DNA of 64,000 nt from Prolixibacteraceae bacterium (GCA_963677935.2 CAXXEH010000003.1:2349820-2413819), one strand, 5' to 3'. Shown: positions 1-64,000, counted from the stretch's first letter. Numbers and translations are program-made. The notes: generated by a model from the letters alone, not told the origin.

Positions 1-2
1 CC

Positions 3-1616
3 AAAGATCCCCATCGTCCGAAATTCAATGATTCAAAAGGGGCGGTTGATGAGATGGATAATGCCGTCAAATCTGGGTTTGACAAATACACACGGATTGC
101 CATCAGGTTGGTGCCCGATGCATACGGAGCCAATAACCAGCAGGGGTGGTGGGACGACGAGCATTGGGCGATGTGGGGTGATCTTTCATCGACTGATGGC
201 CCAAATTACTGCTCACCCTATTTAACAACCAAAAGCTGGTGCAGTGAAGTCATAAAAAAGGGTGGCCTGCCCCTCACCTATTTTCAGTCCGGACGCCGGT
301 CAGAAGATTTTGTACGACAGCATCCCCAATTTATGCTGTTCAATGACCCGTACCGTCTGGCCACCGGACAAATAGATAAAATGAAGCGGCTGAATAAGGA
401 CCTTGGAGGAGAGTCGGGTGAAGGGTATTTCAGACAATGGTGGGCAGAAGAGGATCTGAATTGTTATGATTTTACCGATGAGGGGTTTATCAGCCACATG
501 AAAAAAGTGTACGGGAACCTTAAAGAGGCCGGAATGAAAGGTCTGATGTTCGACTATCCTGAATCGACCGCCTGGGCAATGGATGGAGGTTTTGAAGACA
601 AGCATGCAACAACGGCCTGGGCCTATCGCAATATGCTGAAGCTGGCCGACGAAGGGCTGGGAGAAGATTCCTATATCGATGAAAGGCTGATCGGCCGTGG
701 TTCCGATCTCTCCGTCGGTTTGGTTGCCTCCCAGAGGGTTTGGGGCGATAACGATCAGTTTGAACCCGAAATGGTCAGCCGTTGCGGCCTCCGCTGGTAC
801 AAGAACCGTGTGATCGTGAACTATGACCTCGACGCCAAGGATCCGTTCAAGGCAAAACCCGCAACCAACAACGAAGGTCTCAAAACATTGATGACCATGT
901 GTTATGTGGTGAGCGCCCGGTTCCTCATGGCACGTGGGTTCTACCAGCTTTCGGCAGAGCAATTGTACATCATGAGCCGGACCTTCCCTTATCATGCACT
1001 TCCTAAAAGTTCACGCCCGGTTGACGCCTTTACCAACGGGTTCAAAGTGCCCCGTGTTTTTGATTATGAAGTTAATCCGCAATGGCACCAGCTGACCCTT
1101 TATAATTCCAACAAGGATTCACTGAAAGAAGTTCTGAACACCTTCGGGGTAAACCTGGGAACTTCGCTGAATGAAGGGGGATTAGGGCTTCGTGTGGATA
1201 AAAGCTACTATTTATACGATTTCTGGAACGATCATCTCGTTGGGGAATTCAATGGGAACGACATCCTGAAGCAACAATTGCGTTCGGGTGAGACCAGGAT
1301 GATCAGCATTCACGAGGCGGAGGAAAATCCGCAATTTATCTCGACGAACCGCCACATCATGCAGGGTCTCGTCGATATGACCGGACTGCCCCAATGGAAC
1401 AGCCATACCGGCATCCTGACCGGCAAGTCGAAGGTTGTCGGAGGCGAAACCTATAAGGTTACGATCGCATTGAACGGCTATCGCCCTTTATCAGCAAAGG
1501 CAAAAAATGCAAGGGTAGAAATACTGGCTACAGATAAAAGATCAGGACTGGCAGTAATGTCGGTAAATGCTGACACCAACTGTGAAGTGGAATGGAGTAT
1601 CGCCTTTAAGAAATAG
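3..1616 (+). CDS. 5'-truncated (runs off window start) glycoside-hydrolase-like protein, candidate clan GH-D (GH27/GH36 alpha-galactosidase-like) fold
   Basis: The frame is open from nt 3 through the ATG at 54 (KDPHRPKFNDSKGAVDE-MDNAV...), so the true start lies upstream of the window. Stop is TAG at 1614-1616. GMKGLMFDYPE and ASQRVWGDN resemble the nucleophile and acid/base strands of GH27/36 enzymes. The family call is by eye only. Confidence 0.55.
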   Translation, partial: KDPHRPKFNDSKGAVDEMDNAVKSGFDKYTRIAIRLVPDAYGANNQQGWWDDEHWAMWGDLSSTDGPNYCSPYLTTKSWCSEVIKKGGLPLTYFQSGRRSEDFVRQHPQFMLFNDPYRLATGQIDKMKRLNKDLGGESGEGYFRQWWAEEDLNCYDFTDEGFISHMKKVYGNLKEAGMKGLMFDYPESTAWAMDGGFEDKHATTAWAYRNMLKLADEGLGEDSYIDERLIGRGSDLSVGLVASQRVWGDNDQFEPEMVSRCGLRWYKNRVIVNYDLDAKDPFKAKPATNNEGLKTLMTMCYVVSARFLMARGFYQLSAEQLYIMSRTFPYHALPKSSRPVDAFTNGFKVPRVFDYEVNPQWHQLTLYNSNKDSLKEVLNTFGVNLGTSLNEGGLGLRVDKSYYLYDFWNDHLVGEFNGNDILKQQLRSGETRMISIHEAEENPQFISTNRHIMQGLVDMTGLPQWNSHTGILTGKSKVVGGETYKVTIALNGYRPLSAKAKNARVEILATDKRSGLAVMSVNADTNCEVEWSIAFKK

Positions 1617-1622
1617 CGACAT

Positions 1623-2189
1623 TTAATCTTTCAGTGAATCAGAGCTGAAAAATGCATTCAAACATTTTAAAATTCCTTTGTTCCGCTCGAGCTTTTTTAC
1701 GGGGGAGAGACCTATTTGATTTCTGACCAGGTTAACATTTTCCAATGAGGGGATCTCCCCATGTTTTGCCACACCGGCTCTTAACAGGTAAACAGTTTTT
1801 AGGGTTGAGCCTTTAAAACGAATGGTTAAAGGTCCGCTCCTTGCAGGATGCAGGTGGATATACCGTTCAGACTCATTACTTTTTCGGACAATCCATTCTG
1901 AGTGGTCTTCCAGTTTAATCTGCCGGTATCCGGTGGATGATCCGAGCCAACGGGTGAATGCATCCACCTGATAGACTTGATTTGATTTTAAAAAAGCGAT
2001 AACCGAATTACCAATCGCTTCAGTAGTCATTTCTCCGGTGTAAATATCAATATAATTGTTACATACCGGATCCAATAATCCGGTAAGCATTTCTGGAGTG
2101 ACCTCTTCAAGGATGCTCAAAATAAAATTCCGGTGGTGTTTAAAAGGATTAAACCGGACAGGAAACGGTATGTCAGACTCATCTGCCAT
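1623..2189 (-). CDS. hypothetical protein (188 aa), no family recognised
   Basis: Clean ATG-started ORF filling the gap between two plus-strand genes. No motif recognised. Confidence 0.6.
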   Translation of the reverse strand: MADESDIPFPVRFNPFKHHRNFILSILEEVTPEMLTGLLDPVCNNYIDIYTGEMTTEAIGNSVIAFLKSNQVYQVDAFTRWLGSSTGYRQIKLEDHSEWIVRKSNESERYIHLHPARSGPLTIRFKGSTLKTVYLLRAGVAKHGEIPSLENVNLVRNQIGLSPVKKLERNKGILKCLNAFFSSDSLKD

Positions 2190-2303
2190 AACAACAATTT
2201 AATTAATAAAGATAACAAACAAATCAGACTGAAAAAGAGTTGCTGCAATATTAAACCTAAATTATAACGAATATTTCCTAAGTTTGTGGCCTAAACTTGA
2301 AAA

Positions 2304-2861
2304 ATGGTTTCCGATTCGGCAAATAGTTTTAACGCTGTTTATACGACCTATTACAGAAAGTCCTTTCTTTTTGTAAAGTCGTACGTGCATGATGAACTGA
2401 TTGCAGAAGATATTGTATCTGAATCACTGATCAAACTGTGGGAACAGATGAAGCTCCAACCCATTGAACATGTTCAATCCTACCTGTTCACCATATTAAA
2501 GAACAGTTCGCTTGACCATTTGAAACATGAATCTGTAGAGCGTAAGGCGTTCAAATCATTAAATGAGCATCTGCTGCGCGAGCACGAGATTCGTATTTCG
2601 GTATTGCAGGCTTGCGATCCCAATGAGATCTTTTCGACCGAGATCGAGCGAATCATTCGGGAAACCCTTGCCACCCTTCCCGAAAAAAGTCGGAATATTT
2701 TTATGATGAGCCGGTTTGAGAATAAATCCAACAAGGAGATTGCCGAAACCTTCGATATCTCGGTAAAAGGGGTTGACTACCATATCGCATTAGCGTTAAA
2801 ATCGTTAAGAGTTTCTTTGAAAGATTACCTTCCAGTTTTTGTATACTTATTTATAAGATAA
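2304..2861 (+). CDS. ECF-type RNA polymerase sigma-70 family factor (PUL regulator)
   Basis: 185 aa with a region-2-like segment (DELIAEDIVSESLIKLWE) and a region-4 HTH (SNKEIAETFDISVKGVDYHIALALKSLR). It lies upstream of FecR and an STN-bearing SusC. Confidence 0.85.
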   Translation: MVSDSANSFNAVYTTYYRKSFLFVKSYVHDELIAEDIVSESLIKLWEQMKLQPIEHVQSYLFTILKNSSLDHLKHESVERKAFKSLNEHLLREHEIRISVLQACDPNEIFSTEIERIIRETLATLPEKSRNIFMMSRFENKSNKEIAETFDISVKGVDYHIALALKSLRVSLKDYLPVFVYLFIR

Positions 2862-2880
2862 AGGAATCAAATTGATAAGA

Positions 2881-2990
2881 AGCGGCTGGCGGCTGTGTAC
2901 TGGCTACAGGCAACTGGCGGCTGATAACTTGCGGCTGGGAACTGGCTAATGGTAACTGGCCACTGGCTAATGGTAACTGGCGGCTGGCTT
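2881..2990. repeat. GC-rich short-motif repeat tract (CTGGC / AACTGGC / GGCTAATGG units)
   Basis: The unit actggctaatggtaactggc occurs twice in tandem (2941-2960 and 2962-2981), flanked by ggctggcggctg and caactggcggctg variants. Related tracts occur at 25711-25762 and near 29960-29990. Confidence 0.8.
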
Positions 2991-3107
2991 GAATTTATTA
3001 TCCGATAAAATCTTTGTTTTTGTAGGGAAAGGGAAAGGTCAATATTAGATTAGGAAAATGAGACTTGAAGTTATGACCTTAGTAAATCTCTACTTCTGAA
3101 TGAAAGT

Positions 3108-3358
3108 GAGATTCCTCATTCCGTTGCACTGCATTCGGAATGACAATGAAATGTGTTTATGGTGTGGGGTGACGGGGCGGCGTTGCCGCCCCGTCACCCC
3201 ACACACACTTCAATGGGATGGATGTCATTCCGAACGCAGTGAGGAATCTCCATTTTTAAATCTCCATTAGAATGCTGTCATTAGTAACGCAGTGAGGAAT
3301 CTCCTTATTTAAAAAACCAAAATAATGCTGTCTTTGGTAGCGTAGCGAAGAATCTTTA
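3108..3358. repeat. cluster of ~28-bp 'tgtcattccgaacgcagtgaggaatctc'-type extragenic repeats (1 inverted + 3 direct copies)
   Basis: The inverted copy is at 3108-3145 and carries a 10-nt insert. Direct copies are at 3224-3251, about 3276-3303 and about 3329-3356 and are progressively degenerate. Each unit has an internal attcc/ggaat stem. Confidence 0.85.
3162..3204. other. perfect 20-bp GC-rich hairpin (3-nt loop) nested between the inverted repeat copies
   Basis: gtgtggggtgacggggcggc-gtt-gccgccccgtcaccccacac. The arms are exact reverse complements. No T-run follows, so it is not a classical intrinsic terminator. Confidence 0.9.
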
Positions 3359-3480
3359 ATTTTCCCCCTTGACAATAGTGAAAAATAAATCATTTCTCTC
3401 CTAGTGATCCAATCCTTTGAATCGTCTTAATAACCGGAAGGGGAATTTAACCGGTTCCCTTTCAAAAATCTAATTTCATT

Positions 3481-4425
3481 ATGAACCAGGAATCGTTGAT
3501 ACGTTACATTACAGGGGATACCACCGAAACTGAAAAAGCGGAGATGGCGCAATGGCTCGATGCCAATCCCGAAAACATGCGGGAGTTCCTCGCCTTTCGC
3601 AAATTGTACGATATCACCCTTTGGCAGGAGGAGAATAAAGAAACAAAAATAATCAGCCCTTCGAAAAAAGAATTTAAAGTCAGAAAGCTGGTTGTTGAAG
3701 CATTAAAAGTAGCAGCCATATTTGTTGTTGCTCTGGTTGGTACCCGATATTTTCTGCCATCTTCAACCGAAAGTGAACCGGTTGCGATGCAAACCATATA
3801 TGTTCCGGCTGGGCAACGGGCTGAGTTAACCCTTTCAGATGGCACAAAGGTATGGCTGAATGCAAAAACTACTTTTGTTTTTCCCAACCTTTTCTCAGAT
3901 AAAAGTCGGAATGTTACTCTTGATGGCGAAGGGTATTTCGAGGTGGCAACCGATAAGAAGCATCCCTTTATCGTAAAAACCGAAAAGTATGATGTAAAAG
4001 TCTGGGGGACACAATTTAATGTGATGGCCTACGCCGGCAAACCGTTTTTTGAGACTTCATTAATTGAAGGCTCGGTTGAATTGCTCAATCCGGGAGAAAA
4101 TAAAGGGGTATTTATAAAACCAAACGAACGGATTTTTCTCGAAAATGATCGTTTGATTCGTACGGCCATCAGCGACTTCAACCATTTTCTCTGGAAAGAG
4201 GGGCTGATCAGTTTTGATGACGAGTCGTTCCCTGAGATGGTCACAAAGCTGGAGCTATACTTCGATCTGAAGATCAATTTGAATAACAACAGGATATTAA
4301 AGAACCGTTATACCGGGAAATTCCGCACGAAGGATGGCGTTGAGCATATCCTGAAGGTGCTTCAGTTGAGTAATCAATTTAAATTCAGGATTGACGACAA
4401 ACTTAACATTATTACAATTGAATAA
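3481..4425 (+). CDS. FecR-family anti-sigma factor / transmembrane sensor
   Basis: 314 aa with an N-terminal cytoplasmic segment and a single TM (VVEALKVAAIFVVALVG). The periplasmic part is FecR-like (GQRAELTLSDGTKVWLNAKT, GEGYFEV). It sits between the ECF sigma and SusC. Confidence 0.85.
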   Translation: MNQESLIRYITGDTTETEKAEMAQWLDANPENMREFLAFRKLYDITLWQEENKETKIISPSKKEFKVRKLVVEALKVAAIFVVALVGTRYFLPSSTESEPVAMQTIYVPAGQRAELTLSDGTKVWLNAKTTFVFPNLFSDKSRNVTLDGEGYFEVATDKKHPFIVKTEKYDVKVWGTQFNVMAYAGKPFFETSLIEGSVELLNPGENKGVFIKPNERIFLENDRLIRTAISDFNHFLWKEGLISFDDESFPEMVTKLELYFDLKINLNNNRILKNRYTGKFRTKDGVEHILKVLQLSNQFKFRIDDKLNIITIE

Positions 4426-4575
4426 ACAAACCGATGTCTGACTAACACTCAATTGCCTATGGATTAAAAATTTGCGATTAAAAAAAGCCGGACAATGCGT
4501 CAACATTTTCCGGCTGGCGGTCAAAACCCGATCCCTCTTAAAAAATCAAGTATCAACCAATAAAAAAACAAATGT

Positions 4576-7500
4576 ATGAAATTTAATTTGTTCAGAGAAA
4601 CTAATGTCTCAACTAAACAAATCATTCGAAAGATGAGAATCACATTCCTTCTGCTTTTTATACTTGCCTCCGGGGTATTTGCCACTCCGGGCAGTTCGCA
4701 GGTTGCAAAAGTATCCATTAACCTCAAAAACGCAACTGTGGCAAAGGTGATCGATGCCATTGAAAAACAAACTGATTACCTGTTTGTCTACAGTAAAAAT
4801 GAAATTGATCTTACCCGCGAAGTGTCGGTCGATGCCGATCAGCAGGCTGTCGCTGAAGTTTTATCCAACTTGTTCGATAAAACAGATATCGTTTACGCGA
4901 TGGAAGGAACCAATATTATGCTGATGCTAAAAAACAGCGCCCAGCAAAACGGAAGAAATATTTCAGGGAAAGTCTCAGATCAATCCGGTACACCTCTTCC
5001 CGGCGTCACTGTCGTCGTTAAAGGGACGACTTCAGGTGTAACAACCAATATCATGGGAAATTACTCGCTTTCAAATATTCCCGAAAATGCCTCTTTGGTG
5101 TTTTCGTTTGTAGGGATGAAAACACAAGAAATTAGTATTGAAAAACAAGATGTTATCAATGTAACAATGAGGGACGAAACGATCGGGATTAGCGAATTTG
5201 TTGTTACGGCCTTAGGGATTACACGTGAAAAGAAAGGATTGGGCTATGCCGTTCAGGAAATAAAAGGCGACCAGTTAAACGTCGCACGTGAAACAAACTT
5301 TGTTAATTCACTGGCAGGAAGGGTTGCAGGTGTTAATATTGTATCGGGTGGAGCTGTTGGCTCTACTTCGAGAATCACCATGCGTGGCGAATCATCGTTA
5401 TCATTACAATCAAACCAGCCATTATTTGTCATCGACGGAGTCCCGATGGGGAACGATGGGGTATCTAATTCTACATCAGCTGATTATGGAAATAGTTCGG
5501 GCGAAGTAAACCCTGCAGATGTTGAATCGATGACCGTATTAAAAGGTCCGGCAGCCTCCGCTTTATACGGTTCACGGGCAGCCAACGGAGCTATTGTTAT
5601 TGTAACCAAGTCGGGCAAGCAGGGCAAAGGAATTGGTGTTACGGTCAATTCCGGTACAACGTTCGAAACGCTCTTGCGCTTACCTAAGTTCCAGAATAAA
5701 TTTGGACAGGGAAATAACGGTTTATACGATGGCTCAAACTTCGGGAAGAGCAGTTCGATTTATCCCGATGGGATAAATGACAATTTCGATGAAAGCTGGG
5801 GCCCTCGTCTGGATGTTGGCACATTGGAAAAACAATATTTTTCACCTACAATAGGCGGAATCCGTGGAGGCGATGTTGACAATCCTAACCGAGGGGACAT
5901 AATAGCAACCCACTGGATATCAAGACCAAACAATATACGCGATTTTTTTGATGTAGGGCATACTTACTATAACAACATTGCTCTGACCGGATCGAACGAA
6001 AATGGCGATTTCAGGGTATCGTACACCAATCTGGACGAAAAGGGTGTAATCCCCAATAATAACCTTACTCGAAATACGGTTGCATTCAAATCATCGTATA
6101 ATCTCACGAAAAAAATAAGAGTCAATGTTTCAGCCGATTACGTTAAAACTACCAGCACAAACAGACCTGACAACGGCTATGGCCGTAATACATTTATGTA
6201 TTTTACCACCTGGTTTGGCCGAAATTGTGATATGAATGCCCTGAAAGACTACTGGCAAACCGGGTTGAATGGTATTAAACAGTTTCAGTATAACTATGGA
6301 GAAAACCATAACAACCCTTTCTTCTTACAATACGAAAATACAAAAGGCCAGAGTAAAGATCGTTTATATGGCAATATCTCGTTGAACTACGACATTACCA
6401 AGAAATTAAGTTTCATGGGTCGGGTTGGTACGGATGTGTATAACGATTTTCGCCCAATGAAATGGGCTGTTAGCACAGTCGGTTATGAGAAAGGCAGTTA
6501 TCGCGAAGATTATCTTTATTATCAGGAACAGAATTTTGACTTCCTGCTCACATGGAAAGAGCATGTAGGTCAGGACTTTAATTACAGGGCTTCGCTGGGC
6601 GGGAACAGCATGGACAAACAGAACCGATATAGATCGGTTGTGGCTCCAACCTTGTTAATCCCCGGGCTGTATTCCATTGCCAACAGTGCATCGTCATTCC
6701 AGGTTAGTTCATATACTTCGCATAAACGTGTTAACAGCTTGTATGCTTTTACCCAATTGGATTATAAAAGCACATACTATCTTGATTTAACGTTAAGAAA
6801 CGACTGGTCAAGTACCTTGCCATCAGGCAGCAATTCATATCTTTACCCATCTGTGTCCTTTAGCACCCTGGTCGAAAATATTGTAAATCTCCCTGAGTGG
6901 GTTAATCAGGCAAAAATCAGGATGGGTGTGGCTGGCGTTGGAAATGACACGAATCCCTATTCGTTAAGGAGTTCTTATGCTTTTGTAAATCCTACCTGGG
7001 GCGATTCTTACGCTTTAACATCGGGCAGTGCATTGCTGAACACCGAATTGATGCCGGAAAAAGTGTTCACGTATGAATTTGGATCGGAAATTAAACTTTT
7101 CGATAATCGCGTAAACCTCGATTTTACCTTCTACGATATTCGTTCAAAAAATCAGATTATTCAATTGCCTTTGGCTAAATCATCAGGTTATGGTTCAAGG
7201 ATGGTAAATGCAGGCGAAATACAAAACAAAGGATTTGAAGTCATGCTTAATGTAGTTCCGGTTAAAACTGTCGATTTTAGGTGGGATGCAACCATTAATT
7301 TCTCGACCAATCGGGGGAAGGTATTAAAACTCGTATCGGGCGTCGACAAGATTGTTCAAGCTGCTGAAGCCGAAGATGTTGCAACTGAAGCAGTTGTTGG
7401 CGAAAGGACGGGCGCTTTGTATGGACCAGGTTATCAAAGAGTTGAAAGCGGAGATTTGAAAGGACAAATGATCATTGCAAGCAACGGTTCACCATTGGCT

Positions 7501-8127
7501 ACTTCAAGTTACATGTGCCTGGGAAATGCCAACCCCGATTGGATAGGAAGCCTTTCAAATGAGTTTGTATATAAAAATATCATGTTGGGTGTGCTTGTCG
7601 ATGTTCACTATGGTGGACAGTTCGTTTCCAGGTTTTACAACAAAGCCAATGGAGCTGGCCAGTTAGTCGAAAGTCTTAAAGGAAGGGAAGCCAGACCTGT
7701 TGGTCAGGAATACACCGATAATTACTATTTGGAAGGAGCTGCATTGGTTAATGGCGTATATGTTCCCAACAGTACAAGTACCGATGGCACTTACAGCCAG
7801 GGAGTTTACGGTACATCTGCACGCTCTTTCATTAAAAAATTAACCGACCATATCCCCGAAGGCCAAACCTTTGACGCCACTTACATGAAACTAAGGGAAG
7901 TGAAGTTGGGGTACTCTATCCCAAGCAAGGTGTTCAATCATTTGATAAAAGATGTTACGATCTCGCTTGTTGGACGTAATTTACTTCTATGGACACCCAA
8001 AAGCAATCAGCATTTCGATCCCGAAGTTTCGATTGCTACCTCCGGAAATGGTATCGTACCAGGTCAGGAGAATATGGCACTTCCTTCGACCCGAAGTTAT
8101 GGTTTTAACCTAAGTTTAAAATTCTAA
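4576..8127 (+). CDS. SusC/RagA-family TonB-dependent outer-membrane transporter with N-terminal STN signalling extension
   Basis: 1183 aa. It has an STN-like segment (INLKNATVAKVIDAIEKQTDYLFVY), a carboxypeptidase-regulatory-like fold (GKVSDQSGTPLPGVTVVVKGT), a plug (VLKGPAASALYGSRAANGAIVI) and a barrel ending GFNLSLKF. An alternative start is the Met at 4633. Confidence 0.9.
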   Translation: MKFNLFRETNVSTKQIIRKMRITFLLLFILASGVFATPGSSQVAKVSINLKNATVAKVIDAIEKQTDYLFVYSKNEIDLTREVSVDADQQAVAEVLSNLFDKTDIVYAMEGTNIMLMLKNSAQQNGRNISGKVSDQSGTPLPGVTVVVKGTTSGVTTNIMGNYSLSNIPENASLVFSFVGMKTQEISIEKQDVINVTMRDETIGISEFVVTALGITREKKGLGYAVQEIKGDQLNVARETNFVNSLAGRVAGVNIVSGGAVGSTSRITMRGESSLSLQSNQPLFVIDGVPMGNDGVSNSTSADYGNSSGEVNPADVESMTVLKGPAASALYGSRAANGAIVIVTKSGKQGKGIGVTVNSGTTFETLLRLPKFQNKFGQGNNGLYDGSNFGKSSSIYPDGINDNFDESWGPRLDVGTLEKQYFSPTIGGIRGGDVDNPNRGDIIATHWISRPNNIRDFFDVGHTYYNNIALTGSNENGDFRVSYTNLDEKGVIPNNNLTRNTVAFKSSYNLTKKIRVNVSADYVKTTSTNRPDNGYGRNTFMYFTTWFGRNCDMNALKDYWQTGLNGIKQFQYNYGENHNNPFFLQYENTKGQSKDRLYGNISLNYDITKKLSFMGRVGTDVYNDFRPMKWAVSTVGYEKGSYREDYLYYQEQNFDFLLTWKEHVGQDFNYRASLGGNSMDKQNRYRSVVAPTLLIPGLYSIANSASSFQVSSYTSHKRVNSLYAFTQLDYKSTYYLDLTLRNDWSSTLPSGSNSYLYPSVSFSTLVENIVNLPEWVNQAKIRMGVAGVGNDTNPYSLRSSYAFVNPTWGDSYALTSGSALLNTELMPEKVFTYEFGSEIKLFDNRVNLDFTFYDIRSKNQIIQLPLAKSSGYGSRMVNAGEIQNKGFEVMLNVVPVKTVDFRWDATINFSTNRGKVLKLVSGVDKIVQAAEAEDVATEAVVGERTGALYGPGYQRVESGDLKGQMIIASNGSPLATSSYMCLGNANPDWIGSLSNEFVYKNIMLGVLVDVHYGGQFVSRFYNKANGAGQLVESLKGREARPVGQEYTDNYYLEGAALVNGVYVPNSTSTDGTYSQGVYGTSARSFIKKLTDHIPEGQTFDATYMKLREVKLGYSIPSKVFNHLIKDVTISLVGRNLLLWTPKSNQHFDPEVSIATSGNGIVPGQENMALPSTRSYGFNLSLKF

Positions 8128-8138
8128 TCTGAACAAAA

Positions 8139-9671
8139 ATGAAAAATAGAGTTAAAATTCTGATAATCTGTTTATTTTCGAGTTTCATCATTGGTAGCTG
8201 TACGGCAGATTTTGAGGAAATCAATACAAACCCAAATGAAACAGATAACATAACCAACCCAGGTCTTTTGCTTCCAAATATTATCCGCTCGTATTCTGAT
8301 AATTTATGGATTGCTTCCTTGTCGCGTGGGAGTGTATTCTCCGACCAGCTTTCCGATCAGTTTGCAAGTTGCTATACCAATTTGTCCAGATCAGATGCAA
8401 CTGGTTATTACTTGTGGGATTTCTATTCGATTTACAGAAACCTATCGAATGCCATTACCATATCCGAACATCAGGGATATGATAATTACAAAGGCATCTT
8501 CCTGGTTATGAAATGTTTGGTATTCCAGTCGTTAACCGATCTTTATGGACCAATACCATATAGCGAGGCCGGAATGGCCGCTCAGGGCATTAATTTTGCC
8601 AAATACGACTCGCAGGAAGATATTTATAAAGGTATTCTTTCTGATCTGGAAAAAGCAAATTCGATCCTGGGAACAACAAGCGAAGTCGTAACCGGGGACA
8701 TTCTTTATAACGGAGATTTAAGAAAGTGGAAGATGTTTGCCAATGCACTCCATTTGAGGATATTGCTTCGTCAGAGCGATCGGGTGAACCCGTCGGATGA
8801 GATGCAGAAAATAATAAGTGCCCCGTCAACCTACCCGTTGTTTGCATCGAATGCCGACCAGGCCGCGCTACAATACCTGGCAACCAAAGAAAATGCCCAT
8901 CCATGCTACCGGGGGAATGTCAGTAACTATTCTTCTTCATACAAATTATCGTATAATATGGAAACCCAGTTAAAAGCGATTAATGACCCGCGCCTGGCCT
9001 TATTTGCTATGCCCACACCAGCCTCGTCAAGTACAAACACCCCGCAATATTTTGGTGTACCTAATGGGATTAGCGATGCAGCAGCCAATGTTTGGAATGG
9101 AGGTACTTCATATCAGTCAGCACCTGGCCTTATGTGGGCTCCTTATGCCTATAACTCGACCTACGCCTCGATGACTGCTTCTCAGACTGTTATTATTTCT
9201 TACTCTGAAATTCAGTTTATTTTAGCCGAGGCCAGGGAACGAGGGTTTATAACTACCGGAAATGCTGAAACGTACTACCTTAATGGTGTTAAAAGTCAAT
9301 TTTCCTATTATGCAAGTCGTATCCCTTCCAATTTCGTAAGGCCTACCGCTTCACAACTCACCCCCATCGATAGTTATTTTGTACAGTCAAAAGTTGCTTA
9401 TTCAGGGACAAAAACCGATAAATTGACAAAAATCTATACCCAAAAATGGATTTCGCTCTTTTTGTGTGGGTTCGAAGCCTGGTCGGAATGGAGACGGGTT
9501 GGAGTTCCTACTATTACTCCAGGTCCCGATAGCGGAGGCTCTATCCCTTCTCGGGTAATCTACCCATCTGACGAACTGACGATTAATACCGAGAACTATA
9601 ATACGGCCGTTCAGATGCTTGGAACAGGTGGAGATGCCATCACAACCCATGTTTGGTGGGATATAAAGTAA
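8139..9671 (+). CDS. SusD/RagB-family nutrient-binding outer-membrane lipoprotein
   Basis: 510 aa, starting 11 nt after the SusC stop. It has a lipoprotein signal (FIIGSC) followed by TADFEEINTNPNE, typical of SusD-like proteins. Confidence 0.8.
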   Translation: MKNRVKILIICLFSSFIIGSCTADFEEINTNPNETDNITNPGLLLPNIIRSYSDNLWIASLSRGSVFSDQLSDQFASCYTNLSRSDATGYYLWDFYSIYRNLSNAITISEHQGYDNYKGIFLVMKCLVFQSLTDLYGPIPYSEAGMAAQGINFAKYDSQEDIYKGILSDLEKANSILGTTSEVVTGDILYNGDLRKWKMFANALHLRILLRQSDRVNPSDEMQKIISAPSTYPLFASNADQAALQYLATKENAHPCYRGNVSNYSSSYKLSYNMETQLKAINDPRLALFAMPTPASSSTNTPQYFGVPNGISDAAANVWNGGTSYQSAPGLMWAPYAYNSTYASMTASQTVIISYSEIQFILAEARERGFITTGNAETYYLNGVKSQFSYYASRIPSNFVRPTASQLTPIDSYFVQSKVAYSGTKTDKLTKIYTQKWISLFLCGFEAWSEWRRVGVPTITPGPDSGGSIPSRVIYPSDELTINTENYNTAVQMLGTGGDAITTHVWWDIK

Positions 9672-9703
9672 TAGGTTTTGTAAAAACATTTAAAAAAAAT
9701 ATC

Positions 9704-11239
9704 ATGAAAAAAAATACATTCAAAAAAAGTAATTCTTATTTGATAGGAGGAATTTTATTAATCGCATTCCTTGCATTCTCGTGTAAAAAAGATGAAGATT
9801 CGTCGGATATTACTAACCCCTATGTAATAAGCTACAACCCTGTTTTGGGAGTAGGTGGAATCTCAACAAGCAGTAATTTATATTTAACTTTCGATGGTAT
9901 AGTTTTGAAAGGAACTGGTAATATCACAATCACAACCGATGTTGAAAAAGGCAAGCAGGTTATTGCCGTAACCGATGATGCTGTATTACTAATCAACGAA
10001 TCAAGGATCATGGTTATCAATCCACCTGCCGATTTGCTCCCCGGCAGGGTTTATTCAGTAACTTTAGATGCCGGAATAGTAGTTGACATGGCTGGCAATA
10101 AATACTTTGGGATGCCCGATGGCGAAAAATGGACATTTACAACCGGCGGAAATGCCGGCGACTTAACTCCACCCACATTATCGTCGGTTTCACCTGCCAA
10201 CGGGGCAACAAGTGCCAGGATATTTACTCTGTCTATGACTTTTAACGAATCGATTAAAGTAAACAAAGGGAATATCGTTGTATATGACAGTAGTGATGCT
10301 GTTTTAGAAACAATCGATGCTACAAATACATCGTGTATAACAGTTAACCAAACCGATGTTACCTTAACTTTACCAACACCTCTTGGGTTCGGAAAAGAAT
10401 ACTATATAAAAATGGATGCAGGTGTTATCCAGGATATGGGAGGAAACGATTTCGCCGGTATAACTACAAAAACTACATGGAAATTTAAAACTATAGCTGG
10501 CAGCGGCTCCGATTTAATTGTGCGTTTACCATTCGACGCCGATTTCGCCGATGCCAGCGGTAACGGGTTCGATGCCACTTTAGGTGCTACAGCAACAGCC
10601 AACCCCGAAATTGTAACCGATGCCACCCGAGGTAAAGTTATTCATTTTACTGCCGGATCATATCTCCAGTTGCCAAAGCACGATTTACTGAGAATAAACG
10701 CAACCGATAATTTTAGCGTTAACCTATGGGTAAAAATGCCTCCAATCAGCTCAGATCCAGTTCTTTTTGGTTGTAAGGATTGGAATAGCGGAAAAAATCC
10801 AGGATTTTGCTTATTCCTCGATGGCGCCGATGTTTATCCAACATCAGGTTCAGGATGGGGTATAAATGCAGGCAACTATCCAAAGGGAAACCGGATAGAT
10901 TTCAAGGCTTCTGAATGTACACCAAAAGCGCCTGCCCTGGCCGATGACAAATGGCACATGGTAACAATTATTATCAACCGCACAGCGCAAACATTAAATG
11001 TGTATATCGACGGCACGGAACTTGTTAACTCAAAAACAAGCGCCTATGATTTGACCACCCTTCCTACCGATCTTTGGGATCATGACAAAGATTATGCTTT
11101 CAACATTTGGGAAGATGGAACCGGGAAATACAACTCGACTGACGACGCTCGTAAAAAAATGTCGGGGTACATGGATGAACTGTCTTGTTACAACAAAACA
11201 CTTTCGGCTAACGAGATAAAGGCGCTGTTTACTAAATAA
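9704..11239 (+). CDS. surface lipoprotein with Ig-like (SbsA_Ig-type) repeats and a C-terminal LamG / concanavalin-A-like lectin domain (candidate surface glycan-binding protein)
   Basis: The internal ATG at 9704 gives MKKNTFKK...LAFSC, a lipoprotein signal. The track start at 9653 overlaps susD. Three repeated segments of about 90 aa resemble SbsA-Ig domains. The C-terminal ~230 aa show LamG hallmarks (DASGNGFDATL, FSVNLWVK, DKWHMVTIIINRTAQTLNVYIDG, GYMDELSCYNKTLSANEIKALF). Confidence 0.7.
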   Translation: MKKNTFKKSNSYLIGGILLIAFLAFSCKKDEDSSDITNPYVISYNPVLGVGGISTSSNLYLTFDGIVLKGTGNITITTDVEKGKQVIAVTDDAVLLINESRIMVINPPADLLPGRVYSVTLDAGIVVDMAGNKYFGMPDGEKWTFTTGGNAGDLTPPTLSSVSPANGATSARIFTLSMTFNESIKVNKGNIVVYDSSDAVLETIDATNTSCITVNQTDVTLTLPTPLGFGKEYYIKMDAGVIQDMGGNDFAGITTKTTWKFKTIAGSGSDLIVRLPFDADFADASGNGFDATLGATATANPEIVTDATRGKVIHFTAGSYLQLPKHDLLRINATDNFSVNLWVKMPPISSDPVLFGCKDWNSGKNPGFCLFLDGADVYPTSGSGWGINAGNYPKGNRIDFKASECTPKAPALADDKWHMVTIIINRTAQTLNVYIDGTELVNSKTSAYDLTTLPTDLWDHDKDYAFNIWEDGTGKYNSTDDARKKMSGYMDELSCYNKTLSANEIKALFTK

Positions 11240-11241
11240 AC

Positions 11242-11289
11242 AATATATCAATAAAACCTCTTATTTATAAGGGGTTTTATTGATATATT
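11242..11289 (+). terminator. long AT-rich hairpin, probable intrinsic terminator after the LamG lipoprotein gene
   Basis: Arms 11242-11258 and 11273-11289 are exact reverse complements, and pairing extends inward to a 4-nt loop. A T-rich tract follows. Confidence 0.65.
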
Positions 11290-11873
11290 ATAATGGCTTT
11301 ACACCAGGTGCCTGGCGAGGGACATCAGCACTTCAGAAGTTAGTCGGCGGCATTTATTTTGCCACTCATTCTCATAATTTCTATCACAATGCCCCTGCAT
11401 CAGATGTTCAAAGTTATTTGGAAGATCTTGGGCAGTGGGGATAACACGCTTGTTGATTGGTACGATATGCATCATTTCGACGTCGCCAACGATCCGAAAG
11501 CTGTGGCATTTCGCAACGGGCTTCACGTGATTTTAACAGCAGCCAAACGTATCGGAATCAATGGTGGCCGGATGAATTGAAAGGCGTAAAACTGATCATG
11601 AACTGGTTCGCCTCCTATGGTGCTCAGCCACAGTCCGATCCTGGTGCAGAAGAGGCTTACAAGGCCGTGCAGCGCGTTGATGGGTTGCTATCTGCCCAAG
11701 CCCGCATGGCGTGGCGTTGGCGGCAGCTTTACTTGCGGACGTTGCTTGATGCCGAATTGAAGGGCAACGGTGGCAAGCCGAACGATCGCTGCAAGGAGGC
11801 ATTTGCCGAGTTGATCAGGATTTATCATGCACAGAATGCCGATCCCGCTGTTCGTCCGCCATTGTGTCAATAG
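11290..11873 (+). pseudogene. 5'-truncated, twice frameshifted remnant of a (probably glycan-active) enzyme gene
   Basis: Protein-like reading needs frame 3 (..GIYFATHSHNFYHNAPASDVQSYLEDLGQW), then frame 1 (DNTLVDWYDMHHFDVANDPKAVAFRNGLHVILTAAKRIGI), then frame 3 again (WWPDELKGVKLIMNWFASYG...PPLCQ*). The switches fall at the G4 run 11437-11440 and near 11559-11562. There is no start codon and no N-terminal region. Confidence 0.6.
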
Positions 11874-11886
11874 AATAATAAAAGCT

Positions 11887-14262
11887 ATGAAACAAAGATA
11901 CAACCTGATTCGTCGTCGGTTCATGTGTACGGCGGCTATAGTTTCCGTGATGTGGATTTTCGGACCGCTAAAGGCGGATGCCCAGAAAAGTGAGAAAATT
12001 TCCACCAATTTGTCAAAAGGGGAAAGGGCTGTGATTCATCGGTCTCTGGAGGTGGAACTGCCAAATCAGAAGCACAATGCCATCAAGACCTCGTGGCCGG
12101 GAATTGGCTGCTGGTTCTGGACGGCAGAAGAGTTCAAACCAGATGGTTTCAAGCGGTTTATAGACCTCCATGAGAAGCATTCTTCCTTCAAATTGTTGAC
12201 AACCAGTATCCGTTGTCCTGCTGAAGTATCTGATTCAACTGTTCATGATCAGATCAAAGCTGCGGCCGGGTATGCCCGTAAACATGATATGGGAATTGTG
12301 ATGGATTTGGAGGCTCCATTTGCCCGAATTGAGTTTGCCCGGATATATCCTGATGAACTTCAGGGAGTTGTTCAATTGAGAGAAGTGAAAATGAAAGTTT
12401 TCGGCGAGGTTGATATATCTGTTGAATCGCCTTCATTCGGAAATTATGGATTTTATAAGAAGGGCTTTGATTCTGTGGACGGAAGTTTGGTGCGGGTTTA
12501 CACTTATTTTTCCGGTACAGATGGAATTGAGTCGGTCGATGACATCACCAGCCAATGCAAGGTTGAACTGACGAATACCCGGAATGTAAAAGTGATGGTT
12601 CCGTGTAAAGCACGCGACAAGGGTCGAACGGCTTGTGTTATGGCCTTATTTCATCTTTTCACCCCAGATATCTTCGCACCTCATTTACCCCTCTTTGAAA
12701 GAAATTTGCTGAAGCAATATGCCGATGTGCCACTTGCCGGAACGTGTAAAGATGAATGGGGGTTTATTCCTTCAGGTGGCGTTTCAGCTCCCAACGATTT
12801 ATGGTATTCGAAATTTACAGAAGAGGAATATATAAGGCGGAGACCGGGGCATGATCTGATTCGGGATATTCTCTTAATGAGTAAAGGAGAAAAAGGAAAG
12901 GACAGTGAGCGTGCTGCTGCCATTAATCATTATATGGAAATGTTTTGGCAACGCAATGCTGAAATTGAAACATTGTTTTATGTTGCGAGTAAAGATGTTT
13001 TCGGTAAGAAGACCATGGTTGGTACACATCCTACCTGGTGGCCATATCCTGGTAGCGCAGAAGTTTTCAAGAATGGTTTAGATTGGTGGGCGGTCAGGCG
13101 AGATTTGGCACAAACTGATGAGTCAACACCATTTTGCGTTCGAACAGCTTTGGCTAAGAAGTTGTACAGTCCGCTATGGTACAATATGTATTATGCCCCC
13201 TCCATACAACCCTATGAGGAGGAGCTATGGCGCGATGCGTTGACCGGTGGCCGGATAAACTTTCATCCTCTCTTTCCGGACCAAATGAATAATCTTAGCA
13301 GCAATCTAATGCCCGTAGCAGGGAAACTGCTTCGTGCAGATTGCCGCGTGCGTCTGTTGAACTACATTTCAACTGCACCGATCGATTGTCCGGTGGCCGT
13401 TGTGTTCAGCCATCCCAACGTTACCAATTGGTACAGTCCGAATTTCGGCGATGCGGGCGTATCGGTTTGCGATCGACTATGGCAGGATGGTTACTACGCT
13501 GACCTGATTCCCAGCAGTGAAATCGCTGCCGGAGCTCTGAAATTGTCGGAGGACGGGCACATTCAATATGGACCCCAGAAATATGCGGCTGTCGTATTTT
13601 ACCAACCCCAATACGAACGGCCGATGATAGGTGAGTTCTTTCGTAAAGCTTCTGACGCGGGCAAAACGAAACTGTACCGGATTGGCGATTGGACGATGGA
13701 TTTCGAGGGAAATACAGTTGATGCCCAAAAGGTGTTGCCGAAAGATATGATAATGGCAGACCAAGCCGGATGTGTTCAAGATATCCTTGCACAGTTGAAG
13801 AAATCAGGAGTAAGCCCGCACACACCATGTACGATGCATTCATCTGGAGGCTTCCCCGCTTCGATGATGCCTAAGCCCAGCGGACAATGCCGGTTGCTCG
13901 ATGGTACGGTAATTCTTGCTTCCGGCGAAAAAGATGTATTGGGTGACCCAATCCGGAAAACAATAAAAGTAGGAGTTCATGAGGTCAGCTTCGATGCTGT
14001 TGGAGTGGCTGCTGTGCGACTGGCCTCAAATGGCAAACTTGAAGCCCTGGCAGCCGGTGCCCTGAAATCATTTTATGGTGGTGGATTGGCTATTGAATTG
14101 CCGGAACCGGTTGATATAGCTCTATGGCGTGATAAGAAAGGCCGGTGGCAAGGTATCATACAAGGTTGGGAGGGACCTATTCCCCCTTCGCTTTCTGCAA
14201 TAACTAAAAACTGGCAGCGTCTGGCAGTGCCCGAACCATACAGACCTATTGGTATTTCGTAG
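11887..14262 (+). CDS. secreted PUL-encoded protein of unknown family (791 aa), candidate uncharacterised glycoside hydrolase
   Basis: The ATG at 11887 gives a signal peptide (MKQRYNLIRRRFMCTAAIVSVMWIFGPLKADAQ). The ORF is long and uninterrupted between PUL genes. I recognise no family motif. Confidence 0.7.
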   Translation: MKQRYNLIRRRFMCTAAIVSVMWIFGPLKADAQKSEKISTNLSKGERAVIHRSLEVELPNQKHNAIKTSWPGIGCWFWTAEEFKPDGFKRFIDLHEKHSSFKLLTTSIRCPAEVSDSTVHDQIKAAAGYARKHDMGIVMDLEAPFARIEFARIYPDELQGVVQLREVKMKVFGEVDISVESPSFGNYGFYKKGFDSVDGSLVRVYTYFSGTDGIESVDDITSQCKVELTNTRNVKVMVPCKARDKGRTACVMALFHLFTPDIFAPHLPLFERNLLKQYADVPLAGTCKDEWGFIPSGGVSAPNDLWYSKFTEEEYIRRRPGHDLIRDILLMSKGEKGKDSERAAAINHYMEMFWQRNAEIETLFYVASKDVFGKKTMVGTHPTWWPYPGSAEVFKNGLDWWAVRRDLAQTDESTPFCVRTALAKKLYSPLWYNMYYAPSIQPYEEELWRDALTGGRINFHPLFPDQMNNLSSNLMPVAGKLLRADCRVRLLNYISTAPIDCPVAVVFSHPNVTNWYSPNFGDAGVSVCDRLWQDGYYADLIPSSEIAAGALKLSEDGHIQYGPQKYAAVVFYQPQYERPMIGEFFRKASDAGKTKLYRIGDWTMDFEGNTVDAQKVLPKDMIMADQAGCVQDILAQLKKSGVSPHTPCTMHSSGGFPASMMPKPSGQCRLLDGTVILASGEKDVLGDPIRKTIKVGVHEVSFDAVGVAAVRLASNGKLEALAAGALKSFYGGGLAIELPEPVDIALWRDKKGRWQGIIQGWEGPIPPSLSAITKNWQRLAVPEPYRPIGIS

Positions 14263-14284
14263 CGAATTATTAAAAATTGACAGG

Positions 14285-15895
14285 ATGACAACAATAAGAT
14301 TAATATTGCTTGTTTTTTTTCAGTTTTTCAGCCTGAATTCATTTGGTCAGATGTATGAGAAATGGGGCGATCAAGGTGCCGGGATTTACGTAAATCCTGT
14401 TCTTCCGGGAGATTATAGCGACCTTGATGCAATTCGTGTTGGTAAAGACTTTTATGCTATTTCTTCTACCAACCAGTTTTCGCCTGGAATGGTGGTGCTT
14501 CATTCGGTTGACCTTGTTAACTGGGAAATTATTAGCCATGTGGTAAATGATCTCACTGCAATCAGTTCAGAGCTTAACTGGGATAAGATGAATTGCTATG
14601 GTAAAGGCATTTGGGCAGGTTCAATACGCTATTACAAGGATAAGTTTTGGGTATATTTTGGTACGCCTGATGATGGTTTTTTTATGAGTTCGGCTACAAA
14701 CCCGGCTGGCCCGTGGGACCCTTTACATCAGGTTTGGAAAGTAAAGGATTGGGACGATTGCTGCTCATTTTGCGACGATGATGGACAAATTTATTTTATT
14801 GCCACCAACTTTGGTTTAGACCCAAAGAACGGTAAAAAATACAATATTCACCTTTTCAAAATGACACCAGATGGGAAAAGCCTGATTATGGAATCCGACA
14901 CTATTATTTATCAGGCTAAAGGAAGCGAGGCGAATAAATTGTACAAAATCAATGGTTTGTATTATTGTTTTTTTAGCGAAGTAAAATCCGAAGGCCGGGT
15001 TATGATGATGCAACGCTCGAAAAATATTTACGGACCTTACGAGGTAAAACAATTGAACCATGTAACTCCTTCCAAGGATAAAGAACCAAATCAAGGAGGT
15101 TTAATAAGTTTAGACAATGAAAGTTGGTGGTTTTTTACGCATCACGGCACAGGAGATTGGGAAGGTCGGGCTGCAAGTTTGTTGCCGGTAAATTGGGTAT
15201 CTGGATGGCCAATTATTGGTGAAGTAGGAAAAGACACCATTGGCAACATGGTGTGGACAGCGAAAAAACCGATTCATGGTCGCAGCGAAAAAATTGAAAT
15301 TCAAACTGACGATGATTTTTCAAAAAAAAATCTATCACCTCAATGGGAATGGAACTACCAGCCACGAGCCGATAAATGGTCGTTAACAGATAGAAAAGGT
15401 TTTTTACGGCTTTATGCTTTCAGACCAATCAGGACAGAAGACAATACTAAAATAGTTCTGCGTGCCGGAAACACTGTCACCCAACGGAGTATGCGCACAA
15501 AAGCTAATGTAGTAACCGTAAAAATTGATATAAGCAGAATGGTTAACGGTCAATGTGCCGGATTAACACATTTCTCAACTACTAGTTACAGTACGCTGGG
15601 GATAAAACAAGAAAACGGAATAAAAAATCTTGTGTGCGACATCAATGGCAAAGATTCAATTATAACCCCAATTATCCAAAAATACATTTGGCTACAATCA
15701 TCGTGGGATATAAAGGGAGTTAATTCCTATTCGTACAGTTTAGATAAAAAAACATATAGTCCGCTGAATATATCCACACAACTCACATGGGGTAGCTATC
15801 GTGGTGACCGAATTGGTATATACAATTACAACACAATTGAAGATAAGGGATTTGTAGATATAGACTTTTTTAACTATGTCTATTCGAAATTGTAA
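14285..15895 (+). CDS. glycoside hydrolase family 43 enzyme (beta-xylosidase/alpha-L-arabinofuranosidase type) with C-terminal beta-sandwich domain
   Basis: The ATG at 14285 gives signal peptide MTTIRLILLVFFQFFSLNSFGQ. NPVLPGDYSDLDAIRVGKDFYAISST is the typical GH43 N-terminal blade with the catalytic Asp. The ~200-aa C-terminal extension resembles GH43_C2. Confidence 0.85.
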   Translation: MTTIRLILLVFFQFFSLNSFGQMYEKWGDQGAGIYVNPVLPGDYSDLDAIRVGKDFYAISSTNQFSPGMVVLHSVDLVNWEIISHVVNDLTAISSELNWDKMNCYGKGIWAGSIRYYKDKFWVYFGTPDDGFFMSSATNPAGPWDPLHQVWKVKDWDDCCSFCDDDGQIYFIATNFGLDPKNGKKYNIHLFKMTPDGKSLIMESDTIIYQAKGSEANKLYKINGLYYCFFSEVKSEGRVMMMQRSKNIYGPYEVKQLNHVTPSKDKEPNQGGLISLDNESWWFFTHHGTGDWEGRAASLLPVNWVSGWPIIGEVGKDTIGNMVWTAKKPIHGRSEKIEIQTDDDFSKKNLSPQWEWNYQPRADKWSLTDRKGFLRLYAFRPIRTEDNTKIVLRAGNTVTQRSMRTKANVVTVKIDISRMVNGQCAGLTHFSTTSYSTLGIKQENGIKNLVCDINGKDSIITPIIQKYIWLQSSWDIKGVNSYSYSLDKKTYSPLNISTQLTWGSYRGDRIGIYNYNTIEDKGFVDIDFFNYVYSKL

Positions 15896-16105
15896 AAAGG
15901 GCAGCGCCATAAAAGGACTTTGAGCGGTCTGCAAGACCCAGCGATGAAGATGAGTCCTTCTTACTTATACAAATAATTAATGAGAAATTTGGATTACAAC
16001 ATAGAAGGGGAAAGCTGCCAATCGTTTGTAACGATGTAATAGCGGTGTCTATTCACGTCATTAATGATTGCCCACCAATATAAAAAACGTTATAGCTGTA
16101 AAATT

Positions 16106-16205
16106 CGTTTGGTTATCCACACTTTGCAGGAGACCAATCATGATCTCGTTTGGCTATTTGCACTTTGCAGGAGAGCAATCAAGATCACGTTTGGTTATCC
16201 AAAAT
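16106..16205. repeat. 41-bp tandem repeat, about 2.4 copies
   Basis: Units start at 16106, 16147 and 16188 (cgtttggYtatYYgcactttgcaggagaScaatcaWgatcW). They are non-coding; the 61-aa ORF over them has no support. Confidence 0.85.
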
Positions 16206-16294
16206 CATTTTAAAAACCTGCCATTCCCGTTTCGGCAGACTGAGTTTTTTTAGTTTAATTTACTATTTACCCCTTAAATTAAGCATGATAAAGA

Positions 16295-16320
16295 CTAAGC
16301 TTTTGGTCTGTTAAGCTTAG
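16295..16320. terminator. 8-bp palindromic hairpin downstream of the minus-strand membrane ORFs (weak terminator candidate)
   Basis: ctaagctt-(10 nt)-aagcttag, located 49 nt past the stop at 16369. Confidence 0.3.
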
Positions 16321-16368
16321 CGATAAAGAAAATAATTGTCGTTTCATTAGAGATGATTTCAGGTGCAA

Positions 16369-16638
16369 TCAGGATCCGAGCTCTTTCAATAATAACAATG
16401 CCTTATCTCTGAGGGGCTTTTGACGTTTGCTCCAGATTCGATAGCCAACGAAAAACCCGAAAACCAATAAAATGATAAAACTCACCTGTGCAATTAAAAA
16501 ACGGGGAAGAGGGTCAGCAACCTTGAAAATATCACTCATAAAAAAACACAAGCCAATATCTTCAACCACAAGTGTTAATAAAATATAGAAAAGACGCCCG
16601 TGAAATACCTGGTAACGCATTGCAGCCCTGGTCAACAT
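16369..16638 (-). CDS. small membrane protein (89 aa from ATG 16638), or the C-terminal half of a split ~185-aa membrane protein
   Basis: Two predicted TM stretches (FYILLTLVVEDIGLCFF, AQVSFIILLVFGFFVGY). The ATG lies 1 nt after the TGA of the upstream 95-aa ORF (tac cgt TGA g ATG). Confidence 0.45.
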   Translation of the reverse strand: MLTRAAMRYQVFHGRLFYILLTLVVEDIGLCFFMSDIFKVADPLPRFLIAQVSFIILLVFGFFVGYRIWSKRQKPLRDKALLLLKELGS

Positions 16639-16639
16639 C

Positions 16640-16927
16640 TCAACGGTAGGCACAGTAATCAATCGACTTATATTCTTTTTGAAAATTTCTATTGAACAAT
16701 GCCAATGCAAGAAATGAAGCCATAACCAATGCCGCACCGAATGGCTTGACCCAGTTTTCACTCATAATGAATTCAAGTAGGGTTAATAATAAATAGAGTA
16801 CTGCCATTACCCACATCAGTCGTTGCATTTTATGGGTTATTTTGAGATTCCTGGCATCCTCTTTTCTTAGGTTTACGATCAAGATTTCAAGATCGAAGGG
16901 CGATTGATTTGTTATATTTGTTATCAT
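16640..16927 (-). CDS. small membrane protein (95 aa) downstream of ECF sigma; possible anti-sigma-like partner or N-terminal half of a split gene
   Basis: ATG at 16927, 26 nt after the sigma factor stop. Two hydrophobic segments (LMWVMAVLYLLLTLLEFI, FGAALVMASFLALALF). Confidence 0.45.
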   Translation of the reverse strand: MITNITNQSPFDLEILIVNLRKEDARNLKITHKMQRLMWVMAVLYLLLTLLEFIMSENWVKPFGAALVMASFLALALFNRNFQKEYKSIDYCAYR

Positions 16928-16953
16928 GGAAATGACTATTTAACAGGATATTT

Positions 16954-17373
16954 TTAAAGATTACGGTTAACCTTGACGGTTAAATTCCGCCGCAGATCTT
17001 CTTTAATGCGGTGGATCTTTACCTTCACGTTTGGCTCAGTAAGACCGATGACTTCGGAAATTTCATGCATCGAAAGTCCCTCAAGCACAAGCGACATCAA
17101 CGCTTTATCGATGACCGACAACAGGTTAAGCTGTGTTTGTAATTGCTCCAGTTCAGCCTCTTTCCCAAGGTAGAACTCCAATTCATCATCATTGATAAGA
17201 AGATTGAGGTTGACCTGGTCGATATTGACATGTAGCTTCATAAAGCGAAATGTTTTACCTGTAAAACTGAGTGAAGTATTTACGGCAATCCGGTAGATCC
17301 AGGTACTGACAGACGATTCACCGCGAAAACGGTCAATACTATTCCAGATATTCACCAGTACTTCCTGATGCAT
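16954..17373 (-). CDS. ECF sigma-70 family factor, apparently N-terminally frameshifted (intact reading would span 16954-17480)
   Basis: It has a region 2 core (EVLVNIWNSIDRFRGESSVSTWIYRIAVN) and region 4 (LEGLSMHEISEVIGLTEPNVKVKIHRIKEDL). In-frame sigma-like sequence (KIIAENGDRILRICRYYNSNTEDQKD) continues upstream to a stop. A start (MKENKEEHFK, ATG at 17480) sits one frame away. Confidence 0.75.
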   Translation of the reverse strand: MHQEVLVNIWNSIDRFRGESSVSTWIYRIAVNTSLSFTGKTFRFMKLHVNIDQVNLNLLINDDELEFYLGKEAELEQLQTQLNLLSVIDKALMSLVLEGLSMHEISEVIGLTEPNVKVKIHRIKEDLRRNLTVKVNRNL

Positions 17374-17571
17374 ATCTTTTTGATCTTCCGTATTGCTATT
17401 ATAGTAGCGACAAATGCGTAATATTCTATCCCCGTTTTCGGCTATTATCTTTTAAAATGTTCTTCTTTATTTTCCTTCATCAAAAAGGTTTTGTTTATTT
17501 AGTATCATGTAACTCCGAATGGTTACATTTTTTCTGTGAATTCCGGTAAATAAATTGATGAATTGATATTT

Positions 17572-18300
17572 TTACCGAAATTTATCGAGCTCCTCAAAAG
17601 ACAAATCCATCAGGGGATATTTTTCCCATCCCTTAAAGTCGAAATGCCACCACTCGGTTGAGATCTGTTTAAATCCAAAATGAGCCATTAGTTCAAAAAG
17701 AAATTTCCGGTTAGCAATAACCGTATCAGGCAGATTGGCATAGGTTGGAGTGGCTTTGTCACTAAAATCATCAAATTGAGTAGGCATGGGTATCTCCTTT
17801 CCGGTAGCACGTTCAACAAATGTTAAGTCCACAGCACAGCCACGATTATGGCGCGAACCGGAACGGGGACTTGCCACAAAATTTGTGTCAGGATAAACCT
17901 GAAAGAAAAGAAGCGTAGCCGCATAAGGGCGGTAGGCGTCATAGATTTTCAGACCAAGGCCATAACGTTTCAGGGAATCCTGTACTTTTTGAATCGCATT
18001 GGCGACCGGTTTGCGAACAAAAGCCTTTGATGAAGCATAGATCACTTTGCCAGTAAAGTTGTTTGCCGTTGCATAACGGATATCCAAAACAATTGAGGGA
18101 ATCTTCTTTGTAAGGTCTATCATTTGCATTTCGTGATTCCCTGCTACCTGGCTCTCATAATCATTCACGGTCTGAGTCATTCTAAGGTGATATGGATTGC
18201 GCTTATTTTGAACAATCTGACTAAAACAGAGCTCCTGATAAAAAACAAAGACCAAAAAAATAACAAAGCAGATTGGGTATTTAAATCGGATATTTAACAT
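17572..18300 (-). CDS. D-alanyl-D-alanine dipeptidase, peptidase M15D (VanX/DdpX-like)
   Basis: 242 aa with a signal peptide. The SxHxxGxAxD motif appears as SRHNRGCAVDLT, and EWWHF is also present. Confidence 0.8.
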   Translation of the reverse strand: MLNIRFKYPICFVIFLVFVFYQELCFSQIVQNKRNPYHLRMTQTVNDYESQVAGNHEMQMIDLTKKIPSIVLDIRYATANNFTGKVIYASSKAFVRKPVANAIQKVQDSLKRYGLGLKIYDAYRPYAATLLFFQVYPDTNFVASPRSGSRHNRGCAVDLTFVERATGKEIPMPTQFDDFSDKATPTYANLPDTVIANRKFLFELMAHFGFKQISTEWWHFDFKGWEKYPLMDLSFEELDKFR

Positions 18301-18558
18301 GTTCAGAAAATTAACAGATCACCAAAAGCATTCTGCAAATTAGTAGAAAAAAAATCTGAATCAACTATTTAATGGTTGATATTGGTAATTTTGGGAAATG
18401 AAACCCTCATGAGTAAAAGCTCGCCAATGAAGATAATACCAGAGCTGGCGGATTGAGGGTTCCCCCGATGGATCTGGGCAAGCTATGTGGCCTTTAAAAA
18501 ACAATTTTTTTAAAGATGAAATTGATTTCTTGTTCCATTTAGATAAATTTGATCTGCA

Positions 18559-18978
18559 ATGAAATACCTGACACTTTTGATATTAATTCTGTTTTCGTGT
18601 TCCAAATCAATTGATGAGGATAAATTATCCTTAAATGAGTCAAAATGGCAAAGTTCTAAAATTGTAAATTATGAATTCACCCTAAGCATAATGTGTTTTT
18701 GCCCGGAGGAACGAACTGGACCTCATATCATAAAGGTCGTGAATGATAAAATAGTTACTGTAAATAACCTTCCTTATGACCCCGTTAAAACAGGAGAGTT
18801 AATGACGATAAGTCAACTATTCGAATTTATTAAAACAAGTATTGCTAACAATCCTTTCAAAAATACGATTGAATACAATCCAACCTATGGATATCCCCAA
18901 AATGTATATTTCGATTTTAACCAACAAATGGCAGATGAAGAAATAGGCTATCAAATCTCCAATTTCAAAATAAATTAG
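18559..18978 (+). CDS. small lipoprotein, unknown function
   Basis: 139 aa with lipoprotein signal LILILFSCSK. A CFCP motif is present. No family assigned with confidence. Confidence 0.6.
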   Translation: MKYLTLLILILFSCSKSIDEDKLSLNESKWQSSKIVNYEFTLSIMCFCPEERTGPHIIKVVNDKIVTVNNLPYDPVKTGELMTISQLFEFIKTSIANNPFKNTIEYNPTYGYPQNVYFDFNQQMADEEIGYQISNFKIN

Positions 18979-19140
18979 CCAGACGAAAAATAAAGCCCAA
19001 ACTATGCGTTTTACATTTTACTGTTCTAATTTTGAATTCCTTATATTTGACCAATTGCAGGATCAGGAGCATTAAATTGTATGGAGTGAATAATCTATTG
19101 ATACTCCAACGGATTTTTTATAAAATCAAATCATATACAA

Positions 19141-21783
19141 ATGAAATCTTCACTTATAACTACATTGATTATCATCTTTTTATATACCTCCTCATATGCC
19201 TCAGAAAAGAAGAATCCCCAACCGTTAAATCAAACAACCAATACCCCTGATGCGAATCAGGGCGTTAAGAATATTCAGCTTATTGGTCATGCACACATCG
19301 ATCTGGCTTACCGATGGCGCTGGAATGAGACGATGGACAGGGTAATCCCGGAGACCTTCCGGGGCGTTTTGCGAATGATGGATACCGTGAAGGGTCTCAC
19401 CTTTGCTCAAAGTCAATCGGCAATTTATGAGGTGATCAAAAAAAATGATCCCTTTCTGTTCAGGGAGATACAAAAACGGATTGCCGATAGTACCTGGAGC
19501 GTTGTTGCCTCCCAGTGGTGTGAGCCCGATGAGATGCTCCCTTGCGGAGAATCGTTCATTCGTCAGTTTGTTCTGGCCAATGAGTTCAATCAGAAATATT
19601 TAATTCAAAAGCCTGTAAATATTGTATGGGCGCCGGATGCCTTTAGCGGTCATGCAGCAACACTGCCTAAAATCTATAAAGGTTGTGGAATAGATTACTA
19701 TGTATTTATGCGTGCAATGCCACAGGACAAGCGCATATTTTGGTGGGAATCAACGGATGGCTCAAAAATCCTTGCTTACAATACCCCTTACAAATATAAT
19801 TCAGATCTCGCTTTTAATCCTTTGATAAAAAGCGTAAATGAATGGACAAAGATTTCGGGATACGCTGACGCGATGGTTCTATATGGCCAGGGTGATCATG
19901 GGGGCGGTCCCAGGGAAGCGGATATGGAAGATCTGAAAAAGCTAAGAACCCTACCCGGAGTGCCCCCAATATCATTTATAACCCCCGAAAAATATTTTGC
20001 CAGGCTTAAATCTTCAGCTGAAAAATTTCCATCCTATGAAGGTGAAATGGGAGTTAAATTGCCAACTTCCGAAGAGTTAACCTTATTGAATAAAAGCACA
20101 TCTGATCCCAAAGAGTTGCATACACGTATTACTCACGCTTATGGTTCATGGCGGGGGACCTACACATCCCATATTTCTACAAAGAAGTTAAATCGTGATG
20201 CGGAAAATATGTTGATCACAGCCGAAACATTTGCAACTATCGGATCCGGACTTCAGGGTAAACCGTTTCACCCGCGTATCGATTTTCGTGAAGCCTGGAA
20301 AACGTTGCTTCGCAATCAATTCCACGATGTGCTGGCAGGGACAATTGTAGGTGATGCCGCCCGGGATGCGGACGAAGATTTGAAGGGAGTTGTAAAGGAG
20401 GGGAAACGCCTGCTGAACTTTGGACTTGAAACGATCGGTTCGCGAATCAATACAAGCAATACTGAAAATCCGCTTATTATTTATAATCCGCTTTCCTGGA
20501 TCAGAAGTGGAATTGTCAGCGCTAACCTTAGATTCATCAGACCCATCGAAAAATTCAGCATCACCGATTCAGAAGGAAATCAAATCCCGTTTCAGGTAGA
20601 CTGCGTAAAAGAAAATCACCAAAACATTGATATCAGCATGTGGGCCGGCGATATTCCGGCGGTAGGATACAAGGTTTTTTCCGTTCATCCTGATTCAGTC
20701 GTTGAGTCTCCAAAGGGGATAGCTCTTTCGGCATATAGTGCTGAGAATAAATACTTCAGGATCACCTGGGATGATGACGGAGTAACCAGCATTTTCGATA
20801 AAACGTTGTCAAAAGAGGTATTATCGGGGAAAGGAAATACGCTTCAACTGCTTGAAGAGGAGCCGAGCAGTTCCTGGGGAATATTCCTTACCGGGAAAAA
20901 GATTCCTATCACACGTTTGAAGGGGGCAGAAATGATTGAAAACGGCCCGGTGAGGCTGGTCGTCCAGTGGAGAGATGTCACCGAAGAATCACTATTTGTA
21001 CGAAAAATGATTCTTGAGAAAGAATCACCAGAGGTGAAGTTTTCGATCCTTACCGATTGGCATGACCATGATAAACTACTAAAGGTTGCCTTTCCCGTAA
21101 AAGTTGAGCAGGGGAAGGGGAGCTATGAAATCCCTTATGGAAATATCGAAAGGTCGTTATCCGATCTGGATAATCCGGCACAAAACTGGGTCGATTTATC
21201 AAATGGTACATGGGGCGTCTCCCTGCTCAATAATGGCAGGTACGGTTTTTCCATCAATGAAGGGATGATACAGATGTCGGTGATTCGCGGACCACGCGAC
21301 ATGGATCCCCGCATGGATCAAGGCATACAGGAGGTAAATTATGCCCTGGTTGCTCATAAAGGGAGTTGGAAAGAAGCTGAGATCGTCAACAGAGCTTATG
21401 AATTTAACCGCCCCTTAATCGCCCTGCAGGAAGGTAGGCATGTTGCAGAAATTAGCGGTTGGACAAGGAACATTTCCCTTCCAATGGAACACTCATTCTA
21501 CAGCACCGATCAGAAAAATGTAATTATTTCGGCTATTAAAGTGCTCCAGGGTGACTGGTCTCCGGCATCAATTGTAATTCGTCTGTTCGAAACCAACGGT
21601 AAGGAGAGCATGGTGAAGGTAAAATTACCTTTTAAACCAACTTCAATTATGGAGGCAAATCACATTGAGATTCCCCTTGTGCAACAACCCAAAATAGATA
21701 TTGGGGATGGAGAATTTTCTTTCCGAATCGGGAAGGACCAGATCAGGACATTTATAGTGAATGGTTTTTCGGGGAAAGAATAA
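19141..21783 (+). CDS. glycoside hydrolase family 38 alpha-mannosidase (secreted)
   Basis: 880 aa with a signal peptide. GH38 metal-site motif HAHIDLAYRWRW and QFHDVLAGT are present, followed by a long beta-rich C-terminal region. Confidence 0.85.
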   Translation: MKSSLITTLIIIFLYTSSYASEKKNPQPLNQTTNTPDANQGVKNIQLIGHAHIDLAYRWRWNETMDRVIPETFRGVLRMMDTVKGLTFAQSQSAIYEVIKKNDPFLFREIQKRIADSTWSVVASQWCEPDEMLPCGESFIRQFVLANEFNQKYLIQKPVNIVWAPDAFSGHAATLPKIYKGCGIDYYVFMRAMPQDKRIFWWESTDGSKILAYNTPYKYNSDLAFNPLIKSVNEWTKISGYADAMVLYGQGDHGGGPREADMEDLKKLRTLPGVPPISFITPEKYFARLKSSAEKFPSYEGEMGVKLPTSEELTLLNKSTSDPKELHTRITHAYGSWRGTYTSHISTKKLNRDAENMLITAETFATIGSGLQGKPFHPRIDFREAWKTLLRNQFHDVLAGTIVGDAARDADEDLKGVVKEGKRLLNFGLETIGSRINTSNTENPLIIYNPLSWIRSGIVSANLRFIRPIEKFSITDSEGNQIPFQVDCVKENHQNIDISMWAGDIPAVGYKVFSVHPDSVVESPKGIALSAYSAENKYFRITWDDDGVTSIFDKTLSKEVLSGKGNTLQLLEEEPSSSWGIFLTGKKIPITRLKGAEMIENGPVRLVVQWRDVTEESLFVRKMILEKESPEVKFSILTDWHDHDKLLKVAFPVKVEQGKGSYEIPYGNIERSLSDLDNPAQNWVDLSNGTWGVSLLNNGRYGFSINEGMIQMSVIRGPRDMDPRMDQGIQEVNYALVAHKGSWKEAEIVNRAYEFNRPLIALQEGRHVAEISGWTRNISLPMEHSFYSTDQKNVIISAIKVLQGDWSPASIVIRLFETNGKESMVKVKLPFKPTSIMEANHIEIPLVQQPKIDIGDGEFSFRIGKDQIRTFIVNGFSGKE

Positions 21784-21810
21784 GAATCAAATATATTAAA
21801 CTGTTTACAT

Positions 21811-22641
21811 TCAAAACATTAATAGTTCTTTCCAAATAAAATAGTCTGCCGGGAAATCCTCCTTTTTTAATCCGGATTCACGTTTAAATAATCCGAATAC
21901 CGACGAGCCGCTACCCGACATGGCAGCATAAAAAGCCCCGCTGTCAAGCAACTTTGATTTGACACCGGCAATCTCCGGAAAAAACGGAAAAACGGAAACT
22001 TCAAAATCGTTGAAGATGCACGTCTGCCAGCTCTCCTGAGGTTGATGAATGGTGTCAGATAATGGGAATTGGGGTATTGAAGGTTTTACACCTGCGTATG
22101 CCTCTTTTGTTCCGACACCAAAAGGTGGCTTAACAATTACCAAATAACAGCCGTTTAGAGAAAAATCGATTGATTGCAGCTTCTCCCCTATTCCTGTTGC
22201 AAAAGCTGGTCTGTTCTCAATAAAAAAGGAGCAGTCGGCGCCCAGTGTCAGAGCATACCCTTTTAACTGATCAATGGTCAGTCCCAGTTCAAAATATTCA
22301 TTCAACCCCTTGAGCAGAAAAGCGGCATCGGATGAACCTCCACCCAGTCCGGCGCCAAAGGGAATAACTTTATGCAGGTGGATATCTAGTCCCGGGAGGG
22401 ACTGATCTGCGGCCACTAACCGATATGCCTTTACGACAATATTCTCCTCCAGACCAATATTCAGCGGAATCCCCGAACCTGAAAAATTGATCTTATTCTG
22501 GTTATTCTCAATAAACTCCAGACCATCCTTTAATCCAATGGGGTAAAAGAGGGTCTCAAGTTCATGATAACCATCGGACCTTTTTCTGAGAATATTCAGT
22601 CCAAGATTAATTTTTGCATTAGGGAATTGAATCATCTCCAT
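21811..22641 (-). CDS. ispE: 4-(cytidine 5'-diphospho)-2-C-methyl-D-erythritol kinase
   Basis: 276 aa with PNAKINLGLNILRKRSDGYHELETLF and the GHMP kinase loop PFGAGLGGGSSDAA. Confidence 0.9.
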   Translation of the reverse strand: MEMIQFPNAKINLGLNILRKRSDGYHELETLFYPIGLKDGLEFIENNQNKINFSGSGIPLNIGLEENIVVKAYRLVAADQSLPGLDIHLHKVIPFGAGLGGGSSDAAFLLKGLNEYFELGLTIDQLKGYALTLGADCSFFIENRPAFATGIGEKLQSIDFSLNGCYLVIVKPPFGVGTKEAYAGVKPSIPQFPLSDTIHQPQESWQTCIFNDFEVSVFPFFPEIAGVKSKLLDSGAFYAAMSGSGSSVFGLFKRESGLKKEDFPADYFIWKELLMF

Positions 22642-22652
22642 TTTTTATTTAC

Positions 22653-22680
22653 CACATTAGACACATTAGATCACATTAGA
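22653..22680. promoter_or_regulatory. three tandem CACATTAGA boxes just upstream of ispE (candidate operator/promoter element)
   Basis: cacattaga occurs at 22653, 22662 and 22672. An inverted copy, ctaatgtg, is at 22783-22790 in the same 167-bp intergenic region. Confidence 0.3.
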
Positions 22681-22808
22681 AGATTACAAAATACTGATAT
22701 ACAGAATGCAAGATAAATAACGTATACCCCATCCAGTAAAAAAGCAAAATTTTTCCTTTTATACTACTGTGTCCTATTGTGCCTAATGTGGTTCTTTCTC
22801 CTGATTCC

Positions 22809-25673
22809 TTACTTATAACTCTCAAGCGGTTCGCAGGTACAGAACAGGTTGCGATCTCCCCAGGCATTATCGACGCGGCCAACGGGAACCCAGAACTTGT
22901 TCTCCCGAAGCCATTCCAATGGGAAAGCTGCTTTTTCGCGCGAATAGGCGTGCGTCCATTCGTTAGCAGTAAGCATCTCAGCCGTATGTGGCGCATTCAT
23001 CAATACATTATCCACCTTATCCGCTACTCCTGTTTCAACCTCTTTAATCTCGTCGAAGATTGCATTCATGGTATCGACAAAACGATCGAGCTCCTCCTTT
23101 GATTCACTCTCGGTAGGCTCAACCATCAGTGTACCATGGACGGGAAACGAAAGTGTGGGGGCATGAAACCCATAATCCATGAGTCGTTTCGAAATATCGG
23201 TTTCCGAAATACCGGAAGCGTTCTTTAGATGGCGACATTCCAGAATCATCTCATGACCTACACGTCCGTTTTCACCTGTATACAAAATTCCATAGTTATC
23301 TTTCAGACGGGTAGCAATATAGTTGGCATTCAGAATCGCAATTTTCGTAGCATCGGTAAGTCCATCCGCGCCAAGCATTTTAATATAACCATAAGTAATT
23401 GTCAACACCGAAGCGCTTCCCCATGGGGCCGCCGAGACAGCGTGAATACCGACATGTCCGTTGTTCATCACCGGATGGGCGGGCAGAAATTCTACAAGGT
23501 GCTGAGCCACACAGATAGGTCCAACTCCGGGACCTCCACCTCCATGTGGAATGGCAAAAGTTTTATGCAGATTCAGGTGACATACATCAGCTCCGATCCT
23601 GCTTGGATTGGTTAAACCAACCTGGGCATTCATATTCGCGCCATCCATATACACCTGACCGCCATACTGGTGGATAATGCTACACATTTCGGTGATCGAA
23701 GATTCAAAAACCCCATGTGTTGAAGGGTAGGTGACCATAAAGCAGGAGAGCTCATTCTTATACTCTTCGGCTTTAATCTTTAGTGCATTTACATCAATAT
23801 TTCCACGCTCATCGCATGGAACCACGACAACTTTCATCCCGGCCATTACGGCACTTGCAGGATTAGTCCCATGTGCTGACGATGGGATCAGGGCTACATT
23901 CCTGCCCCCCTCTCCCCTGCTTTTATGGTATTCCCTGATCACAAGCAAGCCCGCATATTCGCCCGCAGCGCCGGAATTAGGTTGTAGGGAAACATCAGCA
24001 AATCCGGTGATTTCGGCCAGATCGCGGCGTAACTCCTCCATCATCTCATGATAACCCATTGCCTGATTCTTGGGAACATAGGGATGTATTCCATTGAATT
24101 CGATCCAGCTAAGGGGCAACATTTCGGTTGCAGCATTCAGTTTCATGGTACACGATCCCAGTGAGATCATCGAATGGACCAAGGAGATATCTTTCTTTTC
24201 CAGACGTTTGATGTAACGTGCCATCTCTGTCTCTGAACGGTATTTACTAAAAACATGCTGTGTAAGATATTTCGATTTCCGAAGAAAAGCTGTATCAATG
24301 GATAAATTCTCAGGTATTGCCGATATGACCGGAACAGGTTTGTTGGCTGCCTTGGCAAAAACCTCCAAAATCCAGTTAATATCCTCAATGTTGGTTGTCT
24401 CATCAATACTTAAACCAATCTGTCCATTGGGCAAATAGCGGAAGTTCATTTCGAGATCTATTGAGAGCCATTCAATATCTTCCCGCTTTACATGCCGAGG
24501 CAAATCGATCCTGATGGTATCAAAAAAATTCTGGTTAAGCTGTTTATATCCCAGTTTGGTGATCTCGCCTGTTAACAATCCTGTGATATTATGCACCCGG
24601 TCGGCAATTGCCTTGATCCCTTCGGGACCATGATAGATTGCATACATCCCGGCCATCGTCGCAAGAAGCGCCTGTGCGGTACAGATATTAGAGGTTGCCT
24701 TTTCACGCTTGATATGTTGTTCACGTGTCTGAAGTGCCATACGAAGTGCATTCTTTCCATTTACATCTTTGGAAACACCAATAATTCTTCCAGGCAGATC
24801 GCGCTTATATTGGTCACGCGTAGCAAAAAACGCAGCAACGGGTCCGCCATAACCCATTGAAACGCCAAAACGTTGAGAGGAGCCAAATACAATATCGGCG
24901 CCCCATTCACCCGGAGGTGTCAGTAAAGCTAAAGCAAGCAAATCGGTAGCAACTGCCACCTTACACCCTTTTTCCTGCATGCTTTTTGTAAAACCGGAGT
25001 AATCTTCGATTTCACCATTAGAATTAGGATACTGCAAAATAGCGCCAAACCAGTTTTCATCAGCTACCGCATCCTTAAAATTACCGATTTTTAATTCAAT
25101 TCCCAGCGGCTCAGCTCTGGTAATCAATACGTCGAGGGTTTGCGGCCAGATCAGTTCATCAACAAAACAAACATTTGCACCAGCTTTCTCCTGTGCCCTC
25201 GATCGCAGACCTAGCATCATATGCATTGCCTCGGCTGCAGCAGTAGCTTCATCCAACAAAGAGGCATTGGCAAGCGGCATGGCTGTCATTTCGCAAACCA
25301 TGGTCTGAAAATTCAATAATGCTTCGAGCCTTCCTTGCGAAATCTCAGCCTGGTAAGGGGTATAAGAGGTGTACCAAACCGGGTTTTCAAGGATATTACG
25401 CAAAATTACTGCGGGGGTAATGGTGTCGAACCATCCCATCCCGATATAGGTGTTGAAAACTTTGTTCTTCTGTGCCAGCTTCAGAATTTTTCTGAAATAC
25501 TCCCTTTCTGTCAGTCCGTTAGGAAGGTTTAGCGGTTTCTCCAGCCGTATATTCGCAGGAACAGTCTGTTCAATCAGTTCATCAAGCGACTGAACACCAA
25601 TCACATTAAGCATCGCTTTTATATCATCCTCGCGTGGTCCGATATGACGACTTACAAATTTATCTATAGCCAT
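22809..25673 (-). CDS. gcvP: glycine dehydrogenase (decarboxylating), glycine cleavage P-protein
   Basis: 954 aa, full-length and colinear with single-chain P-proteins. It starts [13 protein letters not shown] and has the PLP region [18 protein letters not shown]. Confidence 0.95.
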
Positions 25674-25710
25674 TTTATCTGTATTTTAGAATTATCGTTT
25701 ATAAAAAAAA

Positions 25711-25762
25711 CAGGCAGCTGGAGGTTGGCAACTAGCGGCTGGCAACTGGTAACTGGCTGGTG
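25711..25762. repeat. GC-rich CTGGC/GGCAACTGG short-motif repeat tract
   Basis: caggcagctggaggttggcaactagcggctggcaactggtaactggctggtg. It uses the same motif vocabulary as 2881-2990. Confidence 0.75.
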
Positions 25763-25817
25763 AAACTTAAAATTTAAGCTATCATTTTATATTGTTGAAA
25801 TCATATTTAACTGAATA

Positions 25818-26453
25818 TCAATTCAAGAACGGATTATTTCTTTTTTCCGAACCGATAGTGGTTTCAGGACCATGACCACAGTAAACTGTCACATCAGGAT
25901 CAAGTATCATCAGTTTTTCCTTTATACCGGTGATTAACTGTTCATGGTTCCCTCGTACAAGATCGGTACGGCCAACGGAACCATAAAAAAGGATGTCTCC
26001 GCCAATCAATAGTTTGTCAGCTTCAGCGTAGAAAGCCACACCTCCGGGACAATGTCCGGGAACAAAAATCACCTTTAAAGTCGAATTTCCGAAGGTGATC
26101 AGATCACCGTCATCAAAAAAACTTCCTGGTAACGGAGGATTCTTCATCGGCATACCAAACATGGAAGCCTGATTTGAAGCCTGTTCCACAAGGAATTTGT
26201 CCTCCTTATGGATTTCGCTCTTCAATCCCCAGGTTTTCTCAACAAAACCATTTCCCATCAGGTGGTCAAAATGGCCATGGGTATTCAATAACCGAACCGG
26301 TTTCAGATGATTTGTTTCGATGAATGTTTTGAGTTCCTGCTCCTCGTAAGGGTAAAAACAGGCGGGGTCAATAATCACACATTCCAGCGTTTCGTCCCAT
26401 AATACAATGGCATTTACTTCAACCGGATTAAATGTGAATTTTTTTATATGCAT
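25818..26453 (-). CDS. MBL-fold metallo-hydrolase (glyoxalase II-like)
   Basis: 211 aa with the HxHxDH motif as HGHFDH, plus downstream His/Asp ligands (VPGHCPGG, GDILF, CGHGP). Confidence 0.85.
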   Translation of the reverse strand: MHIKKFTFNPVEVNAIVLWDETLECVIIDPACFYPYEEQELKTFIETNHLKPVRLLNTHGHFDHLMGNGFVEKTWGLKSEIHKEDKFLVEQASNQASMFGMPMKNPPLPGSFFDDGDLITFGNSTLKVIFVPGHCPGGVAFYAEADKLLIGGDILFYGSVGRTDLVRGNHEQLITGIKEKLMILDPDVTVYCGHGPETTIGSEKRNNPFLN

Positions 26454-26579
26454 AGTTTAACTGATTGCAATTTACCAAACAACACAAAATGAAATCGTTG
26501 CCTTAAGACCGATCCTAAATTGGAAATGGAAAGTCGTCTTTAAAATGGCACTGCGAAGGTAGGAAATGTATAGGTAAGA

Positions 26580-26822
26580 TCAAATTAATCGATATCTAAA
26601 ACAATCTTCATGTAAATTACTAGTACCCTTACCAATTTTAACCCTCAATATCAGGGAACCTTTTTGCACATTAGATGTGATCTGGCAAATAATAGTCGAA
26701 GGATGGGGAATCTTGTTTAGGAGGTTTGTTTGTATAATAAAAACCGGCCTTGTTTTACCTGGTTCAGTACCAATCTGAGGGTTCAAATCAGCTGTTCATA
26801 TTTCGAATTGTTTAATCAACAT
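26580..26822 (-). pseudogene. decayed MazF/PemK-family toxin gene (in-frame TGA at a conserved Trp position, aberrant C-terminus)
   Basis: From ATG 26822 the reading is MLIKQFEI-TGA(26796-26798)-TADLNPQIGTEPGKTRPVFIIQTNLLN...ICQITSN. That is the PemK core (G.E..K.RP..I.....N). The tail ends early at 26580. Confidence 0.65.
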
Positions 26823-26889
26823 CTCCAAGCTCCTCAAATTCTCTGAGCACCAACATTGAATCATCTATTTTAAGAGACAATGTTTTCAT
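26812..26889 (-). pseudogene. 25-codon remnant of the cognate antitoxin ORF
   Basis: MKTLSLKIDDSMLVLREFEELGDVD*. Its end overlaps the toxin ATG (GAG ATG TTG ATT AA). It is too short for a functional RHH antitoxin. Confidence 0.4.
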
Positions 26890-27006
26890 GAAAATGCTAA
26901 TTTACTCCGCAAAGGGATATCTTATTTGTATATACTAATACTAAACATAGTTGTCCAGGAAAATATCTATTTGTATTCACAGATTCTTCGCTACACTTCG
27001 TTTGGC

Positions 27007-27999
27007 TTAGAACGGTTTATTTTCTTTGTGAATCTGATCCCACCTTTCTTTGACCCAATTCTTCTGTTCCGTCTTCGACAGAAACGTCCATGCCACAATC
27101 CTGCTAATTTTATTCCCCTGCCCCATCGGAATAGTTTTCACCTCAACTGCTCCAACCTCTTTTAAAGACCCGTAAATATTTTTCAGATTGGATTCCTTTG
27201 ATACCAAGGTCGAAAACCAAAAGCAGGAGGCAGAAAATTGCTTACTCTGGCAAATCATATTCTGCACAAACTTTAACTCGCCCCCATCACACCACAACTC
27301 ACTGTTCTGTCCTCCAAAGTTGAGTATCGGCTTGTTGATCTTTTGTCCTGATAAATTCTTTAACTTACGAATTGTCCCTGATTTCGCCTCAGCAGAAGAA
27401 GCATGGAAAGGGGGATTGCAGAGGGTTAAATCAAACAGTTCACCATTCTGAACAATTCCAACAAAAATATTTTTGGAATTATCCTGTAATCTCAGTTCCA
27501 CCAGATCCTGTAACGATGGATTACCTTCGACAATTTTACTGGCCGATTCGATGGCCACCCGATCCACATCGGCACCCGTAAATGACCAGCAATACTCCTT
27601 AATTCCGATAATAGGATAGACACAGTTGGCTCCAACACCAATATCCAAACAATTGATATAATTACCTGCTGGTATTTCTCCGCGGTTGCAGCTCCCTAAG
27701 AGGTCAGCCAAGTAATGAATATAGTCGGCTCTTCCTGGAATAGGGGGACATAAATAGCCGGCTGGAATATCCCAGTATTCAATATGGTAATAATGCTTTA
27801 AAAGCGCCTTATTCAATTCCTTTACTGCCACCGGATTAAAAAAATCGATTGATTCATCCCCATAGGGATTTAATCTGACGAATTGAGACAATTCGTGACA
27901 ACTTTCCATCAGTAATTTAAAGTCATAGCGCTCACGATGTTTGTTCCGTGGATGTAAGCTGACTTTTTCTTTGGGATGTTCTCTATTATTTTGAAGCAT
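27007..27999 (-). CDS. rlmF: 23S rRNA (adenine1618-N6)-methyltransferase
   Basis: MLQNNREHPKEKVSLHPRNKHRERYDF..., CPPIPGRADYIHYLADLL and NPPFH match RlmF. The track start at 28014 is a TTG overlapping pcm, so I prefer the ATG at 27999. Confidence 0.85.
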   Translation of the reverse strand: MLQNNREHPKEKVSLHPRNKHRERYDFKLLMESCHELSQFVRLNPYGDESIDFFNPVAVKELNKALLKHYYHIEYWDIPAGYLCPPIPGRADYIHYLADLLGSCNRGEIPAGNYINCLDIGVGANCVYPIIGIKEYCWSFTGADVDRVAIESASKIVEGNPSLQDLVELRLQDNSKNIFVGIVQNGELFDLTLCNPPFHASSAEAKSGTIRKLKNLSGQKINKPILNFGGQNSELWCDGGELKFVQNMICQSKQFSASCFWFSTLVSKESNLKNIYGSLKEVGAVEVKTIPMGQGNKISRIVAWTFLSKTEQKNWVKERWDQIHKENKPF

Positions 28000-28010
28000 G
28001 TGCGGTGATA

Positions 28011-28664
28011 TCAATCCGATAACCCTGAAAGCAATGGTACAAAAACGAATCCTCCCTTATCTTCCTCTGTATATTCGGTCTCGCTGATGCGTGTAATGAT
28101 TTTCATGATCTGATGGTCACTTTTTCCAACAGGTATCACCAAAATTCCCCCGATCTTCAGTTGTTGTTTTAATGGTTCCGGTACAAACGTGGCTCCGGCA
28201 GTCACAATAATCTTGTCAAACGGACCATAGGTTGGAAGGCCCAGATAGCCATCTCCATAGAAAAAATGGGGTCGATAGCCCAACGTTGGCAAAAGATTAC
28301 GTGCAAAATCAAACAAAATTCGCTGACGCTCAATGGTGTAAACCGAGGCACCCATCCGGCATAAAACAGCGGCCTGATATCCTGAACCGGTACCAACTTC
28401 GAGTACCTTGTCGAATTTTTGAAGTTGTAGTGATTGTGTCTGAAATGCAACGGTATAAGGTTGTGAAATAGTCTGACCCACCGCAATGGGAAATGCTTTA
28501 TCAACATACGCATATTGAATAAAGCTGTTATCCATAAACAGGTGACGTGGAACTGAACCGATCGCTTCAAGAACCTTTTCATCGATAATCCCTTTTTTTC
28601 TGATCTCCTCGACCAATTTGCGACGCATTCCTTGATGCATAAATGTATCGTCTATCCTCGTCAT
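28011..28664 (-). CDS. pcm: protein-L-isoaspartate O-methyltransferase
   Basis: 217 aa with GQTISQPYTVA and the SAM motif VLEVGTGSGYQAAVL. Confidence 0.9.
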   Translation of the reverse strand: MTRIDDTFMHQGMRRKLVEEIRKKGIIDEKVLEAIGSVPRHLFMDNSFIQYAYVDKAFPIAVGQTISQPYTVAFQTQSLQLQKFDKVLEVGTGSGYQAAVLCRMGASVYTIERQRILFDFARNLLPTLGYRPHFFYGDGYLGLPTYGPFDKIIVTAGATFVPEPLKQQLKIGGILVIPVGKSDHQIMKIITRISETEYTEEDKGGFVFVPLLSGLSD

Positions 28665-28787
28665 TTAATTATTAAAATCTTAGAAATTAAGTATGTAACT
28701 ATTGAATATTCGCTTTACTTCAAACAACCGATGAATAACGACCGTACAAAATATATTTACACTCATCAAACCTGATGAAATAATTGC

Positions 28788-28827
28788 GCTGAGCGAAGCC
28801 GAAGACCTGTGCTGAGCGAAGCCGAAG
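28788..28827. repeat. two copies of gctgagcgaagccgaag (23-bp spacing)
   Basis: Exact 17-mers at 28788-28804 and 28811-28827, in the divergent intergenic region. Confidence 0.85.
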
Positions 28828-28930
28828 CACAAAATTATCATAAAATCGGGCTTTGTCAACAGCCGATGGTTGATAAATACAATAGAGTGATGTTCGGCGC
28901 TATTAACTATAAAACTATATTTGTTTCAGA

Positions 28931-29824
28931 ATGTTAAGTACAGCGATCATACTTCCCGGAGAAGCAGAAATGCTCCCTTTTAATTCACTTCGTAATATTG
29001 AAGGGGTGGAATGGGATGGTATTTTCTATACCGGAAGGAAGGTGTATCAGGCACACGACCGTGCACTCATCTATTCATCGCCAGAGATTATCCCATTAAT
29101 ATGCGATCTTCTTATTGTGGCAGACCCCCATTTTTGTACGTTTGATTACCTGTCGTTTGCCATCAGAAACGGATGCCATTTGTTTCTTTCAGATAAATTA
29201 AAACTTACTTCAGGCGAGCGAAGACAGCTGATCCATCTGGCGAACGAGGGAGGTACCTATATACAGATTCAAAACGACTTTCTCTTTCATCCATTCCAGG
29301 AGAAGATAAGAAATAAGAGTAATCAGACCTGCTTTATTGAGGCTATACAATCAGCTCCTCAGCAAACTAACCGACTGAATGAATTGCTATTAAATAATCT
29401 TTTAATGATTCTTAGAGCCGCAGGCTCTACTGTTCATAAGTTAGATGTCTTTTGTGGAACTCTTCCATCGCATACGCCTGATGTCCTTAATATTCGCATC
29501 AATTTCAAAAACGGTTCCGTTGCAACACTAACGCTAAAATTTATTGAAATACAGGAGGTGCACTTACTATCCATTCATGCCGGAGGTGAAGTGACAACAT
29601 TTGATTTTGTCCAAAACAAAATCATTCATTTGCCCGAAAAAGATTTAAACAGGAAGTTAATCCATACTCCCACCGATCTGTTTCAGGAACAGATCATTGA
29701 CTTTATCAAGAATATTAATGAGAAGAATAATCCTGGCTTTAGCCTTGACGACGAGATTCTGGTGTTTCTATTGATGGAAAGAATTCGCGAAAAAATGAAT
29801 ATTAATTCATTTACACTGCAATAA
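28931..29824 (+). CDS. hypothetical protein (297 aa)
   Basis: ATG-started ORF with no competing frame. No family recognised. Confidence 0.6.
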   Translation: MLSTAIILPGEAEMLPFNSLRNIEGVEWDGIFYTGRKVYQAHDRALIYSSPEIIPLICDLLIVADPHFCTFDYLSFAIRNGCHLFLSDKLKLTSGERRQLIHLANEGGTYIQIQNDFLFHPFQEKIRNKSNQTCFIEAIQSAPQQTNRLNELLLNNLLMILRAAGSTVHKLDVFCGTLPSHTPDVLNIRINFKNGSVATLTLKFIEIQEVHLLSIHAGGEVTTFDFVQNKIIHLPEKDLNRKLIHTPTDLFQEQIIDFIKNINEKNNPGFSLDDEILVFLLMERIREKMNINSFTLQ

Positions 29825-30028
29825 CACCTAATTAACAGTTCGCCGATTGATGATTCGCGGCTAGCTCTTAGCTTCTGGCAGCAAGCTTAAGTTGCAGCAA
29901 TTAATTGACCTTTGCTTTTAACCCTATTCTGAAAGGGGGACTTTCTCCAGGTAAACTATGGCAGTGGCTAATTGCCAATTACCAGTCGCAATAAGAGTAA
30001 TCTTCATACTACCCTACCAAATATACTC

Positions 30029-30352
30029 TTACTTCACAAAATCCCAGTATTCATCCACACAATCAGTCGATTGCTGATTCCAATAGGCAGGAGAAACCTT
30101 CTGTCCGGCAGGAGTCTTAAGAGACAACTCATAGACTGCAATAACGGGATTAAATACCAAATCGGTGATACCTATGGTAAAAAGTGCTGGTGAACCTTCG
30201 ACGATTGGTTCATCGGCAATCAGCACTTCATATTTATTAAACTCCAGCAATTTCTTTAAAAATTCTACACGATCGGCATTTGCCCCTTTTTCAATAATCG
30301 TGCAACGTATTCCCTTTATTTCTTCAACGATATGTTTTGCTTTCAGTGTCAT
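30029..30352 (-). CDS. hypothetical small protein (107 aa) immediately downstream of nuoN
   Basis: ATG-started ORF 80 nt after the nuoN stop, on the same strand. No family recognised. Confidence 0.5.
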   Translation of the reverse strand: MTLKAKHIVEEIKGIRCTIIEKGANADRVEFLKKLLEFNKYEVLIADEPIVEGSPALFTIGITDLVFNPVIAVYELSLKTPAGQKVSPAYWNQQSTDCVDEYWDFVK

Positions 30353-30432
30353 GATGTTTTATTTTTCGCGTTGTGTATTTAAGAACCTGAACTTAACGGG
30401 AACAAATTCCTGAATATAATAAAAGGCTGTTT

Positions 30433-31860
30433 TTAGTGAATAATTCCGAAACTCAGACTGTTGATCACTTCATATATCTGGCTCCAAAATCCAAGGATGA
30501 AAATACCTAATCCGCTTAATACTAACCCTGTTCGGGTGGCCAAATCACTTTTAAAATAAGCGAGAGGTGCTTCATTCTTATTTATAAACATCGCTTTAAC
30601 CACCAATAAATAATAGTAAAGTGAGATGGTTGCATTCAGAACTGCGATAAAGACCAACCAGTAATATCCAGCAGATGCAGCTGAAGCAAAAAGAAAGAAC
30701 TTCCCAAAGAATCCCGCAACAGGAGGAATTCCTGCAAGGGAGAAGAGGGCAAGCATCATTAATAAACTTAGTTTGGGGTTGGTTGAATAGAGTCCGTCGT
30801 AATCGTCCATCGACTCTTTACCGGTAACGGTAGAAATTGCTGAAACAACACCGAATGCTCCAAGGTTGGAGAAGATATAGACGAGTACAAAATAGATCAC
30901 AGAAGTCATTCCCAAAACATTACCACCTAAAATCCCTAAAAGGATAAAACCAGCCTGAGCGATGGATGAGAATGCCAAAAACCTTTTCATATTCTTCTGT
31001 CTCAAAGCGAACAGGTTTCCAAGCGTCATCGTAAGAATGGCAATCAGGTAAAGAATATGATTGTAAACAGGGGCAATGGTATTGAATACCGTGAACATCA
31101 CAATAATTAAAATAAAAGCTGCAGCTCCTTTTGAAATCACAGATAGATAAGATGTCACATTAATAGGAGCGCCTTCGTAGACGTCGGCGGTCCACAAGTG
31201 GAACGGAACCAGCGAAAGCTTGAAAGCCATTCCTGTAAAGAAGAAGATAAAGGCCAAAACCTGCATCGGAGAGTTGGCATAAAGCTTAGTAACAGTATCG
31301 AAATAAATTGACCCGGTGGATCCATAAATTAAAGATATACCATACAAAAGTATTCCTGAAGAGAGCGCTGAGGTAAGAAGTAGTTTAATCCCAGCTTCCG
31401 CAGATTTTGTCTGATGATGGGTATATGCCGCTAAAGCTGCAATTGGAATGGTAGCCAGTTCCAGTCCCAGATAGAACATCAGAAAATCACCCGACGATAT
31501 CATAAAATTCATTCCTATCAGTGTAGAGAACAAAAGGATAAAATATTCGCTGATTTTCTCCCTGTTTTCCTCCTTTTTCAACCAGGTTACCGATTGCAAC
31601 AGAATAATAAAAACACCGATATTCAGGATGTTTTTCATCATTACCAGCAAGGGATTAGTTTGGTACATCCCTCCGAAAAGAACACTCTTCTCTGCAGGCA
31701 AAAATCCGACAAGCGTATGAATAAAAAACAACGAGAGGGTGATCGGAATTATCAAATGCTTATCCCTGTTGTGAAGGTTAAGGTCAATGATCAGGACAAC
31801 CAATGCCAGCAAAGTGAGCATCAGTTCGTGTCTCATGGTCAGAATATCGCTAAAGTTCAT
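30433..31860 (-). CDS. nuoN: NADH-quinone oxidoreductase subunit N
   Basis: 475-aa polytopic antiporter-like protein at the last position of the nuo cluster. Confidence 0.9.
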   Translation of the reverse strand: MNFSDILTMRHELMLTLLALVVLIIDLNLHNRDKHLIIPITLSLFFIHTLVGFLPAEKSVLFGGMYQTNPLLVMMKNILNIGVFIILLQSVTWLKKEENREKISEYFILLFSTLIGMNFMISSGDFLMFYLGLELATIPIAALAAYTHHQTKSAEAGIKLLLTSALSSGILLYGISLIYGSTGSIYFDTVTKLYANSPMQVLAFIFFFTGMAFKLSLVPFHLWTADVYEGAPINVTSYLSVISKGAAAFILIIVMFTVFNTIAPVYNHILYLIAILTMTLGNLFALRQKNMKRFLAFSSIAQAGFILLGILGGNVLGMTSVIYFVLVYIFSNLGAFGVVSAISTVTGKESMDDYDGLYSTNPKLSLLMMLALFSLAGIPPVAGFFGKFFLFASAASAGYYWLVFIAVLNATISLYYYLLVVKAMFINKNEAPLAYFKSDLATRTGLVLSGLGIFILGFWSQIYEVINSLSFGIIH

Positions 31861-31892
31861 AGAAAGAAATCTTATTAAACTGAATAATTCAA

Positions 31893-33407
31893 TTAAAATA
31901 AACTGGTGATCTGAATTGCAGAAAGTTTCTCAACAATTGGAGCAAGACTATAATTGATCATGTTGGTCAACCAGAATGGGGCTACTCCAATTGCCGTAAT
32001 TGCTAATACCAATGTGACAGTCGAGATCCTTTCGTACCATTTTGCATCATCCAAATGGAGAAAATGGTCATTTTTTATCGGGCCCATTAATAAAAGACCT
32101 ACTACCCGAAGAATATAAACCGCGGTAATTACAATTGAAGAAGCTGCTAAAATGGTGATGACACGGTGGAAAACATCCACATGCTGGAAAGCTCCAACAA
32201 AAATGATCATCTCAGCCACGAATCCGCTAAACCCGGGAAGTCCCAGTGAAGCAAGACCTGCAATCACATAAACAACACCTAAGAAAGGTATTACTTTCAT
32301 CAGACCGCCCATTTCCTGGATGATACGTGTGTGGGTCCGTCCGTATATCATCCCGATTAAGGCGAAGAAGAGGGCTGTCATCAAACCGTGAGAGATCATC
32401 TGAACAATGGCGCCGTTCATGGCCGTCTGGTTCATCATAAGTACTGCGAACAGTACAAGACCACAATGGCTTACTGATGAATAGGCATTAATATATTTAA
32501 GGTCGTTTTGGACAACAGCAGAAAACGCACCGTAAACCACACTTATTGATGTTAAGATAAGGAAAATCCAGGCTTGTTCGTGAGCGGCTTCGGGCATCAG
32601 GAAGATCGCCACACGAAAGGCGCCATAACCTCCTAGTTTCATTAAAACTCCCGCGTGAAGCATTGAAACTGCCGTTGGGGCCGAGGCGTGACCATCGGGA
32701 GACCATGTATGGAAGGGGAAAAGGGCGCCAAGGATACCAAATCCTATAAAGGTAAATGGGAACAGGAACCGCTGCATCTCAATAGGAATCTTGATTTTGG
32801 AGATCTCAAGCAAATTGAATGTCAGATGTGAGTGATCAGGTGAAGAGAAGAAATAAATTCCTAAGATTCCCACCATAAGCATCGCCGAACCGGCCATCAA
32901 CATTAAGGTCAGTTTCATCGCTGAATATTCCTTTGGACCGCTCCCCCAGATTCCAATCAACAGGTACATTGGAATCACGGCTAATTCGTAAAACAGGAAC
33001 ATCGTAAAAAGATCTACCGAAATGAAGAACCCAAAAACCCCTGAAGCAAGAATGATCAACGAAATAAAAAACTCACGTGGCAGAAAGGTCATCTTCCACG
33101 ATGCAAATATTCCGGCAAAAACAACTATTCCAGTCAAAGCGATCATGGCTACCGAAATACCATCAACCCCAAGTGCATAATGGATATTTAAAGTCGGAAA
33201 CCAAAGGGCATCATAGGTAAAAAGCATTGTTGCGGTATTACCTGCAGCTCTTTCATGAAGGTAAAGATAGACCAACACAAACGATAAAATCATTTGAATT
33301 CCCATCCCTATCGCCGAGACCAGTCGTGATTGCTTTAAATCCTTGGTTAGCAAAATGCCGCCAACCGTAAGCAATGGGACGATTATAAATAAATTAAGTA
33401 TACTCAT
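31893..33407 (-). CDS. nuoM: NADH-quinone oxidoreductase subunit M
   Basis: 504-aa antiporter-like subunit between nuoL and nuoN. Confidence 0.9.
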   Translation of the reverse strand: MSILNLFIIVPLLTVGGILLTKDLKQSRLVSAIGMGIQMILSFVLVYLYLHERAAGNTATMLFTYDALWFPTLNIHYALGVDGISVAMIALTGIVVFAGIFASWKMTFLPREFFISLIILASGVFGFFISVDLFTMFLFYELAVIPMYLLIGIWGSGPKEYSAMKLTLMLMAGSAMLMVGILGIYFFSSPDHSHLTFNLLEISKIKIPIEMQRFLFPFTFIGFGILGALFPFHTWSPDGHASAPTAVSMLHAGVLMKLGGYGAFRVAIFLMPEAAHEQAWIFLILTSISVVYGAFSAVVQNDLKYINAYSSVSHCGLVLFAVLMMNQTAMNGAIVQMISHGLMTALFFALIGMIYGRTHTRIIQEMGGLMKVIPFLGVVYVIAGLASLGLPGFSGFVAEMIIFVGAFQHVDVFHRVITILAASSIVITAVYILRVVGLLLMGPIKNDHFLHLDDAKWYERISTVTLVLAITAIGVAPFWLTNMINYSLAPIVEKLSAIQITSLF

Positions 33408-33422
33408 CTTATATTCAGTTTC

Positions 33423-35339
33423 TTAAACGAGGTAAACAAAAATAAGGACTAATATTACGGTACCTCCTACAAATACGAAGGCGTACTGTTGAAGTTTTCC
33501 GGACTGAAGCCCCTTAACTGCATAAGCGGCATAGACAGTCATCCCTGCAATTCCGTTCATTGTTCCATCGACGATATGGCGGTCGAACCAGGCAATAGGA
33601 GCAGAAATATAGCGGAAGATAATTTTTCGGGTTACAAAAAGATAAACCTCATCCATATAGAATTTACGGTGAGCCCATTTATAGAGATTTTGAAACGTAG
33701 CAGCCATTTTATCAGGCATTGCAGTCTCCTTTTTATACATTACCGTTGCTACCACGATACCTAAAACACCAATCAGAACCGAGGGGATAGCGATCATCCA
33801 ATCGATATGGGACTCAAAGCCAATACCGTCTGAAGTTACCAGGTTGTGAAACGGAAGAAATCCAGCAAAAATAGAACCAAAGGCGAGAACCATTAAAGGT
33901 ATGGTCATCACTTTGGGGGCTTCGTGAGGTGTATGATGATAATGGGTATTCTTTCCCCAGAATATTCCGTAATAGAGACGAAACATATAAAAGGCGGTCA
34001 GACCGGCAACAATATACTCAATGGCAAACAAGAGTTTGTTACTGTGAAAAGCTGCTGCAAGAATTTCATCCTTACTAAAGAATCCTGAGAACGGAGGTAT
34101 ACCTGCGATCGTCAGACAGGCAATCAAAAAAGTAATGTGGGTTATAGGAAGATGCTTACGAAGACCTCCCATATCCGTAATTTCATTACTGTGAACGGCA
34201 TGAATCACAGCTCCGGCGCCAAGGAATAACAAAGCTTTAAACATCGCATGGGTAAACAGGTGAAAGTTCGAGGCCATAAAACCTAAACCATCTTCACCTC
34301 CAAAACCCGAAACGCCTAGTGCAAGCATCATATAACCAATCTGCGACATGGTTGAAAATGCCAATACCCGTTTGATATCAGTTTGTGTACAGGCAATTAC
34401 CGCAGCAAAAATTGAAGAAAAACCACCTACCCAGGCAACTACATGAAGTGCATCGGGTGCGCCAAGGGCATAAACCGGGAAAAGACGGGCTACAAGATAA
34501 ACTCCAGCCACAACCATCGTCGCTGCATGGATTAATGCGGACACTGGTGTAGGACCTTCCATCGCATCAGGTAACCATATGTGGAACGGGAACATCGCCG
34601 ATTTTCCGGCGCCTCCAATGAATATAAAGATCAATGACCATGTCAAAACTGACATTCCCATAAATGCTGCACCTCCGGCAGAGGCAATTGCTGGTCCGTG
34701 AGAGTCAGTCAGTGTCTGAAAATCAAAGGTTCCTGTATTGAACGAAAGCATCAGAATCCCAATCAGGAATCCAAGGTCGGCAAAACGTGTAACAATAAAA
34801 GCCTTTTTCGAAGCAGCCACGGCACTCGGCTTTTCGTAGTAATAACCAATCAAAAGAAAGGATGAAACCCCAACCAACTCCCAGAAAATATACATCTGGA
34901 AAATATTGGTTGCCAATACTAATCCCAGCATCGAAAAGCTAAATAAGGAGAGGAAGGAGAAGAAACGGTAAAAACCGGGATCTCCCTTCATATATCCGAT
35001 ACTATAAATATGGACCATCAGCGATACCGTTGTAATCACAACAAGCATCATCACCGAAATCGGGTCGATCAACGCCCCCAGGTGAATGGTAAGTTTATCG
35101 GTCAGATGAAGCCATGCGACTTCAAAAGCTTTCGTTGAAGTATAAGCTGTTCCTGCAGCGTGTCCGGTCCAAAAATATTTGATAGCGGTAGCGTAAGACA
35201 GAATTGCAGCAATCCCAAGTCCCGAAGTGCCGATCAGTCCGGATACCACCGGCTTCATTTTATGCCCCGTAAGTCCGAGTAACACAAACATAAAAAGCGG
35301 GATCAGCGGAATGAGTATTGTATACGTATAATTGGCCAT
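33423..35339 (-). CDS. nuoL: NADH-quinone oxidoreductase subunit L
   Basis: 638-aa antiporter-like subunit with the long C-terminal extension typical of NuoL. Confidence 0.9.
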   Translation of the reverse strand: MANYTYTILIPLIPLFMFVLLGLTGHKMKPVVSGLIGTSGLGIAAILSYATAIKYFWTGHAAGTAYTSTKAFEVAWLHLTDKLTIHLGALIDPISVMMLVVITTVSLMVHIYSIGYMKGDPGFYRFFSFLSLFSFSMLGLVLATNIFQMYIFWELVGVSSFLLIGYYYEKPSAVAASKKAFIVTRFADLGFLIGILMLSFNTGTFDFQTLTDSHGPAIASAGGAAFMGMSVLTWSLIFIFIGGAGKSAMFPFHIWLPDAMEGPTPVSALIHAATMVVAGVYLVARLFPVYALGAPDALHVVAWVGGFSSIFAAVIACTQTDIKRVLAFSTMSQIGYMMLALGVSGFGGEDGLGFMASNFHLFTHAMFKALLFLGAGAVIHAVHSNEITDMGGLRKHLPITHITFLIACLTIAGIPPFSGFFSKDEILAAAFHSNKLLFAIEYIVAGLTAFYMFRLYYGIFWGKNTHYHHTPHEAPKVMTIPLMVLAFGSIFAGFLPFHNLVTSDGIGFESHIDWMIAIPSVLIGVLGIVVATVMYKKETAMPDKMAATFQNLYKWAHRKFYMDEVYLFVTRKIIFRYISAPIAWFDRHIVDGTMNGIAGMTVYAAYAVKGLQSGKLQQYAFVFVGGTVILVLIFVYLV

Positions 35340-35371
35340 AACTGATAAGTCTCTTTTCGGTTATTAAATTT

Positions 35372-35689
35372 TCAATATTTCATTTCATCGACATTCTCCA
35401 CATCGATTGATTTAAAATTACGGTATATGTTGATAATGATGGCGATGGCAACAGCTGCCTCTGCGGCTGCCACAGCAATGACAATCAGCATAAAAAAATG
35501 TCCCTGAAGCTGTTGAGGATAGAGGTACCTATTAAACGCCACAAAATTAATGTTGACTGAATTAAGAATTAACTCGACAGACATCAACATTGTAATCAGA
35601 TTTCTGCGGGTCAGAAAGCCATAGATGCCAATAAAAAACATCAGCGTACTGATTACCAAATAATAGCTGAGCGGAATGTTCTGGATCAT
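35372..35689 (-). CDS. nuoK: NADH-quinone oxidoreductase subunit K
   Basis: 105 aa, three TM segments, positioned between nuoJ and nuoL. Confidence 0.9.
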   Translation of the reverse strand: MIQNIPLSYYLVISTLMFFIGIYGFLTRRNLITMLMSVELILNSVNINFVAFNRYLYPQQLQGHFFMLIVIAVAAAEAAVAIAIIINIYRNFKSIDVENVDEMKY

Positions 35690-35735
35690 ATTGAAATTAG
35701 ATTATCTGAGCTTTTAATTAATTATTTTCAGAATA

Positions 35736-36251
35736 TTATTTCTTAAGCGTTTTCTCTTTTTTAGCCACCACAATGGCTCCAATCATCGCGGCCAGCAAAA
35801 GCACCGATACCACCTCAAAAGGAAGCGCATATCCGTCTCTGTTATAAGAAACCAGCGCATTACCAACATCTGTAATGTTCTGATGGGGATCAGCTCCTGT
35901 TGCAGGAACAAAAGCAAACTTCAGGACTGTCATCAGGGTCAGGATTGCTCCGGCTACTGTGACCAAGGCCGAAAGCAGACTTTGCTTTAAAGGCGCCATT
36001 ACTGCCCGCTCACTTACATGGCTGGTCAAAAGAATTGAAAAGATGATTAGTACAACAATACCACCAGCATATACTGTTAACTGAACAGCTGCAAGGAAGT
36101 TATAACTAAGTGCAAAATACAATCCGGCTGTGGAAATCAACACAAATAGCAGATAAACAGCAGCCCTGAGGACTTTCCTGCTGGTAACTGTCAGCAATGA
36201 GAAAATCACGATCATTGCACCAAACAGAAAAAACATTACTTGATTAAGCAT
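35736..36251 (-). CDS. nuoJ: NADH-quinone oxidoreductase subunit J
   Basis: 171-aa membrane protein, assigned by position in the cluster. Confidence 0.85.
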   Translation of the reverse strand: MLNQVMFFLFGAMIVIFSLLTVTSRKVLRAAVYLLFVLISTAGLYFALSYNFLAAVQLTVYAGGIVVLIIFSILLTSHVSERAVMAPLKQSLLSALVTVAGAILTLMTVLKFAFVPATGADPHQNITDVGNALVSYNRDGYALPFEVVSVLLLAAMIGAIVVAKKEKTLKK

Positions 36252-36312
36252 AATTCTTATTCTTTATATTCTGAATCAAATTGATCTGAGAAACTTTAAA
36301 TAAGTTTCCCGT

Positions 36313-36795
36313 TTATTCTTTTACCCCTTCGGCAATCTTCGAACCAGGCTGATTAAGCACTTTGGTAAGCAGCGCGCGGTCCCAGACGGCATGTTCAAAT
36401 TTCTGACCCATTACAATCGCTCCTGTTGGACAAGCCTTCACGCACAGATTACAAAGTGTACACATTCCCAGGTGGTAAATATGCTGATCAATGATCCGCT
36501 TTTTTTTGCCCTCTGGTGTTAAGATTGATTTTGAAATTATTTCGATTGAACCGTTCGGACAGTTGATCTCACAAATCCCGCAACCAGTACAAAGATGTTC
36601 GTTGTTCTCTGTATGTGGCATGATTACCTCACCACGAAAACGTTCAAACATAACCAGCGTATCACGATTTTCAGGGTACTGCTGCGTAACATTATTCCAT
36701 GGGGTAAAGAAGTACTTTGCAGTCACCTTCATCCCGACCAAAAGAGACCATACTCCTTTGAAGATTGAAACGATATATTCGATAAAAGACTTCAT
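36313..36795 (-). CDS. nuoI: NADH-quinone oxidoreductase subunit I (2x[4Fe-4S])
   Basis: Two ferredoxin motifs, CTGCGICEINCP and CTLCNLCVKACP. Confidence 0.9.
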   Translation of the reverse strand: MKSFIEYIVSIFKGVWSLLVGMKVTAKYFFTPWNNVTQQYPENRDTLVMFERFRGEVIMPHTENNEHLCTGCGICEINCPNGSIEIISKSILTPEGKKKRIIDQHIYHLGMCTLCNLCVKACPTGAIVMGQKFEHAVWDRALLTKVLNQPGSKIAEGVKE

Positions 36796-36812
36796 ATTTA
36801 CTTATAAATCAA

Positions 36813-37901
36813 TTAAAAATGAAATTTTGTCAGGACAACAAGCGCCATCAGCAAAATATTGACCAGGTTAATTGGAAGCAGATATTTCCACTCCAGGGTC
36901 AGGATCTGATCGACACGAAGACGGGGGAAAGTCCATTTAAACCACATAATCACAAAAATGACAAACAGTACCTTTCCAAAAAACCAAACTACGGGAGGGA
37001 TAAAATCCATTACATGATTAAAGGATTCGAAATTTCCAAAATGCAATGGCATCCAGCCTCCTAAAAATACGGTTGCAGCAACGGCCGAAATGATGAAAAG
37101 ATTGATGTATTCGGCAAGGAAGAACATGGCAAACTTTATTCCCGAATACTCGGTATGGAAACCGGCAACCAGCTCTGATTCTGCTTCTGCAAGGTCGAAA
37201 GGTCCACGGTTGGTTTCTGCTGTTCCTGCAATAAGAAATATGACGAAAGCAATGATAGCGGGAATATGTCCCGAAAAGATAAACCATGCGTCGCGTTGTC
37301 CCTCTACTATGGCAGAGAACTGCATCGTTCCGGCAAAAACAACCATTGTCAGAAGTGAAAGGGAAACTGACAATTCATAACTTAAAATCTGTGCACCACT
37401 ACGCATGGCGCCAATCAGCGAATACTTATTATTACTCGACCAACCGGCAAGAAGGATACCGATAACCCCAACCGATGAAACAGCCGTAAGGTAAAATACA
37501 CCAATGTCAAAATCCATTGACTGAAGACCAGGTGCAAAGGGTAGCGCTGCAATAGCCAGGAATGAGGCAATAATTACAAGAAATGGGGCTAAATTATAAA
37601 GAAACCAATCAGCCTTGCGAGGCATAATCAGCTCTTTCATTAACAATTTGATAAAGTCGGCAATGGTTTGAAGTAATCCCCATTTCCCAACCCTCATCGG
37701 ACCCAGACGTTGCTGAAATGCCGCACAAACTTTTCGCTCGGCATAAACCAGAAATAATCCAAAAAGTGCAACAAATAAAAGGTAGGCAACCCCAACAATT
37801 ACCCATTCAATCGTTGTGGCGAGCCAGGGTGAAAAACTTTCTGCCAATCCCACGTGGATATTGTGGGTTAACTGTGTAAAGTCGTAAATATTAAAAGCCA
37901 T
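36813..37901 (-). CDS. nuoH: NADH-quinone oxidoreductase subunit H
   Basis: 362-aa polytopic protein with the ND1-like [19 protein letters not shown] segment. Confidence 0.9.
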
Positions 37902-37942
37902 ATTGAAAATATCTTAAGCGTCAGTTTTAATCTTCAATGTTA

Positions 37943-39076
37943 TTAACGGTCAATGTCAGGGATAATAAGGTCAAGCGTTGACATAATAGCAACAAGGTCG
38001 GCAATTTTATGACCTTTTGTCATCTTGTTCAGTGCGAACATGTTTGAAAATCCCGGAGAGCGGAATTTAACCCGGTATGGATTTTTCTTTCCGTCACTGA
38101 CAATAAATACTCCAAATTCGCCTCTTGCACTTTCAACCCGTTGATAGAATTCTCCTTCAGGAAGTTTTATCACGCCCTTCATTTTAACGGCGTAATCTCC
38201 TTCCGGGATATTGTCAATTAACTGTTCGATAATCGACAATGATTCATACATTTCCAGGATACGGACTTCATAACGGGCAAGTGTATCACAACGGTGATCC
38301 AAAATCTCGTTAAATTTCACCAATGGATAAGCGCTGTAAGGCTGATGTTTACGCATATCGCATGAAAAACCCGAAGCTCTCCCCGATGGTCCGGTTACCC
38401 CATAAGCAATCGCATCTTCACGTGTCAGATATCCTATCCCCTCGGTCCGCTCTCTCAGAATAACATTACCCGAGAGCAACTTATCGTATTCAGGGAGTTT
38501 TGTCCTGAAATATTTAATAAAATCTTTAACCCTTTTCTGAAAATTAGGGTGGATATCGAACATTAAACCGCCGGGGGTATTGTAGCTTACGGTCATTCGG
38601 GCGCCACAGGTCTCCTCGAAGATATCCAGAATCAATTCGCGATCACGAAGACCATAGAAGAAAGTGGTCAGTGCACCCAAATCCATCCCAAACACACACC
38701 ACCATAATTGGTGTGAAGCCAGACGCGATAATTCGTCCATAATGGTCCGAATATATTTAACCCGGTCGGGAACCTCCACCTGGAGGGCCTTCTCGACACA
38801 AAGGGCTACAGCTTCATTATTCATGTGAGCCGAAAGGTAATCCATGCGGTCGGTGAGATGGATGATCTGCGGATAAGTGATCGCTTCGCACATCTTCTCA
38901 ATCCCACTATGGATATAGCCGGTATGTGGCTGAACATTAAGAACTTTTTCACCCTCAAGTTTGACAAGCAATCGTAACACCCCGTGTGTTGAGGGGTGCT
39001 GTGGTCCCATGTTAACCAAATACTCATCGGTAGCCAGCCTGTCGCTATTTATAATGACCTCTTTTATTTCGGACAT
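37943..39076 (-). CDS. nuoD: NADH-quinone oxidoreductase subunit D
   Basis: 377 aa with MGPQHPSTHGVLRL, ending IIPDIDR. It is followed directly by nuoH, 41 nt away, with no nuoE/F/G. Confidence 0.9.
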   Translation of the reverse strand: MSEIKEVIINSDRLATDEYLVNMGPQHPSTHGVLRLLVKLEGEKVLNVQPHTGYIHSGIEKMCEAITYPQIIHLTDRMDYLSAHMNNEAVALCVEKALQVEVPDRVKYIRTIMDELSRLASHQLWWCVFGMDLGALTTFFYGLRDRELILDIFEETCGARMTVSYNTPGGLMFDIHPNFQKRVKDFIKYFRTKLPEYDKLLSGNVILRERTEGIGYLTREDAIAYGVTGPSGRASGFSCDMRKHQPYSAYPLVKFNEILDHRCDTLARYEVRILEMYESLSIIEQLIDNIPEGDYAVKMKGVIKLPEGEFYQRVESARGEFGVFIVSDGKKNPYRVKFRSPGFSNMFALNKMTKGHKIADLVAIMSTLDLIIPDIDR

Positions 39077-39080
39077 AATT

Positions 39081-39536
39081 CTATCGTTCTACTATTCTTA
39101 TTTCGTCCACATAATCTTTACGAAGGGGGAATCCCCAGGTGTCATCCAGAAAGAGACGACGTAAATCGGTATGATTGTTGAAATGAATTCCAAGCAAATC
39201 ATAAGCCTCGCGCTCATGATATTTTGCGGTAACCCAAACATCACTTACTGTGTCGATTGCAGGATTTACCCGGTCTGCTGTTCTCACTTTAAGCACCATG
39301 GTGTGTCGGTGTTTAACCGATTCCAGATGGTAGATGATCCCCATGTTTTCAGCATAATCTACTCCCGTAAGGCAGAAAACATAGTCGAAGGCGATCTCAT
39401 CGGATTCTTTCAACTGAACGGCTGTTTCATGCAGTTGCTCAGCTGTTACAGTCATCTCAACAAACTGAACTCCGATCTTGATCTCTGCGTCAGGAAACCT
39501 CCCGGTGAGGTATGATTGTAATTCCTCGTTAGTCAT
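39081..39536 (-). CDS. nuoC: NADH-quinone oxidoreductase subunit C
   Basis: 151 aa, 30-kDa-subunit-like (REAYDLLGIHFNNH), separate from nuoD. Confidence 0.85.
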   Translation of the reverse strand: MTNEELQSYLTGRFPDAEIKIGVQFVEMTVTAEQLHETAVQLKESDEIAFDYVFCLTGVDYAENMGIIYHLESVKHRHTMVLKVRTADRVNPAIDTVSDVWVTAKYHEREAYDLLGIHFNNHTDLRRLFLDDTWGFPLRKDYVDEIRIVER

Positions 39537-39548
39537 TTGACCTAATAT

Positions 39549-40121
39549 TTAAAGGGGCGATTTATCAGAAATTATTGGCTTCGCTTCGGAATATTTAACC
39601 TTCCCAAAGTTTTTTGTTTTCTTAATTTTCTTCTGCAGTTGCATCAGTCCGAATAGAAAAGCTTCAGGCCTGGGGGGACATCCCGGGATATAAACATCCA
39701 CAGGAATAACATGGTCTGCACCTTTCACAATGGCATATGAGTTGTAAAAGAACGGTCCACCTGATACAGCACAGGCACCCATGGCCATTACATACTTGGG
39801 TTCGGGCATTTGATCATATAATCGCTTGAGGACAGGCGCCATTTTGTAATTAATGGTCCCTGAAATAACGATTAAATCTGCCTGACGCGGTGAAGGCCTT
39901 GCAACCTCAGCACCAAACCGGGCAAAATCATGCCGTGAGGCGCCCGCTGCCATAAATTCAATCGCACAACACCTTGTGCCAAAAGTCAATGGCCAGAGTG
40001 AATTGGCACGCGACCAATTGACCAATGCATCCAATTGAGCCAAAATTATACTTCCACCCTCGTATTCAGCGATAATTGGGTAATCATTCTTCCCGAAATC
40101 GCTTTTCTTATTTATTCCCAT
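39549..40121 (-). CDS. nuoB: NADH-quinone oxidoreductase subunit B
   Basis: N2-cluster cysteines are present ([25 protein letters not shown]). The track start at 40142 is a TTG, so I prefer the ATG at 40121 (MGINKK). Confidence 0.88.
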
Positions 40122-40462
40122 CTTAACGCATGTTTTTTCCAACCGTACAAAAGACCTAATCCCAAAATTGCAAAGAAGATCAGGATCTCAATAAAACCGG
40201 TTAACCCGGCACTTCTCATTACAACTGCCCATGGAAACAAAAAAATGGTCTCCACGTCAAAGATGAGAAACAGAATCGCAAACAAATAATAACCTACTGT
40301 ATACTGAAGCCATGCATCACCAATCGTTTCAATACCACACTCATAAGGTTCAAATTTCACATCATTGCTTGATGTCGGGGGTACATAACTGGAAAAAAGC
40401 ATAGCCAGTCCCACGAGGGATACTGCTGCCAGAAAAAAGACTAAAAGTGCGCTACTTTCCAT
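40112..40462 (-). CDS. nuoA: NADH-quinone oxidoreductase subunit A
   Basis: 116 aa, three TM segments, FEPYECG motif, first gene of the cluster. Confidence 0.9.
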
Positions 40463-40693
40463 ATCTTAGTTTTTAATCAATTCTTTAGAAGGCCCAAATT
40501 TTATTGAACCCTGTATTTTGGAAATGAAGCGGCAAATGTATCATTTTATATAATTCACAGCTCAGTTTAGGGCATTTTTTTTGACTTAATCCTCTATTTA
40601 TACTGAGTATAAATTTGTTAAATTGATACTTATAATGCTAATAATTAATATATTAAAAGCATTCACATAGGTTGATATATCGCTATTTTTGAT

Positions 40694-41506
40694 CTAACTA
40701 CAAAAGGTATAGAAATCGCGTTTTGAGTTCACACACATCACCGATAACTCCTCCGATTTCTCAATTAACTTGTCTTCTGTAAGCCCTAGTATCGAATCGA
40801 GGAAGGTATTTTCGTAGCTCACAGCGATGATAATCATTCCCGATTTTAGACTCAAAGCATGTTTGAGTGACGATTTCTGAAGCTTCCATGTTGGGGTATG
40901 ACTTTCAATAACCTGAAACGGAAACCCGAATTTCGTGTAAAGTCGCTCGATGGAAAAAAGATTGCCTCTGACGCTTTTCTGATCGTCACTCCACCCTTCA
41001 TCCGCCAAAAATAGATCAATCATCGCTCTGTTATGCCTTCCAAGGTAGCTGGCCCACAAAGCAAGATCTTTACTTTTCTTCATGTAACCAACCGGTACTA
41101 CAATATGCTTATAGGTCTTGCCAATATTCTCCTTATCCGACACAAACAGAAATGGAAACGCTGCATATTGTAACACAGGTAAAAGTTGCCTTACCGACTT
41201 TTTATGAGCTACGAGGACCAAACATTCAAACAGCTCAGCCATTTGGCCAAGAACATCGGTTAGATTCTGGTCTCTAACAAAATACCTGATTTTGATGTTG
41301 GACAAAAAGGGGACTATTTTTGAGACAGCACCTCTTAGACGGGCTTCTGCAATCTCTCCGCTTTCATGAATTTTAGCCTCTAACAGGTGGAACAGACAGA
41401 GTTCTTTACCCAGTGTCGAGGCAATCACCATCCCATGTAAAATGGCATCGTCCATCCCCTCCGAAAAATTGCACCAGACAAATATCTTCTGTTCCCCGTT
41501 TTCCAT
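40694..41506 (-). CDS. hypothetical protein, possibly a degenerate tandem universal-stress-protein (UspA-like) fold
   Basis: 270 aa with two USP-like halves (e.g. GMIIIAVSYENTFLDSILGLTEDKLIEKSEELSVMCVN) but no G-x2-G-x9-G[ST] ATP motif. The call is weak. Confidence 0.4.
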   Translation of the reverse strand: MENGEQKIFVWCNFSEGMDDAILHGMVIASTLGKELCLFHLLEAKIHESGEIAEARLRGAVSKIVPFLSNIKIRYFVRDQNLTDVLGQMAELFECLVLVAHKKSVRQLLPVLQYAAFPFLFVSDKENIGKTYKHIVVPVGYMKKSKDLALWASYLGRHNRAMIDLFLADEGWSDDQKSVRGNLFSIERLYTKFGFPFQVIESHTPTWKLQKSSLKHALSLKSGMIIIAVSYENTFLDSILGLTEDKLIEKSEELSVMCVNSKRDFYTFCS

Positions 41507-41569
41507 GGGTCAAAATTAGGATTTTATAGCTCCATTTAATACATTTTTGTTGAACACAGCATCAAATAA

Positions 41570-41692
41570 GAAAAATACAAGGAGATTGAGCAGGAAGAAA
41601 AGGATGCTTTTGAAGTTCCGGAGTGGCACAAAGAAATTGTAATTCAAAGATTAAAAGACCATACAAAAGAAATACAGAACGCTATCCCATAA
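41570..41692 (+). pseudogene. start-less C-terminal fragment of an addiction-module antitoxin
   Basis: EKYKEIEQEEKDAFEVPEWHKEIVIQRLKDHTKEIQNAIP* is preceded by an in-frame TAA with no start codon. It resembles the C-terminal helix of the putative addiction module component family (TIGR02574-like, from memory). Confidence 0.5.
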
Positions 41693-41855
41693 CCCATATT
41701 TCCAGATTCGATATGAAAATGTTCGTTGTTTACCATTAGCAAAATTCCCATACCTGATTCACTAGGTAGTTGAAGAACAAAATAGACGAATAGTAGTTGT
41801 TGGTTTAATATGTACTCACCGTAATCCGAAAATCTGGAGAAGAAAGAACAAATAA
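41691..41855 (+). pseudogene. N-terminally deleted RelE/ParE-family toxin remnant with in-frame TAG
   Basis: NPYFQIRYENVRCLPLAKFPYLIH-TAG(41763-41765)-VVEEQNRRIVVVGLICTHRNPKIWRRKNK*. This is the ParE/RelE C-terminal signature (FPY.I.Y......I.I..V.H..R.P). No start codon and no N-terminal half. Confidence 0.55.
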
Positions 41856-41955
41856 TATGATGTTAAAGAATTTTTCGATGTGCTGATTCAACTCATTTGC
41901 AGTTGTCTGATTTTCGAGTATGTTTGATTCCTAATACTGAAAACAGAAAAAAATC

Positions 41956-44016
41956 ATGTTAAACAGACAATTGCTGACCCCCGAAAGTATTGTAGTCGTT
42001 GGAGCCTCCAATAATATTACCAAACCAGGTGGAAAAATCCTTAAAAACCTCATTGAAAATGAATATAAGGGGCGACTCTACGCCTATAATCCTAATGACA
42101 CAAATATTCAAGGGGTTACGACCTACAACTCACTGGATGATTTACCAGATACCGATCTTGCCATTCTGGCAATTCCCGCTAAAAGTTGTCCTGACATCAT
42201 TGAAATTCTGGCAACGACAAAGAAGGTAGGTGCATTTATTGTGATTGCCGGAGGATTTAGTGAAACAGGTCCGGAAGGCGAAGCACTTGAAAAGAGGATG
42301 GTCTCCATCGTGAACCGGACGGGCTCATGTCTGATAGGTCCCAACTGCATTGGTGTCCTGACACCTGACTATGCCGGGGTTTTCACAACACCCATACCAC
42401 AACTCGAGTCCGGAGGTTGTGACTTTGTCTCCGGCTCAGGTGCCACAGCAGTATTTATCATTGAATCGGCGATCCCCAAAGGGCTCCATTTCTCGCGTGT
42501 AATCTCTGTCGGAAACTCTGCCCAGGTTGGTATTGAAGAGGTATTGGAATATTGGGACCTCCACTCAGAAGAGGAAAATTCAGCTCGTGTCAAACTTCTT
42601 TATGTTGAATCAATCCGGAACCCGGACAAATTCCTTCACCATTCCAGATCATTGGTTAATAAGGGATTCCGATTAGCCGCTATCAAAGCCGGAAGTTCGT
42701 CTGCCGGGAGTCGGGCCGCAATGTCGCATACCGGCGCCATGGCCAGTTCGGATTCCACAGTCGAAGCATTGTTCCGCAAAGCAGGAATTGTCAGGTGCTA
42801 CGGAAGGGAGGAACTAACCACTGTTGCAGGGATTCTGATGATTAAAAAACTGGAAGGCAAGAATATGGCGATCATCACCCATGCCGGAGGGCCGGCCGTA
42901 ATGCTCACCGATGCACTTGAAGCAGGAGGTTTAAATATTCCTCAGATTGCCAACTCAAAGGCAAAGGAAAGATTAAAGGGTAAACTGTTCGCAGGATCGT
43001 CGGTGGAGAATCCTTTTGATTTTCTGGCAACAGGAACAGCCGATCAACTTGGAGAGATCATTGATACCTGCGAAAATGAGTTCACCGAAATTGATGGAAT
43101 GGCAGTTATCTTTGGCAGTCCCGGACTAACTTCTGTTAAAGATGTCTATAAAGTTCTCGATCAGAAAATGAAGAGCTGTAAAAAACCTATCTATCCTATT
43201 TTACCCTCCATTTTGAATGTAAAAAAAGATTTAGCCTACTTTCTTTCCCATGGAAATATTAACTTTCCGGATGAAGTACTACTTGGTCGTGCATTAACGC
43301 GAGTCTACAGAACACCACCACCATCCGACGAGAATATTACCCTTGAAGGGGTGGACGTTCCAGAAATAAGAAGGATTATTGAAAGCTGCGAAACAGGACA
43401 ACTCCCGCCCGATAAGATTCATGCCCTGCTAAATGCGGCATCAATCCCCATCGTAAAAGAGATTATTGCGACAAATGTTGAAGATGCTCTTCATGCAGCT
43501 CATTCGATTGGTTTTCCTGTTGTAATGAAAGTGGTTGGACCGGTTCATAAAACAGATGTAGGAGGAGTTTCGCTAAACATCCGGTCCGATGAATCTGTCC
43601 GGCTGGAGTTTAATAGATTGTTGAGCATTCCGGAAACAAATGCAATACTCATTGCAGAGCAGGCCGAGGGGACAGAATTATTCCTTGGGGCCAAATATGA
43701 ACCAAAATTCGGTCACGTCATTCTATGCGGAATCGGCGGAATTTTTGTAGAGGTGCTCAAGGATGTTACCTCCGGACTCTCTCCCCTGTCACAAGAGGAA
43801 GCATTATCAATGATCCGGAATCTTAAAGCTTATCCTATGGTAAAAGGATTCAGAGGCAGACCGGGAGTCAACCGAAGAAAATTTGCAGCAATAATCGTAC
43901 GATTATCCTCTATGCTCCGATTTGCCACTGAGATTAAAGAGATGGATATCAATCCACTGATGGGTCTTGGTGATAAGATTGTTGCCGTCGATGCACGCAT
44001 TACAATAGAGAGATGA
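41956..44016 (+). CDS. acetate--CoA ligase family protein (ADP-forming acetyl-CoA synthetase, fused alpha/beta)
   Basis: 686 aa with N-terminal CoA-binding (VVVGASNNITKPGGKI), a succinyl-CoA-ligase-like flavodoxin region (MSHTGAMAS) and a C-terminal ATP-grasp (FPVVMKVVGPVHKTDVGGV). Confidence 0.85.
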   Translation: MLNRQLLTPESIVVVGASNNITKPGGKILKNLIENEYKGRLYAYNPNDTNIQGVTTYNSLDDLPDTDLAILAIPAKSCPDIIEILATTKKVGAFIVIAGGFSETGPEGEALEKRMVSIVNRTGSCLIGPNCIGVLTPDYAGVFTTPIPQLESGGCDFVSGSGATAVFIIESAIPKGLHFSRVISVGNSAQVGIEEVLEYWDLHSEEENSARVKLLYVESIRNPDKFLHHSRSLVNKGFRLAAIKAGSSSAGSRAAMSHTGAMASSDSTVEALFRKAGIVRCYGREELTTVAGILMIKKLEGKNMAIITHAGGPAVMLTDALEAGGLNIPQIANSKAKERLKGKLFAGSSVENPFDFLATGTADQLGEIIDTCENEFTEIDGMAVIFGSPGLTSVKDVYKVLDQKMKSCKKPIYPILPSILNVKKDLAYFLSHGNINFPDEVLLGRALTRVYRTPPPSDENITLEGVDVPEIRRIIESCETGQLPPDKIHALLNAASIPIVKEIIATNVEDALHAAHSIGFPVVMKVVGPVHKTDVGGVSLNIRSDESVRLEFNRLLSIPETNAILIAEQAEGTELFLGAKYEPKFGHVILCGIGGIFVEVLKDVTSGLSPLSQEEALSMIRNLKAYPMVKGFRGRPGVNRRKFAAIIVRLSSMLRFATEIKEMDINPLMGLGDKIVAVDARITIER

Positions 44017-44033
44017 ATTCATTAATTCTGAAA

Positions 44034-46424
44034 CTATTCCTCAGGTTCACCCGATATAATGTGTTTAAACTTGTTATATAAAAATGAGATGATCAAAAGT
44101 AAAACACCAAGTGATACAAATACAACGGTTTTGGCAATTGTGTCAAGATCGGAAATATCATAGAAAAAGAGTTTGGCTAGCGTTATTCCAAAAAGGACTA
44201 TCGCTCCGATTCTCAGGTATTTTTTCTTTTCCCATATACCTAAACCAATCAGGATTAAAGCATAAACTCCCCAGAATATAGTTAAACCCAGTTTATAGGT
44301 TTGGGCAATCTTCAAAATGTCCATCCAGGTAATCAATTCACTGCTGGCGATCCACAATATTGAGATGTGGAACAAACAATCAAACCACTTCCTCAAGGCA
44401 ATTGAAACCGGCTTTATGAAATACTCAATACAATACCTGTAGATTGAATGAAGTGTCAATCCCACAAATAAATAGGAAACATATCTGATTCCAATATTAA
44501 AACCGGTTTGCTGGTAATACACTGATAAGGTATGATTCAAATAACTTTCTCTTAGATCCCCCAGTATAATTAATCCCTGAAAGAGAAATATGACCACGGC
44601 AAATGTGCTTAATCCCAGATTTACCAAGCCTAAATCATGATTCATTATCTTTTTGATATTCACATAGGAGAGAATGGATACAAATAACAGGGAATAATTG
44701 AGTATCCAGATTGTTTGGAATTTTAGAAGGTCGTTATTATGAAAACTATCATTAAAGGCAGGATTAGTACGTTCAACAACTTTTAATGAATCAATATATA
44801 ACTGGTTCCAGTAGGTGGCGATTTCGATCCGGAACGAATAATAGAGTATGCTCAGAAGAAAGGCAGGAATCAATACGGCTGCAACTCTCCTGATATCGAA
44901 CCGAGCATTTACCGGATTAGGGTATCTCCGACTATGGTATAACAGATTTATAAATCCCAATGAGATGATAACAAATAAAGAAGTTAAAAAATTAATATTG
45001 AACAAGGGTGTTATTTTTGTTCCCAACTGGCCGGGTTTGTAGGTGTCATAAACGGTGGTCCAATCGTGAATTATGCTAAAAAAAGTTAGCAATATTAAAG
45101 TATATGCGACTATTTCATAGAACTGGATCGATTTAGTTCTGCCAATCCAAAATAGCAATGCGGCCTCGCCTGCCCATAACAAGGTTACCCAATTCCCATC
45201 AAATTGTACGGGTACCGAAATGGTAATAAAAACTAAAGCCAATCCTGCTACAAGGTAAAATAAGGTCCGGTCCGACAACCTCCGATTATAAACCGAATAA
45301 CCTACTCCAAAATGAATCAGTGCATTACCCAGTGTAAATACCCCTAACAAATGGTCAGCAGCTGCATTTGATTTTAGAATGGAGTAACCTATTCCATAGA
45401 AAATAAAGGAATTGGCAAGCAGTAGAAGAACATCATCAACATCAAATTTCTCTTTCTGGATCAGTTTATAGGACAGGAAGATGACATAGAAAGTGATAAA
45501 AAACAGACAAAGGAAAATCAGGGCAAGTGTAAAATGTTCAGATGCATGAAACTTATCGCTAAACCATGAGAAATAGATAAGCCACGAAATTAAAAATGAT
45601 GCATAATATAATGGTTTCCAGTACTTTTTAAAAGCAATTACAAGTATGCCAATGTTAATAATCGCCATATAACTAAACAAGGTCGCCACATTTCCTGATT
45701 CATTACTTAACAGGAAAGGAACTGCATAGGCGCCTACCATACCAATGTGGGCAATAACCTGTCGGTTATAATATATGGCAATTGCGACTGTAAAGGCCGT
45801 TATAATTACCATCATTGAAAAAGCAACTACCTGTGGGAACAATTCATAAAGGCTATAAGCAAAATAGGTGATAAAATAAACGATTGCCATTGCCCCGCTA
45901 ACCAGTACAGCGCTGTAATTTTCGTAATTCCTTTTCAGTTTAATGCCGATTCCCAGTAACCCGATTCCCATGAGATAACCTAAAATAATTCTGGTTACCG
46001 GACTGATCAGATCATGATCAATGGAGTACTTTGCCCCGATGGCAACGCCAATGACGGTGATTGCAATACCAATTTTATTAATCAGATTTTCGCCGATAAA
46101 CTTTTCAAGGTCTGATTTTTTTTCAACGGATGAATCTGATTCTGATGTGGAATATTCAGAATGGCTAAAAGCTTCAGATTCCGGAAATGGCCGGAAGATG
46201 TTGACAACCGGTTCCTCCTCTACAGCCTCAACTTCCTCGGAGATTTCAAGTTCATCACCCGTTTCATCCTGCAGATCTTCAACATACTCCTCTTCACGCT
46301 GATTCATCAGAAAGTTAATCTCAGCGCTTAATTCATTGATCTCATTTGAAAAGCTTTGATGCCTTTTCAATAAATCATCCATCTTTTCAATGAGCCGGGT
46401 TAATTGTTCGTCAGGTTTTTTCAT
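44034..46424 (-). CDS. DUF2339-family polytopic membrane protein
   Basis: 796 aa with an N-terminal coiled-coil (LIEKMDDLLKRHQSFSNEINELSAEINFL), an acidic linker, then about 20 TM segments. The family call is from remembered architecture. Confidence 0.65.
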   Translation of the reverse strand: MKKPDEQLTRLIEKMDDLLKRHQSFSNEINELSAEINFLMNQREEEYVEDLQDETGDELEISEEVEAVEEEPVVNIFRPFPESEAFSHSEYSTSESDSSVEKKSDLEKFIGENLINKIGIAITVIGVAIGAKYSIDHDLISPVTRIILGYLMGIGLLGIGIKLKRNYENYSAVLVSGAMAIVYFITYFAYSLYELFPQVVAFSMMVIITAFTVAIAIYYNRQVIAHIGMVGAYAVPFLLSNESGNVATLFSYMAIINIGILVIAFKKYWKPLYYASFLISWLIYFSWFSDKFHASEHFTLALIFLCLFFITFYVIFLSYKLIQKEKFDVDDVLLLLANSFIFYGIGYSILKSNAAADHLLGVFTLGNALIHFGVGYSVYNRRLSDRTLFYLVAGLALVFITISVPVQFDGNWVTLLWAGEAALLFWIGRTKSIQFYEIVAYTLILLTFFSIIHDWTTVYDTYKPGQLGTKITPLFNINFLTSLFVIISLGFINLLYHSRRYPNPVNARFDIRRVAAVLIPAFLLSILYYSFRIEIATYWNQLYIDSLKVVERTNPAFNDSFHNNDLLKFQTIWILNYSLLFVSILSYVNIKKIMNHDLGLVNLGLSTFAVVIFLFQGLIILGDLRESYLNHTLSVYYQQTGFNIGIRYVSYLFVGLTLHSIYRYCIEYFIKPVSIALRKWFDCLFHISILWIASSELITWMDILKIAQTYKLGLTIFWGVYALILIGLGIWEKKKYLRIGAIVLFGITLAKLFFYDISDLDTIAKTVVFVSLGVLLLIISFLYNKFKHIISGEPEE

Positions 46425-46624
46425 CGTGTAATTTACTTTTCAATGTTCAACATAGAAAATGGATTTACTACCCAAAGGCTTTTACGAATATACCAATAAA
46501 TCAGAAGAAATAAAAGCGGCTATTTTAAAAGTTGCCATAATGAAAACCTGATTTGGAACAAATTCCAAATACATTACTTTTGCGCTTGATAATTAAATAT
46601 TTATAAAATCTAAAAACTTAGGCG

Positions 46625-47158
46625 ATGAAGATAATCAGTTTTGGGAAGTATGTGGAGGGAATAAACTACAAAGTATTAAATGAACGGCAGGTAAGAGCAG
46701 GTTCAGGTATAATGTTTCTGTTTGGCCTGGTAGCATTTATTAATGGACTCATATTAAAAAACTATTCAGTTATACCTTATATAAGTGGATTTCTGCTGCT
46801 CTCCTTTTTAATTGCAGTATTCATTAATCCAAAGTATTCACCAACGATGCTCCTCGGATCTATTTTTGTTTGGAAACAAACACCACTTTATATAGGAGCT
46901 GTACAAAAGCGGTTTGCATGGAGTTTAGGAATTGCTTTATCGGGTGCAATATTTGTATTGTCAATTTTTCTTTTGAAAGATGCCTCCTATTTTGAATCTT
47001 TATGCAGACTTTGTATCATTTGCCTGATTCTTTTGTATCTGGAAACTGCGTTTGGAATTTGTGTTGGGTGTAAAATCTACTATCTTTCCATTAAGATGAA
47101 ATTAATAAAAGAGCCGGAAACAAGACCTAATTGCATGGGTGATTCATGTGACGTATAA
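46625..47158 (+). CDS. DUF4395-like membrane protein
   Basis: 177 aa, four TM segments, C-terminal FGICVGCKIYY motif. Confidence 0.6.
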   Translation: MKIISFGKYVEGINYKVLNERQVRAGSGIMFLFGLVAFINGLILKNYSVIPYISGFLLLSFLIAVFINPKYSPTMLLGSIFVWKQTPLYIGAVQKRFAWSLGIALSGAIFVLSIFLLKDASYFESLCRLCIICLILLYLETAFGICVGCKIYYLSIKMKLIKEPETRPNCMGDSCDV

Positions 47159-47177
47159 GAGTTCTGACTATTTCAAC

Positions 47178-47220
47178 AGCATAAAAAAAGGGAACCGATA
47201 TGGCTCCCTTTTTTTATGCT
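47178..47220. terminator. bidirectional intrinsic terminator between convergent genes
   Basis: agcataaaaaaagggaacc-gatat-ggctccctttttttatgct. The stem is 19 bp with one mismatch, with an A-run on one side and a T-run on the other. Confidence 0.75.
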
Positions 47221-47233
47221 GTTGATTAATTGA

Positions 47234-48991
47234 TTAATTCAGAATCATTTTGAAATTCTGATCATCGAAATATTTTGCAAACTCAAGATCAGTTTTGGCC
47301 AATTCCTTGTAAGCAGCATCTTTTTTAACTGCTTTTCCAAGATTTTCGAACATCATGCTTGTCTTGGCAGTACGGGCACCAATAATTGCCTTCAGATAGG
47401 CGATACGGCCAGATTCAACAGAAGCACCGTTTAAGGTACGTAATGCACCATTATTGTCGTTATTCAACAGTTGAGCCAGGGCGTGATTAGCTACACTTTG
47501 TGATTCATCATTGAAATATTTTACGGCAGTTTCGTATTGTCCCTGCATAATCTTAACGATTCCAAGGTTTTCGCTTACTTCTTTGCCAGCGCCGGTTGCA
47601 GCTCCAAAAAGTTCTTCAGCTTTGGCAAGGTTCTTCTTTTTAAGTTCAATGCAACCCAGATTATTTTGAACGATCGGATTTTTAGGATCGAGTTTATCAG
47701 CTTTCTCAAAATTGGTGGCAGCAGCATCACTATCACCAAGACCAAAAGCTACACTACCAAGGTTGTTGTAACCTCTCCAGTCATCAGCATAAACCTTTGT
47801 AAAACTGGTATAGATTGTTTTTTGAACCTGAGGATTAGTCGTCAGTGTAGCCGCGTAAAGTAGCTCAGCCTGATTCAATTTGGAAGGATCACTCAATGCA
47901 AGTGCACTAATCTCCTCATCGGTACGGCCAATCAAATCAACAGAAGCGGTGATTTTTGCACGACGAAGTTTAGGAAGAATATCATTTGCCACTGCGGTAA
48001 AGGAAGCAGAAAGGTTTTTAATCTCGCGTTCGCGAACTTCAGGATCAGCATACATAGAGAGTACACGCAGAATCAACTCTTTATCCTGAATCGTAGATTT
48101 CTGCATCAGCTCCTGAAAACCATCCCAGTCTTCAGGGGTAAATTTCGTTTTCAGTTCAGTTTTAACCTTATTTTTGGTTAAATCACTTTCGATTACTTTA
48201 GAGGAAGAACCTTGACGTTTTTGAGAAAGTGAAGTATTGAAATCCAGTTTTCCATCAGGAGAGGCATAAGCAGAAACCTCAACCCCTTTAAGCTCTTTAC
48301 GATCAGCCTTATATGCTTCAGTAATATAATGGCTTAATTGTTTGATTTCATCTTTGGTCATTTCCTTGCCACGAACTTCTGAGCTATTAATCAAATAGAT
48401 CAGGTCGGTTACATATTTATCTGGCACTACTCTCTGGAATTTATCGATTGTAGCATCGTAGATCCCTGTAGTATTTTTTCTTTTCTGAAATCCAAGTATG
48501 GAAGACGGACTATTGTCAACGAGTGTACTGGTAGCAATAACACCATTGGCTAATTTTACAGGCTCAAAATCGAGTGATTTACGCCCTTTTGAAGCACGTA
48601 TCTTTAGGAAAAGTTCCGATTTACGCATGGCATATTCGAACGGAACCGAACCTTTGTAAGCAACACTACCCCCACCAGAATAGCTGATTACCTTATTATT
48701 TGCCTTAACCGATTCTCCCTGAAGAATATAAGGCTCATAAAATTTCTCACCCTCAGGTGTTTTCAAGACAGGCGTAGCAACAATTGTTGCCTTTTTAAGA
48801 AAATACTTTGCGGGAATACGCCCCTGAAGTGCCATGTCAACCTTGCCGTTATGAGCTTCAAGAGTTTCCGGAACGACAGAATAACTCACCTTCCCTGCAT
48901 CCTTCTTCATTTTTTTTAAGGAGGCACAACCCACCAAAACTGCAGTGCCCAAAATGAATAAAACCAAATAATTAAATTTAAAATTTCTCAT
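47234..48991 (-). CDS. lipoprotein with OmpA-like segment and C-terminal TPR repeats
   Basis: 585 aa with lipoprotein signal VLVGCAS. An OmpA-like stretch (VSAYASPDGKLDFNTSLSQKRQ) and TPR-like repeats (WRGYNNLGSVAFGLGDSDAAATNFEKADKLDPKN...) are present. Confidence 0.6.
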   Translation of the reverse strand: MRNFKFNYLVLFILGTAVLVGCASLKKMKKDAGKVSYSVVPETLEAHNGKVDMALQGRIPAKYFLKKATIVATPVLKTPEGEKFYEPYILQGESVKANNKVISYSGGGSVAYKGSVPFEYAMRKSELFLKIRASKGRKSLDFEPVKLANGVIATSTLVDNSPSSILGFQKRKNTTGIYDATIDKFQRVVPDKYVTDLIYLINSSEVRGKEMTKDEIKQLSHYITEAYKADRKELKGVEVSAYASPDGKLDFNTSLSQKRQGSSSKVIESDLTKNKVKTELKTKFTPEDWDGFQELMQKSTIQDKELILRVLSMYADPEVREREIKNLSASFTAVANDILPKLRRAKITASVDLIGRTDEEISALALSDPSKLNQAELLYAATLTTNPQVQKTIYTSFTKVYADDWRGYNNLGSVAFGLGDSDAAATNFEKADKLDPKNPIVQNNLGCIELKKKNLAKAEELFGAATGAGKEVSENLGIVKIMQGQYETAVKYFNDESQSVANHALAQLLNNDNNGALRTLNGASVESGRIAYLKAIIGARTAKTSMMFENLGKAVKKDAAYKELAKTDLEFAKYFDDQNFKMILN

Positions 48992-49086
48992 TACAATAAT
49001 TAATAGATGAATGACTTGTTAGTTTTTATTGCTCTAATCGCAAAAATACAACCTTTTAGCGTTACAGAAAAACAATTTAAACAATA

Positions 49087-49737
49087 TTAAACAGTTTCGC
49101 CGTTAAAAAAAACACGGTTAATTTTACTTGTATATTCATTTTCAAAGATCAAATCTTTAATTAATTGATAATCTGAACTCTTCATTACAAAATCAATCTT
49201 AGAGGTATCAATTATCAATACCGGAAAATCGTTTTGCTGAGAAAAAAAATTAAAATATCCTTCCCTGATCGTCTTAAGATAGTTAATTTCAATCGATTGT
49301 TCATAGTCACGGCCTCGCTTACGAATATTTTCAATCAGCTGAGCTTCGGGTAAATGAAGATAAACATAAAGGTCAGGTTTTGGTAACCGTTCATAAATAA
49401 TATCGAAAAACTTACGATAGAGATTATACTCATCGGGCACCAGGGTATTCTGAGCAAAGATCAGCGATTTCATAAAATAGTAATCGGTGATGGTCAGTTC
49501 GTGAAAAAGATCGCGGTTTGCCAGATCAGTTTTCAACTGCGAATAACGCTCAGCCAGGAAGGAGAGCTCAAGTGGAAACGAATATTTTGCTGGATCAGTA
49601 TAAAATTTGGGTAAAAACGGATTGTCGGAGAATCCCTCCAGAATCAGTTTGCTGTTAAGATCAGCGCTCAGCAGGTTCGCCAAAGTTGTTTTACCTGCTC
49701 CGATATTCCCTTCAATTACAAGATAATCAATACTCAT
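49087..49737 (-). CDS. deoxynucleoside kinase (dNK family)
   Basis: From ATG 49737: MSIDYLVIEGNIGAGKTTLANLL (P-loop), with downstream DR/ERS-type motifs. The longer track ORF, starting at 49914, would overlap pnp. Confidence 0.8.
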   Translation of the reverse strand: MSIDYLVIEGNIGAGKTTLANLLSADLNSKLILEGFSDNPFLPKFYTDPAKYSFPLELSFLAERYSQLKTDLANRDLFHELTITDYYFMKSLIFAQNTLVPDEYNLYRKFFDIIYERLPKPDLYVYLHLPEAQLIENIRKRGRDYEQSIEINYLKTIREGYFNFFSQQNDFPVLIIDTSKIDFVMKSSDYQLIKDLIFENEYTSKINRVFFNGETV

Positions 49738-49825
49738 CACCGGTTTTTGTTGAAAACCCGAATATACGACAAAATAGTGGAAACAAAAAAATGCCCGGGA
49801 AATCCGGGCATTTACAATTTTATTT

Positions 49826-52045
49826 TTATTGATTTGGCTTCCGAAGCGAGTGACTATGTCCGGGATCTCTCCCTTCATTACGTTCGGGGCGTGGACCACG
49901 ATCACCTCTATCACCTTCGCTGTGACCTTCAGGTTTTGGAAGTAAAGCCTTACGCGAAAGCTTTAGTTTTCCGGAACGCTGATCGATTTCAAGCAGTTTG
50001 ACCTCAATGATATCGCCAACTTTTAAAACGCTTTCAGGATTTTCGATCCGTTTCCAGTCGATCTCCGAAACATGTAAAAGACCCTCTTTCCCTGGCATAA
50101 TTTCAATAAAGGCGCCAAACTGAACAATAGACTTCACTTTACCCTTGTAAATTTCACCTACTTCGGGGAGTGCAACAATTGCCCTAATTCTGGCAATAGC
50201 AGCATCAATGGCATCTTTATCCGGTGCGCTGATTTCAATACGACCCTGGTCTTCAATCTCTTCAATTGAGATTGTCGCTTTGGTATCGGCCTGAATCTGC
50301 TGTATAATTTTACCACCAGGACCAATAACCGGTCCGATCATATCTTTTGGAATCATCATTGTGACAATCCGAGGAACATTTGGCTTGTAGTCATCGCGAG
50401 GTTCGTTGATCACCTCGAGTATTTTACCAAGAATATGTGCCCTACCCTCTTTGGCCTGCTGTAATGCTTTTGCCATTACTTCGTACGAAAGACCATCCAC
50501 CTTGATGTCCATCTGTGTTGCGGTAATCCCTTTGGTCGTTCCTGTAACCTTAAAATCCATATCCCCTAAATGATCTTCATCACCAAGAATATCGGAAAGA
50601 ACTGCAAATTTTTCAGAACCTTTATCGGTGATAAGCCCCATCGCGATACCGGATACTGGTCGTTTCAGGTGGATACCGGCATCAAGCATTGCCATGGTTC
50701 CGGCACAAACCGTTGCCATCGATGAAGAACCGTTCGACTCGAGAATATCAGAAACGATACGTACGATGTAAGGGAATCCTTCAGGTATCATCCTTTTCAA
50801 TCCGCGATGTGCCAGATTTCCATGCCCGATCTCTCTGCGTGAAAGTCCGCGTGGAACCTTAGCCTCACCTGTACTGAACGGCGGAAAATTATAATGGAGC
50901 AAAAAGCGCTCTCTCCCTTTAAGTGTAACGTTATCAATGATCTTTTCATCCATCTTTGTTCCGAGAGTGACACTGGTTAAAGCCTGTGTCTCTCCACGTG
51001 TGAAGATAGCTGAACCATGCGATCCGGGTAAGTAAGATACTTCACCCCAGATCGGCCTGATCTGAGTTGTGGAACGACCATCAAGACGAATACCATCATC
51101 AAGAATCATTCGACGCATGGCCTCTTTCTCGACGTCGTGGTAATAACGCGAAATCAAACCTTTATTGATTTCAGATGCCTCTTTACCAACGCTGTAAGCT
51201 TCGGTAAAATCCTCCTTTATCTTTGCGAAAGAACTTACACGCAAATGTTTATCATTGATCAGTGAACGGGCAGTGTCGTAAGCCTTCTGGTAGGTCTCTT
51301 TCCAGATCAGTTCGCGGAGTGTCTCATCATTCTGTTCATGACAATATTCCCTTTTTTGAACTCCGAGTTCAGCGGCTAATTCTTCCTGAATCTTACAGTG
51401 AATTTTGATGTTGTCGTGGGCAAATTTAATTGCAGCGAGCATCTCATCTTCCGATACCTCGTCCATTTCACCCTCAACCATCATGATGTTATCATACGAT
51501 GCCCCAACCATAATATCAATATCGGCGCCGGCAAGCTGTTCAGCTGATGGATTGAGAATAAACTTCCCGTCGATCCTGCTGACACGAACTTCAGAGATAG
51601 GTCCATTAAAAGGGATATCAGAAACTGCAATCGCAGCTGAGGCGGCCAATCCGGCAAGACAATCCGGCATTTCGTTTTTACCGGATGAGATCAACGCAAT
51701 CATCACCACAGTTTCAGCATGGTAATTATCGGGGAAAAGCGGGCGTAAAACACGGTCCACTAAACGGGCAGTCAGAATCTCATCGTCAGAAGGGCGTCCT
51801 TCTCTTTTAAGAAATCCACCCGGAAACCGACCTGCTGCTGAGAATTTTTCGCGATAGTCAACAGAAAGTGGCATGAAATCAACATTTTCAGCAGCCTCTC
51901 TTGCCGAAACTACCGTAGCAAGTAACATGGTATCACCCATTTTTACAACCACTGATCCGTCGGCCTGCTTAGCCAACTTCCCCGTTTCGATGTTAATCGT
52001 ACGTCCATCTCCCAGATCAATTGTCTTATTAACAGCTTTGTACAT
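49826..52045 (-). CDS. pnp: polyribonucleotide nucleotidyltransferase (PNPase)
   Basis: 739 aa with two RNase PH domains, a KH domain and an S1 domain ([20 protein letters not shown]). A ~35-aa R/G/D/E/H-rich tail follows. Confidence 0.95.
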
Positions 52046-52107
52046 AATTTAAAAAAAATAATTTTATTAATACTAAAAACAATGGGTGGGGCTTTTAAAA
52101 TATTCAA

Positions 52108-52135
52108 AAAAAGGCAATTCGAAAATTGCCTTTTT
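52108..52135 (-). terminator. rpsO terminator/attenuator hairpin upstream of pnp
   Basis: aaaaaggcaatt-cgaa-aattgccttttt. On the minus strand a T7 run follows. It lies 10 nt after the rpsO stop, in the classical rpsO-pnp arrangement. Confidence 0.7.
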
Positions 52136-52145
52136 AGGTTGTTCG

Positions 52146-52415
52146 TTATTTACGAAGATTGAGATCCTTAATAATTGCGCGGTAACGATCGATGTGTTTT
52201 CTTTTAAGATAATCGAGCAATGAGCGTCGTTTACCAACTAATCCGATCAGTGCACGCTGTGTTCCAAAATCCTTTTTGTTCACTTTCAGATGTTCTGTAA
52301 GGTGACTAATCCGGAAAGAGAAAAGTGCAATCTGTCCTTCGGCAGAACCAGTGTTCGTGGCGGTAACGCCATACTTTTCAAAAATCTCCTGCTTTTTTTC
52401 AGTAGTTAAATACAT
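52146..52415 (-). CDS. rpsO: 30S ribosomal protein S15
   Basis: 89 aa with GSAEGQIALFSFRISHLTEHLKVNKKD and LIGLVGKRRSLLDYL. Confidence 0.95.
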   Translation of the reverse strand: MYLTTEKKQEIFEKYGVTATNTGSAEGQIALFSFRISHLTEHLKVNKKDFGTQRALIGLVGKRRSLLDYLKRKHIDRYRAIIKDLNLRK

Positions 52416-52541
52416 TACTTTTTAAAATTTAAAATGATACAATTATTGCGCCGCAGTATTCGGGTTCGATAGCAACGGATCAACATTAATTAAAAACCGG
52501 CACAAATGTACTAAATTATCTCTAATTATTTAACGTTGTGG

Positions 52542-53714
52542 TTATCTTATTTTTCTGCTTCTCCCCATTGCATCCGCAGCAATCATCGCATTCAATACTT
52601 TTTCGGGAGTAATCAGGCCGGCTTCATGATGAATCCCTTCCTGCGGGTGGCAAGCTTTCAGGGCAACCTCCATCAATCTGCTTTTGTCAATTTGAACCAG
52701 TCCAATCGCTTCTAATGTGGTTGGAAGGCCGATCTTTTCACAAAAAGAGTAAACCGTTTCCATTTCGGCAGGTGAAGTATCCGTGAGATGAAGCCCCGCT
52801 AAAACACCAAAAGCCACCTTTTCTCCGTGGTAGTAGGCATGTGTTTCATTTAGTGCAGACAATCCGTTGTGTATCGAATGTGCAGAAGCGAGCCCTGCGC
52901 TTTCGAAACCTATGCCGCTTAAAAGAATGTTGGCCTCTACGATATGGTGCAAGGCTGCTGTGATGATCTTGTTTTCGGCTGCCATTTTTGCAGCTTCCCC
53001 ATATTGTAAAATGGTATCATAACAGAGTCTGGCAAGATTTAATCCTGCCAAGGTGCTATATCCGCCACACTCGTTCAACGAATGAGTGCGCTCGCACGAT
53101 CTGGCTTCAAACCATGTGGCTAAAGCATCGCCCATACCGGCTACAAGAAAACGGGCAGGCGCATTGGCAATGACATTCACATCGACCAGCACCACCTGAG
53201 GATTCATCTTTTGATAATAGACAGCTTCAAAAACCCCGTCATCGGAATAGATCACCGCACAACCACTGCATGGCGCATCGGTTGAAGCGATAGTAGGAAC
53301 AATAATTACAGGAATTCCGGCCCGGTCAGCCACAATTTTAGCCGTATCAATGGCCTTCCCACCACCTACGCCAACAAGGATATCAACCTTATTGCTGACC
53401 ACCAGATTATAAATTCGTTTCAATTCTGTCTCACAGCACTCACCGCCAAACTCCTCCTGAATTATTCCACCAACTGCATATTGCTGTACATACCTGCCTA
53501 AAATTGTCTTTATTGCGGTACGGGATGACAAAATCAGTCCCTTATCTCCAAAAGAGCTGATTATTTCAGGTAAATCGGCAATAATTCCTTCACCCTGGAG
53601 GTATTTCCCAGGGAACACCGACTTAAATGGCCTGAAAGATTTTGGGACGGATGTTTCTAATTGTTGCACGTTTTTACTTTCCTCTTGTAAACTGTCATTT
53701 GCATTTTGCATCAT
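52542..53714 (-). CDS. gldA: glycerol dehydrogenase (iron-containing ADH family)
   Basis: Colinear with GldA: GGGKAIDTAK, PTIASTDAPCS, GDALATWFEARSC, HNGLSAL, YHGEKVAFG. It has a ~25-aa N-terminal extension. Confidence 0.88.
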   Translation of the reverse strand: MMQNANDSLQEESKNVQQLETSVPKSFRPFKSVFPGKYLQGEGIIADLPEIISSFGDKGLILSSRTAIKTILGRYVQQYAVGGIIQEEFGGECCETELKRIYNLVVSNKVDILVGVGGGKAIDTAKIVADRAGIPVIIVPTIASTDAPCSGCAVIYSDDGVFEAVYYQKMNPQVVLVDVNVIANAPARFLVAGMGDALATWFEARSCERTHSLNECGGYSTLAGLNLARLCYDTILQYGEAAKMAAENKIITAALHHIVEANILLSGIGFESAGLASAHSIHNGLSALNETHAYYHGEKVAFGVLAGLHLTDTSPAEMETVYSFCEKIGLPTTLEAIGLVQIDKSRLMEVALKACHPQEGIHHEAGLITPEKVLNAMIAADAMGRSRKIR

Positions 53715-53854
53715 CTTTTCATTTACCAGGATTATTACTCGATCACATTTATTGAACTAATTTTCTCACGGGATGGCTTATTTTACCCTTACCAAAGTTA
53801 GTCATAAATTTGATTATTCGAACTTTACAAAAGCAATAATTTCAACATGATTCT

Positions 53855-54040
53855 TTACTTAGGGAATGCTTTTATGATTTTCTTTAACCTGCTGATCTCA
53901 AAATTGCTTAATACAATATTTGCGATAAAACCAATCCATAAAATCATGTTTCCATAGGGCCAGTGCTGCAGTCTGAATATTATTCCAGCTAAGATTAAAG
54001 TTCCGGAAATACCTAAAAGAACGTTCATCAACTTATTCAT
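53855..54040 (-). CDS. small two-TM membrane protein (61 aa) with FRLQHWPYG motif
   Basis: ATG-started ORF with two hydrophobic helices. The HWP-G motif resembles that in GldL-type N-termini, but it is too short for firm assignment. Confidence 0.45.
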   Translation of the reverse strand: MNKLMNVLLGISGTLILAGIIFRLQHWPYGNMILWIGFIANIVLSNFEISRLKKIIKAFPK

Positions 54041-54264
54041 ATTCAGTTTGTTTTAAATCTTTAATGTAAACTTAGTTTAATTCCTGTTGCAAAACACTTT
54101 TTCTGAAATTATTTTATGTAATTATTCATGAGTTATTTGCTTGTATAATACGTAGTTTAATGAATTCTTATCCTACGGGTAGAGTTTTCTGGCACTCTCA
54201 ATCGTATCACTCTAAAAACCTTGTGACTTTACCTTATTTTAGTATGCCTTTCTGGACGATTACA

Positions 54265-55491
54265 TTAAAATGGCACCCCCATATTTAATGACCAAGCGTA
54301 GGTATGCATACGCTGTACCTCATCACTTAATATTGGTGTACCCTGACTGTATTTTAGGTCAATTTGCAATGTTTGTCTTTTGTAAATATTGAAGATGCAC
54401 CCAATGCCTGCAACCATACCAAAATTTGAATTCTCGAACTGATTGTCTGTAGATGTTCCCTGATTGCTGGTTCCCGAACCAATTTGGACATAACGAGTAC
54501 TTTTAAAATCAGTTTTAACAGAATAGTTTATAAACACACCACCCTGGAATACAGGTCGGATTTTTCCCCTGGGGAATTCATACCGCATTACAAACGTGTT
54601 GTTAATCGACTTGAAAGTTACCTCCAGATCGTTGTGATAATTAGTACTACTGGATTTAACATTGCTTGCTTTAAAGGTTTTGCTGTCATAAAATGTTTCG
54701 TACTGGAAAAAGAGCCTTTCGTTGAGCGAAGGTAAACTTACTTTTAGAAACAGTCCAAAAGATGGGTTGGTTACGGAATTAAAATCTTTTACATATTCAA
54801 TATCGCCATAGATTTTGGTAGCCATGTTCATAAAATTCATTCCGGCAAAAGGGCCAACAGAGAGGGAAACTTTGGGTACTTTCTTTTCATAGATAATGCA
54901 TTTGCCATTTTTACAAACCTCATCGTTATAATCTTTTGCAATCCTGATCAAAGACTGATGATCCAATTTTACATTGTCGGTTTTGTTTATAACACCTGGG
55001 GCATCCTTAAATTCGTATTTTAATGTTCCCACATATCGTTTAACTTCCTTTACATATTTTGTATTTCCAACTTCAATCTCTTTTTGCTCTTTAATCAATG
55101 GAACCAGGTTACCTTCTTCTTTTTCCAAAAAATAATGTTCATTTGTTCCTTCGCGGTAATAATAGATGTTGGCTATGCCGTTAATGAGAAATTCGAGAAA
55201 CAAATGCTTTTCGCCATCCGTGGTGTTGACTTTTTTTGACACATAATATTTGCTGTCAGTATATCGGTAAGCCTTTATCTCATCGGGCAAATAGGTTCGC
55301 ATTTCCGATTCGCCGCTTTTAATGAATAGGCATCTTTTCGCATTGCTGCGGTTCCCTTTGTAATCTATTTGCCCCACAACAGTATCATTCTTGTTGGTAA
55401 TGATATACCCATCCCGGAAATCGGATTGGGAATAAGCGGTTTTAACAAAAACGACAGAGCCTATCAAGACCAGTAAAATAAATTGTTTCAT
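54265..55491 (-). CDS. outer-membrane beta-barrel protein with N-terminal soluble domain (unknown family)
   Basis: 408 aa with a signal peptide. The C-terminal ~200 aa show an alternating-hydrophobic beta-strand pattern and end in GVPF, a terminal aromatic typical of OMPs. Confidence 0.6.
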   Translation of the reverse strand: MKQFILLVLIGSVVFVKTAYSQSDFRDGYIITNKNDTVVGQIDYKGNRSNAKRCLFIKSGESEMRTYLPDEIKAYRYTDSKYYVSKKVNTTDGEKHLFLEFLINGIANIYYYREGTNEHYFLEKEEGNLVPLIKEQKEIEVGNTKYVKEVKRYVGTLKYEFKDAPGVINKTDNVKLDHQSLIRIAKDYNDEVCKNGKCIIYEKKVPKVSLSVGPFAGMNFMNMATKIYGDIEYVKDFNSVTNPSFGLFLKVSLPSLNERLFFQYETFYDSKTFKASNVKSSSTNYHNDLEVTFKSINNTFVMRYEFPRGKIRPVFQGGVFINYSVKTDFKSTRYVQIGSGTSNQGTSTDNQFENSNFGMVAGIGCIFNIYKRQTLQIDLKYSQGTPILSDEVQRMHTYAWSLNMGVPF

Positions 55492-55650
55492 TTTGCGTTC
55501 GGATAATAAAAATTTCTAATCGTAAAGCTTTTCGACTTCGCCCCGTTTTTTAATTGGTTTCTGATCTCCACTTTTACATTTTCTTACTTTTGCTCACTAT
55601 GGTCTAATATCAATTATAAAGCCATCCTATTTTCGGTTCCTTAGTTGTTT

Positions 55651-58600
55651 TTAATCTTTAACACAGCGCACAGAGAATCCATAAGTCTGAAAAATAGGAG
55701 AATAACCAAAATTTGAATCAGCCGCACTCAATGTTATGCTCCAGGCTTCGGTTGATGAAAGAAAACCGGAACACCAGAATTGACAATAATTACCCAAATC
55801 AAAAAATGCTCCACTAAACATACGTTTACCTCCGGGAAGCGCAGTAAAACCGAATGCATTAGTTGCACCTGCATTGGGACTTAGCCAATGATTAGTTCCG
55901 GTTTCTTTTAAAATGCCTCCAGCAGTGGTAGTCCCCGCTCCCAAACTAGACCACAATGCCGTCCAATCGTCATAAGTAGGCACATGCCATCCTGCAGGAG
56001 CCAACTTCCCGGTATTTACTGTAGACCAATTATATAAAGCGCCATATGGATTTTTATACGATATGTCGTTATTGTACCAGCAATATCCGGGAGTAGTCAG
56101 AGCACTCCATTCCGTATTATCGGTAACCAATGGAATTGGTGTACCATCGTTATATTTTGTTGCACTCAGATTTTCAACCAACCAAACCTGCGTGCCTATC
56201 GTTACACTGGAATAACCATTTCCGTCATTGTCCATTACAGCGAATGTCTTAAATGATTTCACATCGCCATAAGAAGTACCGGCAGAGTTGGTTGCATATG
56301 CCCTTGCATTTAAAGATGTATTTGGTGGCAAAGCTGTCAGGTTACTTATAAAACTTCCGGCCCCGGTTCCATCTGCCGTCTTACTGTCTGAAACAGTAGG
56401 TGTTGCACCCGTACTCCAGCATACACCACGCGCAGTGATGGGTGCATCCCCATCGCTGGTAATGGTTCCACCACTGATAGCTGTTATATCTTTTATCCCA
56501 CTTACATTGGAGGTCGTTAAAACAGGCGGTGTTGGCGCCAAAGTTCTAAAAGAAACAGCACTACCATATCCGGTACCATCAAGATTGGTGGCATAGGCAC
56601 GCACATAATAAGTAATACCTGCCGTTAACCCACTCAGGTTGCTTGTAAAACTTCCCGTCCCTGTTCCATCTGTTGTTTTGCTGTCTAAAATAGTTGGCGT
56701 TGCACCAGTACTCCAGCAAACACCGCGTGCAGTGATTGTCAGACCACCTGCGTTTGTTATGTTTCCACCACCGGTAGCTGAAATTTTTGTTATTTCACTT
56801 AAATCGGATGTTGTTAAAACCGGGGGAGTTGGAGGTAAGGTAATAAACGAAACAATAGTGCCATATCCTGTACCTTCACTATTGGTGGCATATGCACGCA
56901 TATAATAGGTTGTGCCTGCAGATAAACCGGTAAGGTTGCTTATAAAACCACCTGTGCCTGTTCCGTTTGTTGTTTTGCTGTTTAAAATAGTTGGCGTAGC
57001 GCCTGTACTCCAGCAAACACCACGTGCAATGATCGTTGCTCCCCCATCGTTGGTGATGGTTCCACCACTGATAGCCGTGTATTTTGTGATTTCACTTACT
57101 ACAGATGTCGCTAAAAAGGGTGGGGTTAGCGGTAATGTTTTAAACGAAACAGCGCTCCCATATCCCGTACCATCACTATTGGTCGCATAGGCACGTAGAT
57201 AATAGGTTGTGTTTGGGGTTAAACTGTTCACGTTACTTGTAAAACTACCGGCGCCTGTTCCATCTGTTGTTTTACCGTCGGCAATAGTTGGTGTCAGGCC
57301 GGTACTCCAGCAAACACCACGGGCAGTAACTGTCAGACCCCCATCACTTGTAATATTTCCACCACTGATTGCTGTAAAATAGGTTATTCCACTTGCTTCA
57401 GTTGTTGTTAAAACAGGTGGGGTCAGCGGTAATGTTTTAAACGAAATCGCGCTCCCATATCCTGTACCACCACTATTGGTCGCATATGCACGCACATAAT
57501 AGGTTGTGCCTGCGGATAAACCATCCAGACTGCTTATAAAATTTCCCGTTCCATTTCCATCTGTTGTTTTGCTGTTTAATATAGTTGGCGTTGCCCCCAT
57601 ACTCCAGCAAACACCACGTGCGATGATCGTAGCTCCCCCATCGTTTGTAATGGTTCCACCACTGGCAGCTGTAATTTTTGTGATTCCACTAACATCGGAG
57701 GTGGCTAAAACGGGTGGTGTAGGCGATAATGTTGTAAATGAAACAGCACTCCCATATCCTGTACCTTCACTGTTGGTGGCAAAAGCACGTACATAATAAG
57801 TGATACCAGCGGATAAACCAGTTAAATTACCTGTAAAACTTCCCGTTCCTGTTATTTCTGTCGTTTTGCTGTCCGAAATAGTTGGGGTGGCGCCTGTACT
57901 CCAGCAAATGCCACGTATCGTTACCGTTGCTCCTCCATCACTTAGAATGTTTCCGCCACTTTTTGCAGAAATTTTAGTTATTTCAGTCGCATCTGATGTT
58001 GTTAAAACAGGTGGGGTCAGCGACAGTGTTTTAAACGAAACAGCGCTCCCATAGGCTGTACCATCACTATTGGTGGCATATGCACGTATGTAATAAGTTG
58101 TGCCCGGTGACAGACCACTCAGGTTGCCCGTAAAACTTCCGGCGCCTGTTCCATCTGTTGTTTTGCTGTCTGAAATGGTTGGAGAGGCCCCAGTGCTCCA
58201 GCAAACACCTCGTGCAGATACGGTTAAACCCCCGTCGCTCGAAATGGTTCCACCACTTTTAGCAGTTATATAACTTATTGAACTTACATCGGTGGTGGTT
58301 AAAACAGGTAGTGCCAGGGCCTGCGTTGTAAATGAAACAGCATTCCCATATCCTGTTCCAACGCTGGTGGTGGCATAGGCCCGTACATAATAAGTGGTGC
58401 TGGCTGATAATCCGTTCAGGTTACTTGTAAAACTACCGGCTCCCGTTCCATCATTTGTTTTACTGTCCAAAATGGTTGGCGTGGCACCCGTACTCCAGCA
58501 TACGCCATGTGCAGTGATCGTTGAACCACCATCGCTGGTAATGCTTCCACCACTGGCAGCTGTATTTTTTGTTATTCCACTTACAGTAAATGTTGTCAGA

Positions 58601-59595
58601 ACGGGGGGGGTAAGCGCTATTGTTGTAAATGAAACAGCGCTCCCGTATCCTGTGCCATTACTATTGGTCGCATAGGCACGCACATAATAGGTTGTACCTG
58701 GTAATAAATTATTTAGATTGGTTGTGAAAATTCCGGCGCCTGTTCCTTCTGTTGTTTTGCTGTCTGAAATGGTTGGCGTGGCCCCTGTACTCCAGCAAAC
58801 ACCACGGGCAGTAATCATTGAACCTCCATCGTTTGTAATGTTTCCGCCACTTTTCGCGGTAGAATAGGTTATAACACTTACATCGGCAGTTGTTAAAACA
58901 GGTAGTGTCAGCGCTAATGTGCTAAATGAGACAGCGCTCCCGTAACTTGTACCATCACTATTGGTGGCATATGCGCGAAGATAATAGGTTGTGCCTGGCA
59001 ATAAACCAATTGGACTACTGATATAACTTCCGGCACCCGTTCCATCTGTTGTTTTGCTGGCTGCAATAGTTGGCGTGGTACCCGTACTCCAGCAAACTCC
59101 ACGTACAGATACGGTAAGACCTCCATCGCTCGTGATGTTTCCACCACTTTTAGCACTTGTATAACTGATTCCACTTACATCGGAGGTTATTAAAACGGGT
59201 GGAGTGAGTGCTGATGTTGTAAATGAAACAGCGCTCCCGTATCCTGTACCATCACCATTGGTAGCAAATGCCCGCAGATTATAGGTGGTGCCCGGCAATA
59301 ATCCTGTTAAATTGCTGGTAAAACTTCCGTTACCTGGCCCATCGGATGTTTTGGCGTCTGAAATAGTTGGCGTGGCCCCTGTACTCCAGCAAACACCGCG
59401 TGCAATAATGGTCAGACCCTTATCGTCGGTGATACTTCCTCCACTGATCGCAGAAATTTTCGTTATTCCATTTACAGCTGATGTTGTTATTACAGGAGCT
59501 CCTTTTACCTTATCCTTTTTACAACCATTCGTAATAATTAATAAAAATCCAATGGCAATGAACAGATAAATCCAAATACTGCTTTCTTTTCTCAT
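55651..59595 (-). CDS. giant surface lipoprotein: 11 x 99-aa GVCWS (FN3/Ig-like) modules + C-terminal FISUMP (Fibrobacter succinogenes major paralogous, TIGR02145-type) domain
   Basis: 1314 aa with lipoprotein signal ...LLIITNGC (Cys25). There are eleven modules, each with [RH]G[VI]CWS..PT[IV]..KT.DG.G.G.F...L.GL...T.YY.RA[YF]ATN..GTGYG...SF.T. The last 197 aa (55651-56244) end GFSVRCVKD. Confidence 0.85.
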   Translation of the reverse strand: MRKESSIWIYLFIAIGFLLIITNGCKKDKVKGAPVITTSAVNGITKISAISGGSITDDKGLTIIARGVCWSTGATPTISDAKTSDGPGNGSFTSNLTGLLPGTTYNLRAFATNGDGTGYGSAVSFTTSALTPPVLITSDVSGISYTSAKSGGNITSDGGLTVSVRGVCWSTGTTPTIAASKTTDGTGAGSYISSPIGLLPGTTYYLRAYATNSDGTSYGSAVSFSTLALTLPVLTTADVSVITYSTAKSGGNITNDGGSMITARGVCWSTGATPTISDSKTTEGTGAGIFTTNLNNLLPGTTYYVRAYATNSNGTGYGSAVSFTTIALTPPVLTTFTVSGITKNTAASGGSITSDGGSTITAHGVCWSTGATPTILDSKTNDGTGAGSFTSNLNGLSASTTYYVRAYATTSVGTGYGNAVSFTTQALALPVLTTTDVSSISYITAKSGGTISSDGGLTVSARGVCWSTGASPTISDSKTTDGTGAGSFTGNLSGLSPGTTYYIRAYATNSDGTAYGSAVSFKTLSLTPPVLTTSDATEITKISAKSGGNILSDGGATVTIRGICWSTGATPTISDSKTTEITGTGSFTGNLTGLSAGITYYVRAFATNSEGTGYGSAVSFTTLSPTPPVLATSDVSGITKITAASGGTITNDGGATIIARGVCWSMGATPTILNSKTTDGNGTGNFISSLDGLSAGTTYYVRAYATNSGGTGYGSAISFKTLPLTPPVLTTTEASGITYFTAISGGNITSDGGLTVTARGVCWSTGLTPTIADGKTTDGTGAGSFTSNVNSLTPNTTYYLRAYATNSDGTGYGSAVSFKTLPLTPPFLATSVVSEITKYTAISGGTITNDGGATIIARGVCWSTGATPTILNSKTTNGTGTGGFISNLTGLSAGTTYYMRAYATNSEGTGYGTIVSFITLPPTPPVLTTSDLSEITKISATGGGNITNAGGLTITARGVCWSTGATPTILDSKTTDGTGTGSFTSNLSGLTAGITYYVRAYATNLDGTGYGSAVSFRTLAPTPPVLTTSNVSGIKDITAISGGTITSDGDAPITARGVCWSTGATPTVSDSKTADGTGAGSFISNLTALPPNTSLNARAYATNSAGTSYGDVKSFKTFAVMDNDGNGYSSVTIGTQVWLVENLSATKYNDGTPIPLVTDNTEWSALTTPGYCWYNNDISYKNPYGALYNWSTVNTGKLAPAGWHVPTYDDWTALWSSLGAGTTTAGGILKETGTNHWLSPNAGATNAFGFTALPGGKRMFSGAFFDLGNYCQFWCSGFLSSTEAWSITLSAADSNFGYSPIFQTYGFSVRCVKD
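56245..59499 (-). repeat. in-frame 297-bp tandem coding repeat array (11 units)
   Basis: The exact 297-bp period shows in the spacing of the repeated antisense ORF shadows (57506, 57800, 58394, 59285 differ by multiples of 297, +/-3) and in the protein modules. Confidence 0.9.
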
Positions 59596-60011
59596 TTTAC
59601 TTTAGAATTATTATTTCGTTTCAGAATGATTTGTTATCCCATTTCCAGTGAAGGTGAATTAGGTACAACAGGTCACGGGATTATTGATTTAATACCGTAA
59701 AAGTAGCTTAATTGCAATTACAAAATAAATATTAGGAATTAATTTTATGTAAATATTTTGTGGTTATACTTCTGGATTCAATGGGATTTGAATTCAAAAT
59801 TATGTCAGAACTATTTTCAAGTTGAGATCTTCCTTCCGGTTAATGTAAATTTGAGTACCATTGTTGTAGATTTCCTAACGGTCATTGCTTTTTTGGCTAC
59901 AGCGACTATGCCGAAGCAAACACCTTTTATGGTATTACCTGGATTTGGGTTGACCTTATGAACGGCAACTCTGCTTTTATTGAACACACTGATTGTCAAC
60001 TATCCTATCAT

Positions 60012-60040
60012 TGTTGTGCGGATTAAACACCCGCACAACA
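60012..60040 (-). terminator. 10-bp hairpin downstream of the second giant gene (terminator candidate)
   Basis: tgttgtgcgg-attaaacac-ccgcacaaca, 48 nt past the stop at 60088. There is no strong T-run. Confidence 0.35.
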
Positions 60041-60087
60041 CATAGTATATTGACTTATAATTGTATTTAATCAGTCATCAATAGGCA

Positions 60088-63000
60088 TTAGTCTTTAATG
60101 CACCTTACATTAAAACCACAATTTTTATGGTCGTAAAATCGCTGTATTGATGCATTATAATAAAAGATGAACCAATTTATTCCATTAGTTTCACTCTCCG
60201 ATGTAGCTGTCCAAAAGGTTCCGGAACCATCAAAAAAATCGCCATTTTTATTTCGTTGCCCCCCTTGCAATCCTGTAAAACCACTACTGTTATCGGCTCC
60301 GGTATTTGGACTATACCAATGATTAGTACCAGTTTCTTTCATTTTACCTCCGGCAACACTTTCTCCGCCTAAATAGCTTATAAGAGTCACCCATTCGTTG
60401 TCTATTGGTACATGCCATCCGGAAGGGCAAAGTTTACGACTGTCATTTGTCGTATACCAATTATAAAGTAATCCTAATTTCGGATCTACTGAACTGTCAT
60501 TATATTTATAGCAGTAGGCTCCATTTGTAAAATTGCTCCATTGTGTATTATCGGTTATATTGGCAATCGGATCCCCGTTATTAAAGTGTTTTATCCTCAG
60601 ATTTTCAACCAACCAAACCTGGGCGCCTATCGTTACACTGGAATAACCATTTCCATCAATGTCCATTACAGCGAATGTCTTAAATGAGATTGCATTGCCA
60701 TAAGAAGTACCGGCAGAATTTGTAGCATATGCCCTTGCATTTAAAGATGTATTGGGTGGCAAAGCTATCAGGTTACTAATAAAACTTCCCGCCCCGGTTC
60801 CATCTGCCGTCTTACTGTCTGAAACAGTAGGAGTTGCACCTGTACTCCAGCATACACCGCGTGCAGTTATTGATGTTCCCCCATCACTGGTAATTGTTCC
60901 TCCACTGACAGCTGTAATATCTTTTATTCCGCTTACATCGGAGGTTGTTAAAACAGGTGGCGTTGGTGGTAATGTTGTAAATGAAACAACACTCCCATAT
61001 CCTGTGCCTGCACTATTGGTAGCATATGCGCGTACATAATAAGTACTGCCTGCAGTTAACCCAATCAGATTGCTCGTAAAACTTCCCGTCCCTGCTCCAT
61101 CCGTTGTTTTGCTGTCTAAAACAGTTGGCGTTGGACCCGTACTCCAGCAAATGCCATGGGCAGTTATTGTAATACCCCCATCATCTGTAATGGTTCCGCC
61201 ACTGTTTGCTGTGATTTTTGTTATTCCACTAACTTCGGATGTTATTATTAGCGGCGGTGTTGGTGGTAATGTTGTAAATGAAATAGCGTTTCCGTATCCT
61301 GTACCTGCACTATTGGTTGCAAATGCCCGAATATAATAGGTTGTGCCTGCAGTTAAACCGGCAAAGTTGCTTATAAAACCTCCAGTGCCTGTTCCATCTG
61401 TTGTTTTGCTGTCTGAAATCGTAGGTGATGAACCCGTACTCCAGCAAACTCCGCGTACAGTAATTGTTGCTCCCCCATCGCTGGTGATGGTTCCACCACT
61501 GGCAGCAGTGATTTTTGTAATTCCACTTACTGCGGAGGTCGTTAAAACTGGCGGGGTAAGCGGTAATGTTGTAAACGAAACAGCGCTCCCGTATCCTGTA
61601 CCATCACTATTGGTTGCATATGCGCGAAGGTAATAGGTAGTATTTGGAGTTAAACCGATCAGGTTGCTCGTAAAACTACCGGCGCCTGTTCCTTCTGTTG
61701 TTTTGCTGTCTGCAATAGTTGGTGTGGGGCTGGTACTCCAGCAAACACCACGTGCGATGACTGTCAGACCACCTGAACTTGTAATGGTTCCGCCACTTGC
61801 AGCCGTAACATAACTTATTGCACTTATATCAGTGGTCGTTAATACAGGTGGGGTAAGCGGCAATGTTGTAAATAAAACAACACTCCCATATCCTGTACCA
61901 TTACTATTGGTGGCATATGCACGTAGATAATAGGTTGTACCTGCAGATAAACCGGTAAGACTGCTTATAAAACCTCCAGTGCCTGTTCCATCAGTTGTTT
62001 TGCTGTTTAAAATAGTTGGATTAGCGCCTGTACTCCAGCAAACTCCACGGGCATTGATCGTTAATCCCCCATCATTTGTGATGGTTCCACCACTGGTAGC
62101 AGTGATTTTTGTGATTCCAATTACTGCGGAGGTCGTTAAAACTGGCGGGGTAAGCGGTAATGTTGTAAACGAAACAGCGCTCCCGTATCCTGTACCATCA
62201 CTATTGGTTGCATATGCACGCAGGTAATAGGTAGTATTTGGAGTTAAACCGATCAGGTTGCTCGTAAAACTTCCGGCGCCTGTTCCATCTGTTGTTTTGC
62301 TGTCTGCAATAGTTGGTGTGGGGCTGGTACTCCAACAAACACCACGTGCGGTGACCATCAAACCACCATCGCTTGAAATATTTCCACCACCAGTAGCGGT
62401 AACATAGCTTAATGCACTTATGTCGGTGGTCGTTAAAACAGGTGGGGTAAGCGGCAATGTTGTAAATAAAACAACACTCCCATATCCTGTACCATTACTA
62501 TTGGTTGCATATGCACGTAGATAATAGGTTGTACCTGCAGATAAACCGGTAAGACTGCTTATAAAACCTCCAGTGCCTGTTCCATCAGTTGTTTTGCTGT
62601 TTAATATAGTTGGCGTTGCCCCCATACTCCAGCAAACACCACGTGCAATGATCGTAGCTCCCCCATCGTTTGTAATGGTTCCACCACTGGCAGCAGTGAT
62701 TTTTGTGATTCCACTTACTGCGGAGGTCGTTAAAACTGGCGGGGTAAGCGGTAATGTTGTAAACGAAACAGCGCTCCCGTATCCTGTACCATCACTATTG
62801 GTTGCATAGGCACGCAGGTAATAGGTAGTATTTGGAGTTAAACCGATCAGGTTGCTCGTAAAACTACCGGCGCCTGTTCCATCCATTGTTTTGTTGTTCA
62901 AAATGGTTGGCGTATCCCCTGTACTCCAGCATACACCACGGGCAGTAATTGTCAGACCTCCATCAATTGTAATATTTCCACCACTGATTGCTGTAAAATA

Positions 63001-64000
63001 GGTTATTCCGCTTGCTTCAGTTGTTGTTAAAACAGGTGGGGTAAGCGGTAATGTTTTAAATGAAACCGTACTACCATATCCTGTACCACTACTATTGGTC
63101 GCATATGCGCGTACATAATAGGTTGTGCCTGCTGATAAACCAACCAGACTACCTGAAAAAATTATGGCACCAGTTCCATCAGCTGTTTTGTTGCCCGAAA
63201 TGGTTGGGGTGGTACCCGTACTCCAGCAAACACCACGTACCGTTATGGCCGCTCCCCCATCATTTATAATGGTTCCACCACTGGTAGCTGTCATTTTTGT
63301 GATTCCACTAACATCGGAGGTTATTAATACTGGTAGTGTTGGCAGTGTTGTTGTGAATGAAACAGCACTCCCATATCCTGTACCTTCACTGTTGGTGGCA
63401 AAAGCACGTACATAATAAGTGATGCCAGCGGATAAACCAGTTAAATTACCTGTAAAACTTCCCGTTCCTGTTATTTCTGTCGTTTTGCTGTCCGAAATAG
63501 TTGGGGTGGCGCCTGTACTCCAGCAAATGCCACGTATCGTTACTGTTGCACCTCCATCGCTCAGAATGTTTCCGCCACTTTTTGCAGAAATTTTAGTTAT
63601 TTCAGTTGCATCTGATGTTGTTAAAACAGGTGGGGTCAGCGACAGTGTTTTAAACGAAACAGCGCTCCCATAGGCTGTACCATCAATATTGGTGGCATAT
63701 GCACGTACGTAATAAGTTGTGCCCGGTGACAGACCACTCAGGTTGCCCGTAAAACTTCCGGCGCCTGTTCCATCTGTTGTTTTGCTGTCTGAAATTGTTG
63801 GACTGACCCCCGTACTCCAGCAAACACCTCGTGCAGATACGGTTAAACCCCCGTCGCTCGAAATGGTTCCACCACTTTTAGCAGTTATATAACTTATTGC
63901 ACTTACATCGGTGGTGGTTAAAACAGGTAATGTCAGGGCAAGTGTTGTAAATGAAACAGCGCTCCCATATCCTGTTCCAACGCTGGTGGTGGCATATGCC
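60088..64000 (-). CDS. second giant GVCWS-module / FISUMP-domain protein, 5' end beyond window
   Basis: The track start at 63294 is an internal Met. Codons upstream read ...YYVRAFATNSEGTGYGSAVSFTTTLPTLPVLITSDVSGITK-M-TATSGG, and I saw no stop up to nt 64000. At least 11 modules lie in the window. The C-terminal 195 aa (60088-60675) end GFNVRCIKD. Confidence 0.85.
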   Translation of the reverse strand, partial: AYATTSVGTGYGSAVSFTTLALTLPVLTTTDVSAISYITAKSGGTISSDGGLTVSARGVCWSTGVSPTISDSKTTDGTGAGSFTGNLSGLSPGTTYYVRAYATNIDGTAYGSAVSFKTLSLTPPVLTTSDATEITKISAKSGGNILSDGGATVTIRGICWSTGATPTISDSKTTEITGTGSFTGNLTGLSAGITYYVRAFATNSEGTGYGSAVSFTTTLPTLPVLITSDVSGITKMTATSGGTIINDGGAAITVRGVCWSTGTTPTISGNKTADGTGAIIFSGSLVGLSAGTTYYVRAYATNSSGTGYGSTVSFKTLPLTPPVLTTTEASGITYFTAISGGNITIDGGLTITARGVCWSTGDTPTILNNKTMDGTGAGSFTSNLIGLTPNTTYYLRAYATNSDGTGYGSAVSFTTLPLTPPVLTTSAVSGITKITAASGGTITNDGGATIIARGVCWSMGATPTILNSKTTDGTGTGGFISSLTGLSAGTTYYLRAYATNSNGTGYGSVVLFTTLPLTPPVLTTTDISALSYVTATGGGNISSDGGLMVTARGVCWSTSPTPTIADSKTTDGTGAGSFTSNLIGLTPNTTYYLRAYATNSDGTGYGSAVSFTTLPLTPPVLTTSAVIGITKITATSGGTITNDGGLTINARGVCWSTGANPTILNSKTTDGTGTGGFISSLTGLSAGTTYYLRAYATNSNGTGYGSVVLFTTLPLTPPVLTTTDISAISYVTAASGGTITSSGGLTVIARGVCWSTSPTPTIADSKTTEGTGAGSFTSNLIGLTPNTTYYLRAYATNSDGTGYGSAVSFTTLPLTPPVLTTSAVSGITKITAASGGTITSDGGATITVRGVCWSTGSSPTISDSKTTDGTGTGGFISNFAGLTAGTTYYIRAFATNSAGTGYGNAISFTTLPPTPPLIITSEVSGITKITANSGGTITDDGGITITAHGICWSTGPTPTVLDSKTTDGAGTGSFTSNLIGLTAGSTYYVRAYATNSAGTGYGSVVSFTTLPPTPPVLTTSDVSGIKDITAVSGGTITSDGGTSITARGVCWSTGATPTVSDSKTADGTGAGSFISNLIALPPNTSLNARAYATNSAGTSYGNAISFKTFAVMDIDGNGYSSVTIGAQVWLVENLRIKHFNNGDPIANITDNTQWSNFTNGAYCYKYNDSSVDPKLGLLYNWYTTNDSRKLCPSGWHVPIDNEWVTLISYLGGESVAGGKMKETGTNHWYSPNTGADNSSGFTGLQGGQRNKNGDFFDGSGTFWTATSESETNGINWFIFYYNASIQRFYDHKNCGFNVRCIKD
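60676..64000 (-). repeat. in-frame 297-bp tandem coding repeat array (>=11 units, continues past window), including a near-identical 594-bp double unit
   Basis: The string cggtaatgttgtaaacgaaacagcgctcccgtatcctgtaccatcactattggttgcata recurs at 61561, 62155 and 62749, i.e. 594-bp steps. Confidence 0.9.

Follow-up and report, generated by a model that had tools for sequence, protein, structure and literature searches.

Tandem genes for giant predicted lipoproteins with fibronectin-III stalks and FISUMP heads in a Prolixibacteraceae bacterium

Layout of the gene pair

The window analyzed here, a 64,000-nt stretch of a 6.5-Mb contig from a Prolixibacteraceae bacterium, ends with two giant tandem genes that are both encoded on the minus strand and together take up 8350 nt, or 13% of the window. 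The features of the locus, with the evidence from which each was delineated, are as follows.

55651..59595, minus strand: gene 1, full coding sequence, 1314 aa (ORF list, translation, family matches)
59521..59595, minus strand: predicted signal peptide of gene 1, lipobox-like ...ITNG-C25 followed by KKDKVK (read from the translation)
56230..59496, minus strand: gene 1 stalk, 11 tandem 99-aa (297-nt) FnIII-like modules, aa 34-1122 (99-aa spacing, TRF, fn3, AF2, Foldseek)
55654..56229, minus strand: gene 1 head, FISUMP domain, aa 1123-1314 (PF09603, TIGR02145, AF2)
55675..55824, minus strand: hypervariable C-terminal segment of head 1, aa ~1258-1307 (column entropy, head comparison)
59596..60087, minus strand: spacer between the genes, 492 nt (sequence read)
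60088..64000, minus strand: 3' portion of gene 2, encoding at least 1303 aa (reading frame still open at the window end, family matches)
60661..63927, minus strand: stalk of gene 2, with 11 full modules inside the window (module identity matrix)
60091..60660, minus strand: gene 2 head, FISUMP domain, 190 aa (PF09603, TIGR02145, BLASTP)

These coordinates agree with an earlier note on this DNA, which described two same-strand genes 492 bp apart (60087-59596+1 = 492 nt) spanning more than 8 kb and about 13% of the window. The product of gene 1 consists of a signal, a short linker, 11 modules and a FISUMP head of about 192-197 aa; its translation begins with MRKESSIWIYLFIAIGFLLIITNGC and, as previously read, contains Cys25 and ends with GFSVRCVKD. 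Gene 2, with a stop codon at 60088-60090 and a frame that is still open at the window end, follows the same plan with at least 11 modules, also in line with the note: the window contains 11 full modules, the last 24 aa of another one and the FISUMP head. The N-terminus of the gene 2 product lies beyond the window. No further copies of the module or the head were found elsewhere in the 64-kb window.

The spacer includes an 8-bp GC-rich inverted repeat at ~60014-60038, ~50 nt past the gene 2 stop, which is not followed by a T tract and was not called in the terminator scan, as well as a TAATTTTG motif at 59795-59802; TAnnTTTG motifs occur in the window as often as expected by chance, and the promoter and terminator scans gave counts at or below chance. 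In a related Prolixibacteraceae MAG (hereinafter L002), the spacer of the syntenic pair is merely 82 nt long.

Given that 297-nt repeats can collapse or expand in assemblies and that some unit pairs here are 91-97% identical, the locus could in principle represent one repetitive gene mis-assembled as two, a pair with wrong module counts, or decaying pseudogenes. We find this scarcely credible because the two heads are just 51% identical (BLASTP), each gene has its own stop and an unbroken frame across 3.9 kb, the repeats share only 74% mean nucleotide identity, and dN/dS is well under 1. Furthermore, the same pair with the same flanks (Fe-ADH and PNPase) recurs in L002 on an independent 3.0-Mb contig, and the contig from which the window comes is itself 6.5 Mb long. 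The two genes are thus separate, and the dN/dS of 0.05-0.24 against positional orthologues indicates that gene 1 is a functional coding gene; the modules themselves are under purifying selection (dN/dS 0.03-0.24).

Stalk modules, heads and the predicted membrane anchor

In gene 1, the CWS anchor occurs 11 times at intervals of exactly 99 aa, and Tandem Repeats Finder (TRF) reports a 297-nt period repeated 10.6 and 10.8 times, with 74-75% matches and no indels, so that exactness holds for module length only. The 11 exact 99-aa modules reported earlier are therefore confirmed in number and length but not in sequence: the copies have diverged to ~70% identity (57-97%, mean 70%, for the protein; mean 74% for the DNA). 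The Pfam fn3 profile (PF00041) matches the two proteins with summed scores of 96.9 and 86 bits (cut-off 25), mostly through its C-terminal half; the AF2 model of two modules plus the head (pLDDT 96.8, pTM 0.80) has 7 strands per module, and the best Foldseek matches of this model are tandem FnIII structures (E 5.6e-9 to 2.5e-7). As judged from profile and model, the modules are diverged fibronectin-III domains, that is, a known fold rather than exact copies or a new one. Those of gene 1 are joined by Pro-rich linkers (TLPLTPPV). Several other weak Pfam and NCBIfam matches (NAR2, Pur_ac_phosph_N, PetP/Tsr0524 and GBD_T9SS_assoc) were partial Fn3-like or compositional and were set aside.

Each module also aligns with positions 37-131 of the BT0360-type lipoprotein arabinanase model (NF049889), yielding 11 stretches per protein. 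The total score of 324 bits is well under the 600-bit cut-off, which indicates that the pair proteins are not arabinanases; they share the N-terminal domain of this endo-arabinanase but lack its GH43 catalytic part.

Both heads cover the entire PF09603 profile (positions 1-187 of 187), with 133.4 bits for head 1 and 136.1 bits for head 2 (cut-off 33.9; E 1.5e-38 and 2.2e-39), and match TIGR02145 with 102.4 and 109.3 bits (cut-off 41.65; E 4.5e-29 and 3.4e-31), so the FISUMP assignment made in the earlier note stands above the curated cut-offs of both families. The FISUMP family has been described as having a lipoprotein signal and conserved cysteines (PMC5758913). Head 2 retains all three family-conserved Cys, and in head 1, Cys82 is replaced by Ala and two others are present. 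Although AF2 modeled the gene 1 head alone with high confidence (pLDDT 96.4), searches of PDB with a single sequence and with a 120-sequence profile detected no solved structure, and Foldseek comparison of the head model to PDB gave no significant match (best E 0.17). C-type lectins dominate the Foldseek list at these non-significant scores, and the model suggests a C-type-lectin-like fold. DUF1566 (PF07603) did not match either protein at E<=0.1 and phage DUF1566 models resemble the head fold weakly (E 0.014-0.018); some homologues match both the FISUMP and DUF1566 families. Searches for phage counterparts retrieved no PHROGs match for the heads and merely 4 phage records (tblastn).

A characterized parallel is Legionella Lcl, a 'lollipop' with a repeat stalk and a C-terminal DUF1566/C-type-lectin-like head that binds glycosaminoglycans (PMC11162425). 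DGR surveys place DUF1566 and Fib_succ_major in a single structural class (PMC5758913). Unlike the window pair, in which a single FnIII chain is carried on a predicted lipoprotein, Lcl is a T2SS-secreted protein whose stalk is a trimeric collagen triple helix, and its head belongs to PF07603, the class that the window heads fail to match at the above threshold.

With respect to the anchor, Cys25 of gene 1 comes after a hydrophobic stretch, in keeping with the lipoprotein signal proposed earlier, and this signal is common to relatives: the homologues typically show a hydrophobic N-terminus and Cys in the context ...SC-KK-[DE], and the L002 orthologues of both genes begin with the same signal. 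The published Bacteroidetes lipoprotein export signal is K-(D/E)2 (PMC5080379), whereas KKDKVK after Cys25 contains one acidic residue instead of two; this partial match makes surface exposure uncertain and would fit lipoproteins that face the periplasm or cell interior. Such a location appears very improbable to us, given that a rod of 11-17 FnIII domains would be far wider than the periplasm and that T9SS sorting tails in some relatives with the same domains, or DGR targeting, point to an extracellular role. The pair itself has no T9SS sorting domain or enzyme motif, as the earlier note observed: Por_Secre_tail (PF18962) and enzyme families of Pfam and NCBIfam are unmatched, and both proteins end in the FISUMP domain. 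In our reading, the products are probably surface-exposed lipoproteins of variable length.

This design is common. FISUMP domains abound in Bacteroidota and Fibrobacter; proteins combining Fn3 and FISUMP number in the thousands and clusters of giant ones in the dozens, including at least 40 protein clusters with 8 or more modules and a C-terminal FISUMP head, so the 'most unusual' standing previously given to the pair was overstated. The pair resembles the family in its full-length heads, lipoprotein-type N-terminus, tandem paralogues, which are frequent, and Fn3-like N-terminal modules, which are common, but a typical member is 390-510 aa long with 2-3 modules, compared to 11 and at least 12 modules here. 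We found no experiments on FISUMP proteins in the searchable literature (PMC, bioRxiv) and no member with a solved structure, known ligand or tested function (PDB copy, PMC, bioRxiv). The long-stalk FISUMP design is real, fast-evolving and common in Bacteroidota, an uncharacterized kind that is already known.

Variation of stalks and heads among relatives

The L002 genes contain 17 and 15 modules, spaced by 99 aa without exception. The first full module of gene 2 corresponds to position 5 of its L002 orthologue (96% nucleotide identity), implying ~4 more upstream modules; the counts in the window and L002 are thus 11 versus 15 for gene 1 and at least 12 (probably 15) versus 17 for gene 2, a comparison between two related genomes or species (Fe-ADH 92% identical) rather than strains. 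The modules keep their positional identity between the two loci, and the length differences map to the middle region in multiples of two modules (594 nt). In this region of gene 2 (modules 4-9), subtypes A and B alternate, forming a 594-nt super-repeat (m5/m7 94% and m6/m8 91% identical); in one of the L002 genes, modules 9, 11 and 13 are 99-100% identical. The L002 paralogues share 98-100% nucleotide identity over modules 1-5, with heads that are 66% identical. Identity between gene 2 and its L002 orthologue is 92-98% up to ~60 nt into the head and 50-60% beyond this point, and the head identity profiles show abrupt breakpoints and a mosaic pattern. The module counts lend comparative support to the previously suggested length-adjustable stalk with a ligand-binding head.

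These features are shared with Periscope Proteins and other fibrillar adhesins (SasG, Rib, Sgo_0707, CdrA; PMC8201768), which also comprise a stalk of folded tandem domains with Pro-containing linkers, a repeat number that varies between related genomes and a putative binding domain distal to the anchor. The polarity is reversed, with a C-terminal LPXTG in Periscope Proteins and a predicted N-terminal lipid in the window pair. The Periscope class uses 80% identity between adjacent repeats (Whelan et al. 2021, PMC8201768), and adjacent modules in the window are mostly 65-75% identical. In gene 1, identity peaks at 82%, between non-adjacent modules only, and the two-module super-repeat of gene 2 alone passes this level (m5-m6 versus m7-m8 as a 198-aa unit, 94% and 91%).

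The variation in the heads is concentrated in a C-terminal segment (head residues 141-190), in which column entropy is 2.6-3.1 bits, versus 0.7-1.9 elsewhere, and identity between heads 1 and 2 drops to 10%. We propose this hypervariable segment as the putative ligand-binding face. It corresponds to the DGR variable region of a relative, P0100 (in L019), which has two modules and a FISUMP domain (59% identity) and adjoins bAvd and a reverse transcriptase; 29 of the 34 mismatches of its VR/TR pair are at template adenines, and the VR spans the hypervariable head segment. That the head of a close relative is a DGR target, in the very segment that differs between the window heads, supports the idea of a ligand-binding head. 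Fib_succ_major/DUF1566 proteins have been counted among C-type-lectin DGR targets, for example, the surface lipoprotein LdtA (PMC5758913). In both Legionella LdtA and P0100 (CLec2/category d), a homologous head has its hypervariable segment coinciding with the variable region, and LdtA is likewise a surface lipoprotein with an exposed C-terminus.

In contrast to these DGR targets, neither the 64-kb window nor the syntenic L002 locus contains a template repeat, Avd or reverse transcriptase in cis. Within the window, the 3' region of each head recurs only in the paralogue; the neighbors of the pair carry no RVT_1 domain, and tblastn with the L019 RT and Avd detected nothing in the window or across L001-L018. 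As far as the sequences indicate, head diversity at the window locus is the product of ordinary divergence and recombination, without a DGR in cis.

Conceivably, the heads are minor or capping elements, and a dense FnIII coat acts as a steric shield or spacer brush that masks the surface from phages, predators or host factors. The stalks make up ~85% of each protein and vary in length between relatives, and SasG and Pls, both Periscope Proteins, have been reported to make other surface proteins inaccessible (PMC8201768). Nevertheless, we regard a shield as quite unlikely because the head scaffold is strongly conserved across the family with hypervariability focused in one patch, the heads of a relative are diversified by a DGR, as is typical of ligand-binding sites, and most family members, with their 2-3 modules, would be too short.

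Gene neighborhood and possible function

The genes neighboring the pair are housekeeping; downstream in the window lie genes for an OMP beta-barrel protein, Fe-ADH, S15, PNPase, dNK and a TPR protein. The OMP, considered in the earlier note as a possible conserved partner, is missing from the syntenic L002 locus: together with its leader, it sits within a 1.57-kb indel relative to L002, and none of the 6 other FISUMP loci has an OMP_b-brl_2 neighbor. A 408-aa ORF that follows the pair in L002 is equal in length to the OMP but unrelated, being the Fe-ADH orthologue (92% identical).

Neighborhoods also bear on whether the heads are not adhesins but bind soluble or particulate polysaccharide and pass it to glycoside hydrolases. 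The module has a homologue in the N-terminal domain of the BT0360-type arabinanase; a GH43 with an F5/8-type-C domain is encoded directly upstream of the L002 pair (a NUDIX gene is also upstream, with no SusC/D), and GH59 plus cellulase, GH30 and GH53 are encoded within a few kb of relatives. A FISUMP protein has also been found in the envelope proteome of the cellulolytic Fibrobacter succinogenes (PMC4619616). However, with glycoside hydrolase genes so numerous in Bacteroidota, adjacency carries little weight, and the 14 kb downstream of the window pair contain neither a SusC/SusD pair nor a hydrolase. A 40-60 nm stalk would be atypical of the known Sus-like binding proteins. On balance, nutritional glycan capture is an unlikely role, albeit the most plausible of the alternatives to surface binding.

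The explanation that we favor, and consider reasonably probable, is that the pair encodes paralogous lipid-anchored outer-membrane lipoproteins whose FnIII rods present two different lectin-like, putatively ligand-binding heads. The lipidated N-terminal Cys would anchor each paralogue in the outer membrane, and the tandem FnIII domains with short proline-rich linkers would form a rod. An FnIII domain is 3.5-4 nm long, so a rod of 11 domains would extend for ~40 nm and one of 15-17 domains for 55-65 nm, keeping the C-terminal FISUMP head, probably C-type-lectin-like, away from the cell. The head would bind via the hypervariable C-terminal face, with a glycan or some other surface structure as the most likely ligand; the faces of the paralogues differ and would probably confer different specificities. 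Unequal recombination between similar 297/594-nt repeats may alter stalk length, gene conversion between the tandem paralogues may homogenize the stalk sequences, and recombination may replace heads or cause them to diverge.

A bolder version, which we put forward tentatively, is that the tandem pair operates as a recombination-driven surface-lectin system, with gene conversion that would keep the stalk bases of the paralogues almost identical, unequal crossing-over in a two-module register that would tune the distance of each head from the cell, and head or face cassettes acquired from other FISUMP genes. If so, it would be a DGR-independent route to the diversification that DGRs give this domain in relatives, and the first 'periscope'-type system described for lipid-anchored Bacteroidota proteins.

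The locus exemplifies a widespread uncharacterized class well and is not a new kind of system. To that class it adds a natural comparison, in which the same pair of a relative has other stalk lengths and swapped heads; a putative binding face that has been mapped and is backed by a DGR-targeted relative; and high-confidence models on which binding and structural studies could draw. If the heads are lectins or adhesins, this family would explain part of the attachment of these bacteria to particles, polysaccharides or other cells.

Domain composition of the gene pair

The two neighbouring genes for giant putative lipoproteins are separated by a 492-nt spacer and together occupy 13% of the window.

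55651-59595, minus strand: gene 1, 1314 aa; N-terminus MRKESSIWIYLFIAIGFLLIITNGC with Cys25; C-terminal GFSVRCVKD
60088-60090, minus strand: stop codon of gene 2, whose frame is open to the window end

The Pfam profile Fib_succ_major spans the C-terminal heads of both proteins at full profile length (E 1.5e-38 and 2.2e-39), and TIGR02145 also matches both (E 4.5e-29 and 3.4e-31), in all cases far exceeding the curated cut-offs, which confirms the assignment of these domains to the FISUMP family in the earlier note. Neither a T9SS sorting tail nor an enzyme family was found in the two proteins with the Pfam and NCBIfam profiles, in agreement with the initial reading of the sequence. Searches of the PDB seeded with the head sequence and the head profile detected no relatives. 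The head-only AlphaFold2 model (pLDDT 96.4) produced no significant match to PDB structures either (best E-value 0.17); C-type-lectin-like domains predominate among these matches, all of them non-significant. In a library of viral protein models, the head is matched by phage proteins annotated with a FISUMP domain (E 2.7e-23, TM 0.86) and, weakly, by DUF1566 phage proteins. Head 1 (window 55654-56244) lacks Cys82, one of the three cysteines conserved in the family, and carries two additional cysteines at 154 and 158; it reads KLAPAGWHVP, as do both heads of the syntenic locus L002 described below, where the family consensus is KLCPxGWHVP. The canonical three cysteines are present in head 2.

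The CWS anchor of the stalk modules occurs 11 times per gene at a spacing of exactly 99 aa and, beyond its 11 full modules, gene 2 shows the final 24 aa of another module within the window. Tandem Repeats Finder reported arrays of 10.6 and 10.8 copies with a period of 297, free of indels and with 74-75% matches. The modules, initially described as exact, are so in length but not in sequence: pairwise identity between modules is 57-97% (mean 70%) for the protein and 74% on average for the DNA. Among the Pfam families, fn3 and several Fn3-like ones match the modules, chiefly over the C-terminal half of their profiles. Every module also aligns with the NCBIfam model for BT0360-type lipoprotein arabinanases at positions 37-131, which represent its N-terminal non-catalytic domain; the total score is far under the model cut-off. 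When two modules and the head were modelled together with AlphaFold2 from 113 sequences (pLDDT 96.8, pTM 0.80), the best PDB matches of the model were tandem FnIII structures (LAR, titin and neogenin; E about 1e-8). The GVCWS motif (window 59388-59402 in module 1) holds the single, nearly invariant cysteine of each FnIII module, so that at least 11 stalk cysteines lack an intramodular partner in what is predicted to be an extracellular protein.

Comparison with a syntenic locus

The window is part of a 6.5-Mb contig. Among the relatives found, the closest is a Prolixibacteraceae MAG in which a 3.0-Mb contig carries the syntenic locus L002, with an equivalent tandem pair followed by Fe-ADH (92% identical to the window protein) and PNPase. 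The L002 proteins, of 1906 and 1711 aa, contain 17 and 15 modules with a perfectly regular spacing of 99 aa, and both have a lipoprotein signal of the gene 1 type at the N-terminus. The recurrence of the tandem pair in L002 shows that it did not arise from misassembly of a single gene, a possibility that the earlier note had raised against its own reading. The intergenic spacer is 492 nt in the window (59596-60087) versus 82 nt in L002 (11174-11255), and the approximately 400 nt of extra DNA match neither heads nor modules.

The genes downstream of gene 1, all on the same strand, follow a cis-regulatory RNA motif.

55509-55576, minus strand: DUF805 RNA motif, Rfam RF03081
Then, minus strand: 408-aa OMP_b-brl_2 protein; Fe-ADH; ribosomal protein S15; PNPase; deoxynucleoside kinase; TPR protein

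The OMP, put forward earlier as a possible partner, is missing at L002, and in the window it falls within a 1.57-kb indel directly after the gene 1 stop; it is therefore not a conserved partner of the giant pair. This insertion or deletion (window ~54080-55650) comprises the OMP gene and the DUF805 RNA leader, and in L002 the Fe-ADH upstream region directly follows the second giant gene. The RNA motif, covering the whole model (positions 1-68; 64.3 bits, with a gathering score of 51.1), lies 75 nt past the gene 1 stop and 17 nt upstream of the OMP gene start, and the gene it precedes encodes OMP_b-brl_2, not a DUF805 protein. Shortly after the gene 1 stop, a 33-nt stretch (window 55607-55639) is 85% identical to an internal part of the head 2 coding sequence (E 2e-4); it may be left over from past recombination or from a FISUMP gene that has been lost.

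The modules have kept their positional identity: at the nucleotide level, modules 1-5 of gene 1 share 89-95% identity with their counterparts in both L002 genes. In gene 2, the first complete module within the window corresponds to position 5 of the L002 orthologue (96%), and four further modules are therefore probably located upstream, for a total of about 15. Mid-stalk, two module subtypes alternate and form a 594-nt super-repeat; the module counts differ by multiples of two (11 versus 15, and an inferred 15 versus 17), a comparison that supports the length-adjustable stalk proposed from the sequence of the window. Recent duplication is suggested by one of the L002 genes, whose modules 9, 11 and 13 share 99-100% identity. 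The L002 paralogues are 98-100% identical to each other over modules 1-5, and two modules are 96-97% identical between gene 1 and gene 2, a pattern that fits gene conversion or very recent exchange. The dN/dS values of the modules (0.03-0.24) indicate that they are under purifying selection.

Probable replacement and diversification of the heads

Heads 1 and 2 are 51% identical. Head 1 shares 80% identity with its counterpart in the downstream L002 gene, whereas head 2 is only 46-49% identical to any of the other three heads. In a sliding-window comparison, gene 2 and its L002 orthologue are 92-98% identical across the final two modules and some 60 nt into the head, after which identity abruptly drops to 50-60%; such a breakpoint indicates that the head was replaced by recombination. 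The remaining gene pairs are likewise mosaic, and their divergence peaks in the final third of the head. Residues 141-190 of the head, immediately preceding the conserved G-x-S-V-R-C-x-K-D terminus, are hypervariable among 120 family members (2.6-3.1 bits versus 0.7-1.9), and over residues 161-180 heads 1 and 2 are only 10% identical.

The hypervariable segment of the two window heads corresponds to the variable region of P0100, a 410-aa relative with two modules and a FISUMP head (59% identity to the gene 1 tail) that is targeted by a DGR. In two contigs, a bAvd gene and a reverse transcriptase lie downstream of P0100; its VR/TR pair consists of the gene 3' end and a copy 854 nt downstream, and 29 of the 34 differences fall at template adenines. 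This finding agrees with surveys that list Fib_succ_major/DUF1566 domains as C-type-lectin-type DGR targets, e.g., in the surface lipoprotein LdtA (PMC5758913). At this DGR locus (L019 9115-9315 and 9969-10170), the assembled VR is 1 nt shorter than its template, and through this deletion the called gene stops early and the conserved GFSVRC end falls in a different reading frame. Assembly of a diversified population may have produced this effect. In the 64-kb window, neither a TR nor an Avd or RT was found.

A widespread class of stalk-and-head proteins

A query consisting of the last module and the head matched at least 7800 proteins, the best 120 of which are 387-510 aa long and come mainly from Bacteroidales, Marinilabiliales and related MAGs. 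When 1199 aa of gene 1 served as the query in an exhaustive search, 79,288 cluster representatives reached E<=0.001 and 18,539 reached E<=1e-30. Among the best 150 of these (1016 to 7786 aa), 80 contain a FISUMP head, C-terminal in 61, and 40 combine at least eight modules with a C-terminal head. The earlier observation and most of its interpretation are upheld, but it went too far in calling the pair the most unusual content of the window. Relatives with the full plan, including the ...SC-KK signal, include P0258, P0245, P0175 and P0268, and FISUMP genes are frequently arranged in tandem. Some other relatives (P0190, P0168, P0163 and P0156; 3300-7800 aa) carry 10-11 FISUMP heads among the modules, like beads on a string, instead of a single terminal head, and many of these have an ordinary signal peptide in place of the lipoprotein signal. 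In one MAG contig, three of five consecutive FISUMP genes (L022 4762-15006) encode a T9SS Por_Secre_tail, so that the same head is delivered by different export routes depending on the paralogue.

In the best-supported reading, both proteins would be lipid-anchored and probably exposed at the surface, where the FnIII stalks would present two different lectin-like heads away from the anchor, at a distance that recombination between repeats could alter. Surface exposure is predicted from the lipoprotein signal together with a partial match to K-(D/E)2, a published export signal (PMC5080379). The closest concepts are the Periscope Proteins and fibrillar adhesins (PMC8201768) and the Legionella Lcl 'lollipop' (PMC11162425). 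The literature searched yielded no report on the function of any FISUMP protein; one paper reports such a protein among the envelope proteins detected in Fibrobacter succinogenes (PMC4619616). Several relatives have glycoside hydrolase genes nearby, and in L002 one lies directly upstream of the giant pair, a weak hint at glycan ligands. Rather than a new kind of system, the locus represents a widespread uncharacterised class, of which it is a large and well-preserved example. It is valuable for its comparative evidence on how stalks change in length and become homogenised and how heads are replaced, and for indicating which face of the head is likely to bind.
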